Positions 1-64,000 of a stretch of DNA of 64,000 bases are shown in pieces (position 1 is the stretch's first letter; each line of letters begins with the position of its first letter). The notes beneath the pieces were generated by a model. The model had not been told where the DNA came from. It made no database searches and was given only the letters and a program-made list of their open reading frames with translations. The translations under genes were made by a program, and so were the position numbers. Location of the stretch: NCBI GenBank assembly GCA_021613535.1, contig CP075492.1, positions 1,116,001 to 1,180,000 on the forward strand, read 5' to 3'. This DNA comes from Adineta vaga (Eukaryota; Animalia; Rotifera).

Positions 1-2
1 AT

Positions 3-3000
3 TGTCCATTCAATGATGACGAAACATTCAATCAAAGTTGTTCTCTGAGCAATGTTAAACATCGTTTTGAGTGTTTAGTTAATGGCACAAAGACATGTCT
101 AGCACCATTGATGATTGAAGATCATTTTAGTGATTGTGATAATTCTGAAGATGAGGATTCAGAAGATATGAAATTTCTAAGAAATCATATCACATTTTCA
201 ACTATATGTGATGGTAAAGAAGACCTAACGCCTGTATTCATTGATGAACAATATGAAACGGACGAAACCGAGTGTGAATATTGGCCATGTAACAATACCT
301 ATAGTAGATGTGATGGATTTTGGTTGTGTCGAGATGGGGCTGATGAAGTCAATTGTTTACCGTCAACTTGTCCTGAATTTCAATATAATTGTGTCTATCC
401 AAATGACACAACGAACTTAGCCTGTTTAACAATTAATCAAATTGGAGATGGTTTCATTGATTGTCTTGGTGCATCCGATGAACGAGTATTTTATCGTCAA
501 GGAAAATCTGATATTTTCTGGCACAATTTCAAATGTTCGAATGAACCAAAGTTGATTAATTCTTCTTCTTTTTGTAATAATAAAAGCGAATGTTTATTTG
601 GGGACGATGAAAAATTTTGTACACATTATGGATATATGTATCGTTATAACTGTCATTATGGAAATCTATCATTACTTACAGAAGTAGAACAATTTTTTTG
701 TTATAATTATCATGTATTCCGACGATCACCAAAAATTTATTTTAAATTGCATAGTATGCCGAACTATTCAATTCAATCTATTACCGCATATGACTCTTCT
801 GTGTCGATTATTCAAGAAGTAACTTCATCGATACAGAGTAATTCAATAGAAAATATAAAGCATGTAGACGGATGGATATGTAATCGAGGAATTGGTATCT
901 ATATTCGAAGTGATATAAATCAATCGAAATTCTATTGTCTTTGTCCACCAAGTTATTATGGAGATCGATGCGAATATCAAAATCAACGTGTTAGTATAAC
1001 ACTACAAGTACGTATAATATATGATTGGCGAATTGTATTTAGTTTCATTATAATGCTTATCGATAATGATGGACATATTGAATCACATGATCATATTGAT
1101 TATTTATCAATCCGAGATTGTGATATTAAATTTCATCTTAATCTACTTTATTCAAGTCGCCCAAAGAATCAAACTAAGAACTATTCTGTACGAATCGATA
1201 CATTCAATAAACTTACATTGCAATATCGAGCAAGTTGGTTATTTCCATTTTTATTTCCTTTTCTACCAGTACATCGTCTATCGTTACTACTCATTCTTCC
1301 TTCTCACAATATTCTATCGCATAAACAATGCACACCATCTTGTATTCACGGTTATTGTTATCATTATATCAATCAACCTAATTTGACATTTTGTCGATGT
1401 GAATCCAAGTGGTCAGGTGTTCGATGCGACATTGCCAATCAATGTGATTGTGCATCGGATTCAGTGTGTCTTACCGATTCGATTTGTGTTTGTCCCCTTC
1501 ATCGATATGGTCCTCGATGTTATCTACGTCATTCAGTATGTCATTCCAAAAGTTGTGATAACAATGGCAAATGTATACCGAACGATGAGCGACATACATC
1601 AACGGATGAATATCAATCGACATGCATTTGTCCACTAGAATATTCTGGCAAACAATGTAAATATCGTCAAACACGCATTGATATTAAGTTCGATAATCAA
1701 ATTGAAATTACAGCGACATTATTTCTTCATTTCATTACACTTAAAGATCAAATCGAACCAATTCGATTAAGTATCATGAAAAAAATAACATGGGATCAAA
1801 CTTTGTTAACACTCTACACATCGATTCAATTCAATCTTGCTTTTGCAGAAATATTCAATAAACTCTATTTGATTATTTTTCAAGAAGAGATTATTATTTC
1901 TGCATTTATCACAACAAAAATTCGTCCATCCCATCGATGTTTCTCTATTGATGAACTCTTCAATGAAACGATAGTTAATCGGAAATTATTACGACGTATT
2001 AAACACTATCATATACCGTGTCGTGAACAATCAGATCTAATGTGTTTTTACGATGCTTTTTATCTCTGTTTATGTGATCAGTTTCGACGTGCTTATTGTT
2101 TCGCATTCGATCATAAAATGACTTACAATTGTAGTGGATATGATATTTGTGAAAATGGTGGTCTATGCTTTCAAGACGATTTCAAGTGTCCCATATCGTT
2201 TCAATGTATCTGTCCAAAATGTTACTACGGATCACGTTGTCAATTTTCTACTAAAGAATCTACATTGTCGTTGGATGCAATTATTGGTTATCAAATTTAT
2301 CAAAATACACCTGTTCATCGCCAACCTCTTGTTATTCAAATCACTATGAGTGTGATCATCACTATGTTTTTTATTGGTTTTATCAGTAATTTTCTCTCGT
2401 TACTCACCTTTCAAACACAAACAGCACGTTATGTCGGCTGTGGTATCTATCTTTTCGTATTATGTATCGTATCGATGATCACATTAAGTTTACTTGTCGT
2501 GAAATTTTTATTTCTACTCACATCACAAATGGATCTCATAAATCATCATGCATTTCTACTAGTACAATGTATATTTGTCGATTTCCTTCTGCGAGTTTTA
2601 GTAAGTTCAGGAGATTGGCTAAGTGTTTGTGTAGCCATTGAACGTACCAGTAATGTATTGCGAGGCATTCAATTTAATCCAACAAAAAGTAAACAAATAG
2701 CAAAATGGATTATCCCACTAGTTATTCTGTTTACTTGCTGTACCCATACTCATGATCCACTTCACCGTCATGTCATTGACGATATAGAAGAACAACGTAA
2801 ATGGTGTGTGACAAAATACTCTTCATCTCTACAAACGTTCGATTTGTTTATTAATATTCTTCATTTTTCATTTCCATTCGCCATTAATTTTCTTTCTGCA
2901 TTCATCATCATCATAAAATTAGCACATACACGTGCGAAAATTACTGAAAAACGATCTTATGGAGAAGTTTTGAGAAAGGAATTGAACAAACATAAAAGTA

Positions 3001-3239
3001 TTCTCATCTCACCATGTATTATTGTCATATTAATATTTCCTCGTCTCTTCATGTCAATATTAGCCGATTGCATGGAATCGGCTCGGAATCCTTGGTTTTA
3101 TTTAATTGGTTACTTGATTCCATTCATTCCACTCATGTCGACTTTTCTCATATTTATTCGACCATCCAAAATATACAGAAAAGAATATGCCACAGTGATG
3201 CAACGTTTTTGGAAAAAATTGACTAATACAATTCAATGA
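3..3239 (+). CDS. LDL-receptor class A / EGF-repeat-containing 7TM (rhodopsin-like) receptor, 5'-truncated by the window edge
   Basis: Frame is open from position 3 (CPFNDDETFN...), upstream of the listed 108 start. LDLa motifs (CDGFWLCRDGADEVNC, DGFIDCLGASDE), EGF motifs (CLCPPSYYGDRC, CICPLEYSGKQC) and seven C-terminal hydrophobic segments with a DRY-equivalent VAIER. No introns. Confidence 0.88.
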   Translation, partial: CPFNDDETFNQSCSLSNVKHRFECLVNGTKTCLAPLMIEDHFSDCDNSEDEDSEDMKFLRNHITFSTICDGKEDLTPVFIDEQYETDETECEYWPCNNTYSRCDGFWLCRDGADEVNCLPSTCPEFQYNCVYPNDTTNLACLTINQIGDGFIDCLGASDERVFYRQGKSDIFWHNFKCSNEPKLINSSSFCNNKSECLFGDDEKFCTHYGYMYRYNCHYGNLSLLTEVEQFFCYNYHVFRRSPKIYFKLHSMPNYSIQSITAYDSSVSIIQEVTSSIQSNSIENIKHVDGWICNRGIGIYIRSDINQSKFYCLCPPSYYGDRCEYQNQRVSITLQVRIIYDWRIVFSFIIMLIDNDGHIESHDHIDYLSIRDCDIKFHLNLLYSSRPKNQTKNYSVRIDTFNKLTLQYRASWLFPFLFPFLPVHRLSLLLILPSHNILSHKQCTPSCIHGYCYHYINQPNLTFCRCESKWSGVRCDIANQCDCASDSVCLTDSICVCPLHRYGPRCYLRHSVCHSKSCDNNGKCIPNDERHTSTDEYQSTCICPLEYSGKQCKYRQTRIDIKFDNQIEITATLFLHFITLKDQIEPIRLSIMKKITWDQTLLTLYTSIQFNLAFAEIFNKLYLIIFQEEIIISAFITTKIRPSHRCFSIDELFNETIVNRKLLRRIKHYHIPCREQSDLMCFYDAFYLCLCDQFRRAYCFAFDHKMTYNCSGYDICENGGLCFQDDFKCPISFQCICPKCYYGSRCQFSTKESTLSLDAIIGYQIYQNTPVHRQPLVIQITMSVIITMFFIGFISNFLSLLTFQTQTARYVGCGIYLFVLCIVSMITLSLLVVKFLFLLTSQMDLINHHAFLLVQCIFVDFLLRVLVSSGDWLSVCVAIERTSNVLRGIQFNPTKSKQIAKWIIPLVILFTCCTHTHDPLHRHVIDDIEEQRKWCVTKYSSSLQTFDLFINILHFSFPFAINFLSAFIIIIKLAHTRAKITEKRSYGEVLRKELNKHKSILISPCIIVILIFPRLFMSILADCMESARNPWFYLIGYLIPFIPLMSTFLIFIRPSKIYRKEYATVMQRFWKKLTNTIQ

Positions 3240-3385
3240 AATAATTACGTATACAATGCATGAATCTATTGAGCATTATCTTACATCCAGGGATCTAGTG
3301 GCGGCACCAAGAGGGAGATCTGGCGGGAGCTGAGTCCCCTAGAAATCATTCGAGCCTCCTCATATTTTTAGAATTGTCGTAGAAA

Positions 3386-3454
3386 AGGGTGGGTGGGTGT
3401 GGGTGTAGATTAAGAGAATAGCCTGATTCACACTCACATCCACACCCACACCCT
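3386..3454. repeat. Inverted telomere-like repeat hairpin (dispersed family)
   Basis: AGGGTGGGTGGGTGTGGGTG-spacer-CACTCACATCCACACCCACACCCT. Confidence 0.85.
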
Positions 3455-3805
3455 AAGAAGAGAAGAATAAAAATATCTCATTTCAATTAAAATTTTTCTC
3501 AAATTTAGGTATTTATTTTCTAATTTTCATTGCCGATAATCACTATATAACCAAGATCATCGCTGAACTATATTATTACCGATATATGTGCACATTCTTG
3601 GAGACATTTTTAATGTATACGGCAAAATTTCAAAAACGTTTTAGTGTAAATATATTCTTGGTATGAATCTAATTCTGCTGAATTCAAATCTGGGTTTCGT
3701 AGATAGAAGTAGCATTTTTAATTCAATGTAACTTTAATTTTTATCGCAAAGTTAATGTATCATTCAGAGATTCAATTTTATGAATGAAAAACAACCTTTG
3801 AGTTC

Positions 3806-5194
3806 TCATCCGAGTTGTGGTCCTTGATTAAATCTAATGATACTAATTTTATCGGTTGCATTGAAATGAATTTGATTGTTACTGATGACAAGATTAGAAA
3901 TTTCAAGGTCAGCATTGTTATTGAAAGTGTAAAGTATAGCAATACCAAAGTCATGATTATTTTGAAAACTGAGCTGAAGTGGTTGTGGAGGTGGATATAA
4001 ATCAAATTTACCTCTGACATCCCAACTCGATACTTCAATCCATACCATTAGATAAAATTCACCATTACGTTTTTGAAAAAGCAATTGTCGAACATTATTT
4101 GAATTACCTGTAAGTGAATAACTTAATGTACTTGGTGTAAAACTTGCTCCTTTATCACTTAGTAATGATATTATGTTTTTTACTGCTCGAAACGATGGTT
4201 TTTCAGTTAAATTATTTCTTAATAAACCAAAAAAGCCTTCTCCATCTGGTAATGCTTGATCGACAAGTTCATATTTGTATGTACGATAAATACCACGACG
4301 AAAGAATTCAGCAAGAATACGAAGTGTATATTTACCATCAGCTTCTTCTGATACACCACCAACTTCAATGAAATTTGTATGACCAGTTTCAGTAGTTTGA
4401 ACAAGTTTACCAGACGGCGATTGTTCGCGAGCCAAGTAATTAAGATACCAATCGATACTACGAGTTCCATTACTATCATAACCATGAAAACCTGGCCAAT
4501 AAGTCCAATAATATATATGCTGATTTCCATAATCAATAAATGAATCGGAATTGCCCATAGCACGATATGCTTCGTAATTTACAAATGATGGTCCAATGAC
4601 GGAAAATTTATTTAACACTGGATCAGCTTTTACTTTATTGTATAGAAGAATACTATAATTTTTGATAGTCGATAACCAGTCAGTATCAGGACCATGTGTA
4701 TTTGGATGATCATATTCATTTGGAGCTTCTATTGAAGCTACTGTTTGTAATGCTGAAGTTTTGATAGCATCTAATTCGGAATCAATCTGTGTTGGATCAA
4801 GTGGAGCTGGCCAAGAACCAGGTACCCATCGTCCAGTTAACATATTTGTTTTAATTCCAAAATTATTATAAAGATCATTAGCTCGAGTAAAAATAATAGG
4901 AGAAAACGTTCCGTCTCGAACATAACGAATACCAGATTCAGCCAATTTAATTCTAATTTCAGTATAATTATTAGCATACACACCTTTAAATGCCCAGTGA
5001 GTGTTCACACCAATACTTTCAACAAATGAATCAGCTTGAAATGCTGTTATAGTTCCAGTTGATATCACTGGAATTGTTGCAATCATCAACAAAAACCAAC
5101 ATCGTATCGATCTAACAGCAATATGATCTAAAACCAATTCATCTCATTCGCATACAAAATCTACAAATCGTATATTTTTCTACATACCAATCAT
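3806..5194 (-). CDS. Secreted bacterial-type clan GH-A (TIM-barrel) glycoside hydrolase; HGT candidate; 2 exons (5194-5188, 5127-3806)
   Basis: Motifs ADSFVESIGVNTHW, IEAPNEYD (putative acid/base) and VQTTETG (putative nucleophile); hydrophobic N-terminus. ATGATTG|gtatgt...ttttag|ATCAT gives an in-frame 60-bp intron (5187-5128). Confidence 0.75.
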
Positions 5195-6120
5195 TGAATA
5201 AAGACAATCTTGTTAATACTCGACACTTTGAATACTAATGAAAATATTCTTCTTTTTAATATACTTTTGAAAGTTGATAGTTTTGTTGTATTGTGATATT
5301 CTCAGCGATTACTCGAAGAAAAAGGTATTCTGGATTAGAATTAATTGTTAAAAGGTACACAGGTGCATAGGATAAATTTCAAAAGTAATCTTTTTCTTCA
5401 ATCTAAATGTATTTATTATTTCTATGGATGTTTTTATTCTGAGTACTGTGTCAGAATAGATGTTTAACCCTTTGAGTACAGAGTTATTTTCTATTGCTGT
5501 GCAACACTATAGTGAACCACTTTTTAGTGTGAAAGCATTACAAAAATAATAAGAATGACAAAGTAATATTAGTTGTCATGATAAATAAATTCAGATATTT
5601 CTATGTAATAATCGAATGGAATATTTCATGATAAATGATCGACAGAAATCATTGTACAAATACAAGATTAAGTACTGATTTCATATGATATTGGAAATAG
5701 AGTATTTGTTAATGAAATGTCAATTCATTAGAATATAGATATCTCTCTTATTCAATTATTATCAATGATTTAAATAAAGATGGATGGATGATTATTATTG
5801 TTATTATATATTGTCGAAAAAATAATGTAAAGACATTAGTTAAAAGTTATTAGTTTTAGTAGGATAGAAGATTTACATATCAATTCTACTCTCATCCTCA
5901 AACTGAGTTTCATCTGTAAATATGCTATTCTTGTCTTTACTTTCATTTTCATTCTCAAGATGAGATTCTCTTTCGTATCTGAGCACAATAAAAAATACAG
6001 CTTTGATTTGACAAAAAGATAAGAACAAATTTACTTTCTTTTTAAAAGAAAATCAATATTATCTTTATTTACTTTGCTGAAGAATATTAGTTATTCAAAT
6101 ATCATAGATTTTTATTCATT

Positions 6121-7044
6121 TTTCGATAGAAATTTGAATTTGTATGTCGCCGATTTTTTCAATGATAGAATTCAATGTGTTCGACTGAATCAGTTGAATG
6201 GTTCAACAGTAACAGGAAATGGCGCATCAGGAACTATTACACTCTTTCATCCTATAGATGTTGTAGTTGATGCAGATGGATATTTATTTATTGTTGACTG
6301 TGGTAATTATCGTGTCATCGGATCAGAACTGAAGGGTTTTCGATGTATAATTGGATGCACAGGAACGAGTGGCTCAAGACTCAATTAACTAAAAGGTCCA
6401 CACAGTTTTAGTTTCGACAGTTATGGCAACTTATTTGTTACTGATAGTGACAATGCTCGAGTACAAAAATTTGCTTTGGCTACAAATTCTTGTAATAAAT
6501 CATTTTTCTAATGATCATATAAACTGAGATGTCATATTCAATATCGTTTCTATTCTAGGTGTATCTTATAATCAACCAAAACTTTGTCCAAGTACAACAT
6601 GGAATCCAAATGCAATAACTTTTCTAAACAATACTATGGTTGGCATGTATACTTATGATATTTTTATTAATATTAACAATATGGTTTTTGAGGGTATGAG
6701 AAGTTTTAATTGTATTCAGTCTTGGTCAGAAGAAAATATGACTTTAATGAAAAATATATCTTCTAATTTAGTTTTTCCATACAGTATTTTTATTACAATT
6801 AATAAGGATATTTATATTAGTGATAATATGTCAAACTATCGAGTAGTAAAATGGACATCAAATACGACAACTGATGCAGATGTAATGTATTCTAATGGGA
6901 TTTGTCATAATCTTTTCGTTGACATCAATGAAAATCTTTATTGTTCTATTATTGATGAACATCAAGTTATTACAAAGTTATTTTTAAATGATGCTAATAC
7001 AACAGAAGTTATAGCTGGTAATGGATCTGCTGGGTTTACATCTA
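6121..7044 (+). pseudogene. NHL-repeat protein fragment (decayed)
   Basis: NHL motifs (NLYVADFFNDRIQ, PIDVVVDADGYLFIVD, FDSYGNLFVTDSDNARVQKF). In-frame TAA at 6386-6388 with homology continuing past it. Second block (SYNQPKLCPSTTWNPNAITF) ends abruptly at the hairpin at 7045. Confidence 0.8.
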
Positions 7045-7111
7045 GAGGGTGTGTGTGTGCGTGAGTATTAACATCTATCTAACACCCACACCCACACCCA
7101 CACCCACCCTC
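7045..7111. repeat. Inverted telomere-like repeat hairpin
   Basis: GAGGGTGTGTGTGTGCGTGAG-spacer-CACCCACACCCACACCCACACCCACCCTC. Confidence 0.85.
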
Positions 7112-7335
7112 GACCGAAGTCACTCAAATTTCTCAGGTTCTCAAATATATTGTTTAATTACCGGGTAACGAGATCGTTATTCAATGGGACAAGCTGTTCG
7201 GAAGGTAATAAAATTCATTTGGTTACCCCACTGGATATCCACAAAATGTCTCAGTACTATTGCCCTGTCTTATAATATTATCCAAGTAAGTATATAATAA
7301 AAATAACAGAACGATTCAATAGAAAATCAGTTGTA

Positions 7336-10300
7336 TTACAATGTGACTTGAAATGTTTTAATTTCCATTGGATTGAGCGTGACTATTGTATCTTTCAGCG
7401 AATATTGCTCTAGAACAAAGCATATAATCTAGATTATTGATCGGAACAATACTCACTTGATATATCAATATGTGACGATTCCTTGTCATTTGTCATCCAA
7501 TCGAGTCGTTTCAATTGGGACAGAGGAAAATTGGCACCAAGTGTTAATTCGATCAAATCAGTAATTATACCAACACTTTTAAATAATGTTTGCAGATCAA
7601 TTTTGACTGGATGTGAATAAGTTTCATCTTCGTTCAGTTCAAAGTAATGTTCAATACGAAGAAGAAATTGTTTGGAACTCAATTGATCGAGTGTCAACAA
7701 ATGAACGTTGAGCGGCATACTTTCCGACAGAGCAGACCACGTTTGATGGTAGATATTCGAATAATTTGCATAGGATATTTGAGGTAAAGCAAAAGTAATA
7801 ACGGGATTCATGAACAATTGTTGAGCGCCGACTCGGTGAGCAAAAGCACTGTTTGCAGGTGATTCGACGATGAGAAAATGTTTGCCACGTACTACAAGAC
7901 CTTTGCCAAAGGCTGTTTCATTTAATGGTTCATTGACCCCAAGTGAATCATCGTGGAGTATACGACGATGAACCATAATTTCGATTGAGCCATCGTGTAA
8001 ACTTCCACCTCCTTCAGATCGATCTAGATAGATAATAATTTTCAGAAGATGTCAGGAAAATAGCTTTTAGTCAGTTCTATTGTTACCCGTTAGTATAGTC
8101 AATTGTCGTGTACCATCTCGAATCCAAATGCGACTATTGATTGGATAATAATTGCCGCTAACATTTTCGACAATTGAATAGTTCCATGTTGGTCGATAAT
8201 TACGTATTCGTTCGAGTACTTCACGTCCATTGGCATCCGTATAATATTTCGATGCACTATCAATATCGGTATCATACCGTACAATAATCTCTTTACCAAC
8301 ATTATCATCAATCGGAATGGGTCCAACTGTCCATTCTACTTCAACAGATGACATTCCCTGGAAAAGACTTACTTCTTGACTGGCCCACTCATTAAATACG
8401 ATTAATGCTGATTGTACTGTTTCCGTTTTTGTACATGTTCTAAATTGACAATTGAAAGTAGACAAGAATAATTTCTATCAACTCCCTCACATAGTACGAG
8501 TAGTGCTCACAGGCTGTGCTTCCGATGTCAACGGTCGGAAAACATAGGCTCCAGATGCTTGAAATTCCCCAGCAGAATTGTTACCCGGAAAACCTTGAAA
8601 ATAAATTAAGATTTTCATATTGTCTATTCACTTACTTGAATACCAGTAGAAGCCCTGCGCAGTAAATGGTACTGAAATATGCTTCTTCAAATTGATAATC
8701 TGATGTAGATTACCTTGATCATCGAATTCTACTCGAAGATTCTACCAATGACAATTCAATTCGATTTTAGATCGCAATTCAATCTCTTACTTCGTTCTCT
8801 AGATAGCACGTTTCCTTTCGTACTGTTTTCACCTTCTTTTTTTCGGTCTTCTCACTACCTACGATATTAATAAGTTAACAAAACGATACATTGAACATAG
8901 TTATATACTTTTAACTTCGAAATAATAAGTGCTAAAGCCAAGAGCAGGGAGTACAGCTGTGAATATGTACTGATTTCGAGCAGAACTCTTTCGACCAGGA
9001 ATATTTTTTGTAGTGTTTGAAATTGGGAGATACTAAGAAAGCATAGAATAGATATTTCGAAATTTCCCCTTGTAACACCGTACTGTAGCTGATACACTAC
9101 TTCCCATTGGATCACGAATTACATATTCTTTTGTAACAGGTACACGAATATGATGAGTAACGGGATGAATAGTTGGATTCCAAAGCGTCAATGTGAACTA
9201 TGAAGGCAACATACATGTTTGTTGGATACCAGGAAACATTTTTTGGTATTTACCTGGTTTCGTCTTTCGATGGGTAAACATTCGCTAATGTTTAAATATT
9301 GACAAAGAAATTGAGGTGCTGTCATTGGTAATTTACTTTCCTTCGGCAATAATTTAGCATAAGCATTATTGATCACATCCTGTACAAATGAACTTACAAA
9401 TGAGATAACATTTTACTAACATACCGCAGCTATGTCTATTCCTTCAGATAATCGTTGAGCATAATCATCGGCAACATGTTGCTTCTCTGTTCCACTAATT
9501 GCATCATGATGTTGAGCAATACCCATTGCTTCACCTGTACTGCATACAACATTAGATCGAGAAGACAAAATATGCACGTCATACTCAAATAAAAAATCCT
9601 GTTGCGTGAATTTATTTGTGAAAGTGCATTGAGTTGACGTGTAGCTTGAAGAATATTATTTGCATGTCGTTCATAACGTTTGAGTGAAGCTCGTGAAGTA
9701 AAGAAACCTGTCCAAAATCCATGCGGAGTATCACCATATGGAAAGAAGTCATCCATTTTCGATGTCCATTCTCTACCAGCTTTGTTCAATGCATACAAGT
9801 AACATGAAGGTGTTGAATAGAATACATTAACATCGCTACCATTCGCTTGCTAAATATACAAATAGAGAAAGTTAAATGATAATGAAAGAATGATTACCTG
9901 AGCATTGACATACGTGATCAATTTATCCAAGTTTTTAAACCACGTATTCGCATTTTCATATTGAAAATCGCGTCCCATTGTCATTATGATATGATTAGTA
10001 ACAAAGCCTTGTGCCTAGAAAAATGATTAGAAAATAAAGTATATTTTGTGCTTGAAGACAGTTCTAGGCCTCCAAGTTCATTTCACAATAATTTAGAAAA
10101 ACAAACCTGATCATGTGCAGCTTTGATGAATGCTCGAACTCGTTCAGGAACATTGTAATCGTGTAAACGTGGATCGTCCTAAAACAAGCATGTACATACA
10201 AAAATGGAAGATAGCAAATAAGAAGAATATGACTAACCATAATGGGTTGATCGTCACAAGATTGATCGAAACAGAACGTGTCTGGTGGATCATAAAAATT

Positions 10301-11334
10301 CGACAAAATACTTGTAAATAGCCAACTCTGGCGACCTAGAAACATGTGTGTATCTATAGAATTCCTGGAATACTATTATCGAGACATACCTAAATTGGCA
10401 CTACCCTTCCAGACTAGTTCCATTGTTTTGGTTTGATTGCGTTGATCTTCATCTTGATAGTCAAGTCGTGCAAAAAACAGCCCATCGAAACCCATCTTTA
10501 AAATGAGAAAGAATAAAGTATATACACTTTTTCGAGATCACTAGACCTGTGCAAAAAGTGATGCAGCTTCGCGAGAATGCCCAAACGGATCGATTTGCCA
10601 GGCAATCTTTGGTCGAGCGCAATCACCAAATTGATCGCGTAAAAATTCAGCTCCTAAACTATGCTGATCGATGATTGAATTGTAGTGTGTTGTTGCTTCA
10701 TCATGCATACACCAGCCACCAGAAATAAACTCAAGACGACCTGATTTATATAGATTTAAAACAGCCTTAAAATTTATACTTACCATCGTTCACGAGCTCT
10801 TTAACTATGTTACGTGTATCGTTCGACTGTTCGTTCCACCAACGCCAGAAAAAGGCTATTTCAACATAGATAAAACGTCGTTCTGGATTTTTCACTAATG
10901 CCTCGATCACCGAATCGAGAACGTATTGAACGCCCCCACGCTGAATGTTGTTGCGAGCTAGATAGAACATATGACGAGGCTCTGTTGTATTGTACTATAT
11001 TTATATAAGACTCAAGTCAACTTCATGTGAAAAACTGACCTTATATCTACATATTTCACATGTCTATTCAAGGTTCTACTCACATCCATAATAGTATTGA
11101 TCGATTGTTTTTAGCCAACCGACATCGTCATGTGTATGTGGTACTATGTGAACATTAAGTTTATTTACTTGGCCCAAATTGCATGACTAGAAAGAGATAC
11201 TTTCCTCTTCTAATTATCTATATAGACTCGCTATTTACTTCGTAGCCACAACCATTCTGTGACTTGCGCAATGCTTCAAAAGACTGTACAACAACCGAAA
11301 GAAGAATTACGTAGTAGATATAAGAGATGTGCAT
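7336..11334 (-). CDS. MAN2B1: Lysosomal alpha-mannosidase (GH38, MAN2B1-like), multi-exon
   Basis: Signal peptide [16 protein letters not shown]. Motifs [86 protein letters not shown] and C-terminal [10 protein letters not shown]. Many short GT-AG introns. Confidence 0.93.
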
Positions 11335-11528
11335 TGTTTGTCTTGGATGAATTAGAATCTACAATTTATCTTAAATGAAGAAGTTTGCACATCACAAATA
11401 AAAGCACAGCGTATTTCTTCAATGTAACTAAATTGAAAATGAAAGATAAGAACAGAATTCTCGGTAGCACGCCTAGGTTATTTCACCAAGATGTACTGAT
11501 AACAAACCAATGATTCGTCCAATGTAAA

Positions 11529-11592
11529 GAGGGTGTGGGTGCGGGTGTCAATCTCAAGCTACAGTCTCACATACACCCACACCCACACCCTC
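11529..11592. repeat. Inverted telomere-like repeat hairpin
   Basis: GAGGGTGTGGGTGCGGGTGT-caatctcaagctacagtctc-ACATACACCCACACCCACACCCTC. Confidence 0.9.
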
Positions 11593-14500
11593 TAAAATAT
11601 ATTGAAAGCTATTGTATCAATAAAATAAATTGCCGACAGGTGTCTTTGAATTCAGTATCCTCTACGTTGCTATGCCTTCCAAGTGTTTTAGACCCCTACT
11701 ATCTTATACCAAAATGTGTGCCGGAACGAGATCTATCGATGATAAAAGAATGAGGGTAGAATCTATTGCACAGCGCGACAAAAGTCCAAAATACTACCCA
11801 CCACACGACCCATTTTTCTCAGTTCTTAATGAATGTTTGACTTATAGCACTTTGTTTATCATATGTGTTATTATTATCCAAATAGAGTTAAATTGTAACG
11901 TGACACGCATTCTATTGATTGAAACGTCCCCGAGCTCGAACGATCAAGCCATTCCTGAGATGATCATAAAAAACTGAGATATTCTCAAAACACTGATTTT
12001 CAATAGCTAAAAATAGCCCCAAAAACTTGTGTTAAACGGCATTTTTCATAGGAGAGACTTAGAAGCTGAATATTTTGGATTTGTCTTTGGTTTATTGACA
12101 CCTTTCATTTTAGAAAACATAAAATCGAGAAAAAAGTTTTTTTCGCGACGCGATATGTATAGAGTTGTGGTCACCTGTGGCAGACCCTCTCTTAAATTCT
12201 CGTATTCATAATCAGTTATCCTCATCTTTATTTGTTCCTATGATCAGATACCCATAGTTTGAATCCAATTATCTTAAACATCGATGCGGCTGTTTGTCAG
12301 ATTCGAACCTGTCGCTTGTCGGCCTTTACTCAATGGAATTATTGGTCTATGTATACAAACACCATACTATGTCTGATTTTTGTGAAAAGAGTAAGTTTGA
12401 ATAACAAAGATGAGAGTAGAATCCGAAAGGTTGAATATATTTACTCTTGAAGTGATTACTTTAGCATAAAACTAGTGTCATTTATGATTTTCTCGATCTT
12501 GCAATAGTTGTGATGTTCTATTAGAATCACTATAGCGTTCTATAACTTGAATATTCTTTTATGTTTAGGATGATCGAATAATTTGATTGGTAAGTAAAAC
12601 AGCTATTAAACAAAATAATTCTATGTTTCTTCATTTAGCTAGTCGTAACATTAACTTCATTACTGAAATTGCTCAAGAATTGCGTCACGAAGAGTAAGCT
12701 ATACGATGGACGATCTATATTAAAAGTTAATTAAGCATTTGAACCTGTTCAGACCATACGAGACTATATTGCAGTGAGTGGTGGATACGAAATCCTTTTC
12801 TCTATCTTTGACAATTGGGTTTGTACGAAACCACAATCACGAAAGCATTTTTAATGCAGTTTTCAAAGGGATTTCAAATTCATTGCAAAATGGGGAATGC
12901 TTCTTTGATTTCGTATAAAAAAAACCTTTTTGTTTTCAGCGTAGCATTGTTCGTGTTCTTGGTACTCTCTTAATTTTAATAATTTACAACAACATTCAAT
13001 TCATACTGGCCATTGCTGATGTATTATTATTCTTTTTTTCTTTTTCTTTACTTTGTTTATTTCATTCTTTTCGCTTCAGTTCATTACACTTTTTTAACAA
13101 CTACATTCATTCTACTAGTTATTTTTAACTTATTATCGATTGCTGAAAAGAAAGAGTTGAGATTAGCAAATTGATTTGGATCTCAGATATCGAAGTCAAT
13201 TTGTTTTACTACTTATAACATATAAAAAAATCGTTGAATTCTGAGATGTGTCTGATAGTAAATGGTTTTCTCGGAGATTTAGTCTTAAAAATCAAAACTA
13301 GTGCTCTCAAAAAGTGATAAATCCAAGTAGATCATTATACTTGAACAAAGGGCATGCATAAATTATTACACCTACATTATATTGTTCGCGATCATAATTT
13401 ATCGATGAATAGATTTCTTGATAAAAATAGTGTTTAATTATCACTGATAACATGACATCAAATCAACTGCTTCTTTCAAATAATCATTTTTCTTTAAGAA
13501 GAAAAGAAATGTAGACACAATTGAATCATTAGATTTCTTTGAAGATAAACAAAGGCATTTGTAATTTCATAAATAAGTAGAAAGATATGATATATGTTTA
13601 ATGTTTATTCTTTGATATTTGATATAAGAATAATATTCCATACCAATCATCTTCGTTTATTCCAAGAGAAACATTCTTTTATTTAGTTTTTCTTCTCAAC
13701 TAATTGTTTTTATGAAATAATAATATATCATTTTATTTTTTCAAAAATAATAGGAAGTCTATTTACTTGAAGCAAAATTGTAGGTAAAGATTTCTTTTTC
13801 GAGTTAATATAAACCTAATTTATTCTTGATAGGTCTATTTCAGTTAGTTTGTTAGAGAAAATGTGAAGAATAATTGTTTATATAAATGTTTAACTCTATC
13901 AACATAAAAAAAGAATATCAATTATGTCAGATTTAATTCTACTAGAAAAAAGATTCATCATATATTCTTATCTTCGATGAATCTCTTGAAGATATCACGC
14001 ACACATTCATTCAATCGAAATTGTTCTAAAAATGATTAATCATGATTAGATCATCACTTTGTGTATAGCTTTTCTTCTAGATAATTAGTGATGCTTACTT
14101 ATAAAGATTTAAATAGGGAAAATGATATGTAGGCAATATACTCTCAATGCAAAGTGAGTAGAAGTAATAGAAAATAGAGTTGTTGAGATTGTTATTCTGC
14201 GGATATTTAAGTTTCAGAAGAGGTTTTTTCTAATATATAGTTGGTTGCTAAGATAATTATATTTAATTATTTTACGGCTCAGCATCGATGAACAACTAAA
14301 GAAATAAGATTGCTTTCAAAAAACATCATACCGTCATTCTATTGTCAATAGAAATATCATTTTGCTAAATATCATTCATAAGGTAGAAAATAGTTTTGAG
14401 TGGATGTTGGTATGGAATGAGGCCGAGGATGAGTTACAAAGATTACAGCAGTCGCGCCAATACCCATAGAATATCCGTAACATAGTTTTAGATTGTCCAA

Positions 14501-14610
14501 TTCGATATTGACGAAAACTCAATGGTTTCTGAGGGTTAGCAAATTAGGAAGGTAGTTTTCAAAAGGCTTGTCTAGATCGAAAGTGTCTAAGATTTTCTGA
14601 GGAACGAATT

Positions 14611-14660
14611 TCTTTTAGAGTGCACCCCAGTTCGCCCCACACTCACGCCCACCCTAAAGA
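14611..14660. repeat. Degenerate telomere-like hairpin
   Basis: TCTTTTAGAGTG...CCCACACTCACGCCCACCCTAAAGA. Confidence 0.55.
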
Positions 14661-15477
14661 AGTTTTTTTTCTCTCTATTCTGCATTTTTCCTTTCCTTTT
14701 GTTTACATCCGTTTTTACTTTTTCTTAAATAAAAAGTGTTGTCAATAGAGAGTTTAGACTGTAGTATCTGAACAATTGATGCTAAACTTTTTCAAACTAA
14801 AAAAATTTGTTTTTTTCTTTTCTTTTCTCTCATGTTTTATAAAAAGTAACGACAGATGAGTTTTTTTTCACCTTGTTTCTCACTTATTCAACCATGCCTA
14901 CGTCTGTTTTACAATCTTGCTGATGCTAAAGACAAACATGTAGAGAAGAAAAAAGAGACGGACATAGGTGGATAGTCAACCAAATCCGTCACACATTTCT
15001 CCGTTATACATGCCTTTCTTAGGTTGTAGTGAATGCTTGCCAAAGAATAGAATGATGAATTTTGAATTCGAAAGCTTTGCACTAGTCAATATTTTTTTCT
15101 TAGATATTTTCTTGTAACAATTTAGAAGATTGTATATTGATTGTTGTGAGGAAAAAGTGAAATTTGCTTCGTAATTATAACAGGAACCATCATACGCTAG
15201 TCACGAGCGGAATTGTTTAATGGTGGATAATAGATTTGACAGAAGTTTCAAAGATGAAAAGAAGAGTTCACAGACGAATAAGTGGAGAGTAACAGGCCAT
15301 ACGGTTCGGCCTCTCCAAAATGCAGTCTTATCTTATTCCCGCGGTTGAAATCAGGGTGCATCTCACACATCCCTAATTTCCTGGATACATCACACATTGC
15401 TACATTTGAATATTGTTTCTTTTTGTCAAGAAGTATTATTTTAGTCTAACGATTTTTTTTCTTCAGGCGCCCTTCAT

Positions 15478-18400
15478 ATGGCACGTAACTTGAGACATCG
15501 TTTGTGGGAATCATTTCTTCGGCTAAATCTTTTCAAGAAAACTTCGAGCGATGATCAGACTCTTTCAAAGGAACATATTGCTACTCGCATATATATATGT
15601 TTATTATCTGTATGTGTAGTGGCAATTACAGTTTTTGCTGCATTTATGATTCGAACTGTTGAGAAAACTGAATATGCACCTTCTCAATCAAGATTTTTAC
15701 AATTAACACATAATTATCCAAATACTCTGCATTGTCCATGCTCAAGATCTGATATTACTTATAACACATTTGTCAGTGCCAAAGTCAATTTTCATCATGT
15801 TTGTTCAAGTCAGTTTACTCAACAAATATGGATTGATATGATATTCACAAATGAAAATATTTCGGTCGAGTCTACAGATGATTTTCGTGTTACTCTTAGT
15901 TTCTTCTGGCAAATCATTGCAGGCTTATGTGTCACGAGTAAAAGAAGTTGGGATGATGCTGTTGCAAGTTTTGGTGTATCAAGCATTCTCACTCCAACAG
16001 CCATTGTCGAAGACATCGTTCGAACTCAAGTGCAGACAACACTGAACGAACAGATTGTACTATCTCAAGCAGCAGTAGCTCGTGATTTACTTGCTATTCG
16101 ACGCATGACAAGTGGAAATCAAATTGTATCAGGTTTACAAACAAATTTTTATTTGCGTTATCCACCAGAGGGTTTTGGCTCTACATATGCTACTAAAATG
16201 ACAACTCGAGTGTTCAACGATTGTTCCTGCTTGAGGATCGAAGGTTGTCCACACCCTGCCACTTTCAAAGACAGCCATGGCCATTTGGTCACTGTTCAAG
16301 GAATGATAATGGATTGTTTGATGGTCGATGCTGCACTCGCTTCGACACTCGAATGCTATTATAATCAGACATGTCTTTCTCTCTTGCATCAGCCATTACC
16401 GCTAGATATAAAACCATTGTCGAACAGTTCACTCATACATTTTTCTACACAATCAACTGTGCAAATGCTTTTGGATGAATTGATGATTGACCAAACGATA
16501 AGCAATATCCGCTTCGATTTGTATTATACTCAATGTAATCCTGCTTATTGTTCATATTCTTATACACATCGTTTTGATATTCTTTTTATGTTTACTACAA
16601 TTATTGGTATCTTCGGCGGACTGTCACTCGTCATAAAACTACTTGCACCTTTGATTGCAACAGTTATACTGCGTCGCAAAAATCCAGTTTTATTAGTCGA
16701 AAACGTGACGTATGTACGAGCACCACAACAATATCGGCGTAAGTTATAATTCACTTTTATCGATTTTTTTAAGTAGATCTAAAAAAGTATAACATCTAAT
16801 TTATAGTGAGGACACTAGAGCTCTTCGGTTTCTTGTAAAATCTTGAGGGGTGGGTGTTTGTCTAGGTGATAGTTGAGCAGGTGGCTGAGACAAGGCCATG
16901 TTAATCTCTTGTGACGATGGAATATCTTATGATTCTGTTCTGAGAAATACAAACGTATTTAACAAAAATTCTGTGAGTTTTCGAGCGCGCTGATATTTTA
17001 ATTAGTCTTTTTTTCAATTTATGTTAAATCATTAAGCGTTTCTGGGTTACTCGAAGAGGGAACCTGAAAGTTATACCCACTAATTCTCTTCACTCCTACT
17101 TTCACACACTGCAGCTCACTATTAGGAGCCTCAGGGTTCTTGTTCCTCGGGATTCTATTTCTGCCCGAAACACGAACACATCCGAAAAATCGTCTTTATG
17201 CATGCATCTTTGTACATGCATATGCTTGGGTATATCTTTTCTTTCGTTCTGTGACAAGTCACTATAGAGTCTTGGGTTTCCTGGGAACAGGAAACCGCAC
17301 TGATTTTTGTCTTCATAAGAGAAGAGCTCGAAACTGAGACTCTCACTCACACATCCATATCGGTTTACTTTCAGCAACGACAAAGAAGTTTAAATGGTAC
17401 AGATAATTTTTGTCGCCGCTGTCTGTTCTTCACGTAACAACAATCGAATTTGATTTCAGTGCTTGTGTACTACCGAGTAACATTTTCTGGTGAAAGATGA
17501 AGGTTTAGAAAAAAGAGGATAATGATTCTGACTCGGAGACGGACTCAGAAGCTATTTAATCATATTACATATTGTCGATTATTTTCGTAATTGTAAGAAT
17601 GATTTTCAAAACGAATGACAGTTCAGAAAGGCTCCATAAGGTTTATCCACCTTCATATATGTTCGAATATCTTCGATATTTGTTCAGGGTGCATCAGAGC
17701 CTTAAGTTTTCAGGTGAGTTTTGCGATACACGATATAAAAGGAGTGTTGACATGTGTAGAGATATAAATTTGCCCCTTTCCCCGGCGGGTAGCCATGTAA
17801 CGAATTTTTTTTGTTGAGCTCTCGTTTTCTCAGCAGTATTATAATATGGTATCGATTTTATTTGTAGTTCATATTGTATGGGAACGCGTTCTTTATTTAT
17901 CAAATTACATTCAACAAACAATTGTTTCTTTGAATCTTTTTGAGAATCCAACGCCGCGTATACCTATCAACATTCATCGTGAACAACGTTTAACATGGTT
18001 CTTCATTCTTCTTATCGCTATTTCCTCTATGGCGGTTGGATTTTATATATTTTTTGTTGAACAAAATCAAGTGGTTACAATTGCACATCCATCCCTTGCT
18101 ACCTATCAACAATTGTATAATGATCATCCAAATACATTACAATGTCCTTGCTCACAAATATCTATTCCACATAAAGCGTTTCTCAATGTAACATTTGTTG
18201 TACATCAGATATGTTCGAGTGATCTGATCTCACCAATATGGTTAAACTATCTGGCATCGTTTGATCCGACTCTTGTACCGGCATGGACAGAACAAGACTT
18301 TGCTTTCGACTTTCGTACGGTGGGTGCTTCGTATTTTCAACTTTTAGCTTCTTTCTGCTCAATGGTTCAGATCAACATTGCCGATGCCCAACGTATATTT

Positions 18401-21347
18401 ACCAACACACACTTCATTAATGATCGCGTTCTTGCTCCACCGCTCTTCGCTAAAAAGACTGAGGCTATGATAGATTCCTTTATCAACACAACGCGGAACA
18501 ACTTTGTTCGCACATTCAACTGGGTTAGCATTGCTTTTATCGCCAGTCAGTTTTTCACTGGAGGAAACGTTAATTTTGATATTACTACAGATGAGGATGG
18601 TCAAGTCCATGCTGAGTTTACTGTACGTTCACTCCTTGTTGAAATATCAGACACATCACTGTTTTTTTCGGGACCCTGTGCATGTGGGCAAAGATATTTG
18701 GAGTGCTTCGTTGTACCTGTATTATTTACAAATGCATCATATCTTAATCAATCTGGACTGTATTTATTCTTTCAAGTGATAAACATCGGATGTACACCGT
18801 TAGCTGGATTTATCAGTTCGAAGATCGCGTGGTGGTACAACATCACATATCTGCGATACATCCAAGAAACGTACTCCATCGTCATTAACTCGCAATCGCC
18901 ACCTAACATCGAAGCCCTCAGTGCATCAATACCTACTAACTTTGAAGATGTAGAAACGATCAGTTTAATCCGTGAAATGCTGTTAGAAACAACGATAAAG
19001 AACAATACGCGTTTCGATCAATTCTATAGTGAATGTGCACCTCTCGCTTGTTCATACACAAATGTTCAACGTCGTGAAATTATTGTGGTATTGCTTCTTC
19101 TTATAGCTATATGTGGTGGTCTCTACACAGGTTTTCAAATAATTGTACCGTTGTTTGGCAAACTTCTTTTCTGTTGTATTGATTGGTGGAAAAATCGACA
19201 TATTCAACACGGTGAGTGCTACAATGATTTTTATCAGTGCTGCTTTGAAAGTGATATAAATGAAACCGAAAAATGTAAAGATGAGTGAATTAAAACGTAA
19301 ATCTCACTAATTATCTGTAGACAGATACTTTCATACAAGACTTCACATTTTCATAGCAAGCCTAGTGAGATATTTTATGTGTTGTATGGAAAATTTTCAA
19401 ATTAAAGATATAAACATAGTATTTTTCGGGTAATCAGAATATAACATTTTGGAGGTATCTGGAGACAGCAACGCACTTTCTTTAAACACAAAAACACATA
19501 ATTCAATTCGTTCTCTTTCATGTATAACATACAGTTATACGGTAAAATGTGGATTGTAAAAAAATGCAAACATCACCGATAAAAACAATCTTTTTATTGT
19601 CGTTGAATAATCTTATGAAATATGTCTCCGCCTTTTTAAACTTATGACAATATGTTTGTGTCGATCTTTCCATCATTTCGAAATGGTTTTATTTACAACA
19701 AATGTTGTTGATTTGATTTTATACGTATTTTTTCTAGTACTACCATCAATGAGCGCTCGTCTCAAACATCTTTTAAACGTTACTTATCAATCAATCAAAA
19801 GTATTAATAAGTTTGCGACTGCAACAACTGATGAGCGTTCCATACATCAACAGCAAATATATACTCGAGTTTACTTAGTTCTTTATATAAGCTCTCTTAG
19901 TGTGCTGCTCTTTTATACAGCTATTGTTGAACGTACTATCACCAAAACTTATTTATTATCTTCGATTACGGATTATGAACATCTGGTGAATCTCTATTCA
20001 TATGACGTCAGCTGTCCCTGCACGCATATATCGATTCCTTACAGTGACTTTATCATCGAACTACGAGTGAACGCATACCATGAAGTATGCGTAACGAATG
20101 CGATCGAGTTTATTTTGACATCAGGTAATGTAATGATCTACTTGATATTAGTCTGAAAGGATATTTTCAATTACTGACATAACCTGTAAATATCAGAGAT
20201 TCAAATGCAATTCACTAACAGACATTGTAAAGAAATTGATACACAACAAAATGTTATATTCTTTGTAATATTAGATTTATCGGAACACTTTATTCAGCAT
20301 ATTACTTCTAAACAAATAAAATCCAACGAAACATAAGTGCAAGATACATAACTGAGCAGTACAAAGTAGTCTTCTGAATTTAATCACTCTGATAGAATAG
20401 TAGCAAATGTTTAAACCTTGACATATCTATGATATATCTTTGTAGACGTTATATACTTTCCTGGTGAGGATGTTCAAAGCACAAGTAGTTTCTTATCGTG
20501 GAAGTTATTCTTTATCGACTCTCTCAAACAACTTTGTTCGTTGGCACAAGAAAGTGTCAACAATAGTATTGACGTATTTCTTACTTCCACTTTGCTCACC
20601 AGTCACCTTAAGTCTCCTGTTCGATTCATGGACGAAATGAACGAGACTTTAAATCAGTTCCAAAAACGAATACCAAATGCATTTGCACAAACGTTAGATC
20701 TTATTCGAATAACTGCACAAGGAAACGCTCTTCTAGCTATGTTTTCATCAAACTGGGATTTCGCAGTGGCTGAAAAAGACCGCGGAAGAAATGTTTCGTT
20801 TCTTAATGTACCTGTCATTCATAAAAATATTGAACAAAATACAAGTTGTTCTTGTGTCACTTTACGAACTTGTACAATACCACTACAAATTAATAGTGAT
20901 TATGGAATGGCTAGTGTTGATGGCATGGTATTTGGTTGTTATTTGCTGGAGACAGTACTCCTTTCATCGATGGCTTGTTTCTATTCTGAAACATGCATCA
21001 CCAACGTTCGAGATTCACTAGGTTCATTTCCTTTTACTCCAGAAGGTTTTGTCAAGCTGAACGATTCATCGGTACGATTCAGTATCAATGACACAATCGA
21101 GACAATGGCTTACGAACTATTTATCGAAGCATGGACGAGAAATGTATCTTATGAAAGATTTTTTAATAGTTGTTCTCCAAATTATTGTATTTATACGTAT
21201 CATTATCAATTTGATGCACTTGAACTGTTAATGACATTTCTAAGCGTGTTTTCTGGTCTATCTCGTGGAATTCAGTTCGTTGTTCCTCATCTGATCAAAA
21301 TATTAAAAAATATTAAACGTCGCTTTCGTATCACGCCACTTCAATGA
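15478..21347 (+). CDS. Membrane protein of three tandem (TM - Cys-rich ectodomain - TM) units; exons 15478-16738, 17868-19211, 19738-20124, 20446-21347; about 1297 aa
   Basis: All three introns are phase 1 with GT-AG ends and join the listed ORFs in frame (3894 nt in total). Each unit repeats LNLF/INKF, T-x-x-(Y/F) plus TM1, CPC(S/T), an internal CxC, CxPxxCxY and a TM2 with (G/S)GL. An acceptor at 15466 suggests an unidentified upstream or UTR exon. Confidence 0.82.
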
Positions 21348-21611
21348 TTTTATATTCGTCAAATTTGCTTTAAATTGTTTTACTAAAAACATATAAATGA
21401 CTCTTATCTATATATTCAAGTAATTCGTTTGTTCAGAAGTTTCGATTCTTTTTTTTAATAAATATTATTATCCAAGCTCTATTCGACTACCTTTCTGCTA
21501 TTAAAGCCACACTTTTCAATTTCGGATCACAGTATCAAATATTTCATCAAGTTATGATACAAAATGCATGTTTACGATAAACAATGAACTAAAGTGTGAA
21601 TTATCCTTACA

Positions 21612-21670
21612 TTTTGAAGGTGAGGGTATAGGTGAAGAATATATACCCATACGCACACCCACACCCAAAA
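21612..21670. repeat. Inverted telomere-like repeat hairpin
   Basis: TTTTGAAGGTGAGGGTATAGGTG-spacer-TACCCATACGCACACCCACACCCAAAA. Confidence 0.75.
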
Positions 21671-22185
21671 TTCTCAATGAATTAAAACGATTGAAGGTCA
21701 ATTCTTCGTTATCATAGTAAAATCGTGAATTGAATTGTTATGATTCAAAGGAAAAAAGCAGAATCATGTATTGAATATTCGAATCATGACTCATGTTCTT
21801 TAAGAAATATACTAAGAAACAATAAATTAGCATGATCATCTCAATAAAGTCAATATGAATCTGAAATGTCGGTTGATACTTAATAAGATTCTTTGTACTC
21901 GAAGTTCATGTGATACACATAATCAACATTATATTGTGCGTGAAAGATAATTTATTCAGATACAAAATAACACAAATACCAGATGATCGATTGATTGCTT
22001 CAACATTTCCTGTTTATACTCACCTTATTTGAATCATGATATATTTTACTTTTTTAAACTATAATAATGTATAAAGAACAACATGAATTACGAAATTTGT
22101 ATGCGGGAAGAAATGTGATGTTTCGAATTCTCACAATAAGAAAGTTTGCATTGAGATGATAAAGAAAATTTCATGCTATTAGTTT

Positions 22186-23933
22186 TCAAGTGAGCACCGT
22201 CGCCATTGTTCGTTGAAGTAAACGTGAAATAATCGTTCCTACTCGAAATAGATTAGCTGGTTCAACAGGATGTCGACATAATGGACATGTATTAGCCGTT
22301 CGTAAAGCGTCTAACATACAATCGAAGTGAAATTGATGTCTACCTGGACATGGCCATTGCCTGTAGAATCGATTTGATTGAAAATTTTCCAGACATATCG
22401 AACAATTTTCTAAAAGCATTTCCTTTGTAGCTATTTGTGGGCCAGTCAAACGAAATTGTGCGATAAATTCAGGTGATGCTGATGTAATTCGTTCCCAAAT
22501 TCTACCAATGTCATGTTCATATATACGCTGCTGATATTCAGTTTCTAGATAAATCAGAAAATTTAAATGACGTTGTTGTTCTTGTTGTTGTTGTTGTAGA
22601 GCTCGTTTCTGTTCGAAGCTAAAAGAAAACACGTCAATTGAAATTTGTTTTATCTGTTTTTTATTTAAACATACCAAACTCGGTACTCTTCATTCAAAAA
22701 CATTAAACGTCCATGTAACCATTTCGCTGATGAAGAATAACAATTATTCATAAAGAAGGGAAAAGAAATATATTCATGATCAACTATGATCCAATAATTT
22801 TGTACATCTTTGATTGTATGAAGAGGAATGAGTAAAAATGGAACATTTTCATAAAATTTTTCTAAAATGTTTGGAGAATTTTCATCGAAATTAACTAAAA
22901 ACATGAGAAGATATTTCTCACGAAGTATAAATAGACAATCATGATAATTATTCTGATAGGTTGTTTCCATCAGAAGATTATCTAGATCCTCCAAAGAAAT
23001 GATGTCTGTTTTATTTAATTGTTGCATTGCTAATAAATTTTGATTTGATGAAGATAATGGAGTAAGAATAGTTGTAAAGAATTGTTTTATATGAAGTAAA
23101 TTCTTCAATACGAAATAAATAAAAAGAGCAACAAATAGATAAGAAAAATAAGGAGTATAATAATATGAACTATCAAATAATCGAACATCATCATCTAGAG
23201 CATGACGAGTACCATAAACAATTCCTGGAAATTCATTTACATTTTTCGGTTTATAAAATGTTCCAACAATAACACCACATTTGGACATAAATGTTGTAGT
23301 AAATATTTGTGAATTTTGACGATAAAGATTTTCAATCTTCGTCATATACATTGATTTTTCATACCAGGTGGAAATTTCTACTGGAGAAACTTCTAAGTGT
23401 TTGACAATACATCGTAAAGTGTTAATATTCAAAGATTGAAAATTATATAAATGATGTACATCATATTTTGAGTGTTCGTATGAGCCAAATTTTAGATAAA
23501 GACGTTTATATCGTGTAGTAATGGTTGGTTGAATGACTTGATTATATGTGTATGTTACTCGACCATATGGCTCTTGACGATAGGTGTGCTGGAATGAACT
23601 ATCATGGTAATGATTAATACAATTTTCACCTAATTCAATTTGAATATATTCCGGTTGAAAGAAAAAGCAATGGAATGAAAAATAGGATTTAAAACCAAAT
23701 AGATTGTAATTTTTATCTAAATAAGTTTGAAATTGTTGTGTATTCATTGAAAATGGTCCTTTCCATGCATTGTAAATACGATTATGACATTGAAATAACA
23801 TCAAAATGAGAAAAGGACAAAATAGACAGCACCATTTCATGAGAATGCATCTAAACATTTCCTTTCTATGGGCTTTTAAGCGTTGCTTATCAATACTCTG
23901 TAATAGAGATAAACACGAAACTCTCATTCTCAC
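22186..23933 (-). CDS. Membrane-associated RING-H2 E3 ligase-like protein; 2 exons (23933-22675, 22618-22186)
   Basis: A 56-bp phase-2 intron (TG|gtatgt...tttag|C) joins the two ORFs. C-terminal CSICLENF...PCPGRHQFHFDC...CPLCR. Hydrophobic segments near the N-terminus and mid-protein. Start codon uncertain. Confidence 0.8.
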
Positions 23934-24658
23934 TATTTTTATAGTTTTGCGTCACTTGTATGTCGAAAGAAATGAAAGTGAAAGAAAAGTTGTCAGTTAT
24001 TGACACACATTTTATAAAGCAATCAAAATGCAATCCTCTATAATGATCAAAAGATTTTTTCGAGTTTGATAGAGAGCGCATATTAACCATAGTAGAAGCA
24101 AAGACAATTCACTTTTTTCTCCAGTTTATGATTAAAAATATGAATGTTTTTCTTTTTACATTTCATTCGTGCTCTCACATGTACACATCGTAACTGATGT
24201 ACAAGGCAGTGCTGTTGTTCGATCGTTAATTGTACATGAAATATTAGAAGATCCAGAAAAATTTGTTGGTAAAGATATTTCTATCTGTAGTGAAAAAATT
24301 CGTTTTTGAATATGTTTCAAACGTATTTCGTGGAGCAACAAGGTTTCTACTAAAATCAGTTCAAGATGATCTTTTCTATATGCAAAAGTGATTTAAACAA
24401 TATGATGATTTTGATGCAATATTGACGACGTTGTATTTCATCTTTTTATAGTTCTTTTTCTAACGCTTTGAGTTAAATACTGATGTTCTTTTTCTTCTTA
24501 TTATACTTTTCACATCATGCGATGTAATAAAGTAATTCATTTAACTTCAGGTGTATCTAATCAAATGATGTGAAAACGCCTATGAACAAATCATTAGATA
24601 TTCTTCAGAAAAAGTTTTTGCTTCTTTGTCAAAAATAGTAACATTACTCAGTAGTTCA

Positions 24659-25689
24659 TCATGTTCTACTCGACATAGCTTCGGGTACAACTTGATTTTG
24701 TCGTTTATCTTGAAAATGAACTTCAAGGACAACATATTTCAATTGTCGACGAAATCGTTTTGAAACACAAATATATGTATAAAATGGTGTCTAAACAAAC
24801 AAAATAATATTTGTGATGATATTTGATTGAGAGAAAGATTCTTACCGAAAATCCTATATAGGAAAAATAAAGTAATATAGCATTTGCAAAATTCACTCTT
24901 GATTGAAAATCGAAATCAATGACATTCATAGTAATAAGTGAATACATAATTATGATAGAATATGGTAAAAATGTACAAAAACTAATGAGAACTTGTATGA
25001 GAACCATTGCTGTAAGTTGTTTGTCTAATTCACGACGAACAACTGGAACAGTTCGATATGCAGTATTTCTCACATTTAAAAAAGCCAATAGACCAAATAT
25101 AACTGTTAACATAGGAATTAAATTACTTAGAGTAAGAAGATAAACATAAGTGAAATAATTGATAAGTATAGGATTTGTCATTTGACAAAGTGTTTGATTT
25201 GTTGATGAAGATGTTATATGAGTATAATAAATGAAATATGGAATACTATGAAATAGCCAGAATATAATAACGATTGTCATTAGACGATGAGCTAATTTAA
25301 TATTTGCCCATTGTTGCCATCGTTGTCGAATTGATGTAGCAAAATATTGATCAAGAATAGCCAAACATAAACATGTCATTGAACATGATATACAAATATG
25401 AAAAATACCAATACTTAATTTACAAAAAGCAAATGATGAAACTCTCCAATCAATACGAAATCCAAGCCAGAGAATTTGTCCTAATATAGTTGAAAAATCG
25501 ACCGAGATCAAAAATTGACATGAAGAGAAGATAAAATGCACATGAACTTTGTCGAAAAGTTTTTAAACTAAGAAAAACAATGATATTAAGACATGCACCG
25601 ATGACACCTAATGTACTATTTGAAATCGCATAGAAATAAGTCAATTGTTGTAATGTATAACTAAATGATGGAACGAGTAAAGCAGCCAT
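24659..25689 (-). CDS. Divergent rhodopsin-like GPCR with one frameshift near 25493-25497 (pseudogene or assembly indel); last exon 24790-24659
   Basis: TM1-2 lie in the 25689 ORF and TM3-7 in the 25541 ORF frame; restoring one base gives DLGRFFSTILGQ. LAILDQY is the DRY equivalent. Intron 24845-24791, then TPFYTYICVSKRFRRQL. Confidence 0.75.
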
Positions 25690-26075
25690 TTATGAATTTG
25701 AACAGATTCTACAAAGATTAATGTCGAATTAACTTCAACGTTATAAGTGATGCAACTGTTTATATAGCTTCTTTTAGATAAGCGGCTAAAGAAAATCAAC
25801 TCTTTTTTTTGTAATTAAAAGTTTTAATTTTCTTTCTCTATATTTTTATTGGATGAAATGCAAGAAGAATGGTAGTAGAAAAAGAACTTTCCTTCTTTTA
25901 TCAATGATAAAACATCTAGATCTTCTTTGTTTTTCTTATTAATTAAAAATATATTCTCTTACAGAAAATGATGAAAAATTTTATTGAAATTTTTTTTTAT
26001 TAAATTACATTTTTATCTCCAAAGATTAACTATAAAATAAGAAATATTGTCAAAACATCAAGAAGTCATAGAGTA

Positions 26076-26121
26076 TTGAGGGTGACAATACAAAGCTACA
26101 GTCTCACATACACCTTCACCC
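26076..26121. repeat. Telomere-like hairpin (short left arm)
   Basis: TTGAGGGTG...; shares the exact 22-mer AAGCTACAGTCTCACATACACC with the copy at 11529. Confidence 0.8.
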
Positions 26122-26545
26122 AGTCGCCACAGAAGCTTCAAAAAAAAGATACTTTTTAATTAAAAACAGCAGAGCTCTCTAGAGAAATGTACGTAACTAT
26201 TAAATTACTTAAACAATTGATTTCACTGTTACAGAATTTTGAAAATCTGTAAATTTCTGTTTTCTTGAATAGTTATTACATACGCACTTCAAATCGCTAT
26301 GACGAATTTTTGATAACTCTGACATTCAATAGTACATAAAATCACGCACAGTAATCAATCAAATAAGAGTTTTCTATGATTTTTAATAAATTCTAGTGGT
26401 TTTTGAAGATTAAATACAGAATTTAGAGGAAATGTGAGAATGGGAATCGAGAGAGTTCGTCGAGTTCGATCTGGAACGATAGTAAGATCAAAGTTTGAAC
26501 ATTAAAATATCACACGTTTAAGTTTCATAGTTTTTAGATTGTCGA

Positions 26546-26605
26546 TGAGGGTTAAAGAATTTGCTTCACGCTCGTTCCCACCCAAACCCACCCACACCCT
26601 CAAGA
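26546..26605. repeat. Telomere-like hairpin
   Basis: TGAGGGT...CCCACCCAAACCCACCCACACCCTCAAGA. Confidence 0.75.
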
Positions 26606-27283
26606 TTCTCATGTTGAGACATAAAAAACTTGTGTTAGAGAAAGAAGTTCATAAGTTCTCAATAAAAAGTAGAAACAGAAAACAATCTTTTGACAAGATT
26701 TTGTTTTATTTGACTAATAAAAACATTTTCCGAGTTTATCAATGATCATTCATTTTTCAAAATGACAAATAAATATCACAAATTTTAGATAAAAAAAAAC
26801 ATAATTATTATGATTTTCTCCTTTGTACATGGATAATTATATCGTTACTTTTCACATTAAAAAAATCTGTTACAAAAAATAAAGACAGATGTTCTTCGTA
26901 TATTATAATATAACTATACAAGAAAGAGGATTTCAGTGAAAAAGAAACTGAATACTTATACTCTGATAATATTAGTGGTAATTAACGTCAATACTAGTTA
27001 ATTTTTCGAAGGAAGAATATTAAAACTAAAAAACTTTGTGATTGATCTTTAAGAATATTTATTAGCCAACTATGACGTCAAAACAAATTTACAAGAATAA
27101 ATCATCTATATTTTTCAGTATTTTGTTTTTTTTCTCGTTCTGTAATAGATGTAATAAAGAACGTCTTGAAAAGAAAAAGAAAATATTGCGCGTGACTTAA
27201 TTATACGCGATCAAAAGGTAAAATAGCATCATTATTCTATTTTCTTCTAGTTCTTTATTTATTCATTGAATTGTTTTGAAGAA

Positions 27284-28130
27284 ATGAACTCAACTTCTTC
27301 AACAATAATAATGAATTTTCACAATGATTCAATTGTAATAAATCTCGAGACATGGTTTATTTCTTGTGATATTTTACAGATTATCCTTAATGTTGTATCT
27401 GCGATATTTGTATTCCAATGATGTTAACAATTAATTCATGTTTATCTGAATTTATACTTACAAATACTTTATTTTGGGCAGGTATATTTACATTAAAAAA
27501 TGATCTTCAACAAATTCATTATCAAGATTCATTTTGTGTATTTCGTTGTTATCTTATTCATTGTGGATGTTTTATACATGCTATTCCTTTCTTATTTTTT
27601 AATGGAATTATATATAATATTGATAATCAAGTATCTGTCAAACGATTCTTGGATCTTATTTTTTAATGATATATATGATGTTTATGGATTATGTTCTTCC
27701 GTTGATATTAATTATGTTTATTTATTTTAAATTATTTCGATATGTTAAAAAAATGGGTAAACGTGTAATATCAACAAATATTTTATTACGTACACAACGA
27801 GAATTAAAAATGGTTCGACGTGCAGTTATAATGATAACAAGTATAATCACAGTGGGTTTTCCATTTACACTCTTTATGATTATCGCATTTTTTAATAGTG
27901 CATCAAAATATCATTTTAGAATTATTTTTTTATTCGGTAGTCTTTCAATATTAGTTGTTATGATTATTTTATTTCAATTTACAGATTCACTTAAAATATC
28001 TATTAATAAAAGAATAAAAAAGCATTCAACTAAAGTACTACCTTGTACTGTCATAAATGAATTGTCATTAAAAAAAGATTTTAAATATTACAATATGTAC
28101 TTTTATTCTATGAACTTCAATCAAATTTGA
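27284..28130 (+). pseudogene. Decayed GPCR with internal deletions and frameshifts
   Basis: MNSTSS... start. GPCR-like blocks lie in three frames (MLTINSCLSE, QDSFCVFRCY, YVLPLILIMFIYFKL...QRELKMVRR); parts of TM2-TM4 are missing. Confidence 0.7.
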
Positions 28131-28625
28131 AAACAGAAAAATTTTATTTTCCGTCGTTTCTTTTTGTAACAAAAAAAATATATAAACTTCAAGTCAATAC
28201 AGTGATTATGAGGATAATTGAGATTTTATGTGAACAAGAAACAAAACAAAGAATTAGTTTTTATTTCAAGAAAAAATTAAACAAATACATATAATAGATA
28301 TTTTTCAATAAGAAATAATCGTATAATGTGTGACGAGAATTTTTGTAAATATTATTATAAAATGATATTAATCTAGAAGAATAATTATCGATTTTGTGAT
28401 TTTCAAAACGATAAATTTAGAAATAGTTCAAAGAGGTATACTGTTATATCAAAAATGGAGCGATTCAAGTTTATATGAGACAAATTCTAGGTGTGAGTAT
28501 GTGTGATGATGTAACAAAATTAGATTCATGTCTCTTATTGTGTCAAAGCAAGGGGAAAAGCGCGGAATTCTGGAATCTAAATTTACTCAATGGAATCTTT
28601 TTGAAGTTTCGAGAATCCTTAGACA

Positions 28626-28673
28626 TCTTGAGGGTGTAGGTGTGGGCTATACACTTAACCCACACCCATCCTA
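28626..28673. repeat. Telomere-like hairpin
   Basis: TCTTGAGGGTGTAGGTGTGGG-ctatacacttaa-CCCACACCCATCCTAA. Confidence 0.85.
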
Positions 28674-29437
28674 ATATAAAAATAAATATACATCACAGTA
28701 AGATCTCGGTCATATTAACACAAAGACATTTCATGAGTAAACATAAATATTTTAGAACTATACTATTTATTGGAATATTCCATGCAGATAGGGATGAATA
28801 ATTATGAGTGAACAGATGGAGCAAAACATTCTATCTGAATAACTCCACTTCTTTTACCAATTGATTGTGATTCATTCACAGCACAAATTATAGAACGAGT
28901 AGATTTTGAGGATGTGAGAGCGAACGCAGAAGGAAAGAGTTCAAAATCAGAGAGCAATTCTTGAATGATATTAATTACTTGTGTACATACTTTTAAATAA
29001 ATATGTATCTCAGATAGAACATCTTCAATAAGTAAAAGTTTTGTTTTTCTATCAACTCTATCAATTAATTGTTGATGTACTATGAAAATAAAGAAATAGT
29101 TTTATCATAACCATTACCTCGACGTAGATCAAGTTCGGCAGCAATAAACAGACACAATATGGTAAAATTATCGAATGATTTATTAAGAAAAATTGTTTCC
29201 ATTGCAAAATGTATTTCATTTTTATCTTATATGAAAGAAATAGAAATCCTTTTGATATAAAAATGATATTCTATCAATTGGTGTAGATATTGTATTTAAT
29301 ATACGTTAACACCATCTATACAAAGAAAAGAAAAACAAAACTAACAATAACAGTCTATGTCAATACACTACAAGTATACTGATAACAAACACTTCGACAC
29401 GTTTTTATTCTAAAGACAAGTAAAAATAATCTTCATC

Positions 29438-31204
29438 ATGAGCGATATACAAGTACTTATGAAATTTGAATTATTATCAAACGAAATTTTGTTCGAATGT
29501 TTTGAATTTCTCAATGCTATTGATATTTTTCATTCATTTGATCAATTAAATTCTCGTTTTAATAACCTTATTCGAAGTATGCGATTACATCTCAACTTTC
29601 AAAATGTTTCCAAGTCAATATGTGAACAATTTTGTATGAAAATGTTCTCAAATGAAATAAAAAATCAAATTTATTCATTACATTTATCTAATGATAAAGA
29701 CACATGTTATCCAATTGAATCATTTCTAGAAGAGTTTTCATTAGATGATTTTGTCTATCTTCGATCATTGACCTTGAGTGAAGTTAAAAAACAAAATCTA
29801 TCACAATTACAATCAAATTTGCCGTCATTGTCTCAACTATTTTGCTTTCGACTGTTCGATCCTCGGTACAACCATACTAAATTACTATGTTCACTAACAA
29901 TGTCTCAACTACGAACATTGATTGTGCCACAAATGTGTTGGGATTTGGATATTATGCATAGATTTTCTTCTATCACTGATTTAACAATTGTTCTCTGCGA
30001 AATTCACGAATTATTTAAAATACTAAAGTATGCACCAAAATTAAAACATTTCACCATAGAGATCCTCTATGAATCTGCGGACAGTTCAATTAATGAAGAA
30101 ATATATTTTCCTAATCTTAAGCAATTAACTATTATGGAGTTCTTTTATAAGTTTGATAAACTTGCTATGATGTTAAATAAGATATCAAATTTAAAATCAT
30201 TGACCATATTCAGTGACAAGAGTGATGGTAATATGATTGATGCTTGTAAATGGGAATATTTGATAACTTCTTCATTACCTCAACTAATTGTTTTTAAATT
30301 TCAATTCGTTTTTTTTCGTTTACATTCAATAGATCATGATCAGAAAAAGTTGAAAAAATTTCAAAGTGATTTTTGGATCAAACAACATCATTGGTATACT
30401 GAATATTCTCTATCGAAAGATGACATGATGATTTATACGATTCCTTTTGCATTTAATAAATACACGTTATCATCAGAAACTACAAGATATTGTGATGAAT
30501 TAATGGATAATACCAACACATTTCAAAATGTTAAAAATTTGATATCTGGTAAATTATCAGAAAATAGTCAATATGAATTCTTTTATGCTACGACTTTAAC
30601 ATTGGGCGAAGATTCAGAATTCGTTTGGAAGTTCTCACTCGGAATAGAAGATGTTGAATATTTGAAAATAATTATGAATTTTTCAAATATCAAACATTTG
30701 ACTGTATCAAAATTTTGTATGTTTGAAAAATCATTTGTACTATTAGAAATATTAAAGAAAGCACCACAATTATCATCAATCAGTATGTTTTCAAAACATT
30801 TATTATTGTCGTTCGATGATGATGAATTATGCAGATATTTAAATAAAATGATTAGAAAATTGGAAATTTTGCATGATGTTTATGAGGAAGATTTATTAAA
30901 TAATTTCAATAAGATCAATCAATTTTGTCAAATATTTAGAAATATTGACCAGCTCGTCTGCTGCATCAGTACATCAAATAGATTATTATATCTCTTGGAA
31001 CATTTACCAAATTTATCATATATTAAAGTTCATCACACGATCCATGATTTCTTTTTTGAAGTATATGACGTGAAAGCAAAACTACAAAAAATAGGTATAA
31101 AAATTATTATTGCCTTCAAGAGGGACACTTTTGACAAAGAATTATCAATTTGGATTAGTGATGAGACGCCACTTGAGTGTATACAGTTGCTTTTTATGGA
31201 TTAA
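29438..31204 (+). CDS. F-box / leucine-rich-repeat protein
   Basis: N-terminal F-box (FELLSNEILFECFEFLNAIDIFHSFDQLNSRF) followed by LxxLxL repeats; intronless, 588 aa. Confidence 0.85.
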   Translation: MSDIQVLMKFELLSNEILFECFEFLNAIDIFHSFDQLNSRFNNLIRSMRLHLNFQNVSKSICEQFCMKMFSNEIKNQIYSLHLSNDKDTCYPIESFLEEFSLDDFVYLRSLTLSEVKKQNLSQLQSNLPSLSQLFCFRLFDPRYNHTKLLCSLTMSQLRTLIVPQMCWDLDIMHRFSSITDLTIVLCEIHELFKILKYAPKLKHFTIEILYESADSSINEEIYFPNLKQLTIMEFFYKFDKLAMMLNKISNLKSLTIFSDKSDGNMIDACKWEYLITSSLPQLIVFKFQFVFFRLHSIDHDQKKLKKFQSDFWIKQHHWYTEYSLSKDDMMIYTIPFAFNKYTLSSETTRYCDELMDNTNTFQNVKNLISGKLSENSQYEFFYATTLTLGEDSEFVWKFSLGIEDVEYLKIIMNFSNIKHLTVSKFCMFEKSFVLLEILKKAPQLSSISMFSKHLLLSFDDDELCRYLNKMIRKLEILHDVYEEDLLNNFNKINQFCQIFRNIDQLVCCISTSNRLLYLLEHLPNLSYIKVHHTIHDFFFEVYDVKAKLQKIGIKIIIAFKRDTFDKELSIWISDETPLECIQLLFMD

Positions 31205-31417
31205 AAGTCTTCGAAACAAAGAAGTTTTTTTCTTGTTTTGAACGCGTCATGAAAAAGAATATAAATTAAGAAATTTTAATTTCAAATAAAAAGTCTTTTT
31301 ATTTGGTCCATAAAAATTAAATTAAATAAAAACATATGTTGCTAAATTATTCTCTATGTAATCGAAGACGCAGATGCTCATATATAATTTTTAATAGAAT
31401 GATAAAAGCAGATGATG

Positions 31418-31682
31418 AGCTTTTTCATATATACAGTTTTGTAGAGCAGAACTTGCTCTACAAGATGCATGATTTTGTTTTCTCGCCAACTACCATTTTG
31501 TTTAGAAAGAGCGTTAATAATCATTTTTTGTATGATGTTTTAGATAATTTTCATTCGTATAGTTGCTAAACTTCAGTTGATCGCTATAACAACCTTGTCA
31601 AAATTAGTTCCCATTGTTAGGACTTTATCTAGGTGATTACTAGGAAAGTTAAAATACTTGATTAGACATCTTTGAATGTGAA
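31418..31682. repeat. Left TIR (contains internal palindrome TTGTAGAGCA-gaact-TGCTCTACAA)
   Basis: Direct reverse-complement match to 34898-35162. Confidence 0.95.
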
Positions 31683-31972
31683 TTTCGTAAAGTAATTATG
31701 ACTATATCCGTTAGGAACCCCCATTTATATAAGTATCGTCATCAAGATTAGCTTAAGGATGAGTTTTACGGCAATAGGGTTGCAAAATAGCTGAAGATGT
31801 CACAAATAGATGTGGGGTTCGTCGATGAGATCTTGATGTGTGGCAATTGGAAGATCCTTCTTTATGAAAAATCGCCAATCGATGCGTATAAAATATGATT
31901 CATCGAGATTTGTTGAATCGTAAATCGATGATACAACTTTAAGTTTGTTATTGACGTGTTTAACTTGTTTTC

Positions 31973-34712
31973 ATGATGTCTCACAAACTTGTAACTTGGT
32001 GTGCGCATCCGAAGCATGATGAAGCACTGCCAGATGGTAAGAAGCGATTTTGGAAGACTGGTCCAAAACCAACGCATCCAAAAGGAAAAAGAGTAATAGA
32101 CAAAGAATTAGCTGAATTTATTAATAATCATCATGAATCTATTTTAAATGGATCTTCAAAAAAATTGCTACGAGGCGATTATCTCTGTTCAACTTGTTTT
32201 AAAAATGAAGATCATTTCATGTATTGCGAAGAAGAAAAAGTGATTATTAACCATGTTGATGAGATTGATACGTCTAACCAAAACGATATTAATTCCGATA
32301 GTGATGTGAAATCTTCATCGGAAATGCTTATGAATCAGTATGATGCAAAACTGAAATTGAATCAAGTCTTCCAGTATATGAATATTCCAAAGATCGATGA
32401 TATGTGAGTACCATGATTTATATTTAATATCCTTAAATTTCTAATTTTTAGTCGAAACACCAATCAAATTTCAAAATCTATAGAAGAAGCATATTTTAAA
32501 CTACGCGAATGGTCAAACATGCTTTTATCACATGCTCGTCGTTCTGACAATCCAGCTACTCTCTCTTCGATCGATCTTTCAATGGATGATGCTGTTTTAG
32601 TACTTCAGCATTTACGTGATCTATTTACTATTAGCAATGATCAAGAAAAGCAAAGTCTTATGACTATGCTGCCGCCAAGTTGGGGGAGAGAGCGCGTGGC
32701 TAACTGGTTCCGTGGAACTCAACATAAAGCTCGACAATCTATAGAACTCAAATTAAATGTTGGCGTGTTCGGATCCTTCGAAGATCAACGAGGAAATAAA
32801 TCACTGAGTGATGAAACTGAAAAACTTGTTCATGAATATTATACTAGTGATGAAGTTAGTCGTGAAACATCATGCAAAAAACAAGTTATCCACCCACCAC
32901 CGTCTCGAGATCCAGTTCCTTTACGATTTTTACACCTGACAGTTGGGGAAACATTTCAACAATTCAAATTTAAATATCCAACAATAAAAATAGGTCGATC
33001 GAAGTTTCATTCATTACGGCCAGAGTGGGTGAAAGAAAAAACACCTTATGAAAGTTGTTTGTGTATACATCATTCCAATGTATATTTACTTGTAAAAGTA
33101 AGTAACCCTTCTGCTTAACCTTTTCATTTTAATTTCCGACTTTTAGGGTATACCAAGGTTTCTGAAAGATCTTATAACAATAAATGCATTAATCGAAAAA
33201 ACCGTTTGCAATCCGTCGTCCGAAAACTGTTTTTTTCGTCGTTGCTCTAGCTGTAGACACCTCAAAGCTTCAGATATCATTGCTAATGGCATAGATGATG
33301 AGCTTCAAGAGCCAACATCTTGGTCTATGTGGAAAAAAATTGGTCAACGTTATGAACTTGTACATATGACTGGTCCATTTACAGTTTTACTGAAAGAGAT
33401 TGACAATCTCTGGTCGAATTTCATCACACATAGCTTTTATACTCGTAATCAACGTGATTATATTTCATCCATTAAAACAAAGTCTAGCGCCATAACATAT
33501 GCGGTGATACAGATGGATTTTGCGCAAAACTTTGCATTCATTGCTCAAGAAGAAATTCAATCAGCGTACTACTCACGTCAACAAGCTGCTATTTACACTG
33601 TTTTTATTAAGGTTGGTACGGAACATCGGAATATGGTTATCATATCAGATCATTTGCCACATGATAGTAAATTTGTGTTTTGTGCGCAAAAAATAATTGT
33701 TGACTTTCTTAAACAACAATATCCTAATGTATCGAAGATTAAATACGTGTCAGATGGTGCAACAGCGCATTTAAAAAGTATGTTTTTGAGATTTTAAATA
33801 ATTATTTATGGAATATTTATGGTGCTTCATTAGATCGTTATACTATGTGTAACTTAGCGCATCATCATTTCGATTTTCATTTGCAAGCATCATGGACCTA
33901 TTCTGCCAGTGGACATGGCAAGGGTCCATGTGATGGTCTCGGGGCTGTTGTGAAGTCAACAGCTACCCATTATTTGCTCAAAGGTGGTCCGCATGTGTCT
34001 TTTTCAACACCAAAAGATTTCTTCAAATGGTGTCTTAAAAAAACGATCGTATGGTGATCGCAAGATCTCGACCAAACGATGATTCTAACGGAAACTCCAA
34101 CAATATGCCCGAACCAAACCGTCCAATTGAAATTCGATGGTTATCTACTAATACTATAGAAAATGTGTATGAAAACATTTTAAAACCACGATGGGAACAA
34201 ATGTCTTCTAAAGGTAAAACTATATTCACTCAATTTCAAATAAGAATACTGCATTTTGTTCAGAATCAATATCTGGAATACGTGATCTTCATCAGTTTGA
34301 TTCCGACATCAATGGTTTCATTACTTGTCGTCGCATTTCACAATCAAATACTACTACTACTCACAAGTTTCGTATTCATACACCAAATGTCTCAACTATA
34401 AGCCGAACACCGAGACTATCCACTTTCGAAAGTGATATTTTTATCATTATTGCCGATCATGATAGCTTTCGTCTTGCTCAACTTCACTCATTTGATCATA
34501 GTATTTCTCTATTCAATGTTTCATGCTTCGATCCACCTTTGCCTGCTTCACAATTCACTTGTTCTAAATCATCACATTTACGCAATCTGATAATTTCGAC
34601 ACAACATTTTCGCGCACAACTAATTGAAAATCCAGTGCGACTAGTCAATGACGACATCCAAATCACCGCTCAACAACTGTTAGATATTCAAAAAATTCTA
34701 GAAGAAGATTGA
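31973..34712 (+). CDS. Transposase; exons 31973-32403, 32452-33097, 33147-33777, 33834-34213, 34264-34712; one frameshift in the A7 run at 34037-34043
   Basis: In-phase 48-56 bp introns. Cys cluster (CNPSSENCFFRRCSSC) and catalytic-type motifs QMDFAQNF, QEEIQSAYY, SDGATAHLKN, SGHGKGPCDGLG, ISGIRDLHQF. Confidence 0.85.
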
Positions 34713-34897
34713 TTTATGTTTTAGTCTATACATCACTATTTTATTCTCTTTCTTTCATTTTTATTCTAGCTTGTAACTTAAATCTAGGGTAAGCATTTTA
34801 CATTTACGCCGCACGAACTCCTTAAAGTGACCGGCACTAAATATATAAAACATTTTCTTTCACATATTGATTTTACTTAGCTTGCATGGCACAAAAC

Positions 34898-35162
34898 TTC
34901 ACATTCAAAGATGTCTAATCAAGTATTTTAACTTTCCTAGTAATCACCTAGATAAAGTCCTAACAATGGGAACTAATTTTGACAAGGTTGTTATAGCGAT
35001 CAACTGAAGTTTAGCAACTATATGAATGAAAATTATCTAAAACATCATACAAAAAATGATTATTAACGCTCTTTCTAAACAAAATGGTAGTTGGCGAGAA
35101 AACAAAATCGTGCATCTTGTAGAGCAAGTTCTGCTCTACAAAACTGTATATATGAAAAAGCT
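34898..35162. repeat. Right TIR
   Basis: Reverse complement of 31418-31682. Confidence 0.95.
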
Positions 35163-35552
35163 GAGTCATTCCATTTTTCTGGTCAAATTTTTGATCGACA
35201 GCGATTCACTGTGTGAGGCGGGGGGTGGCAGAAAATTTTTCGAAACTGATTTTAATTCTTGAAGATTCTGATGCAGCGTCTCACGACGATTCAGAATATG
35301 CCATTGGTTTCTTGATTTGACCTAATTATGGCACAGTTTCATTGATTTTTCGGTCGTGTTGACAACTTTTTTTTCGCAAAAATAATCATAGGCAAAACCA
35401 GTATTTTTACTATATCTCAGTGAAAAAGAGGTCTAATTGAAAAACGTTTTTTAGCAAAATGATCAGCTCAAAAAGCTCTACAAACCCTGAAAGTTTCATT
35501 GAAATCGGAGAAGGTTGCTGGATAGACCTGGCGAACTCCCATGGACATACCC
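35163..35552. mobile_element. Probable non-autonomous DNA element (MITE-like) abutting the right TIR
   Basis: Imperfect inverted ends GAGTCATTCCAT...ATGGACATACCC; non-coding and GC-richer than its flanks; no clear TSD. Confidence 0.45.
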
Positions 35553-35796
35553 ATATGATGAGCAAAGAAAACTTCTCTTATTTTTATTATTTTCAAACAA
35601 ACATAATATTATGAAACAAAAAAAAGTGACAAAGATGACCATGTGAATAAAATAAGGCGAACATACAACAGATAATCAAAGGAAAACTATAAAAAGACGT
35701 CATTACCCATATTTCAGTAATGTAGAATTCGTCAACTCCATTCAAGTTTTAGAACTTTCTAATCGATAGTTGGAAGTTAAAACAACCATTGAGTTT

Positions 35797-37437
35797 TTAC
35801 ATGTATGTCCTTTTTATATCTCGCGAACATGGTCTCCGTAACACTTTTATTATCGTTCTATTCTTCAGTTGAAAATTTTCAAACACTTCTTCAATATCTT
35901 CTAGTAAGACTCCTTTCGTTTCTGGACAGAAAAGATAGACAAATACTACAGCTAATAAACACAGGCCACTGAAAAGATAAAATACTCCATGTATTCCTAA
36001 TGGAGTTATTAACTCCAACATATAAGACATAAGCATACCCAAAAACCAATCACCTGCTGTCGTTATTGAAACAGCTCTAGCTCTCACATTAAGAGGAAAA
36101 ATCTCAGCCGCATAAATCCAAGCGACTGGTCCCCAGGAAAGTGCATAACTAGCTACAAACACAACTGTAAAAATAAGCATTAATACACCAGAACTTGTTT
36201 TGCAATTTATAGTTTCTTCATTCACCGTAGTGTCATTAATAATAGTTTTCACTACATTGCAACCTGTGACAAATAGCGTTGCTGATACAAAATGACCCAC
36301 TATCATACCTAAGCCACAGTATAGAAGAAGTTTTCGACGTCCTAGTCTATCAAATAAGAATAATGCTGGAATTGTACTTAACATATTTGCACCAGATAAA
36401 ATCAATAATGATATGATACCCTTTCCAATAATACTTTCGAAAATGATACCACCAAATACAAATATAATATTAATACCTGATAGTTGTAAAAAAGCGTGTA
36501 CGCCGACACCTATACCGAGTCTTTGAAGCATTTTCTTTGTTGTAAATAGTTCTTTGATTGAAACTTCATTACCCTCTTCTCGTATTGCATCCGCAATAGC
36601 GTCTAATTCAGCAGTTACATCGTCAATTTTACGAATGCGTTTCAAACTTTTCTCTGCTGATTCTCGACCTTTTTCCCTGAATAACCATCGAGGAGTTTCA
36701 GGACAGAAAAATATACCCATCATAATAATAAGTGGTGCAATTAAAATAACTCCATTTGATAATCGCCAACCCCATTTATGATCTTGTAAAAAAAAATTTA
36801 CCACATTAGCAGCAAACAAACCAAGTACTATAGTCATTTGCATAAAGCCAGAAAGCATTCCACGCAAATTTGTTGGAGCTATTTCTGAAGCATATAATGG
36901 ACAAGAAAATGAAGAACATCCAACACCTGCTCCTTCCACAATTCGTCCAATAAGTATAAAAATCATTATCTTTGTTGAACCTCCTGGTGGAAAAATAACC
37001 ATTGAAGTACCAATTATAAAGAGAACGGCTGATGTGAAAATAATGGCTCGACGTCCATATTTTTCTGCTATAAATGAAGAAATGAAGAGAGCACCAAGAG
37101 TACATCCAACATTATATAGTAACGTAAAGAGCACTAAAAACCTTCTGTAATCAGAAGGTAAACCAGCTACTGAAAGATCGCAAACGCTTGCATTTCCATA
37201 TACACCAATACAGAAGTCATTTTTAAATGAACTCATAACAACTATACCACCTGTAACACCTTGATCATAACCCAAAAACCATCCACCTAATGAAGAAAAG
37301 GCAGCTAATAATACAGCAACATGTGGCTTTCCGTAATGAACATTCTTGTGATGATGATTATGAGACACTTCTGTTCCAGATCCCATCGACATTTTGTTGA
37401 TATATTGGCCAGATTCAGCTACAGATTCTAGTGACAT
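35797..37437 (-). CDS. MFS sugar porter (hexose transporter), intronless, HGT candidate
   Basis: GYDQG, YGRR, GRIVEG, YASEIAPTNLRG, PETPRW, DRLGRR, SWGPVAW, EIFP and PETKG motifs; about 12 TM segments. Confidence 0.92.
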   Translation of the reverse strand: MSLESVAESGQYINKMSMGSGTEVSHNHHHKNVHYGKPHVAVLLAAFSSLGGWFLGYDQGVTGGIVVMSSFKNDFCIGVYGNASVCDLSVAGLPSDYRRFLVLFTLLYNVGCTLGALFISSFIAEKYGRRAIIFTSAVLFIIGTSMVIFPPGGSTKIMIFILIGRIVEGAGVGCSSFSCPLYASEIAPTNLRGMLSGFMQMTIVLGLFAANVVNFFLQDHKWGWRLSNGVILIAPLIIMMGIFFCPETPRWLFREKGRESAEKSLKRIRKIDDVTAELDAIADAIREEGNEVSIKELFTTKKMLQRLGIGVGVHAFLQLSGINIIFVFGGIIFESIIGKGIISLLILSGANMLSTIPALFLFDRLGRRKLLLYCGLGMIVGHFVSATLFVTGCNVVKTIINDTTVNEETINCKTSSGVLMLIFTVVFVASYALSWGPVAWIYAAEIFPLNVRARAVSITTAGDWFLGMLMSYMLELITPLGIHGVFYLFSGLCLLAVVFVYLFCPETKGVLLEDIEEVFENFQLKNRTIIKVLRRPCSRDIKRTYM

Positions 37438-38566
37438 TTTCTTGATTGTTTTTTTGATTTCCTACAATCAAGCAATACAAATATTCTTTTCAATGATTAT
37501 AGTTTTGATAATTAAGTAATTAAAAAGACTTGTGCTCATATTATTATACATTTCCGCTACGAAATTACGCGGCAGATAACTGCATTAGAAATAATATATT
37601 TAGATATTTTCTTGTGAAAACAGAAGCTCCTCTGTTTTCTCCACGCTTTCAATTTTTTGAAAGATTAAGCATCTATGGTTTGCCAAAGTTTAAAGTGAAA
37701 CATTTTATATAGAAATATATGACAAGACTGATTCCAGTATAAAAAGAGTTGTTATAAAAGATTTGTTGTGAAACTCACTGTTGGCTTCCTTTAATGGTAT
37801 ATGTACGTCTTGCCGATTATGACGATGTTTGATTTTGAGCTGTAGACAAACACTTGTATTTAATCTTTTAATGCTTTTCACTAGAACGATAAAGAATCAA
37901 ATAAATGGTACCGAATAATGTTGTTTTTATCTTATTGCCATTATAATGATCTATGCATTTGCTTGACTTTCAAACTGAATGTTAAACATTATGAATAATA
38001 TCACGAGACTTGTCCAAGCCTAAAAAGATTAAATACGTACCCAAGCAATAATCTATACAAAATAACGGTCGAGTACAATGAAATTATTCATTCGAGTTAA
38101 ATGGTTTCCATTTCTAGAAGAACAATGCGTTTCCTGAGACAAGGATTGAACTCAATCAATGAAGAGTCTAAATGTTTTAGATGAATATATCTCAGATGAA
38201 AGCTGGCATGTTATATTAATAAAAATCCTTTAGCCGCGTCTAGATGCGGTTTGCAATACGAAACGCAACTCGATGCGTCTATTGTGCGTTTCATGTTTAC
38301 ATGGGATGCCCTATATGCCTACTCTCAGATCTTGCTTTGGTATATGTGGTGAAAATGAATCTCCCGGAAATCGCTATAATACATAAAATCTTGATTATCG
38401 ATTGATCAATCTCTATACTGATGGATAAATTTGTTCAACAAAATTAAATTCTTTATATGGTAAACAACTATATTGTGCATCATTTAGTGACTCTTTTTAG
38501 TTTTTACTTCTCTTTTTGTTGTAGAAGTAAATTTATTGTTGATTAGTTATTTATATAAGAACATAA

Positions 38567-39314
38567 TTATAAATTTAATGAATTATGATCGTTGAGCCAT
38601 TTAGGAACATCTTGATGTGATAGGTTTAAAAATTTGCGTAAATCGTCTGCAATATCCCAATTGTCTTCGTTAAAGAATGATGTTACTTGACCTAAACATG
38701 GATAAATAAGAATAAAATACAAATTCGTTTTCGAATCATTTTTCTTCTCTGTATATATATTACCAGTATTACGATTTACTCGTCCAATACATTCTCTATA
38801 TACATAAATATCATTTGATAAATCAAAGTTAACGATATGTTGAATATTTCTACAATCATCAGATGCATAAAAATAGAATTTGTTTTACAAATAAATGCTT
38901 ACATAAGATCGGTACCACGCATAGCAACAATAGTTGACAAAAGAATTTGTGTTCGACCAGTTTTAAACGATTGAATAGCTTCTTCACGTTGAGATTGTTG
39001 TTTATTACCGTGTATACTAGTTATAGGATAATGATGATTTCGAAGAAATTCATCGAGCATATCAACACCACGTCTTGTCTTTGCATACACTAATGTTGTC
39101 AATGGATTCATATCTTAAAGTTATAGTCAAAGCAAAATATATTGTTTTGTTCATTCTTACCATTTTGTTTATTGAGCAAATCGAGAAGGTATGAATATTT
39201 TTGATTATTTTCAACCCATACAACTGTTTGTTTGACATCTTCTTTAGTTAGATTTGAACTATGTCTATCCTCTTGTTGTTCAATATGATCAGTTTTGACA
39301 ATATTTGATGCCAT
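38567..39314 (-). CDS. Stand-alone DEAD-box helicase C-terminal (RecA2) domain, DDX3/Ded1-like, degenerate motifs; 4 exons
   Basis: VKQTVVWVE...TLVYAKTRRGVD...SIHGNKQQSQREEAIQSFKTGRTQILLST.VAMRGTD...HIVNFDL...CIGRVNR...TSFFNE...QDVPKWL. Three short in-phase introns; no DEAD domain upstream. Confidence 0.75.
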
Positions 39315-39867
39315 GTAAACTTTTTTACGCTTTCAAAAGAAGAATGAATACTATATAGATGAGAATAAGTTTTAGAGGGAGAGAAGAAAGTTTTTTCTTG
39401 CACCATATTTTGTCACATTGAGTAACAAGAGAACGAGAATGATGAAAGAAAACGTTTTTTTCTTGCAATGTGATTGATATTACTGAATCATATTTTAAAT
39501 ATTCTTTGGCGGTGCGAATATTTGTCGATAAAGGAGAGGTGCAAATTAAAGTGTCTTCTATAGCCACACGTTCATCCATATCTTTAAGAATTATTTTTTG
39601 AGATTTTTTTATTCTATGAGATGAATATATTAGTAGAACAAAATGAAATATAATCGATCTAATGTTTATTTCAATCCATATTTTTGTTCATTCTTTTCTA
39701 ATCAAATTTAGTATGATCTAAATCATCATCGTAATCTCCACATGTATCATTTAGAAATCAAATAACATCAGTATTTGATTTAATGAAAACGATATCATCA
39801 CAATTACCAAAATGAATACCATAGTCTAACCACTTTCTTCATTGATCATTTCATGTTTAACATAGAC

Positions 39868-39917
39868 TCGAAGATGCGGGTGTCCCATAGACGAATATCC
39901 AAATCCACACCCTCAAG
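39868..39917. repeat. Telomere-like hairpin (degenerate)
   Basis: GATGCGGGTGT...ATCCAAATCCACACCCTCAAG. Confidence 0.65.
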
Positions 39918-39988
39918 GTTTAATATCTGATTCCAGTTCATTCCAATGTACTGATGAACGTTTATAGAAATGGGGGAAATCGTGCTTT

Positions 39989-40013
39989 TCTCTCTCTCTC
40001 TCTCTCTCTCTCT
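39989..40013. repeat. (TC)n microsatellite
   Basis: About 12 TC units. Confidence 0.9.
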
Positions 40014-40241
40014 GTTCGGTCGTGCTGTTAAAGCCAAATGATTTTATTTATACAGGATAAGAACAGAAAAAAAGACGGATTTTCTTTCTATCATCCAAGC
40101 ATCGATTGATAACGAGTAAGTAGACAAATGCATATTTTTAATAAGGTTTTTTTTATCAGAGACATAGAATGTATTTATTTTATCTCCATCTTTATTCACA
40201 CTCTAACATTGAGATTAAGTCCTCTTTGTGATTTTCATAAG

Positions 40242-40577
40242 AACATTGCCGATGGAATCGTTCAAGTTGATGTCAATTTCGAAGCAACAATTAATAAAAC
40301 AACATCATCACATCAAGATGGAGACAGTTGCCAAATTCGTTTCACGATTGATGCTGATACACCACTACCCACTAGTAGACAAAGAAAACATATAGGCTTT
40401 GAAATTTATTTCAAAGCAAAACCTAAACAGACAGGTCATGCATGGTGTGACGCTGTGCCGAAAGGAAGACCAGGCACGGGCGTTGATATGAAAGAAAGTA
40501 CAGAGGGACCGATAACTAAGGAGTTTCTTAATAAGGATACGGTAACATATTCGATTACTACGTACACTTTGAAATAA
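40242..40577 (+). CDS. Terminal exon of an uncharacterised protein, possibly an Ntox47-like RNase domain; upstream exons appear damaged
   Basis: Coding-like 111-aa block after an acceptor at 40241, with motif IDAD...HIGFE...GHAWCDAVPKGR. The nearest upstream donor is not phase-compatible. Confidence 0.45.
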   Translation, partial: NIADGIVQVDVNFEATINKTTSSHQDGDSCQIRFTIDADTPLPTSRQRKHIGFEIYFKAKPKQTGHAWCDAVPKGRPGTGVDMKESTEGPITKEFLNKDTVTYSITTYTLK

Positions 40578-40995
40578 TAAATGATCGTATTATTCACATA
40601 GTTCTTTTCTTTGATTCTTAATAAATATTAATGAAGAATAAAAATTTCGATGATCTTGATCTTTTTGTGGTCGTGATGATTATCACCGTTGTTTTCATTA
40701 CTGTTTTATAGCTGTGAATGTAATTATTGTTGAAAACTGACATCGTTGTTGATAAATAATTCGAAACAATAAATTTGTGTATAGTGTTGATCATTTAAAT
40801 AAAACAAATCAAGTAAATTGATAGAAGATTTCAAACAATGACAATTTGAAATCATAGTTTTTATTTGATTAAATATGAGTACAATACAACATCTTCTATT
40901 TTAGGATTACAATACAATAGTGAAATGATGGAAGGGATAAAGATAAGTTTGCTTCTCTTTTGTTTATTTATTCCATATCTAATTCTTTTTCTCAT

Positions 40996-42000
40996 TCAAT
41001 TTGTAGGTACAATACGTCGTCGTAATATTTTTATTTGAATAATTTCTTTGAATTTTTGTCGAAATATATTTGATGTTAAAATAAAATTGAGAAATGTCAA
41101 AGCATAAACTAAATAAACTAAATCAAAAAATAGATTATTTAAAAATGTATCCATTAAAGCATAAGATCCTGTTAATGAACTAAGACCAAAATATGTTCGA
41201 TAAACACTATACACTGTATATGGAATATTTAAAATCATGTAAATAATTACTTGATTTATTAACATTTTATGAAGTTGTGTTTCTTTTCTTGATAGACGAC
41301 CAGGTATTGTCATAGTTTCACTTCTTTCATTTATTACATTTGGTAAAATACGTTGTTTACTTCGATGAATATTGCGAATAGTACGAAATCCAAAGAATAA
41401 TAATAACACAATAGGGAAAATTCCATTTTCGATTAGAAAATATAAATAAAAATATGTCGAAATAGTCACATCATTAATTCTACATTTGTTGTTTTTCACA
41501 TCAATAGTAATAAGAATTTGAATATAGAAAAGTAACCAAATGATGATATTGATAATAATAAGACGAAAAGCAATCTTTGGTGAACTCCATCGACGAAGAC
41601 GAACATCACTAGAACTACAAGCATACCGATCTGCTGAAGCAAATATGATGTTATATCGAGCAATAACAGTAGAACTATAAAATATATAGAAACGAATCTT
41701 ACAAAACCATGATGGAACAGAATTAACTGGAACACTATAACCATATTGAATCATTCGAATAAAAGTTGCACAATTGAAAATAAAGAGTTGTGCAATACTT
41801 GATGCTATGAAATACATAGCACAAGGACTCTTACGAAATGCTGGTTGATAAAATACAATACAAGTCAGAACTGCTCCAATGTTACCAATAATAAATATAA
41901 AACAATCAAGACATTGTGAATTGATTTGTATCAAGAAGTTGAAGAGAGCAATTAATTGAGTTTCTCTATCTATAGCAACAGTTGTTGTAGTATTACTCAT
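40996..42000 (-). CDS. Divergent rhodopsin-like GPCR
   Basis: Seven hydrophobic segments; IGNIG in TM1, FCKIRFY, ASADRY, NIPY in TM6, FRQKF helix 8; intronless. Confidence 0.88.
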   Translation of the reverse strand: MSNTTTTVAIDRETQLIALFNFLIQINSQCLDCFIFIIGNIGAVLTCIVFYQPAFRKSPCAMYFIASSIAQLFIFNCATFIRMIQYGYSVPVNSVPSWFCKIRFYIFYSSTVIARYNIIFASADRYACSSSDVRLRRWSSPKIAFRLIIINIIIWLLFYIQILITIDVKNNKCRINDVTISTYFYLYFLIENGIFPIVLLLFFGFRTIRNIHRSKQRILPNVINERSETMTIPGRLSRKETQLHKMLINQVIIYMILNIPYTVYSVYRTYFGLSSLTGSYALMDTFLNNLFFDLVYLVYALTFLNFILTSNIFRQKFKEIIQIKILRRRIVPTN

Positions 42001-43217
42001 CTATCAAAATGTAGAAGAAAGAAGAATATTCATTTATTCCATTAGTCAATTAAGTACAAAATCCAGTAGTGATTTTTTTCCTCTATACTCTTTTGCGAAG
42101 CAGAAACTATTTATGATAAAAATGGATTAAATCAAATTTAAAGGCATAGTAATTGGGAAAATACTTTATGGTGCACACTACGAATGTCGTAACCTCTGAT
42201 AAATTTTACATACCAAACACTAATGACATATTTTGTAAAAAATATACATAAACCATTCAAATTGATCTACATAAATATGAAATTGATTGAATAAAATTGT
42301 GTAACAAATTGGTATGACATTTTAGGGTTTTCTTATAATGGGTGAGAGAGTAGATCAAGTTAAAGGTTACGAAAATTTTTACAGGGCGAAGAAGGTTGTC
42401 AGAATGTCTTGTCGTGCAGACCTCTAAATGAACACATCTGATAGTTTTATAGTCAAAAGACCGAGAGAGCGAATGTCGAAAGTGTCGATGTGAGTGTTGA
42501 TTTAAGAAAATCACATCCACACATTGATTCTTGATCTAAACAACTACCACGTTTATTTTCGGTCTTTTTACATTCAATCTTAAAAAGTGTATGACCAGAT
42601 CTATATAAAATGGTTCTAGACATATAAAGGGTATCTTTTGCTTCAGTATTACACATATGTGCTTATACATTGGTCATTCTATTATATGCACAATCCTAAG
42701 AACAGTACTTACTTCAGACGTATTTTATAAAGATTTTGTTCTGTTTCTCGATCGATAAGAATAGATTTTACAAGAAATAAACGAAGATAAGTAACTTGAA
42801 GAAAAGAAAAGTATTGAACGAATCAAAAACAAATGTTCAGTTTTCAAAATTCGTAATTATTGTTCGAGAAAAAGAGAATTAAATAACTATACGCCTTAGT
42901 TAACGTGTTAAGATGTGTATAATGAATGTAAGTTTTATGTTTAATTATGGAATCTATTCACGTGTTTATTTAATTATCTTTTATGAATCTTAGGATAATA
43001 CAGTTTAAGCAAAATATGAGATTCGCATTATTTTTTCGTAGCCCGGGGAAATTGATGTAATGATCTTAAAAATATTAATGATCTAATTATGTTGTGAAAA
43101 TTGAAATTTTTTATTTATTTATAGGGTCGTTGTGCATTCTTTACCCAATAAAGAATATACATAAATGATCGTTCAATGATAACAAAAGTCAAATTATACT
43201 TTTATCTTCGTATTGTG

Positions 43218-43273
43218 TTGAGGGTGTGGTGTGTGTGTGTGTGTCGGATAGGAGAGTAGTCTCACCCACATCC
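43218..43273. repeat. Telomere-like hairpin
   Basis: TTGAGGGTGTGGTGTGTG...GGATAGGAGAGTAGTCTCACCCACATCC. Confidence 0.8.
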
Positions 43274-43530
43274 GGCAATCACGGAACGCAAAAATAGTTA
43301 TCTCACAGCTCTCTGCTACCTAATGCTTTGTTTCGAATATTATTTTAGAGTGTCTTTGTCAAGAAAATACATGCTCATCCTTATCTGTAATACTTCAGTT
43401 TATTTTCTCTCTACCGATATCATAAGTCACCTCAAGAAAACAATAAATAAATACTAGAGTCTCATCGAAGAGTTCTTTGTATTCATCTAAAACCTGTTTG
43501 CAACGCTTCATGCAAATAAATTCTCACATA

Positions 43531-44087
43531 ATGAACAAAGCTATCGTTACTGCGCTTATACTTCTGATATTTGCCGGTAAGAACAAATCAAATGTCTTGT
43601 AATCTTTCAATGGCATCGTAGGAATATTTTTACAGATATGAAGGAGTGCGCATCAATGACGAACGAGACATCCGTACGTTTTGCGCATAGTTGCTATTAT
43701 TGTGCACGACGTTGTCCAAATCCTTTCCATCCTAATTCGCCATTCGTGGCTACTACAACTTCGATCATGGGCTGGTGTGCTGTAAGTTCAGCTTTTGCTA
43801 AATTTATAATGTTATTCACAGTTCTTCTGAAAATATTTTGTGTTGGCTTATTTTTGTAGAGAATGGCATTGGCTAAGGAGAAAGGTAGTCCTTATACAAT
43901 GGGTGCTGCCATAAGTGGTAGTTGCACTACCAATGGATGCTCATGGCGACATACCAGCTCTGGTAGAGTCTGGTACTGTTGCTGTAGTTTGGACCTATGC
44001 AATACAAGTAGTTCAATATCGAAATCATCTATTGTACTGTTGATAAGTGCGGCCATGTTGATAATTGAATCAAACAGAGCAAATTGA
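43531..44087 (+). CDS. Ly6/uPAR (three-finger)-like, probably GPI-anchored; exons 43531-43576, 43636-43781, 43860-44087
   Basis: Signal peptide MNKAIVTALILLIFA; SCYYC...C...WC...C...C...CCCSLDLCN; Ser-rich spacer and hydrophobic tail; in-phase introns. Confidence 0.8.
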
Positions 44088-45004
44088 GTTTCTATCTTGT
44101 ATTTTTTGAGTATTGTCATCACAAATTTATCATCATACTAGAAAATAAATAACTAGTTTTGAGTGATTATATCTTCACTCCTCAGTATTCAACTATAAGA
44201 AATCGGATCAATATTGATCAACTATTGATTTAATTATAGTATACGCTTTGAATCTGTCTCACGCCAATTACCAGGTTCTTAACTCTTCAAGTCTGGAATT
44301 ATTCTCTATACATTTAAATTTGTTGCTATTTCATATAAGCGTTTACTTTAGAAAAAATATCACGAGATACATCACTCAGAATTCTTTCCAAGCGCGATGG
44401 TTTTCAAAACAATTTATAAGATACAAACCACTTCACATTCAGTACATTCGTACGAAGTATCTTTCTTTTGTCTTAGTCTCTTCACAGTATCTACGCAAAC
44501 GTAATATTTGGTTCTTGGATTTTTCTGATTTGCTGTGAGTCGGAAAGCACTTTCAAAAGATATGGTTGACGGATTGAGCTTCCCATCTGAATATCATATT
44601 TTTCAATAATTTCTCAAATTAACTCAAGTCGAAAAGAAGCCAAACGAAGATTGACATTAATCGGATGATATGAAACAAACCGAAAATCAAACTAAAACTA
44701 ATGGTGAGTTCGATATGGCTATATGAGTTCTAATTTAAGTTCGAGTACGTACCATGTGAATCTTCACCCTCACTCTCACTCTCAGACTGCATAGATTTGG
44801 CTTTTACCAACTAAAATACGTGCGTCAATAAAAATTGTCATGATATTGTTATGATAGATAAGATAATATGTTTGTTAACTAACATATTGAAAAAAGTTCA
44901 AGTATTCATGTCGAGAACTAAATATTGTAACATGTGCGCGTATAAATACACAAATGTTTTTAATCAGAAGTGTACATTTGAGAACAATGAAATGAAGCAT
45001 ATCA

Positions 45005-45071
45005 TGAGAGTAGATGTGGGGTGAGGGTGTTAGTGTGGATCCAGAGACTAGTCACACACTCACACCCTCAA
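45005..45071. repeat. Telomere-like hairpin
   Basis: TGTGGGGTGAGGGTGTTAGTGTG-gatccagagactagt-CACACACTCACACCCTCAA. Confidence 0.85.
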
Positions 45072-46037
45072 AATGCATTAAATAACATTTTATTTATAGA
45101 AAAAATATATACTTTGCACACCTATAACATGACAATATTAAATTGAGACAAATAATAACTTATTCAACATGATTAATGTTTGGATTATAATTTTTCTTGA
45201 TATCATTTGCTATTCTATGTTGGAAAAAGATAATGAGAAGAAAATAACACATGTTTGTTTCTATATGCTGACGTATGACACAGTATAGACGTCATTTTTT
45301 TCGAGCAAATAGACAAAAACAAAATGAGATAGGATGTATTTTTTGCGTAGTTTTACATAGTTTGAATTAGAAAGATTTCCTTTTGATGAAATTTATTGTA
45401 ATAAGAAGATTACTGGATTTATTCAAATATAATTTATAATTAAAATGTAGTTATTTTAAATTATGTAGATGACTTTTGTATCTTGTTCATTCACAATTAT
45501 TTGAGTATAGAAAACGAATATTATACTTGTGTACAGATAAAAAAAAGATTGTATTCGTGTCTATTGACATAGATAGTTCCATTTTTGTTTTCTCGGTGGT
45601 ATATTGTCGCATAATTATAGAATGATTATGTCAAATAAGAGAAGAAGCCCATGTGTTTTTAAGATAACGGACATTTGTTTTATCAATGAGTGGGTTTCTT
45701 CCTTTTTCCTAAATTAGTAGCAAATGGCATCAACTATAATCTGATAACAAAATCACACGAAGAATCATGTGCTATTAAAAAAGTAAAAGACATAATTTAA
45801 AACGGGTCATTTGTGAATAATACTTGGAAACATTATACTTTACTTCCCGTTTGTTATCAGTGGAAGTGATTGACAGATGTATGAAATTTCACATCGATGG
45901 ACTATATATAGATGAACGAATTCGTTTATTGTGGAAAAGCATCTTTTATTTAACAAGTTTTCAAATCATCAAAAAGAAGTAAGTAGACGCAGTGGAATTA
46001 AATTTAGAAAGAATGAAAAGCATATATTTATGTAGTT

Positions 46038-46345
46038 ATGGCAACTTCAAAAAGTTTCATGATGATAATTGTATTCGTTGTTGTTGTGTTTCTAACAGTA
46101 GAAGCAATGGATCAATTCAATGTAACTTCGAATGATGGTAAGAACAAAGATTTGAATATTCTATATTTGTAAACAAAATGATTATAGACAATAATATACC
46201 TGACGAACGTAATGTGTTCTATTGTGACGGAACAACTCCAATCGATGACATCAGATGTACAGCATGGTGCAAATTGAAACGTTTTAAAGATGGTATATGC
46301 ATGTTATACGAAGAAAAAATCCGTTGTTTCTGCTATGATTGGTAA
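46038..46345 (+). CDS. CS-alpha-beta defensin-like prepropeptide (85 aa); exons 46038-46137, 46188-46345; not in the ORF track
   Basis: MATSKSFMMIIVFVVVVFLTVEA-MDQFNVTSNDDNNIPDER-NVFYCDGTTPIDDIRCTAWCKLKRFKDGICMLYEEKIRCFCYDW*. Cys pattern C-x10-C-x3-C-x7-GxC-x8-CxC; 50-bp phase-1 intron. Confidence 0.88.
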
Positions 46346-46889
46346 ACAACAAACTTCAATGCGTAATTAATCCAGAAGTGGGTGTGGGTTTGAGGGTTTG
46401 AATGTGCATATTTATTATGAATAAAATGACTATAAGCATCATGTGCCCATTTTCTTAATTCTTTATCATGTCACTTAATTATAGCGTTATGAATTAAGTT
46501 GGGTGGATAAGATGAGATATAAGTTTTTGTACTCAGATCTAATTTTATTTTCAATAACTCACTTAATCTCTTATTTTAACCAAAACTCTCTGGGTACTAT
46601 TGGTTTCCATTTATATTGACAAGATGATATTCTTTTACATCAGTAATTTATTCTAAACTCTTTTAATAACATGTTCAATAAATGTAAAAGTAAAGAATAA
46701 GTTATGATCATTTTCTACTTTCAACATGCAATTTTATTATCATTCAAACACGTTCTTTGGTTTGATGATCATGTTGACATTTTTCTTTTCTTCATCATCA
46801 CATTTAACTATAAAAAGATTAGTGACAGTCATTATTTTTCTCTTTCTCTTTCTCTTGAATTATATAATTCTCAATTAATCCTTCTAAAG

Positions 46890-49800
46890 ATGAATACAAT
46901 GTCGATTATTGTTGAAGGTAAAGAAATATTTCCGATCTTTCTACTGACTTTATTTCGATTGACATTGATAACATGTCAATTTAACATGTACAATATCCGA
47001 GAAATAGTTGATAATAATACATTAGAATATGATTGTTTGGATTATTATGGTTATTATGAAACGAAATTAGCTAATGAAGACTTATATGATGCCATCAATG
47101 AAATCATATCATTTTGTATTCGTCCAGTGAATCCATCTGATGATCCAATCGATACATTTGTTCATCCACTTGCTCGTCGATTATCATTTGAAGATGTCAG
47201 TTTAATGGGTATTACTGTAGAACAACTTCGTTCATGGTCAATTCCAAAAGCAACAATTGAAGATTATCAACGTTACCTAATGAATTTGAAAACAGTTTCA
47301 TTAAATGATTATTTCTATCATTGTACTTTTCCACAATTTGGTTTTCGATGTCAATATTCATTTGGATCTCGTTATAAACAAGGAATGTCTTTTAATGATA
47401 TTGTTGATGCAACATATCAAAGTAAACAATCCTATTCAGAATTACAAACAAAAACAATAATACAAGCACCATTACCATGTTATGTTTTACTTTCATGCCA
47501 TCGTAATGGAATAGAATGGTGTCTCGATTGGCGAGAGATTTGTGATGGAATTGTCGATTGTTTTGATGAAAGTAGTGATGAAGAATATTGTTTTCTAATG
47601 GAAATCAACGAATGTAAAGAAGATGAATATCGATGTCATAATGGAATGTGTATTGCAGAAGAATTATGGAATAATGGTGAAGGTGAAGCAGATTGTCTTG
47701 ATCGATCTGATGAGATTTTAGTTGCTCCATATTTAGATATGTGTTATCAAGATGTATCATTTCGTTGTAAAGAACATTCATGTCGACCAGGTGGTGGAAC
47801 ATTTTCATGTGGTGATGGTCAATGTGTAATGAGATATAAACATTGTCATAGTGGTCGTCATCAATTATTAATTGAATCATTGATGAAAGAAAATGATTTA
47901 GATAAAGAATGTTGGATAACAATGATTTGTTTAACTAAACTTATCGAACAAATTCATGGTATATCATGTTATATATGGTTAATGGATGATTTTACTAATG
48001 AATATCTTTCAAAATGTCCTTCATTTTTTCAATTTCCATCTAATACTATTTATTCGAATCATGTTCGTTTTTTCTATGAAAATATTCATTTACGAAATAA
48101 TTTAACTCTTAATTTCACACCTAATTACATATGTTATAATGTCGAATTATGTGAATTTCATTCAAATAGTTTAACTCGTGATGATCTTATTTGTTTGAAA
48201 AAATTCAATAAACATATACAATGGGATAATACTGTTGAGAATCCTTGGAGTGAATTAATATGGTGGATTGAACAAGATTTTCGTTCTTGTTTAATATCAA
48301 CAAGTTTTATTTCAAATCAAATGATATATTTTAATTCTTCTACACTTTATCAATGTTCAAAATCATTGAAAATAATCTCTTTTCATCGTTTCAAAGATAA
48401 GATGAAAGATTGTATTGAAGCTGATGATGAAAATTCTTCTCTAAATTGTTTACTTAATGATCGATATCGAATTCGATGTGGTGGAGCAAATGAATGTTGG
48501 TCACCCATACAAAAAGAAAATGCTTGTCGATCGAGTCGTGAACAAAGTCAAGAAATTCTTCCATTTCAAAGTTTTTGTGATGGGATACCTCAACATTTTT
48601 ATTATAATCTCAATAGACAATTACGTTACGATGAAGATGAATGTGATATAGATAAATTATGTAATAATATGTATTCACGTTGTGATGGACATTGGGCATG
48701 TCGAGATGGACGAGATGAATGGAATTGTAGTCAAACAATATGTCCAATAAGAAGTCATATATGTATATCGCCTGTTAATTATACAATATTTTGTTTACCA
48801 TATACTCGTGTCAATGATAGAAATGATGATTGTCTTGGAGCAACAGATGAATCAAAACAATGTCATATGACATTTAATTCTTATGATAATCTTATTCGTT
48901 TTCGATGTTTAAAAGATGAAAGATGTTTAAGATCATCAGCATTATGTAATGAAAAAGTTGATTGTCCTATTTTAAAAGATGATGAACAATTTTGTAAAAA
49001 ATATCCTTTATTTACTTGTCAAAAAAATATATCAAATCAACGTAATGAAATTGAACAAATTTTATGTGAATTAAATGAAAATAATCAACATCGAATTAAA
49101 TATTTCTCTATTATTACATCATCACCTTATCCTTCATTTAAACAAAATGAATTTTTAGAAATAAATAAAGAAAAAGATGAATCAATAATAATAAAAAAGA
49201 AAATCATATTTTCCAAAGAAGATCAACAATGGTCACATTATTGTAATCATGGTATAATGATTGAAAAACAATTAAATAATAAAATCTTATATAAATGTTT
49301 ATGTCCATCTAATTATTATGGTCATTTATGTCAATATGTAAATGAACGAATTAGTTTATCATTAAAATTAAGTTCAACTAATCGATATGAAATTTATGAT
49401 ATTATTATTTTATTAATTGATGATAATAAAAATGAAATTATAACATTTCATCAATTTCAATATATTACAAAAGATAGTTGTACAATAAAATTTAATAGAA
49501 TTTTTTTATATTCAATAAGACCAAAAAATAATTCATCAAAATATTTTATTCGAATTGATATTATTGAAAAGAATTCAATGATTTATATTGGACATTGGTA
49601 TTATTCAATTCCATTCGTATTTTTACCTGTAAATCGTTTGAGTATTGTATTAAATTTATCATCAACTATTATTCAAACACAAACAATAAGAAAATGTCAA
49701 AGAAAATGTTTAAATAAAGAACAAGAATGTATTGAATATATAAATAATAAAGATAAATCATTTTGTCGATGGAAAACTTCATCAATGATTTCACATCAAT

Positions 49801-51587
49801 GTTTAACAAATTCAATATTTATTGGTTTTAAACAAAATTCTAATCAATCAATTTGTGTATTATCATTAATTAAATCTTTATGTTTAACAAATCCTTGTCA
49901 AAATCATGGTCAATGTATTGAAAATAATGAAAATTCATTTGAAAGAAATTATACATGTATTTGTATTGATGAAAGATATTATGGAAAAAATTGTCAATAT
50001 AAAAAATGGCAATTAGATGTTTCATTTGATAATAATATTTATATACCAAAAAACTATTTAATTGCATATTTTTATACAATATCAAATAGTTCACAACCAC
50101 AAAAAACAATTCTTCTTCGAAAATTAACACTTTTTCAACAAATTATTTCATTTTATATATCAATTCCTTATCATTTAGTATTTATTCAAATAAATTCAAA
50201 TAAATATTATCTTATTTATCTTCAATATTCATCATCTATGTATATATTAACAAAAATGACTTTAAAACAACAATGTCATTCAATTAATCAATATGTTAAT
50301 TCAACAATATTAAAATTACATTTTTATGAAAGAATTATTTATTTTCATCGACTTTGTTTAAATAATTGGAATTTAATTTGTTTTATTGATCAAATGTATT
50401 TATGTTTATGTACAAAAGATCATCATGCAAATTGTTTACCATTTAATCAACAAATTTATTCATCGGAAAATCATTTTCAATGTTTAGTAAATGATCAATA
50501 CTGTTTAAATGACGGTAAATGTTATCAGGATCATCCTTATTGTCCATCAACAAAAATATGTTTATGTTCTAATTGTTTTTTTGGTCAACAATGTCAATTC
50601 TATGCTAAAGGTATTGGTTCAACATTAGATGAAATTTTAGGATATGAATTTATTGAGAAAAAACCTTTTTTCTTTCAACCATTTCGTATTCAATTAAGTA
50701 GTGGAATAACAATATTTTTATTTCTAATTGGTATAATTAATGGAATATTATCATTAATGACATTTACACAAAAGAAAGTACGTCAAGTTGGTTGTGGATT
50801 ATATTTATTATCATCATCAATTAGTTCATTATTAACTGTAACATTTTTTACAATAAAATATTTATTACTTTATTTATCTTATCAAGATATATTAAATCGT
50901 GAAATAATATTAATTATTAATTGTCGATGTATTGAAATTTTATTAAAATTATGTTTATTTATTGATAATTGGTTAAATGCTTGTGTTGCTATTGAAAGAA
51001 CTTATTCAGCAAAACAAGGTTTATTATTTAATGGAAAACAAAGTAAAAGAATTGCAAAATCAGTTATTTTATGTATAATTATTATAAATACAGCACTTCT
51101 TGTTCCACATATGATTTTTCTTCATGTATTTGAAGATAAAATTGAAGGAAGAAGTTGGTGTGTTATTCATTATAAAACATGGATTAAATTATATACAATG
51201 ATGATGATATTTATTCATTATTTTATTCCATTAATTATACAAATTAGTTCAACAATAACAATAATAATACTTACAGCACGACAACGATCAACAGTACAAA
51301 CAGAAAAAAGTTTTTGGAATCATTTAAAAAGAAAAATTCTTAAATATAAACAACAAATAATAAGTCCAATTCTAATTATATTAATAACATTACCACATTT
51401 AATTGTAACAATTATATTAGATTGTAATAAATCATCACGATTATTTTGGTTTTTTCTTATTAGTTATTTCTTATCATTTATTCCAGCAGCATTTATATTT
51501 ATTATATTTGTTATTCCATCTCCACTTTATCGAAAACAATTTCAACAATGTATTTTACATTTACGACGAAGAATCAAAAGATATTAG
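46890..51587 (+). CDS. LDLa / EGF-repeat 7TM receptor (paralogue of 3-3239), intronless
   Basis: Likely start MNTMS with signal-like segment (ORF is open from 46704). LDLa motifs (CLDWREICDGIVDC, CDGHWACRDGRDE), EGF motifs and 7TM with VAIER. Confidence 0.88.
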   Translation: MNTMSIIVEGKEIFPIFLLTLFRLTLITCQFNMYNIREIVDNNTLEYDCLDYYGYYETKLANEDLYDAINEIISFCIRPVNPSDDPIDTFVHPLARRLSFEDVSLMGITVEQLRSWSIPKATIEDYQRYLMNLKTVSLNDYFYHCTFPQFGFRCQYSFGSRYKQGMSFNDIVDATYQSKQSYSELQTKTIIQAPLPCYVLLSCHRNGIEWCLDWREICDGIVDCFDESSDEEYCFLMEINECKEDEYRCHNGMCIAEELWNNGEGEADCLDRSDEILVAPYLDMCYQDVSFRCKEHSCRPGGGTFSCGDGQCVMRYKHCHSGRHQLLIESLMKENDLDKECWITMICLTKLIEQIHGISCYIWLMDDFTNEYLSKCPSFFQFPSNTIYSNHVRFFYENIHLRNNLTLNFTPNYICYNVELCEFHSNSLTRDDLICLKKFNKHIQWDNTVENPWSELIWWIEQDFRSCLISTSFISNQMIYFNSSTLYQCSKSLKIISFHRFKDKMKDCIEADDENSSLNCLLNDRYRIRCGGANECWSPIQKENACRSSREQSQEILPFQSFCDGIPQHFYYNLNRQLRYDEDECDIDKLCNNMYSRCDGHWACRDGRDEWNCSQTICPIRSHICISPVNYTIFCLPYTRVNDRNDDCLGATDESKQCHMTFNSYDNLIRFRCLKDERCLRSSALCNEKVDCPILKDDEQFCKKYPLFTCQKNISNQRNEIEQILCELNENNQHRIKYFSIITSSPYPSFKQNEFLEINKEKDESIIIKKKIIFSKEDQQWSHYCNHGIMIEKQLNNKILYKCLCPSNYYGHLCQYVNERISLSLKLSSTNRYEIYDIIILLIDDNKNEIITFHQFQYITKDSCTIKFNRIFLYSIRPKNNSSKYFIRIDIIEKNSMIYIGHWYYSIPFVFLPVNRLSIVLNLSSTIIQTQTIRKCQRKCLNKEQECIEYINNKDKSFCRWKTSSMISHQCLTNSIFIGFKQNSNQSICVLSLIKSLCLTNPCQNHGQCIENNENSFERNYTCICIDERYYGKNCQYKKWQLDVSFDNNIYIPKNYLIAYFYTISNSSQPQKTILLRKLTLFQQIISFYISIPYHLVFIQINSNKYYLIYLQYSSSMYILTKMTLKQQCHSINQYVNSTILKLHFYERIIYFHRLCLNNWNLICFIDQMYLCLCTKDHHANCLPFNQQIYSSENHFQCLVNDQYCLNDGKCYQDHPYCPSTKICLCSNCFFGQQCQFYAKGIGSTLDEILGYEFIEKKPFFFQPFRIQLSSGITIFLFLIGIINGILSLMTFTQKKVRQVGCGLYLLSSSISSLLTVTFFTIKYLLLYLSYQDILNREIILIINCRCIEILLKLCLFIDNWLNACVAIERTYSAKQGLLFNGKQSKRIAKSVILCIIIINTALLVPHMIFLHVFEDKIEGRSWCVIHYKTWIKLYTMMMIFIHYFIPLIIQISSTITIIILTARQRSTVQTEKSFWNHLKRKILKYKQQIISPILIILITLPHLIVTIILDCNKSSRLFWFFLISYFLSFIPAAFIFIIFVIPSPLYRKQFQQCILHLRRRIKRY

Positions 51588-51645
51588 ATATATTCTTGTT
51601 TGTTTTCTCAAACAATTTATTTAATAATAAAAAATGTAAAGATAA

Positions 51646-51687
51646 AGGTGTGATGTGGATTAATGAGAGTAGAGTCTCACACACACC
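51646..51687. repeat. Telomere-like hairpin (degenerate)
   Basis: AGGTGTGATGTG-gattaatgagagtagagtct-CACACACACC. Confidence 0.7.
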
Positions 51688-52241
51688 ATGGTAATAATAA
51701 TAAAAAGAAGCAAAGAAACCTATTAGAAACGTAAAACTAATTTGATCCTCGTTTTTTTCTGTGGATCTGATAATGAAGAAAGAGATTATATATTTAATTT
51801 TTACAATTTTCAATGAATTTTCTAAATGAATAATCTTTCCTTCACAGATTCTATTTGAAAACTCTATCTATATCCATATAATCATATTCATATTACATCC
51901 CTTAACTATAATATTTGACCCAGGAGAAGAAAAAATGTAATGACGTGTAAGAATGTCCTCTTAGAGTCAAATTTGTTTTTTTTTTAACACAAAAGATCTT
52001 CTTACTTAATAATATCCGAATAAACACGGAGTTCTTTGCCAGAACGATGAAAACATTAATATTTAAGATTAAATTTAATATTTCATTTTTCTATGGGCTT
52101 ATCGTTTAAAGGATATGCAAATATGTCATTTTCATAGTTCCGGTTGATATTCTTTCAAACTTGAATAATATCAAATATTAATTCATTTACATAAAAATTG
52201 TCAGAAAGAAGTTTCATCAAAGTAAAACAAAACGAGTAAAC

Positions 52242-53204
52242 ATGTCAACTTCATATTTATCTATTATTCAAGTTAATTTAACTCGATATGGTATGCCCGT
52301 ATGTTTAGTTTTGGGTAATGTTGGTAATTCACTAATTATTTATTTTTTTCATAAACATCGTGAAAGTAAATGTTCAATGTATTTATCTTTTGTTGCTGTT
52401 ATGAACATTTTTTTTCTTACATTTAATGTTCCTCTTCTTGTCTATGGTTCTATTTATGGTGATCCAACAGTACAATCAGTCATATTGTGTAAAATTCGTC
52501 ATTATTTACCACATGTAGCTGGTCAAGTAGCAAGATATCTTCTTGTTTTCACATGTATTGATCGTTTTGTATTAACTAGTTATCAAGGTCGTTTTCGAAA
52601 TTTATTTCGAAAGATTACAATAACTAAACTTCTGATTACAATAACTTTACTATGGTTTTTAATATCCATTCATTTGCCAATATTTACAACAGTTAAAAAT
52701 GGTGCATGTGGTCAATTTCCTCCTTATTATATCTATTATCTTAGTTACATTATACTTTTTGTTTGTACACTTCCTCCATTGTTTATGACTATTTTTGGAT
52801 ATCTTACTTATCGAAATCTTCGATATATACGAATGCGAGTACGGCCTATGGGAAATACCGAAGTCAATAATGATCCTAATCTAATCATTGATCGACGTGA
52901 TCATGATTTATTGTCAATGGTATTAGCTGAAGCTATCGTTTATATTATAACAATGAGTTTTTATCCAATAATATTGACAGAAATTGCAATAACCAATAAT
53001 TTGAATATCGTTAAAAGTACACAATATTTGGCAATTGAAAACTTTACACTATATCTAGCTTCTTTTTTCGGTAATATCAATAGTGCTGCACCTTTTTATA
53101 TTTATTTCATTGCATGCAAAAAATATCGTCGAACCGTAATCGGATCTTTTACAAGTTCAGCACATAAAATGATTGAACATTTACAAACACATTTTACTTA
53201 TTAA
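52242..53204 (+). CDS. Divergent rhodopsin-like GPCR
   Basis: 7TM; LGNVGN, LCKIRHY, CIDRF, APFYIY motifs; intronless. Confidence 0.88.
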   Translation: MSTSYLSIIQVNLTRYGMPVCLVLGNVGNSLIIYFFHKHRESKCSMYLSFVAVMNIFFLTFNVPLLVYGSIYGDPTVQSVILCKIRHYLPHVAGQVARYLLVFTCIDRFVLTSYQGRFRNLFRKITITKLLITITLLWFLISIHLPIFTTVKNGACGQFPPYYIYYLSYIILFVCTLPPLFMTIFGYLTYRNLRYIRMRVRPMGNTEVNNDPNLIIDRRDHDLLSMVLAEAIVYIITMSFYPIILTEIAITNNLNIVKSTQYLAIENFTLYLASFFGNINSAAPFYIYFIACKKYRRTVIGSFTSSAHKMIEHLQTHFTY

Positions 53205-53662
53205 ACAAAACATACAAAACAAAAAAGATACTGAACAGTTCCTAAAAAAATCTATTTAAAAGAATTATTATATTACGCATATATTTATAGATGTTGCCAT
53301 TGAAAATTTTTAATATGAAAATATATATTTTATTATAAAAAGAAGTAATATGTAAATGTGAAACTATAATTGATTTAATGTAATTTATATTCTAATAGTT
53401 TAGGAAATATTATTGGAATTATTATGAGTGATAATATTATTTCATTTTTGCATAAATATCTATGTTGATAATTCAGTATTCAAGAAAAATGAAAGATTTA
53501 GTCGAACATAATGCTTTGAATTATACACAGTTCTTTACATTAGTGTAGAATAGTAACTCGCATATTCGAAATTATCTATTCGATTGCGATATAAATGAAT
53601 CAATCAATCTATACGTAAATATTATGTTGGAATAATTTGTAAATTAATACCTTTATACGTTA

Positions 53663-53729
53663 TGGGTGTGGATTGATGAAAATCATAGTGTCTCTATCCA
53701 CACACACACTTTCACCTATATACTCAAGA
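53663..53729. repeat. Telomere-like hairpin (degenerate)
   Basis: TGGGTGTGGAT...ATCCACACACACAC...ACTCAAGA. Confidence 0.65.
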
Positions 53730-54418
53730 TTGTCATTATTAATTTCTATATCAAAAATATTTTTGTCAATATATCTAAGGATGTCGTTTCTTATCCTCAA
53801 CAAAACACAATTTAAAAACCTCTACGAAGAGAGAAACGAGATTTTTCATATTTAAACGGTTTCTAATCTTTTCTCAAATATAGAAATATTTGAAGATAGT
53901 TGAAACGTTATTTAGACAAAAAATATATAATCATCTGTCGCTCAACTTTTCTGCACTATATGCATGATGTTTTAACAAGAATGTTAATAAATTTTTCTTT
54001 TCTTTTATTCTCATCTGTTAGAGAAATAATTCAAGGATAGAAAAACGATGAAATAACAAAATTAGAGAGAACATATGGATAAAGTCTCTTAGCTAAATAG
54101 ACATAATGGATTTTAATTATTTGAAGTTCTTGATATATTTAAATGAAACAATGCAGAAAGAGATATGCACTGAAGTCATGAAAACCATATGATCACAATA
54201 TATTTTTTCTTGTTTTAATTTTGCCGGTTACATATTATTTTGAATTAAGGGGCGATAATAGTCATTTGAGGACATTATATTGTTTCTATGAACATTTTTT
54301 CGTTATTTATTACATCATATTACAGTTTTATGAACTCATTTTTCTCCGATTTATTTTATTTTTTCTTTGTTAGAAAAACGATTTGATCAACAGATCTATA
54401 TTAAATTTATTCGTAATT

Positions 54419-57400
54419 ATGCATCCTAAAACATTGTTTTATTGGATCTATGATTATGTACTTCATTATAATCTTTTCGTATCCGAAGAAGATGAGCTCG
54501 ACGATAATGAGAATGAACCACAAGATCAAACAATTATTATTCAACATAAAAAATACTCAACATGGTTATATATTCTTCTTTTTATCAGTAAGTAGAACAT
54601 ATAATTTAGAAATCGAGATATGTGATTCACGTTCAAAATCCCAATTGAATATTATTTCCCTTGAGATTTTATCCATAATCTTGTGTCTTATTGATTTTTT
54701 CTTTCAGTGTTTTTCTATGTATTCTTTTACATTGCTATGGCCAAACCTCAGCAACGTACAATCGTGATCTCTGATGTTACAGAGACTAGTATTACTAAAC
54801 TTAATCTTGAATATAAAAAAACTCTTTCATGTCCATGTTCAACCATTTATGTACCACCTAAACAGTTCGGTCTCAATCAAATAAAACGTCATCCTGTTTG
54901 TACAAGCATCTTTGTTAGTCAACAATGGATTGAAAATCTATATTTATCAAATGCCAGTCAATATAGAGCAACAGATTTTCGAACAACAGCTCATTCTCAG
55001 GTAATTGAATATCGTTCTTTTTTTCTTCATTCTACACCCTAGTCAATTACTTCTCGAAATTTCAAATGTTTATTCATAAAAAAAACATTTTTCTAATTTT
55101 TTTACACCGAATATTTGAGTTACTCTCCATGATGTTCTATAGAAAGTTTCCTCATTTAAATTGAGCTTCGTAGTTATTAACTTATAGCCAAACTATTAAT
55201 GTAGCATTTGTATTTGTACTAAGAGTACAATTGGGATAAATGAATAAATAAAATATCGAAAGATCAAGGTAAGGTCTATGTCGTAAATAAATCAAAAATT
55301 CAAATTTTCTTTGTAAGAATAAGGAAGATCAAAAATAATATCATGCAGATAGTTTTCGGTATTTTGACGATGCACTTGTTTTTCAATAGTAATACTTTTC
55401 TTATGTGTATTTTTCACTAAACGTTTTGAACGTTCACGGTGATAATTCATCTAATTTATCAAGTCTGAGCTACTAATATGCGGACTATCTGTCTTTACGT
55501 CGTTAGTAGGAACAATATTTTATTAAAATATGATGATTATTGAATTATGAATTCGACGATCATCTTTCAAGAACTTTCGTTCACTTGAAAATCGATGTAT
55601 CTAATTATTTACTGTATTATATGAAGTAGCATCTTACTCATGAACAGTAGTTAGACATAGTAACGAATGAGTTTTTTATGTATGGCTGTCACGCAGTTTA
55701 TTCATGCAAAAATAGACGTGCTAAAAAATTTCATTAACGGTTCTTTCTAATCGAGGCTTCCGAAATGGTGCCCGGTATTTCAATATACAACATATGGTGC
55801 TGCTTTGATTAGCACAATATGTAAGATAAAATGACTATTACGCGAATTTATTTATTGACGTATGTAAAAATGAAAAAATGTTCTTTGACTCTCAATCTTT
55901 CCTTATCCACAAACGTGACAGATATTAATCAATTAATTTGTAATAACTAATTAGATGAATTATGATAAACATTAAAGAAGTATCGTTTATTAGATAAGAA
56001 CAATGCAATAAATATGTTTTTACTAAACAATAAATATAAAATTGACTTTCTCTTTGTTTAGTTTCAATTTCTAGCTGATTTTTGTTCTCTTGTCCACGAT
56101 ATAATTGATCAAGTAGAGATTGAAATTGAGAATTACGAATTCACTACAGTCGAACTTCTATCAAATGAACAACTTCAATCACAAATGGATATTATTTTGG
56201 AATCAGTTAGAAATAGTGCATCTACTCGATTAATGTCATTTATCAACTATATTAACACAAATGCTCGATCTAACAATTTCATTTCTGCTCTCAATACAAA
56301 TACAATGATTGTAATCGAGTTTCAAAATGACCAATACATTTCCAAGAAAAGGCCAACAATTTACAAAAACTTCTCATTAGACTTGGGAAGATTGGAATAG
56401 ACTTGCAATGATGTGTTTACCCTGCATTTCCTGACAAAACTATAAAGAAGAAAGTATGCTCATATATCATGATCCCAATGAAGTACCAGTGGTTGGATTT
56501 TTCTCATCATGTACACCGTTTGAAGGTTTTCTTTCCAGTACACTCAATTGTCTACATGATAATAAATGTCTTGAATTATTACTCAAATATTTTCCATTTC
56601 ATAATCGAGTATGAATAATAATTTTGTTATTATTAATTTATATTTTATTCTTTATAGATATATTTCAATTTAAATGATTCTATTCTATTTTCAAAAAAAG
56701 CAAATCTTTCCTTTTATGAACATTTGGAAACTCTCTTCATCGATGATTGGTCAATAAAAATTAATTATTCTCAATATTTCCAACAATGTAAACCTTCATT
56801 TTGTTCATATGAAACAACAGATCAAAAAAATATTTATTATGCAATTACTATTCTCGTCAGTCTCTATGGTGGATTCACGATTATACTTCATTCGATAACA
56901 CCACATATTATTAGTGTGATATTGAAATTCAAATCTCGATCATTAAATACCAATGGTAAATGATTCGTATATTTTTCAAAGAGAATAAACAAATATGAAT
57001 TTGATTTTTTTTTTCTATTATAGTTAATTATATGGAATGTTTACGAAAATATGGAAAATTCCTCAAACAATTAAATTTATTTAAAGTGGCTACTGATCGA
57101 ACAATAAACGGTGTTAAACAACAACAGATTCTCACACGTATCTATATAATTCTATTATCGGGTATAATTATTTCTATTTTAAATAGAATATTTTTTTCTC
57201 TATTTTATTCTTAATCTATTAAAATTTTTCATTTGAATTGACAACGAACGCTCGACATATCAACTCACTTTACTCTCGACTGTAGAAGACAGGTATTTTC
57301 TTCGTGTACTGATAGTGAGACGAATTGATATAGCAAGTTTATATACGAGAAAACGATTCAAATTTTTTTCTCATCCACACCCTCGCTAAAGTCGAGAGAA

Positions 57401-60400
57401 TAATTTTTCTATTAAAAATATGTAAATTTATTTTCATTATTAGGTTCATTGTTGATCCTTCTTTTATTTCATACATTTCATACTGAAATAGTCATAATCA
57501 CCGAATCAAATCCATCACTTGACATTTACAAAAATTTAGAAAATTCATATTCAAATACGCTGAAATGTCCTTGTTCATTGATGATAATACCTTACAAAAA
57601 CTTTCTTTCACTTACTCCAATTATACATGAAATGTGTTCAAGTGATCTTGTTGATGATCGTTGGATAACAGTATGGAAAACTTTAAGAGGTATATTTATG
57701 TTACATGATTGGCGTGATCAAGCTTCATCTCAATTTCAATTGTTATCTGATCTTTGTCGATTGACTAATCGAACAATCGATGACGCAGTGCGTCGATTTC
57801 TTTTAGAATCTTTTGCTGCTTTAAATGTTCTTAACAAAGAAGATTTCGAAGCACAATTATATAAAATACTCAATCAATTTTTTCAATCAATCACTACATC
57901 TTTTCGTGTGCTTGTCGATACGACACGTCTTTTTACTCAAGTCGATCAGCCTTATATGAGATGGGTACACCGTAATTACAGAACCTCTTATACAGATCTG
58001 ATCATCAATCTTTGGAAAAATGAAACAAATAATAAAGAATCATTGAACGTAAGAAAACAAAACACCTAAATTCTCAAAAAATAAGAGATTACATTTGAGT
58101 GAGAATTTTCTATATGAATAAAAGATTTGTATGAATTGACATGTGAACAATGAAAACAATATTTATTGTCTTTTTTTTAGTTTACGTTCTCTTTGGCTGG
58201 AATAAAAAATATCGAGTCAGAATCATTCAAATGCATTTGTGCGATGGATCCTGATTGTCAAAATTCAGCTCGTTTTTATAATACTATATTTGAGTTAGCA
58301 CCTTTTTTTGACGTAGATCGAACTTACATTTTAACAGAGTTCGTCGAAAGATGTTCTACAGTCGATTCTCTTCTATTCTCAACACTTGAATGTTTTTACT
58401 TTGACTCTGATTGTTTCATGCTTTTAATACGTGCCGCACAAAACGCTCAGCGTGTATCTTTTGATCTATCAAGATTTTATATTCGTCCTTTCGTGTATAA
58501 TACAACGTTTAGTCATTTTCCACTTCATACTACAATTAAAACAATAGTTGACGAATTAATGATCGAACAATGGAATCCAGTTGTTTCCTATGAACGTTTT
58601 TATCAATCATGTGCGCCAAAATATTGTTCTTATTCACGGCGAATTCGCACTAAGAATACTATTGAACTGATAATGTCATTAGTATCAATGATCGGTGGTC
58701 TTACTACTTCACTAAAATTAATTACACCTTATCTTGTCAAAGTATGTTTTTATTTATGGTCAGTCATCATCAGAAAACAACGAGAACAAGAACCACAATC
58801 GGAACAACAAAGTAGAATTATTGAATCTCTTGAAAATATAGTGTATAGATTATTTTCACAAGTTAAAGATCTATATCTGATACAGTTCGTATCTGATGTG
58901 AGAGAGAAGAAAGTCTTGCATTGTTTTATTGATTTGAATTTACATTTTGATTGTGAGTTAAAATCAATACCTTAAACTTAATGTTCCTTAGACTTATCGT
59001 TCGCTTGTGACCGAACTGAATCAGATTCTGACAGCTATAGCCACGCACCAGTCTATAATGTTGTCCAACCACTATTTTAGTAGTCGTTCTCCTCTGAACT
59101 TTCCATTCATATCAGAAAATATTATATCTCGAAGGTGTGGATATGAATAGAGACACTGAATTGTTTCTTTGTTTGTTTACAGTTCCTCAACAAAGTTGGG
59201 ATCGATTAAAATGATCATACGAAATCTAATTACACTGTTACGAATTCAATTGATTAACTTAAACATCTTCTCTTCACGAGATTTTGATAGTCGAATGGAT
59301 CGAATAACAACTAAACGACTTGGTCAATGGTCTACTCGTTTGCATTTTATTCTACTAATCAGTGGCATTGTTATATTAATTCTTTACACTATCATTCAAC
59401 CTCAGACAATTACGAAAGATTTCCGTGAACCACCTTTCAATCTCTATGAACATCTGGTAGAAAGATTGGAAATCAACTCAAATGTTTATGTTCATCTATT
59501 GCATCGATACATAAGAAATTTGTCACTATTGAACCACGATTTCATCAGGTAAACAGAGATAAGTGTTGATGTCATACTCACAGACATTAATATATAAGTA
59601 TATTAATTTGCGATTGAGAATCAATCTAATATTCTTCTTCTTTTCTTGTGTTTTCAGATTTGTTCAAGCCCATTTGCTTCGGATCAATGGCGAATGAATA
59701 TTACATTCGGTCTCACTAGTAATTTATCCACTGAAATAAGAACAGATTATCGTCGTTTTCTCTCAGCTCATCTGCAATTTCTTCATGGTCTATGTCAACT
59801 CTCTACCCAATTAGTTAATAACTTCGTCGATCAATTCCTTACTTCATTATTCATCACTACACAACTTCTACCTGAAAAGAAGTTTTTTCAACGTCTCAAT
59901 TTAACGATTGAACAAGGTAAATCCAATATTCCAATCAAATTCAATCATCTTCTCTTCTTGATTCGCCGCATAAACCACGGTAATGCTATCATCTCTACAT
60001 ATGGAACGAATTTCGAGTACATTGTTCCTTGGGATAGACTTTACAATGTATATGCACCTGTTCAAGCGATAATTTATAATGATAATTGTTCCTGTGGATT
60101 ACATTCAAATTGTATAACTCAAGCAAATTTCACAGAGCCAAACTCTTCTAAACTGATCTCACTCATAGGTTTGAAAATAGGTTGTACACCAAGTGAATCC
60201 TTTCTTGCTTCAACTCTGGAATGTTTCTATAATCAATCGTGTATTGATCACATCGAAAAATATACGTTGTACACAAATAGTCAGAATTCTTCTCATCCTC
60301 TTTCTATCACAGCCAATCACTTTTCAATCAATACTACAGTATCAGAATTGATACAACATCTGTTCGTTGATGAATGGTTGATAACAAACAATTATATAAC

Positions 60401-62685
60401 CTATTTTCAACAATGTAAACCATTTCTCTGTTCATATACATATATTCAACAATTCAGTGTCTTGTATATTGTAACTACTCTACTTGCTCTTCAAGGTGGT
60501 CTTACCATTGTTCTCAAATGGATATCACCTAAAATAATACAAATCATAGCAACTATTTATTATCGTCGAAAGCAACGCACAACATTGTTCAACCTACTTC
60601 ATCTAACGAGTTGATGTCTGTTCAGATTGTTAATGCAAACGTTAATGATTTCACTTCGAATTTAGAATCAATACCAAGAAATGAAGTACTAGTGTATGTA
60701 TCATTCATCTTTATTTGAATAGTAATTAATGATTTATATGTTTAGAACAAACTTACCATCATCAGCTCGATGCTCTCTTCAAGCCATTATAATATGTATA
60801 ATATTAGTATGTGTGATAATCGTTCTCACTCTATTTTCCATCTACTTTCCTCGACAAGGTAAAAATCAGTTTGTACTGATGATTATGTTACTAAGAATTC
60901 ACTTTTGATTTGTTAGCTCCTATTACAATGAGACCGATGATCAACACTACTTCAGAAACAACATCAACGACAACAAAAACAAGTTCGTTACATCTACTTC
61001 TTATTTTCTCTTCAGATTTAGTATAGTCTAGATTGTGAATGTAAGAGTGAAGTATGTTCATGTTCGCATTTATCTCCTTGTTAATATCAATACGAGAGAA
61101 AATGTCTTATGTAAACTACACTAAAGACAAATTTTAAAGTCTAATGAAGTAGTATGAATTCCTTCGTAATAGATCAAATAACTTTTGTTTTATATTAGCT
61201 AAGAAACATATACCTAAAATAGAGACTACTGCATCGTTAATCCATTTGTTATTTCCATATCACATTTAGATCTGATTCCAGTGACAACTAATCATAGAAG
61301 ATAATAACATAAGAACAGATTTCGAGCAATATATTCAAAGCCCATTTTCATTTACAAGATACCGTTTCAACTGACGAACAATTCACTTGCAATTTATTCC
61401 TTTTTTTTGTATTCAGATGTAGTTTACGTCCTACACTGAAGGCGACTGACTTTAGTATCGTACGCACAATGACAGATCTCATGAGAACATATAAACACTT
61501 CCCGCAGAATTGTTTCTATGTAGAGTAGATCATATCAGGATGGTGGTTGTTGTGAAGAGTATTGTGTTTTTCGTTTTATTCATATCAGCTTGTCATCTAA
61601 AGTTTCAAACAATCTATACTGATACTGAAAATATTCGACCAATATCACCTGTCATTGCTGATTTCAATGGCGACGATCAAGTCGATCTTGCTTTTTACTG
61701 TGTGCGAAACAATAATCTACATGTATTTCTTGGAGATGGCAATGGGACTTTTAAAGAAAAAGTTGCATTTGCAATTGGATATGTTGAATTGATACAAATT
61801 ATCACAACCGATTTTAACCATGATCATCGAGCCGATCTCGTTTTCACTAATTATCGACAAGGGCAAATAGGTCTTTTCCAAAGGTATGATAATGGAACTT
61901 TTCAAACATTCAATATCTTATCAATTCCATTTCGTGATTATCCAATTAACATCGCTGTAACTGACTTTAATGATGACGATAATACTGATATCCTCATCTT
62001 CAATATTTACACTACAAGCATTTATATATTTCTAGGACATGACGACGAAACATTTTCATGGTTACCGTTAGCATATTTCTGGTCCGATGTATTTGAAATG
62101 AAGTCTATTGATACCGCTGATTTGAATCATGATGGTTATCTTGATATTATTGTCTCGACTGCATTAGTTGGAGGTATTACTGCAATTCTAGGAGATGGAA
62201 ATGGAACTCTTGGAAAAATGATGTTCTCCTACACTCAAAGCGCAGTGTTCGATGATGTTCTTATTCGAGATTTCAATGGTGATACTCGATTAGATCTCAT
62301 TGTTTCGTCTAAATCTTTAAACGATATTCGCGTGATGTTGGGATATGGTAATGGTTATTGTCATTTGAATAAAACGTTTCACATTGAAAGGCCTACGCAT
62401 CCATTTAAAATTGCAACTGGTGATTTCAACTGTGATGGTCAACTAGATATTGTTTTCAGTCAATCTGATCCATTTCGAATAAGTGTACTAGTTGTTGGTT
62501 TAGGAAATGAGATTTTTGATATACAAACAGTGTTGTTGATGGAATCCAGACGTGACTATATTTGGATCGATGTCGATGATTTCAATGGTGATAGTTATGA
62601 TGATATAATTGTTGTTGATGGATCATCTGGTTGTATCTTCATTCTTTTAAATGTCTGTGAATGTTGCATACATGAAAATCTATAG
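54419..62685 (+). pseudogene. Second three-unit 2-TM/Cys-rich membrane protein gene, fused through an extra TM and a Thr-rich stalk to an FG-GAP domain; carries a stop (56398-56400) and several frameshifts
   Basis: Exons approx. 54419-54587, 54708-55000, 56062-56608, 56658-56955 (unit 1); 57024-57161, 57444-58048, 58181-58811 (unit 2); 59183-59548, 59659-60693 (unit 3); 60746-60858 (TM); 60917-60982 (stalk); 61589-62685 (FG-GAP). Same unit motifs as 15478-21347. Lesions near 56400-56470, 59210, 59465 and 60580. Confidence 0.7.
61589..62685 (+). CDS. FG-GAP/VCBS-repeat beta-propeller exon (intact reading frame)
   Basis: Seven D(F/L)NxDxxxD repeats with LGDGNGTF-type linkers; acceptor at 61588. 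Confidence 0.85.
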
Positions 62686-63005
62686 ACAAAATGCCTTAAT
62701 TTACTTATCAATTCAAATTGCACACATTTGTGTACATGATTATATCTAATTTCTTTAATTTTTATGTTCTATTCTCAATTTTTTCAGTATTATTCATTTA
62801 TCTCAATATATCTATATGTTACTTTAAAACATTAAACGATAGCACCAGCCACAGCCATTCTCAAGATGCAGATACATATCTTTCGAGTCCAGAGATAATT
62901 CACTTACAGGATGCTATCGACAAAATGAACGAAATAAAAAAACAAAGGATAAATCAACCAGTAGCCATCATTCGTTTCTCCTCGACAATAGCGAAAATGC
63001 TTCCG

Positions 63006-63064
63006 GAGAGGATATGTGTATTGATGAATTTGAATCCATAAATGCTCACCCACACCCACACCCT
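63006..63064. repeat. Telomere-like hairpin (left arm decayed)
   Basis: GAGAGGATATGTGT...CTCACCCACACCCACACCCT. Confidence 0.7.
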
Positions 63065-63325
63065 ACTTTCCCAATAAACATGACAATCTTTTAGTTTTAT
63101 TATTATTGGATTTATTATGCAATTCGTTTAATGTATTGTATTCCTTCAATATTCGATGAGTCATAGATATACGTTTTATTGCACAACAAGGAGAAACTTT
63201 TCCGTTCTACCATAAATTGTACATGAAAGCCAATGAGACGAACAAATTTTGTTTTTTTTCTGTGGATGACATCATGTTCTTTTGGTAGACACGATGCATA
63301 TATCATTGATTATACGTTTTTAGAA

Positions 63326-63817
63326 ATGCGTCTTACGATTGCACATGTTTACAGTAAGGTACGTGCACAACTTGAACCATTTATAATTGATATTGATCCA
63401 TCATACACAATCTTACAAATAAAAGAGAAAATTACACAACAGACATATGTACAATCATATGATCAGTTTTTAAGTGTCGATGGTCGAACACTTGACGATG
63501 AACATACTATTTCATCATATGATTTTATTAAAAGTGGAAGTAAAATAACTTTAGTGGTATTTCCTAATGTTTTGCGTGAAAAGTATCGTATATACGTTGC
63601 TATTCAAGGTCCAAACGAAGAACATAAGACTATTGATTTAGACATTTATTATTATGATACTGTTGCTCAAGTCAAACAAACTATTTTTGAATGTACACAA
63701 ATACCAACAGGCAAGCAAAGACTTATTTTTGCTGGTAAACAATTATCAGATGAACGAATTTTCTCGAATTATGGTGTTCAGAAGGAGAGTACAGCACTTC
63801 TATTTACTAGAGACTAG
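63326..63817 (+). CDS. Tandem di-ubiquitin-like protein without C-terminal Gly-Gly
   Basis: Two UBL domains (TILQIKEKI...DQFLSVDGRTLDDEHTISSY; DTVAQVK...QRLIFAGKQLSDERIFSNYGVQKEST), ending LLFTRD. An acceptor at 63323 may indicate an upstream exon. Confidence 0.8.
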   Translation: MRLTIAHVYSKVRAQLEPFIIDIDPSYTILQIKEKITQQTYVQSYDQFLSVDGRTLDDEHTISSYDFIKSGSKITLVVFPNVLREKYRIYVAIQGPNEEHKTIDLDIYYYDTVAQVKQTIFECTQIPTGKQRLIFAGKQLSDERIFSNYGVQKESTALLFTRD

Positions 63818-63866
63818 TGTCAAAATTTTGTTCATTTTTTCGCTTAATAAATAATATTTATCTACC

Positions 63867-63914
63867 TTGAGGGTGAGGATGTATGTGTGTATGAACAAAA
63901 AGTATTCACACCCT
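63867..63914. repeat. Telomere-like hairpin
   Basis: TTGAGGGTGAGGATGTATGTGTG...TTCACACCCT. Confidence 0.7.
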
Positions 63915-63969
63915 TTTCAAAATACTCATATCGATATCGATCAAGCAATACATAGTTTTTCATAATCTC

Positions 63970-64000
63970 TGAGGTGCGGGTGTGAATATGCTACACTCAC
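63970..64000. repeat. Telomere-like hairpin truncated by the window end
   Basis: TGAGGTGCGGGTGTG-aatatgcta-CACTCAC. Confidence 0.65.

Follow-up and report, generated by a model that had tools for sequence, protein, structure and literature searches.

Introduction

In channels of the DEG/ENaC/ASIC and P2X types, a β-strand exits the first transmembrane helix (TM1) and another enters the second (TM2). DEG/ENaC/ASIC channels are trimers of separate subunits, each with two TM helices, cytosolic ends and a large Cys-rich extracellular loop. Three tandem homologous 2-TM repeats in one chain, arranged as a pseudo-threefold six-helix bundle, are known from the mitochondrial carriers (SLC25), whose repeats measure ~100 aa, contain small matrix helices and no disulfide-rich ectodomain, and reside in the inner mitochondrial membrane. 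Fusion of oligomeric-channel subunits into one chain is represented by the four-domain Nav/Cav and the two-domain TPC/K2P channels, in which each position is thereby free to diverge. No natural protein that concatenates three units of a receptor of the trimeric type was found in the literature, and we know of none.

Here, a gene family of bdelloid rotifers, an animal group famous for its odd genome biology, is described in which three 2-TM units are carried on a single chain. With DEG/ENaC/ASIC channels it has in common the strands joined directly to TM1 and TM2, the large disulfide-rich loop and the number three, but the three units are not separate subunits. Its resemblance to SLC25 ends with the idea of having three 2-TM repeats; with Nav/Cav and TPC/K2P it shares the principle of fusion and the freedom of each position to diverge, seen here as position-specific orthology, whereas fold and repeat number (4 or 2) differ. 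The analysed window is the whole stretch of 64,000 nt of Adineta vaga contig CP075492.1 (forward strand, 1,116,001–1,180,000); all coordinates below are window positions.

Gene structure of the 15478–21347 locus

The region 15478–21347 (+) contains an intact gene of four exons and three phase-1 GT–AG introns, as determined from open reading frames (ORFs) and a splice-site check (Table 1). The first-pass annotation had proposed that four ORFs join in phase into a chain of about 1297 aa. These ORFs were recovered, and the spliced sequence comprises 3894 coding nt for 1297 aa with zero internal stops in a local count. The two inter-unit junctions proposed there (16738/17868 and 19211/19738) display good splice consensus and are both in phase 1; the acceptor of intron 2 was also chosen independently by a separate junction script.

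Table 1. Features of the three-unit gene and of its paralogue in the window
Feature	Position	Strand	Remarks
Exon 1, unit 1 (start ATG 15478): helix with LNLF at the N-terminus, TM1, Cys-rich ectodomain, TM2 and a short basic tail	15478..16738	+	ORF; profile positions 1-422, 606 bits
Unit 1 TM1 (aa 40-58)	15595..15651	+	hydropathy 2.86; helix in AlphaFold2 model
Unit 1 TM2 (aa 368-386), G-x-x-G-G-L motif	16579..16635	+	hydropathy 2.37
Intron 1, 1129 nt, phase 1, GTAAGT...TTTGTAG	16739..17867	+	good splice consensus
Exon 2, unit 2	17868..19211	+	profile positions 3-423, 374 bits; homologous to unit 1
Unit 2 TM1	18002..18058	+	hydropathy 2.49
Unit 2 TM2 (..IAICGGLY..)	19079..19135	+	hydropathy 2.59
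Intron 2, 526 nt, phase 1, GTGAGT...TTTTCTAG	19212..19737	+	phase computed from unit 2 frame
Exon 3, unit 3 N-terminal part (pre-TM1 helix, TM1, CPCT region)	19738..20124	+	profile positions 3-112
Unit 3 TM1	19857..19913	+	hydropathy 1.68
Intron 3, 321 nt, phase 1, within unit 3	20125..20445	+	GT at 20125, AG at 20444-20445
Exon 4, unit 3 C-terminal part (stop codon 21345-21347)	20446..21347	+	profile positions 131-403
Unit 3 TM2 (..LSVFSGLS..)	21225..21284	+	by homology to unit 1 TM2; under hydropathy threshold used
Paralogue, three units in ~10 exon pieces	54707-60587	+	profile matches
Paralogue, FG-GAP propeller region after the three units	61510-62685	+	FG-GAP_3, E 2.5e-32
Whole paralogue, units and propeller	54707..62685	+	profile matches, FG-GAP_3

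Intron 1 is non-repetitive, its sequence occurring once in the genome. Upon its removal, the junction (..QQYR-L-HIVWERV..LNLF) is homologous to those of the paralogues L016 and L011, whose introns measure 58–59 nt, and the paralogue L002 has an uninterrupted ORF at the matching point. The split of unit 3 by intron 3 (profile positions ~112/131) is also present in L002, L011 and L016. Within the family, the length of introns 1 and 2 is unusual, since most junctions comprise 41–250 nt. AATAAA/ATTAAA signals were detected downstream of exon 4 at 21457, 21500 and 21681. Four RNA-labelled runs yielded scattered short contigs only, with no joints and no transcript contigs over the exons, and were uninformative.

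All four exons are collinear with the annotated A. ricciae protein P0093 (1278 aa): exon 1 matches residues 1–399 (56% identity), exon 2 residues 421–861 (51%), exon 3 residues 872–993 (55%) and exon 4 residues 1009–1277 (53%). The best match was always the unit at the same position (other positions 21–30%), which by sequence identifies P0093 as the orthologue. The gene at 15478–21347 very probably encodes a single chain of three units.

Homology, motifs and topology of the units

Homology among the units was evident from pairwise comparison (unit 1 and unit 2, E 2e-30, 23% identity over 426 aa; unit 1 and exon 4 of unit 3, E 4e-30; unit 2 and unit 3, E 3e-11), in agreement with the annotated number of exactly three. 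The unit profile scored 606 bits for unit 1, 374 for unit 2 and 76 + 176 for the two exons of unit 3. The motifs listed in the first-pass annotation were all found (CPCS/CPCT, CxC, GC, CxPxxCxY and TM2 motifs containing GGL/SGL), and the window units show the family pattern: three in tandem in one chain, with LNLF, TR-x-Y/TM1, CPC...C...C, CxC..C..C..C..C, CxPxxCxY and a TM2 with GGL. In an alignment of 171 units, 12 Cys columns are conserved at 87–100% and the GGL of TM2 at 83–93%; GGL, the TR-x-Y of TM1 and N17 are conserved in every unit position. Unit 2 of the 15478–21347 gene is without one Cys pair.

Six TM helices had been expected. Full-length relatives have six, and five were detected here by hydropathy (TM1 and TM2 in units 1 and 2, TM1 in unit 3), the sixth being assigned via homology. 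Termini and linkers are rich in K/R, the loops are acidic, and each loop contains 4–8 N-glycosylation sequons. This charge bias and the sequons fit cytosolic ends and extracellular loops.

The first-pass annotation had also assigned exactly three units to a paralogue at 54.4–60.7 kb, and three were matched by the profile at 54.7–60.6 kb. The window contains no further units; the 15478–21347 gene is flanked by match-free stretches of ~15 kb on its upstream side and 33 kb on its downstream side. In family members with FG-GAP or NHL propellers, these come after unit 3, and in the FG-GAP relatives checked a seventh TM precedes the propeller. According to this prediction the propeller would lie outside, consistent with outside-facing loops. 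Proteins with FG-GAP or NHL repeats are named among the expansions of A. vaga to which roles in defence, chemosensation or cell communication are ascribed (Arkhipova et al. 2013, PMC3846280).

Size of the family and number of units per gene

The family comprises 4053 protein clusters at 50% identity, and a first look at the 100-Mb A. vaga genome gave 1230 matches to units or exons, which by sequence is a large lineage-specific expansion. It is divergent and arm-located. All named homologues are uncharacterised bdelloid rotifer proteins, and no published description was found in the literature; the family is undescribed, very large and known so far from bdelloid rotifers only.

To count units per gene genome-wide had been suggested as a check. 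At 20 other A. vaga loci with same-strand units, all 20 fit three: 17 show all three units, and three run past the 10-kb fetched segment; in two of these, genome matches locate the third unit immediately beyond it. At one locus a single ORF of 1345 aa holds three units, and none of the 20 loci showed a single-unit gene standing alone. Exactly three full units are present in 63 of the best 150 representatives of the 4053 clusters, none of these 150 has four, and the genome matches contain no runs of more than three. Free variation of the unit number (2, 4 or 5), which had been named as contradicting the first-pass reading, was not seen among these representatives and matches. Junctions between units are continuous ORF in 10 cases and interrupted in 31, 29 of which are phase-1 introns, so that the coincidence of unit boundaries with phase-1 introns extends from this gene to the family.

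The nearest neighbour of a unit is the same-position unit of another gene in 167 of 194 units, and the unit tree requires 25 label changes (~90 with shuffled labels). By these sequence relationships the three-unit architecture is old and the units are position-specific, as predicted by a pre-linked heterotrimer-like design. That one chain carries three units is, in our judgement, almost certainly the rule of the family.

Predicted structure and comparison with known folds

AlphaFold2 modelled a three-unit chain (other than the joined 1297-aa chain of the window gene) with pLDDT 86.3 and pTM 0.80, and a single unit with pTM 0.73. The value of 0.80 indicates a defined inter-unit arrangement in the model and would agree with mutual packing of the three units. 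The ectodomain is predicted to consist of two helices of 30–36 residues and a Cys-rich β-region; one β-strand exits TM1 and another enters TM2. In a complex test, the ectodomains passed weakly with a score of 0.54 (best of three controls 0.15), a mark that 51 of 78 solved complexes attained, as did 2 of 108 mismatched pairs, scores ≤0.60 comprising 5 of the 78 solved complexes and all 4 passing mismatches (of 180). At least 10% of contacts agreed between runs, the partner pLDDT was at least 74, and upon exchange of unit 1 the score dropped to 0.15. The test lends weak support to a predicted association of the ectodomains. From the models, packing of the three units as a closed pseudo-trimer appears more likely than not.

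The candidate DEG/ENaC-like trimeric channel of the first-pass annotation stood as far as topology is concerned (two TMs, cytosolic ends, a Cys-rich extracellular loop with 12 conserved Cys per unit), whereas a relationship to DEG/ENaC, ASIC or P2X did not emerge from Pfam, PDB or Foldseek. The exon products showed no Pfam match to ASC (PF00858), and the palm, β-ball, finger, thumb and knuckle of the DEG/ENaC/ASIC ectodomain were not recognised; in the models, two long helices and a Cys-rich β-region take their place. The HG before TM1 and the G/S-x-S of TM2 are absent, the consensus here being LNLF ... TR-x-Y and, in TM2, I-G-L-x-G-G-L. The suggested likeness to a G/S-x-S filter was not borne out: among the 171 units the TM2 motif is G-x-x-G-G-L, and the next Ser is not conserved. 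P2X receptors (no PF00864 match, no P2X ectodomain fold), the PAC/TMEM206 proton-activated chloride channels (no ectodomain β-sandwich fold) and SLC25 (no PF00153 or PX[DE]XX[KR] repeats, no Pfam match) were likewise rejected.

More generally, Pfam contained no family for the four exon products (hmmscan, E≤1) or for the three-unit relative P0107, and a profile of 78 units had no match among all PDB sequences at E≤10. The AlphaFold2 models matched no PDB structure and no non-rotifer fold in the Atlas. Foldseek comparison with FaNaC1, PDPNaC1 and P2X7 gave E >6 and TM scores of ~0.1; the structural match to trimeric channels was thus not found, a result that the first-pass annotation had itself named as counting against its reading. 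The best non-rotifer shape match was to the polysaccharide co-polymerases (Wzz, PF02706), which resemble a family unit in their 2-TM topology, base domain and long helical hairpin outside the membrane.

Discussion

The units at 15478–21347 might be separate genes, original or arisen by gene fission, whose 2-TM products would assemble after translation. Each unit ORF reaches a stop shortly past the proposed donor, in-frame ATGs lie near the starts of units 2 and 3 (17846 and 19750), AATAAA/ATTAAA signals follow the stop of unit 2 (19289 and 19401), the inter-unit gaps are long, and a 423-aa product of unit 1 only is recorded in a protein collection. However, both boundaries have a strong phase-1 donor and acceptor, residues across the junction are conserved with short-intron and intron-less paralogues, the collinear orthologue is annotated as one protein, no polyA signal was found within 350 nt past the unit 1 stop, and lone single-unit genes are missing from the 20 loci; "proteins" of 420–450 aa would be the expected output of ORF callers from intron-split genes. 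Separate genes are therefore improbable. A silent or decaying copy without a function of its own would agree with the enlarged introns and with the lack of transcript contigs over the exons in the uninformative RNA data, but the exons are open across 1297 codons and have kept the conserved Cys, GGL and LNLF, and low bulk expression would be expected of a receptor used in few cells; we consider decay very unlikely. Homology to DEG/ENaC or P2X is very unlikely, and a highly divergent true DEG/ENaC/ASIC or P2X member, triplicated in one chain, is improbable in the extreme: the common topology, the strands at TM1 and TM2 and the Cys pair and Tyr ahead of TM2 stand against silent ASC and P2X models (E≤1), the lack of PDB sequence matches, the Foldseek scores and an ectodomain with long helices and a different strand order.

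A substantial possibility is that the same three-unit chain is not a channel, but a surface recognition, adhesion or innate-immune receptor or scaffold, in which the TMs would anchor and pack the ectodomains and partners would signal. The fusions to extracellular FG-GAP and NHL β-propellers, the repeat expansions in A. vaga, the size, divergence and arm location of the family and the lack of channel similarity by sequence or structure agree with this. G-x-x-x-G-like motifs in TM helices are classical for packing, and the conserved TM2 glycines, which resemble them, can be such a motif instead of pore lining; huge copy number and propeller fusions suit immune or adhesion receptors equally well. 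On the other hand, a cytosolic signalling domain is absent, conservation in all three units is highest in the TM helices and juxtamembrane motifs, beyond what anchoring needs, and adhesion does not require strictly three.

The explanation that we favour, tentatively and from sequence and models, is an intact gene for a six-TM glycoprotein of ~1297 aa that forms a pseudo-threefold body with an ionotropic, chemoreceptor-like function. Each module would comprise a cytosolic helix with LNLF, TM1, an ectodomain of ~310 aa with six probable disulfides, and a TM2 with G-x-x-G-G-L. The three anciently diverged modules would fold together, in mutual contact, as a single heterotrimer-like body; as there are always exactly three, it looks like a ready-made trimer. 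This body would display a variable, sometimes propeller-tipped surface outward and recognise external ligands. Because no cytosolic signalling domain is present and conservation is highest in the six TM helices and the cytosolic segments flanking them, transduction through the TM bundle itself is favoured. The pre-linked heterotrimer proposed in the first-pass annotation is in line with the fixed three, the old position-specific units, the pTM of 0.80 and the weak complex test, whereas a relationship to known channels is missing. The protein might conduct ions, which we hold to be plausible but somewhat doubtful. Several hundred bdelloid genes could, in a wider candidate reading that we regard as rather unlikely, encode natural single-chain, pseudo-heterotrimeric ligand-gated channels with a new ectodomain fold as the main chemosensory or environment-sensing repertoire.

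Should the three units make up a single pseudo-threefold body, it would be the first case in nature of a pre-linked 2-TM/large-ectodomain trimer; evolution itself would have carried out the experiment with fixed stoichiometry for whose imitation physiologists construct artificial concatemers of ASIC, ENaC and P2X. If the channel reading is true, the family would be the trimeric counterpart of the four-domain Nav/Cav channels. With 4053 clusters and ~1200 matches, and no Pfam model, solved relative or paper found, it is among the biggest unexplained gene families of bdelloids. The high confidence of the fold prediction makes structure and function directly accessible to tests, and the family could account for the way in which bdelloids sense or recognise what surrounds them.

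Gene structure at the three-unit locus

The source genome comprises six chromosomes (100.8 Mb), and the GC content of the window is approximately 30%. The four open reading frames listed in the first-pass annotation are present, and the splice sites at both of its proposed junctions are close to the consensus (see table). Joining of the four exons results in 3894 nt (1297 codons) free of internal stops according to a local count, and all three introns are in phase 1. Searches were conducted exon by exon or on relatives; for the joined chain, a local computation covered its length, its stops and short contexts of the junctions. The three units are mutually homologous (pairwise E 2e-30, 4e-30 and 3e-11). 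For each unit, the hydropathy, the charge bias and the N-glycosylation sequons agree with an internal N-terminus, TM1, an external loop, TM2 and an internal C-terminus. P0093, an A. ricciae protein of 1278 aa with an independent annotation, aligns collinearly with all four exons, which share 51% to 56% identity with its unit at the same position and 21% to 30% with the units at other positions.

The residues spanning junction 1 (..R-x-[H/R]IVW-x-R..LN[LI]F) are shared with the closest paralogous loci, L016 and L011, in which the intron at this site is only 58–59 nt long; in a further locus, L002, the reading frame is continuous there. For intron 1 of the main gene (1129 nt), a transposon insertion was rejected, the sequence being unique in the genome, and no Rfam match was found. 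Four runs labelled as RNA contributed only contigs of 151–211 nt, none of which joined exons; the junctions were uncovered and the exons almost bare. A receptor used by few cells would be expected to show low bulk expression. The contigs inside intron 1 (17018–17605) may derive from residual DNA, from unspliced RNA or from a small transcript. No contig encoding the 423-aa product of unit 1 of the main gene is on record, and the contig encoding the relative P0121 appears to be genomic rather than a transcript.

The phase-1 unit boundaries described earlier recur throughout the family. Of 41 unit junctions, 10 are continuous reading frames, and in 29 of the 31 interrupted ones the best in-frame GT-AG candidate, ranked blind to phase, is a phase-1 intron. 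These introns usually carry GTAAGT and a T-rich acceptor and range from 41 to 3669 nt. Since a boundary is either a phase-1 intron or open, the pattern is one of intron conservation with sporadic losses, from which we infer that the junctions are spliced in the mRNA.

Features in the window and examples of family locations on the chromosomes (C1, C3) of the A. vaga genome
Feature	Position	Strand	Remark
Junction 1	donor GGC/GTAAGT at 16739; acceptor TTTGTAG ends 17867	+	near-consensus sites
Contigs inside intron 1, run X1	17018–17168, 17233–17383		run labelled as possibly RNA
Contig inside intron 1, run X13	17397–17605		run labelled as possibly RNA
Unit 2 segment ..SKIAWWYNITY..	18767–18799		conserved STLEC-x5-C pair lost
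Junction 2	donor CACG/GTGAGT at 19212; acceptor TTTTCTAG ends 19737	+	near-consensus sites
Intron 3	20125–20445	+	splits unit 3
163-aa open reading frame	22186–22677	-	RING-H2 finger (zf-RING_2 E 4e-11); just downstream of main gene, opposite strand
Low-GC segment	48001–52000		GC 22–23% vs ~30% elsewhere; just upstream of second family gene
Second three-unit gene	54707–62685	+	about 10 exon pieces
FG-GAP region of second gene	61510–62685	+	FG-GAP_3 E 2.5e-32
Outer location, C3	0.2–6.2 and 14.4–19.3 of 20.4 Mb
Outer location, C1	13.8–16.8 of 18.1 Mb
Similar pair, first copy	C3:223843–226499	-	454-aa and 617-aa open frames
Similar pair, second copy	C3:530629–533285	+	454-aa and 617-aa open frames

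Unit number across the family

With unit 1 alone as query, 87 relatives were retrieved; all named ones came from Adineta and Rotaria and were labelled hypothetical. The unit profile gave 1230 first-look matches in the A. vaga genome, of which the 99 scored ones included open frames of 846–857 aa and one of 1345 aa. Twenty loci were fetched and scanned in six frames with this profile, and all 20 fit three same-strand units, in line with the claim that the unit number is exactly three. All three units are visible in 17 loci, and the other three loci stop at the 10-kb limit of the stretch: in L010 and L013, the genome match coordinates place the third unit just outside, and in L014, two units were seen. 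One locus (L001) is a single intron-less 1345-aa reading frame with three units (C1:16809181–16813215, minus strand), and in seven other three-unit loci two units share one frame with the third beyond a short gap. Among the genome matches listed, adjacent units on one strand never numbered more than three. When 1.84 billion representatives were searched exhaustively with HMMER, 4053 clusters were found at E ≤ 0.001. Among the best 150 representatives, 63 contain exactly three full units and none contains four; the remainder are partial or two-unit calls. In these top 150, any extra units would raise the score. The rule of three thus draws on the 20 loci, the top 150 representatives and the genome match coordinates. 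As anticipated, the three-unit proteins show six hydrophobic helices.

The public model of a close paralogue on the same chromosome (P0058, NCBI I4U23_016804, 662 aa) fuses pieces of units 1, 2 and 3; incorrect splicing may therefore be common in automatic annotations of the family. Almost all of the 99 best matches lie in the outer parts of the six chromosomes, the centres being nearly empty. Two family genes on C3, in opposite orientation about 300 kb apart, with near-identical scores and the same open frames, look like a recent inverted duplication.

The triplication is old. A tree of 194 units requires 25 changes of position label (1, 2 or 3), compared with about 90 in shuffles, and the nearest neighbour is a same-position unit of another gene for 167 units, a unit of the same gene for 19 and a unit at another position for eight. 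Most of the family radiation is therefore younger than the triplication, which the existence of three-unit Rotaria proteins places before the Adineta–Rotaria split. Of the 64 genes represented in this tree, seven (P0089, P0088 and five more representatives) have units that are closest to one another. P0089 has the same TM1 string in all three units and the same TM2 string in the first two. This suggests gene conversion within a gene or a repeated triplication, with three units as the result every time.

Conserved features and predicted structure

Conservation was computed over 171 units. The conserved positions include N17 and F19 in LNLF, T36 and R37 where TM1 begins, the CxPxxCxY motif immediately before TM2, 12 Cys per unit (87% to 100%) and G380-G381-L382 in TM2 (83% to 93%). 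The mean information is highest in both TM segments, a measure inflated by their hydrophobic composition. Both Cys of the otherwise conserved STLEC-x5-C pair are gone together from unit 2 of the main gene, which suggests that the pair may be mutually disulfide-bonded and that the unit positions are free to diverge.

AlphaFold2 predicted the three-unit chain with a pLDDT of 86.3 and a pTM of 0.80 from an alignment of 50 three-unit proteins (first row P0107:1–1200), and unit 1 of the window with 87.1 and 0.73 from 78 sequences. The modelled unit begins with a short helix and a long TM1 helix running into a strand. Next come an alpha/beta region that surrounds the CPC motif, a pair of 30–36-residue helices and a beta region rich in Cys; a strand then leads into the long TM2 helix. 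Over 1200 residues, a pTM of 0.80 suggests confidence in how the three units are placed relative to one another.

This confidently predicted fold matched nothing known. For the main gene and P0107, no match was found in Pfam, Rfam or the PDB sequence profile (E ≤ 10), and Foldseek against the PDB gave no meaningful match (lowest E: unit 0.98, three-unit chain 1.2). A wide VIA search with both models and a second VIA look likewise gave no meaningful match, and BFVD gave none. The shape search of the ESM Atlas returned rotifer clusters only (TM 0.76–0.79), the next best being Wzz (0.29), and all 30 hits of the ESM feature search were rotifer clusters lacking Pfam domains. The predicted ectodomain is likely a new fold. 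Full-text literature searches found no description of the three-unit family or of natural concatenated trimeric channels.

Possible function: channel or receptor

The first-pass annotation likened the topology of the units to that of DEG/ENaC and P2X channels; no Pfam, PDB-sequence or fold match to these channels was found, and the supposed likeness to the G/S-x-S filter is not conserved over the 171 units. Given the negative sequence and fold searches, no membership of the family in DEG/ENaC, P2X or PAC could be detected; topology and the number three are all that it has in common with them, and a relationship to ENaC or P2X is unsupported. The packing of the units was addressed with ESMFold2, using the three ectodomains as separate chains. 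The score was 0.54 (best of three controls, 0.15), in a range (≤0.60) that holds only five of 78 solved complexes and all four passing mismatches (of 180); the ESMFold2 mark was reached by 51 of the 78 solved complexes and two of 108 mismatched pairs. Runs agreed in at least 10% of contacts, with a partner pLDDT of at least 74. The score of unit 3 fell away when unit 1 was replaced and unit 2 kept (single control), which hints that units 1 and 3 touch in a closed rather than linear arrangement. The test thus weakly favours association of the three predicted ectodomains, and the pre-linked heterotrimer is a plausible reading that we regard as rather probable. As a mechanism, we tentatively prefer a candidate ion channel by a narrow margin, itself possible rather than probable.

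A non-conducting recognition receptor is a similarly possible explanation. Pfam propeller domains are found in C-terminal extensions of subfamily relatives: one subfamily has gained a seventh TM and a C-terminal FG-GAP propeller, and others carry NHL propellers. Such fusions point to large loops outside the cell and to extracellular recognition. The paralogue noted earlier in the window is of the FG-GAP type and consists of three units followed by the propeller region; in its subfamily relatives the seventh TM precedes the propeller. In P0251, P0295 and P0283, the C-terminal beta-propeller is of the NHL, SGL or SBBP type, either replacing FG-GAP or in addition to it. FG-GAP and NHL repeat proteins are among the lineage-specific expansions of A. 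vaga (Arkhipova et al., 2013; PMC3846280).

The initial observation of a single-chain, three-unit protein is confirmed and is stronger than sequence alone could show: the family consists of obligate three-unit, six-TM, disulfide-rich surface proteins, so far known from bdelloid rotifers only.

Follow-up and report, generated by a model that had tools for sequence, protein, structure and literature searches.

A bdelloid rotifer gene that very likely joins three repeated membrane units to a C-terminal FG-GAP propeller

In the window analysed here, a stretch of 64,000 nucleotides from the rotifer Adineta vaga (contig CP075492.1, positions 1,116,001 to 1,180,000), an open reading frame for an FG-GAP β-propeller lies downstream of a gene encoding three similar membrane units, which raises the question of whether the propeller is a gene of its own or the last exon of the three-unit gene. 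An initial annotation had favoured the second reading. Based on an exon reconstruction from the sequence, we found that positions 54419 to 62685 of the forward strand form a single gene with a length of about 1,750 codons, and that the linker, the transmembrane (TM) exon, the Thr-rich mini-exon and the FG-GAP exon lie where the initial annotation had placed them (Table 1). Judged from sequence, it is very likely that three units, a seventh TM helix (TM7), a stalk and an FG-GAP propeller are encoded by this single gene, and the wider explanation, in which the product is a seven-pass surface protein that carries a propeller and acts as a receptor, is probable as a whole, the receptor role being its more tentative part.

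Table 1 Features of the three-unit and propeller gene, in window coordinates.
Feature	Position	Strand	Description
Exon 1	54419..54587	+	ATG, acidic cytosolic N-terminus (MHPKTLFYWIYDYVLHYNLF..EEDELDDNENE..), first half of TM1
Exon 1 donor	54588	+	GTAAGT, phase 1
Exon 2 acceptor	54700-54706	+	..ctttcag, AG at 54705-54706
Exon 2	54707..55000	+	Remaining TM1, beginning of ectodomain 1, CPCS motif
Intron 2	55001..56061	+	About 1.06 kb, unusually long
Rest of unit 1	56062..57139	+	Several exons, approximate boundaries: ectodomain 1, TM2 (..AITILVSLYGGFTIIL..), cytosolic loop
Unit 2	57449..58972	+	End of TM3, ectodomain 2, TM4; boundaries approximate
TM5 exon	59183..59548	+	Cytosolic loop (..WDRLKMIIRNL..LNIFSSRDFDSRMDRITTKRLGQW), TM5, beginning of ectodomain 3
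Intron in unit 3	59549..59657	+	109 nt, GTAAAC..TTTCAG
Ectodomain 3 exon	59658..60693	+	Ectodomain 3, TM6 (about 60453-60536), polybasic RRKQR, cytosolic linker
Linker	60581-60691	+	NIVQPTSSNE...RNEVL, motif conserved in paralogues
Intron	60694-60745	+	52 nt, GTATGT..TTTAG
TM7 exon	60746..60858	+	..RCSLQ, about 22 hydrophobic residues, FSIYFPRQ; TNLPSSARCSLQAIIICIILVCVIIVLTLFSIYFPRQ at 60747-60857
Intron	60859-60916	+	58 nt, GTAAAA..GTTAG
Thr-rich stalk mini-exon	60917..60982	+	PITMRPMINTTSETTSTTTKT at 60919-60981
Last intron	60983-61588	+	606 nt, GTTCGT..ATCAG
In-frame ATG	61540..61542	+	Would give MVVVVKSIVFFVLFISA followed by CH.., signal-peptide look-alike
Last exon	61589..62685	+	Seven-bladed FG-GAP propeller, N-terminal Cys, C-terminal LLNVCECC, stop at 62683-62685

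By sequence comparison, units 1, 2 and 3 follow one another on a single strand in a fixed order, and each unit, in the window as in full-length models, contains a CPCS motif and ends in ..C.P..CSY..-TM(..GG..). Exon 1 is 41% identical to exon 1 of the Adineta ricciae protein P0396, with matching intron position and phase and an N-terminus common to homologues, and exon 2 shows 51% identity across all 98 residues of its P0396 counterpart. The NCBI model P0160 is 98-100% identical to the window at 56456-57136, and unit 2 is split by a short in-frame intron into open stretches at 57449-58066 and 58193-58972. In unit 3, the exon that follows the 109-nt intron begins with ICSSPFASDQW, and exon 8 of P0396 with ICTSPMTSDQW; the reads contain a 5-nt indel polymorphism at 59637, inside this intron.

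The reading frame is broken at three places, as could be the case if this copy were a decaying pseudogene that makes no full-length protein. At 60580 the window is one A short, and an extra A follows this position in all contigs of runs X2 and X3 (DNA-like contigs from one sample), which bears out the frameshift correction made before the linker in the initial annotation; the read-corrected frame, RKQRT-NIVQPTSS, is continuous, and it is the missing A that generates a false stop at 60612-60614. Unit 3 has two more 1-nt gaps in A runs, which the initial annotation did not mention. At 59207 all X2 and X3 contigs again hold an additional A, and at 59462-59464 the window reads gaaag where gaaaag is needed, the frame shifting within one homologous exon; the reads do not settle this third break. 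Decay could also account for a dispersed repeat inserted in the region of unit 1, the oversized last intron, a public annotation that is only partial and the stops found within the propeller exon of several paralogues. However, every covering DNA contig speaks against two of the breaks, and all three consist of one A too few in an A run, which is how long-read assemblies usually err. The repeat (roughly 55041-55831, with at least seven partial copies on C1, C3 and C6 at 67-85% identity) lies exactly within intron 2, and no coding sequence was lost there, since the gap falls between residues 88 and 89 of the homologue. Furthermore, no in-frame stop occurs inside any homologous exon, and the conserved cysteines and all seven Ca-type loops of the propeller are intact. 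We conclude that assembly errors in A runs, and not decay, are the most likely cause of the frame breaks, and a pseudogene is an unlikely explanation of this copy.

Downstream of unit 3, the window contains an RKKR-type linker, a TM7 ending in FSIY..RQ and a Thr/Ser stalk, and a phase-1 intron precedes the C-x-L-x-F-Q of the propeller exon. The TM7 exon is 47% identical to that of locus L032, and the stalk aligns with ISPMINVTIETNSS of locus L033. As the initial annotation had proposed, the three junctions (60693/60746, 60858/60917 and 60982/61589) can be read from the sequence as GT..AG introns that are all in phase, with split codons gt/a, g/ct and a/ct. The last intron has a weak donor (GTTCGT), is unique in the genome and is long compared with the roughly 65-200 nt seen in relatives; the DNA reads differ from it by numerous indels and substitutions, as would be usual for non-coding DNA. 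Among the contigs of X1-X3, none recorded as RNA, no spliced RNA was seen across any of the three junctions, and the case for the fusion is therefore made by comparison with other loci and species.

If these were two genes, the three-unit gene would end near 60.6 kb and the FG-GAP frame would be secreted separately from the ATG at 61540. This start codon is in frame and opens a hydrophobic stretch that ends in ISA before the first Cys; the NCBI model I4U23_011067 ends at 60611; a 606-nt gap precedes the propeller exon; and X1, the sole run that is possibly RNA, gave two perfect 151-nt contigs that both fall within that exon. Nevertheless, I4U23_011067, which includes neither TM7 nor the propeller, terminates at the false stop produced by the 1-nt gap that is absent from the reads, and under two genes the TM7 and stalk exons would be orphans, though they are conserved. 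The records contain no stand-alone protein of 210-667 aa that is identical to the FG-GAP frame. The initial annotation had asked whether the FG-GAP exon has a promoter and signal peptide of its own, and only the window copy offers a trace of the latter: the ATG at 61540 sits in the polypyrimidine tract of the acceptor, and because hydrophobic codons are T-rich, such a tract read in frame resembles a signal peptide. It is the exception among the copies that could be read, as about 23 other readable paralogues have no start codon before the first Cys. Instead, each of these has a phase-1 acceptor, with a pyrimidine tract and an AG at 2, 5 or 8 nt upstream of the first Cys codon; in most, in-frame stops lie further upstream. 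Two separate genes thus appear highly unlikely, and the propeller is better described as the 3' exon of the three-unit gene.

The recurrence of the arrangement across the genome supports the single gene. An FG-GAP exon of the subfamily is present 300-2000 nt downstream, on the same strand, at no fewer than 44 of the 64 unit-3 copies, and when loci were retrieved by propeller similarity alone, all 13 were preceded on their own strand by units 1-2-3, in unchanged order. The [RK]xSFK-TM-FSIY..RQ pattern was found in 22 of 24 paralogues, and 8 of the 24 encode unit 3, the linker and TM7 in one open frame and lack the intron that has 52 nt in the window copy. At L031 and L033 the single open frame extends through the stalk too, and at C6:13474097-13476445 the unit-3 and propeller matches share one frame, with an open frame of 781-786 aa. 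Among paralogues the propeller is 29-48% identical, against 52-65% for unit 3, and it therefore diverges faster than the unit to which it is joined.

In other bdelloids, namely A. steineri, A. ricciae and Rotaria, proteins in which a unit is joined to FG-GAP repeats have been annotated; these are predicted gene models and not transcripts. Members of the family include A. ricciae P0396 (1740 aa), A. steineri P0391 (1734 aa), Rotaria sp. Silwood1 P0151 (892 aa) and A. vaga I4U23_011494; these relatives, whose unit 3 is 50-67% identical, have the three units, linker, TM7, Thr/Ser stalk, C-terminal FG-GAP exon and intron positions of the window, and all are unnamed and uncharacterised. Full-length models of A. 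steineri and A. ricciae measure 1640-1750 aa, with five to seven of the seven hydrophobic segments passing the hydropathy cut-off, plus seven loops. The three introns of the window copy recur in the predicted genes of A. ricciae and Rotaria, which also have stalk mini-exons of 29-31 aa. As dozens of paralogues and two other species share the order of linker, TM7, stalk and propeller, with introns in the same places, the model stands far above chance. The family of three-unit and propeller proteins is large, undescribed and belongs to bdelloid rotifers.

We also surveyed the C-terminal domains of the homologous genes, a check suggested in the initial annotation together with the idea that the sensor may be swappable. 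The FG-GAP fusion recurs, and in A. steineri P0178, P0207 and P0481 the same TM7 and stalk lead to an NHL propeller (27.4 bits against TEN_NHL, for a cut-off of 27.1), indicating that the head is exchangeable. A paralogue at 15.5-21.3 kb of the window has no propeller, and many other family members are without one.

Regarding the nature of the head, the FG-GAP frame (61510-62685) matched the Pfam families FG-GAP_3 (PF13517; 2.5e-32, 111.7 bits, cut-off 26.9) and FG-GAP (PF01839; 1.5e-18, 66.7 bits, cut-off 22.1). Its sequence contains seven Ca2+-type DxNxDxxxD loops, which are little changed across 12 paralogues. In the predicted structure of the Rotaria homologue P0151, the propeller has a pLDDT of 80-92 and the linker and stalk are disordered; Foldseek matched this propeller to solved FG-GAP propellers with E values of 1e-12 to 1e-9, the top matches being fungal GlcNAc lectins, UmbA4, CRTAC1 and integrin α. 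The best of these are the lectins PVL (2bwr) and AAL2 (4tqj), which have a seven-bladed FG-GAP propeller like that of the homologue (E about 1e-12, TM by target 0.57-0.59, identity 17-21%, a likeness of overall fold); they are soluble stand-alone proteins, whereas the rotifer propeller would be tethered to a seven-pass membrane body. The model and the loops thus support a head that is predicted to bear Ca2+ loops and to be lectin-like, in line with the Ca2+-binding or lectin-like sensor first suggested.

The integrin α head is likewise an extracellular seven-bladed propeller of FG-GAP repeats with DxDxDGxxD-type Ca2+ loops. However, integrin α binds Ca2+ only in blades 4-7 (5-7 in some subunits), whereas the window propeller has a loop in all seven blades. 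The integrin propeller stands at the N-terminus, ahead of thigh and calf domains and a single C-terminal TM helix, and the chain needs a beta subunit as partner. No integrin leg domains were found in the family protein, whose propeller is C-terminal, after TM7, so that it does not have the architecture of an integrin. Teneurins, which are type II proteins, resemble the rotifer protein in having a TM helix followed by an extracellular C-terminal β-propeller, but they are single-pass and contain an NHL propeller, EGF, YD-shell and Tox-GHH, where the window gene has FG-GAP.

The three-unit body had been called channel-like, a putative pore, and this label is unsupported. It would imply an ion channel resembling ASIC/ENaC or P2X but pseudo-trimeric within one chain, gated by the tethered propeller on binding of ligand or Ca2+. 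The likeness to ASIC/ENaC, P2X and PAC is one of topology and number: two TM helices surround a large Cys-rich ectodomain exactly three times, here in one chain, where the channels have three separate subunits, no seventh TM helix with a propeller and no similarity in sequence or, with the whole unit as query, in fold. In every unit type the second TM helix contains an almost invariant Gly-Gly pair, and in the unit model long continuous helices extend from the TM helices into the cytosol, both of which would suit a channel. Against this, no unit gave a Pfam match to P2X or to ASC (PF00858), the latter searched even at E up to 1, and no conserved charged or polar pore signature was noticed in a non-systematic look. 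With the whole-unit model as query, no solved fold was matched by Foldseek (best E 1.8), and the best VIA hit, with a Z of 7.5 over about 85 residues, covered the TM helix only, with no solved or viral fold matched. No channel ectodomain was among the matches listed for this model, the channel-related ones being 60-70 helix residues at a background Z of 6.1-6.9. The many family members that have no propeller also speak against propeller gating. We regard an ion channel of this kind as decidedly unlikely. Equally speculative is a single-chain pseudo-trimeric ligand-gated channel or mechanotransducer of an unseen fold, with an exchangeable Ca2+-dependent lectin propeller as its sensor, multiplied by bdelloids to dozens of copies as a surface recognition repertoire for, e.g., fungal or bacterial glycans.

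We tentatively propose that the protein is a cell-surface recognition or adhesion receptor. Its chain very likely comprises three homologous units, each made of a Cys-rich ectodomain of about 320 residues between two TM helices, followed by a polybasic cytosolic linker after TM6 and by TM7, which brings the chain back outside. There, a disordered Thr/Ser-rich stalk bears the seven-bladed FG-GAP propeller, with one Ca2+-type loop per blade. The exchangeable, fast-diverging propeller would be the head that binds a ligand, most likely a glycan and in a Ca2+-dependent manner, and the conserved three-unit body may serve as a pre-assembled pseudo-trimeric membrane scaffold or transducer. No cytosolic signalling domain was recognisable in the family protein.

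A single-nucleotide gap in an A run of a chromosome-level assembly is sufficient to truncate the public gene model. As a result, A. vaga annotations probably underestimate the size and architecture of the family. Should the three units form a ring, nature would here provide a trimeric membrane assembly in a single chain, which could be of use in structural studies and in protein design. In bdelloid rotifers, an ancient asexual group, there are large gene families specific to the lineage, most of them of unknown role. The present family couples an exchangeable FG-GAP or NHL head to a membrane body that consists of three repeats in a single chain and gave no known-fold match, and at least 44 FG-GAP-tailed copies in a haploid genome of 100 Mb are what would be expected of a recognition repertoire, whether in immunity, self/non-self discrimination or the sensing of substrate or prey.

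The gene at 54419-62685 lies on the forward strand of a chromosome-level haploid assembly of Adineta vaga (100.8 Mb in six contigs, the window being C3:1116001-1180000), in a region of approximately 30% G+C where introns are short, with GT..AG borders. Its protein has MHPKTLFYWIYDYVLHYNLF in the N-terminus, and full-length homologues have a similar N-terminus. Searching exons singly, we found the linker, the transmembrane (TM) exon, the Thr-rich mini-exon and the FG-GAP exon, through which the initial annotation had extended the third of the homologous units, exactly where it had placed them. The split codons gt/a, g/ct and a/ct keep the frame across all three proposed junctions, and the propeller exon encodes seven DxNxDxxxD loops.

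Features of the three-unit gene, in window coordinates
Feature	Position	Strand	Detail
Exon 1	54419-54587	+	donor GTAAGT, phase 1, matching A. ricciae
Exon 2	54707-55000	+	homologue alignment
Intron 2	within gene 54419-62685, ~1.06 kb	+	contains dispersed repeat
Units 1 and 2	after intron 2	+	several exons, borders approximate
Unit 3	59183-59548 and 59658-60693	+	two exons
Linker NIVQPTSSNE...RNEVL	60581-60691	+	sequence match
Intron	60694-60745	+	52 nt, GTATGT..AG
TM7 exon TNLPSSARCSLQAIIICIILVCVIIVLTLFSIYFPRQ	60747-60857	+	sequence match
Intron	60859-60916	+	58 nt, GTAAAA..AG
Thr-rich stalk mini-exon PITMRPMINTTSETTSTTTKT	60919-60981	+	sequence match
Intron	60983-61588	+	606 nt, GTTCGT..AG
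Propeller exon, last ORF	after 61588	+	Pfam FG-GAP_3 2.5e-32, FG-GAP 1.5e-18

Homologue residues 88 and 89 fall on either side of intron 2, and therefore no coding sequence is lost there. Wholly inside this intron lies a ~790-nt dispersed repeat (55040-55830) without a long ORF, which has at least seven partial copies, 67-85% identical, on contigs C1, C3 and C6. No repeat was found in the genome for the 606-nt intron. The next ORF downstream (63233-63817) has a pair of ubiquitin-like domains (1.7e-28 with Pfam ubiquitin, in two stretches).

As direct transcript evidence was not found in the sequencing runs, which are contig-only and not labelled as RNA, the case for a fusion of unit 3 to the propeller rests on comparison. 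All four runs compared consist of contigs and none is recorded as RNA; one of them, X1, is guessed to be RNA and carries the label of a different organism. No joint listed from the runs (19 further joints being outside the list) fits 60693/60746, 60858/60917 or 60982/61589, and those listed look like cross-mapping paralogues. X1 gave two perfect 151-nt contigs, at 62229-62379 and 62537-62687, both in the propeller exon; its remaining matches on 57-63 kb, including units 2 and 3, are short and below 95% identity.

Among A. vaga paralogues, we selected 13 loci solely by similarity to the propeller exon, and in every one of them units 1, 2 and 3 lie upstream in that order and on the same strand, with unit 3 being 52-65% identical and ending 300-2000 nt ahead of the propeller. 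Conversely, a genome-wide search with the unit 3 exon gave 64 matches of the same subtype (≥45% identity), which were crossed by coordinates with two propeller searches. For at least 44 of these 64 copies an FG-GAP exon of the subfamily follows at 300-2000 nt, a lower bound because only ~110 of ~650 candidates were scored, and the other 20 are without a listed propeller. The gap between unit 3 and propeller in paralogues always encodes a polybasic start with an NxVQPxSS linker, a TM segment bounded by [RK]xSFK and FSIY..RQ, and a Thr/Ser-rich run. A single intron-free open segment of 298-438 aa comprises unit 3, linker and TM7 in eight of 24 paralogues, and in two (L031 and L033) it takes in the stalk as well. 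At C6:13474097-13476445 a distance of 1269 nt (3 x 423) separates the unit 3 match from the propeller match, and the open frame given for each is 781-786 aa long; judging from these coordinates and lengths, unit 3, TM7, stalk and propeller appear to be a single ORF in this copy.

The alternative, that the propeller ORF is a separate gene starting at the ATG at 61540, gains some appeal from the signal peptide-like sequence which this ATG yields (MVVVVKSIVFFVLFISA). However, the ATG sits within the T-rich tract of the acceptor, where we read it as a chance occurrence, and the window is the only copy to have one: in none of ~23 readable paralogues is there an ATG ahead of the first Cys codon of the propeller. 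Each of these paralogues has instead a pyrimidine tract and an AG 2, 5 or 8 nt ahead of that conserved codon, always in phase 1, and in most of them the frame is closed by stops a few codons before it. We therefore consider a separate propeller gene very improbable, and comparison of sequences supports unit 3, TM7, stalk and propeller as parts of one gene.

Paralogues differ in whether they have the introns that separate unit 3, TM7, stalk and propeller (stretches L002, L004, L005, L007, L012, L014, L016 and L024, and the C6 copy, which seems to have none of them), and introns are therefore actively being lost or gained in the family. On C3 the gene is part of a loose cluster of family members with or without a propeller, which spans the window and the following 28 kb (window 15478-21347; L041:7140-8213; L042:1222-5336; L042:7325 to L043:840). 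A member 17 kb beyond the window has TM7, a T/S stalk and FG-GAP repeats and is only 22-39% identical.

The same arrangement was found in other rotifers. Using as query the 573-aa single ORF of the paralogue at L037:7017-8735, which covers unit 3, linker and TM7, we retrieved many annotated proteins from A. steineri, A. ricciae, Rotaria sp. Silwood1, Rotaria sp. Silwood2 and R. sordida that combine the unit with PF01839 and PF13517. One of these, P0151 (Rotaria sp. Silwood1, 892 aa), reads in the order unit 3, KNRKKRLNVIDQ.., TM7, T-rich stalk and CQLQFQ..FG-GAP..LLNSCKC. A profile search found models of full length (1640-1750 aa) in A. ricciae and A. steineri, as well as I4U23_011494 in A. 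vaga; of seven hydrophobic segments these show most or all (5-7 above the hydropathy cut-off), and they have seven Ca-type loops. When P0151 and P0396 (A. ricciae) were mapped on their own contigs, both showed the linker followed by a TM7 exon of 45-46 aa, a stalk mini-exon of 29-31 aa and a propeller exon starting with P-x-CQLQFQ. These models are gene predictions, not transcripts, and are independent of both the initial annotation and the A. vaga assembly; their exon pattern, together with the paralogues, supports the proposal that the propeller is fused to unit 3.

The reading frame of the window gene is broken at the linker, which the initial annotation had corrected as a frameshift. The correction agrees with runs X2 and X3 (contigs of one sample of 2013), which behave as DNA, since their depth is even over introns: every contig covering the site has one extra A after 60580, with which the frame ..YYRRKQRT-NIVQPTSS.. 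is free of stops. Because DNA reads carry this additional A, the stop at 60612-60614 is most likely an assembly artefact, the alternative being a difference from the sequenced sample. The public model of the gene, I4U23_011067 (817 aa), matches at 98-100% from position 56456 onwards, in those blocks that align well, and its last position is exactly 60611; the artefactual stop thus cuts it short, without TM7, stalk and propeller. This model also treats 58049-58438 as an intron and is probably mis-spliced there, given that the skipped stretch includes conserved unit 2 coding sequence (58193-58438) of paralogues and other species. X2 and X3 also have an extra A after 59207, and with it the conserved loop ..WDRLKMIIRNLITLLRIQLINLNIF.. 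is restored; at 59462-59464, within one homologous exon, the assembly has gaaag where gaaaag is needed, a site which is not among the listed read differences. Each of the three sites is one A short in an A run and DNA reads contradict two of the three, which suggests that the assembly retains homopolymer errors by which gene models such as I4U23_011067 are broken or truncated.

Structures were predicted on the database homologue P0151. In the unit model (P0151:1-430, 38 aligned units; mean pLDDT 78, pTM 0.64) a long helix starts in the cytosol and crosses the membrane; it is followed by an ectodomain of mixed alpha/beta structure, which has conserved cysteines and two long helices (127-157 and 168-212), and then by a second long TM helix in which Gly-Gly is nearly invariant. 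Foldseek against the PDB matched nothing to the whole-unit model (best E 1.8), all-against-all comparison in VIA gave Z ≤7.5 over ~85 TM-helix residues, which is background level, and a BFVD search found no match. Pfam and PDB profile searches with the unit were both blank, and in the ESM Atlas the model matched rotifer clusters only (TM 0.75). On account of these results the modelled fold of the unit may be called unmatched, as far as whole-unit searches, in which the TM helices dominated, reach. The name 'Envelope protein', which UniRef gives to P0154 and P0156, was dropped in the absence of Pfam, BFVD or significant PDB profile matches. The body of three units fits no kind so far described; the FG-GAP propeller that forms the head is an ordinary one.

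The full P0151 model shows a propeller predicted with confidence (pLDDT 80-92) and a helical TM7, whereas linker and stalk are disordered, as would be expected of a flexible tether. In fold the propeller is best matched by fungal GlcNAc lectins (AAL2 and PVL; E ~1e-12, TM by target 0.57-0.59), Streptomyces UmbA4, CRTAC1, ITFG2 and integrin alpha heads, and the nearest solved chains by sequence are UmbA-type 'secreted esterases' (E 1e-4). Outside rotifers, what comes nearest to 61591-62682 is not animal integrins but bacterial VCBS/FG-GAP proteins and lectin propellers of the Streptomyces UmbA type (27-33% identity). The head may possibly be of bacterial origin. By summed score the propeller exon is closest to database giants with multiple FG-GAP propellers, up to 7,386 aa; its best 150 database relatives are all of this kind, and are uninformative on the fusion. 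The A. vaga genome also contains many intron-free ORFs of 1,400-1,800 aa with several FG-GAP propellers in tandem.

The head diverges faster than the body (29-48% versus 52-65% identity in the same pairs), and it can be absent or exchanged. As the initial annotation had noted, the paralogue at 15.5-21.3 kb has no propeller, nor have many models of ~1,300-1,450 aa. Three A. steineri proteins (P0178, P0207 and P0481) have an NHL propeller in place of FG-GAP, behind the same TM7 and Thr-rich stalk. This swap, documented for A. steineri only, and the AAL2 and PVL fold matches favour the earlier suggestion of a swappable, lectin-like sensor. A. vaga has NHL propellers of ~300 aa, each encoded by a single exon, in very large numbers (128 scored matches at 45-59% identity; 903 candidates). 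NHL-tailed family members in A. vaga were considered and dropped, as no NHL exon adjoins a unit 3-type match among those listed; the NHL exon at L046:1429-2355 has no three-unit body in the ~1.4 kb upstream which that stretch covers.

FG-GAP and NHL repeat proteins are known to be expanded in A. vaga (PMC3846280), and a rotifer lectin survey excluded membrane proteins and is silent on propellers (PMC8878817). Our literature search found no description of an architecture of three units, TM7 and propeller, and the family proteins sit in public databases as 'uncharacterized'. New for this locus are the read-backed case that the frame break is an artefact truncating the public model, the test, across the family, of whether unit 3 is fused to the propeller, and the documented NHL swap.

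The seven helices, with basic residues that follow TM2, TM4 and TM6 and precede TM7, predict a cytosolic location for the N-terminus and three short loops, and an outside location for the stalk, the propeller and all three ectodomains; no cytosolic signalling domain is recognisable in the protein. The initial annotation had called the gene channel-like, which found no support: the arguments for an ion channel are the topology and the number three, and we regard this function as unlikely. Fast divergence of the propeller, its absence from some members, the NHL swap and at least 44 copies per haploid genome fit a receptor for surface recognition or adhesion, a reading we put forward tentatively. 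In such a receptor the variable propeller head would be the ligand-binding part, with Ca2+-dependent recognition of a glycan as the probable mode, and the three-unit body would act as a conserved, pre-assembled scaffold or transducer.
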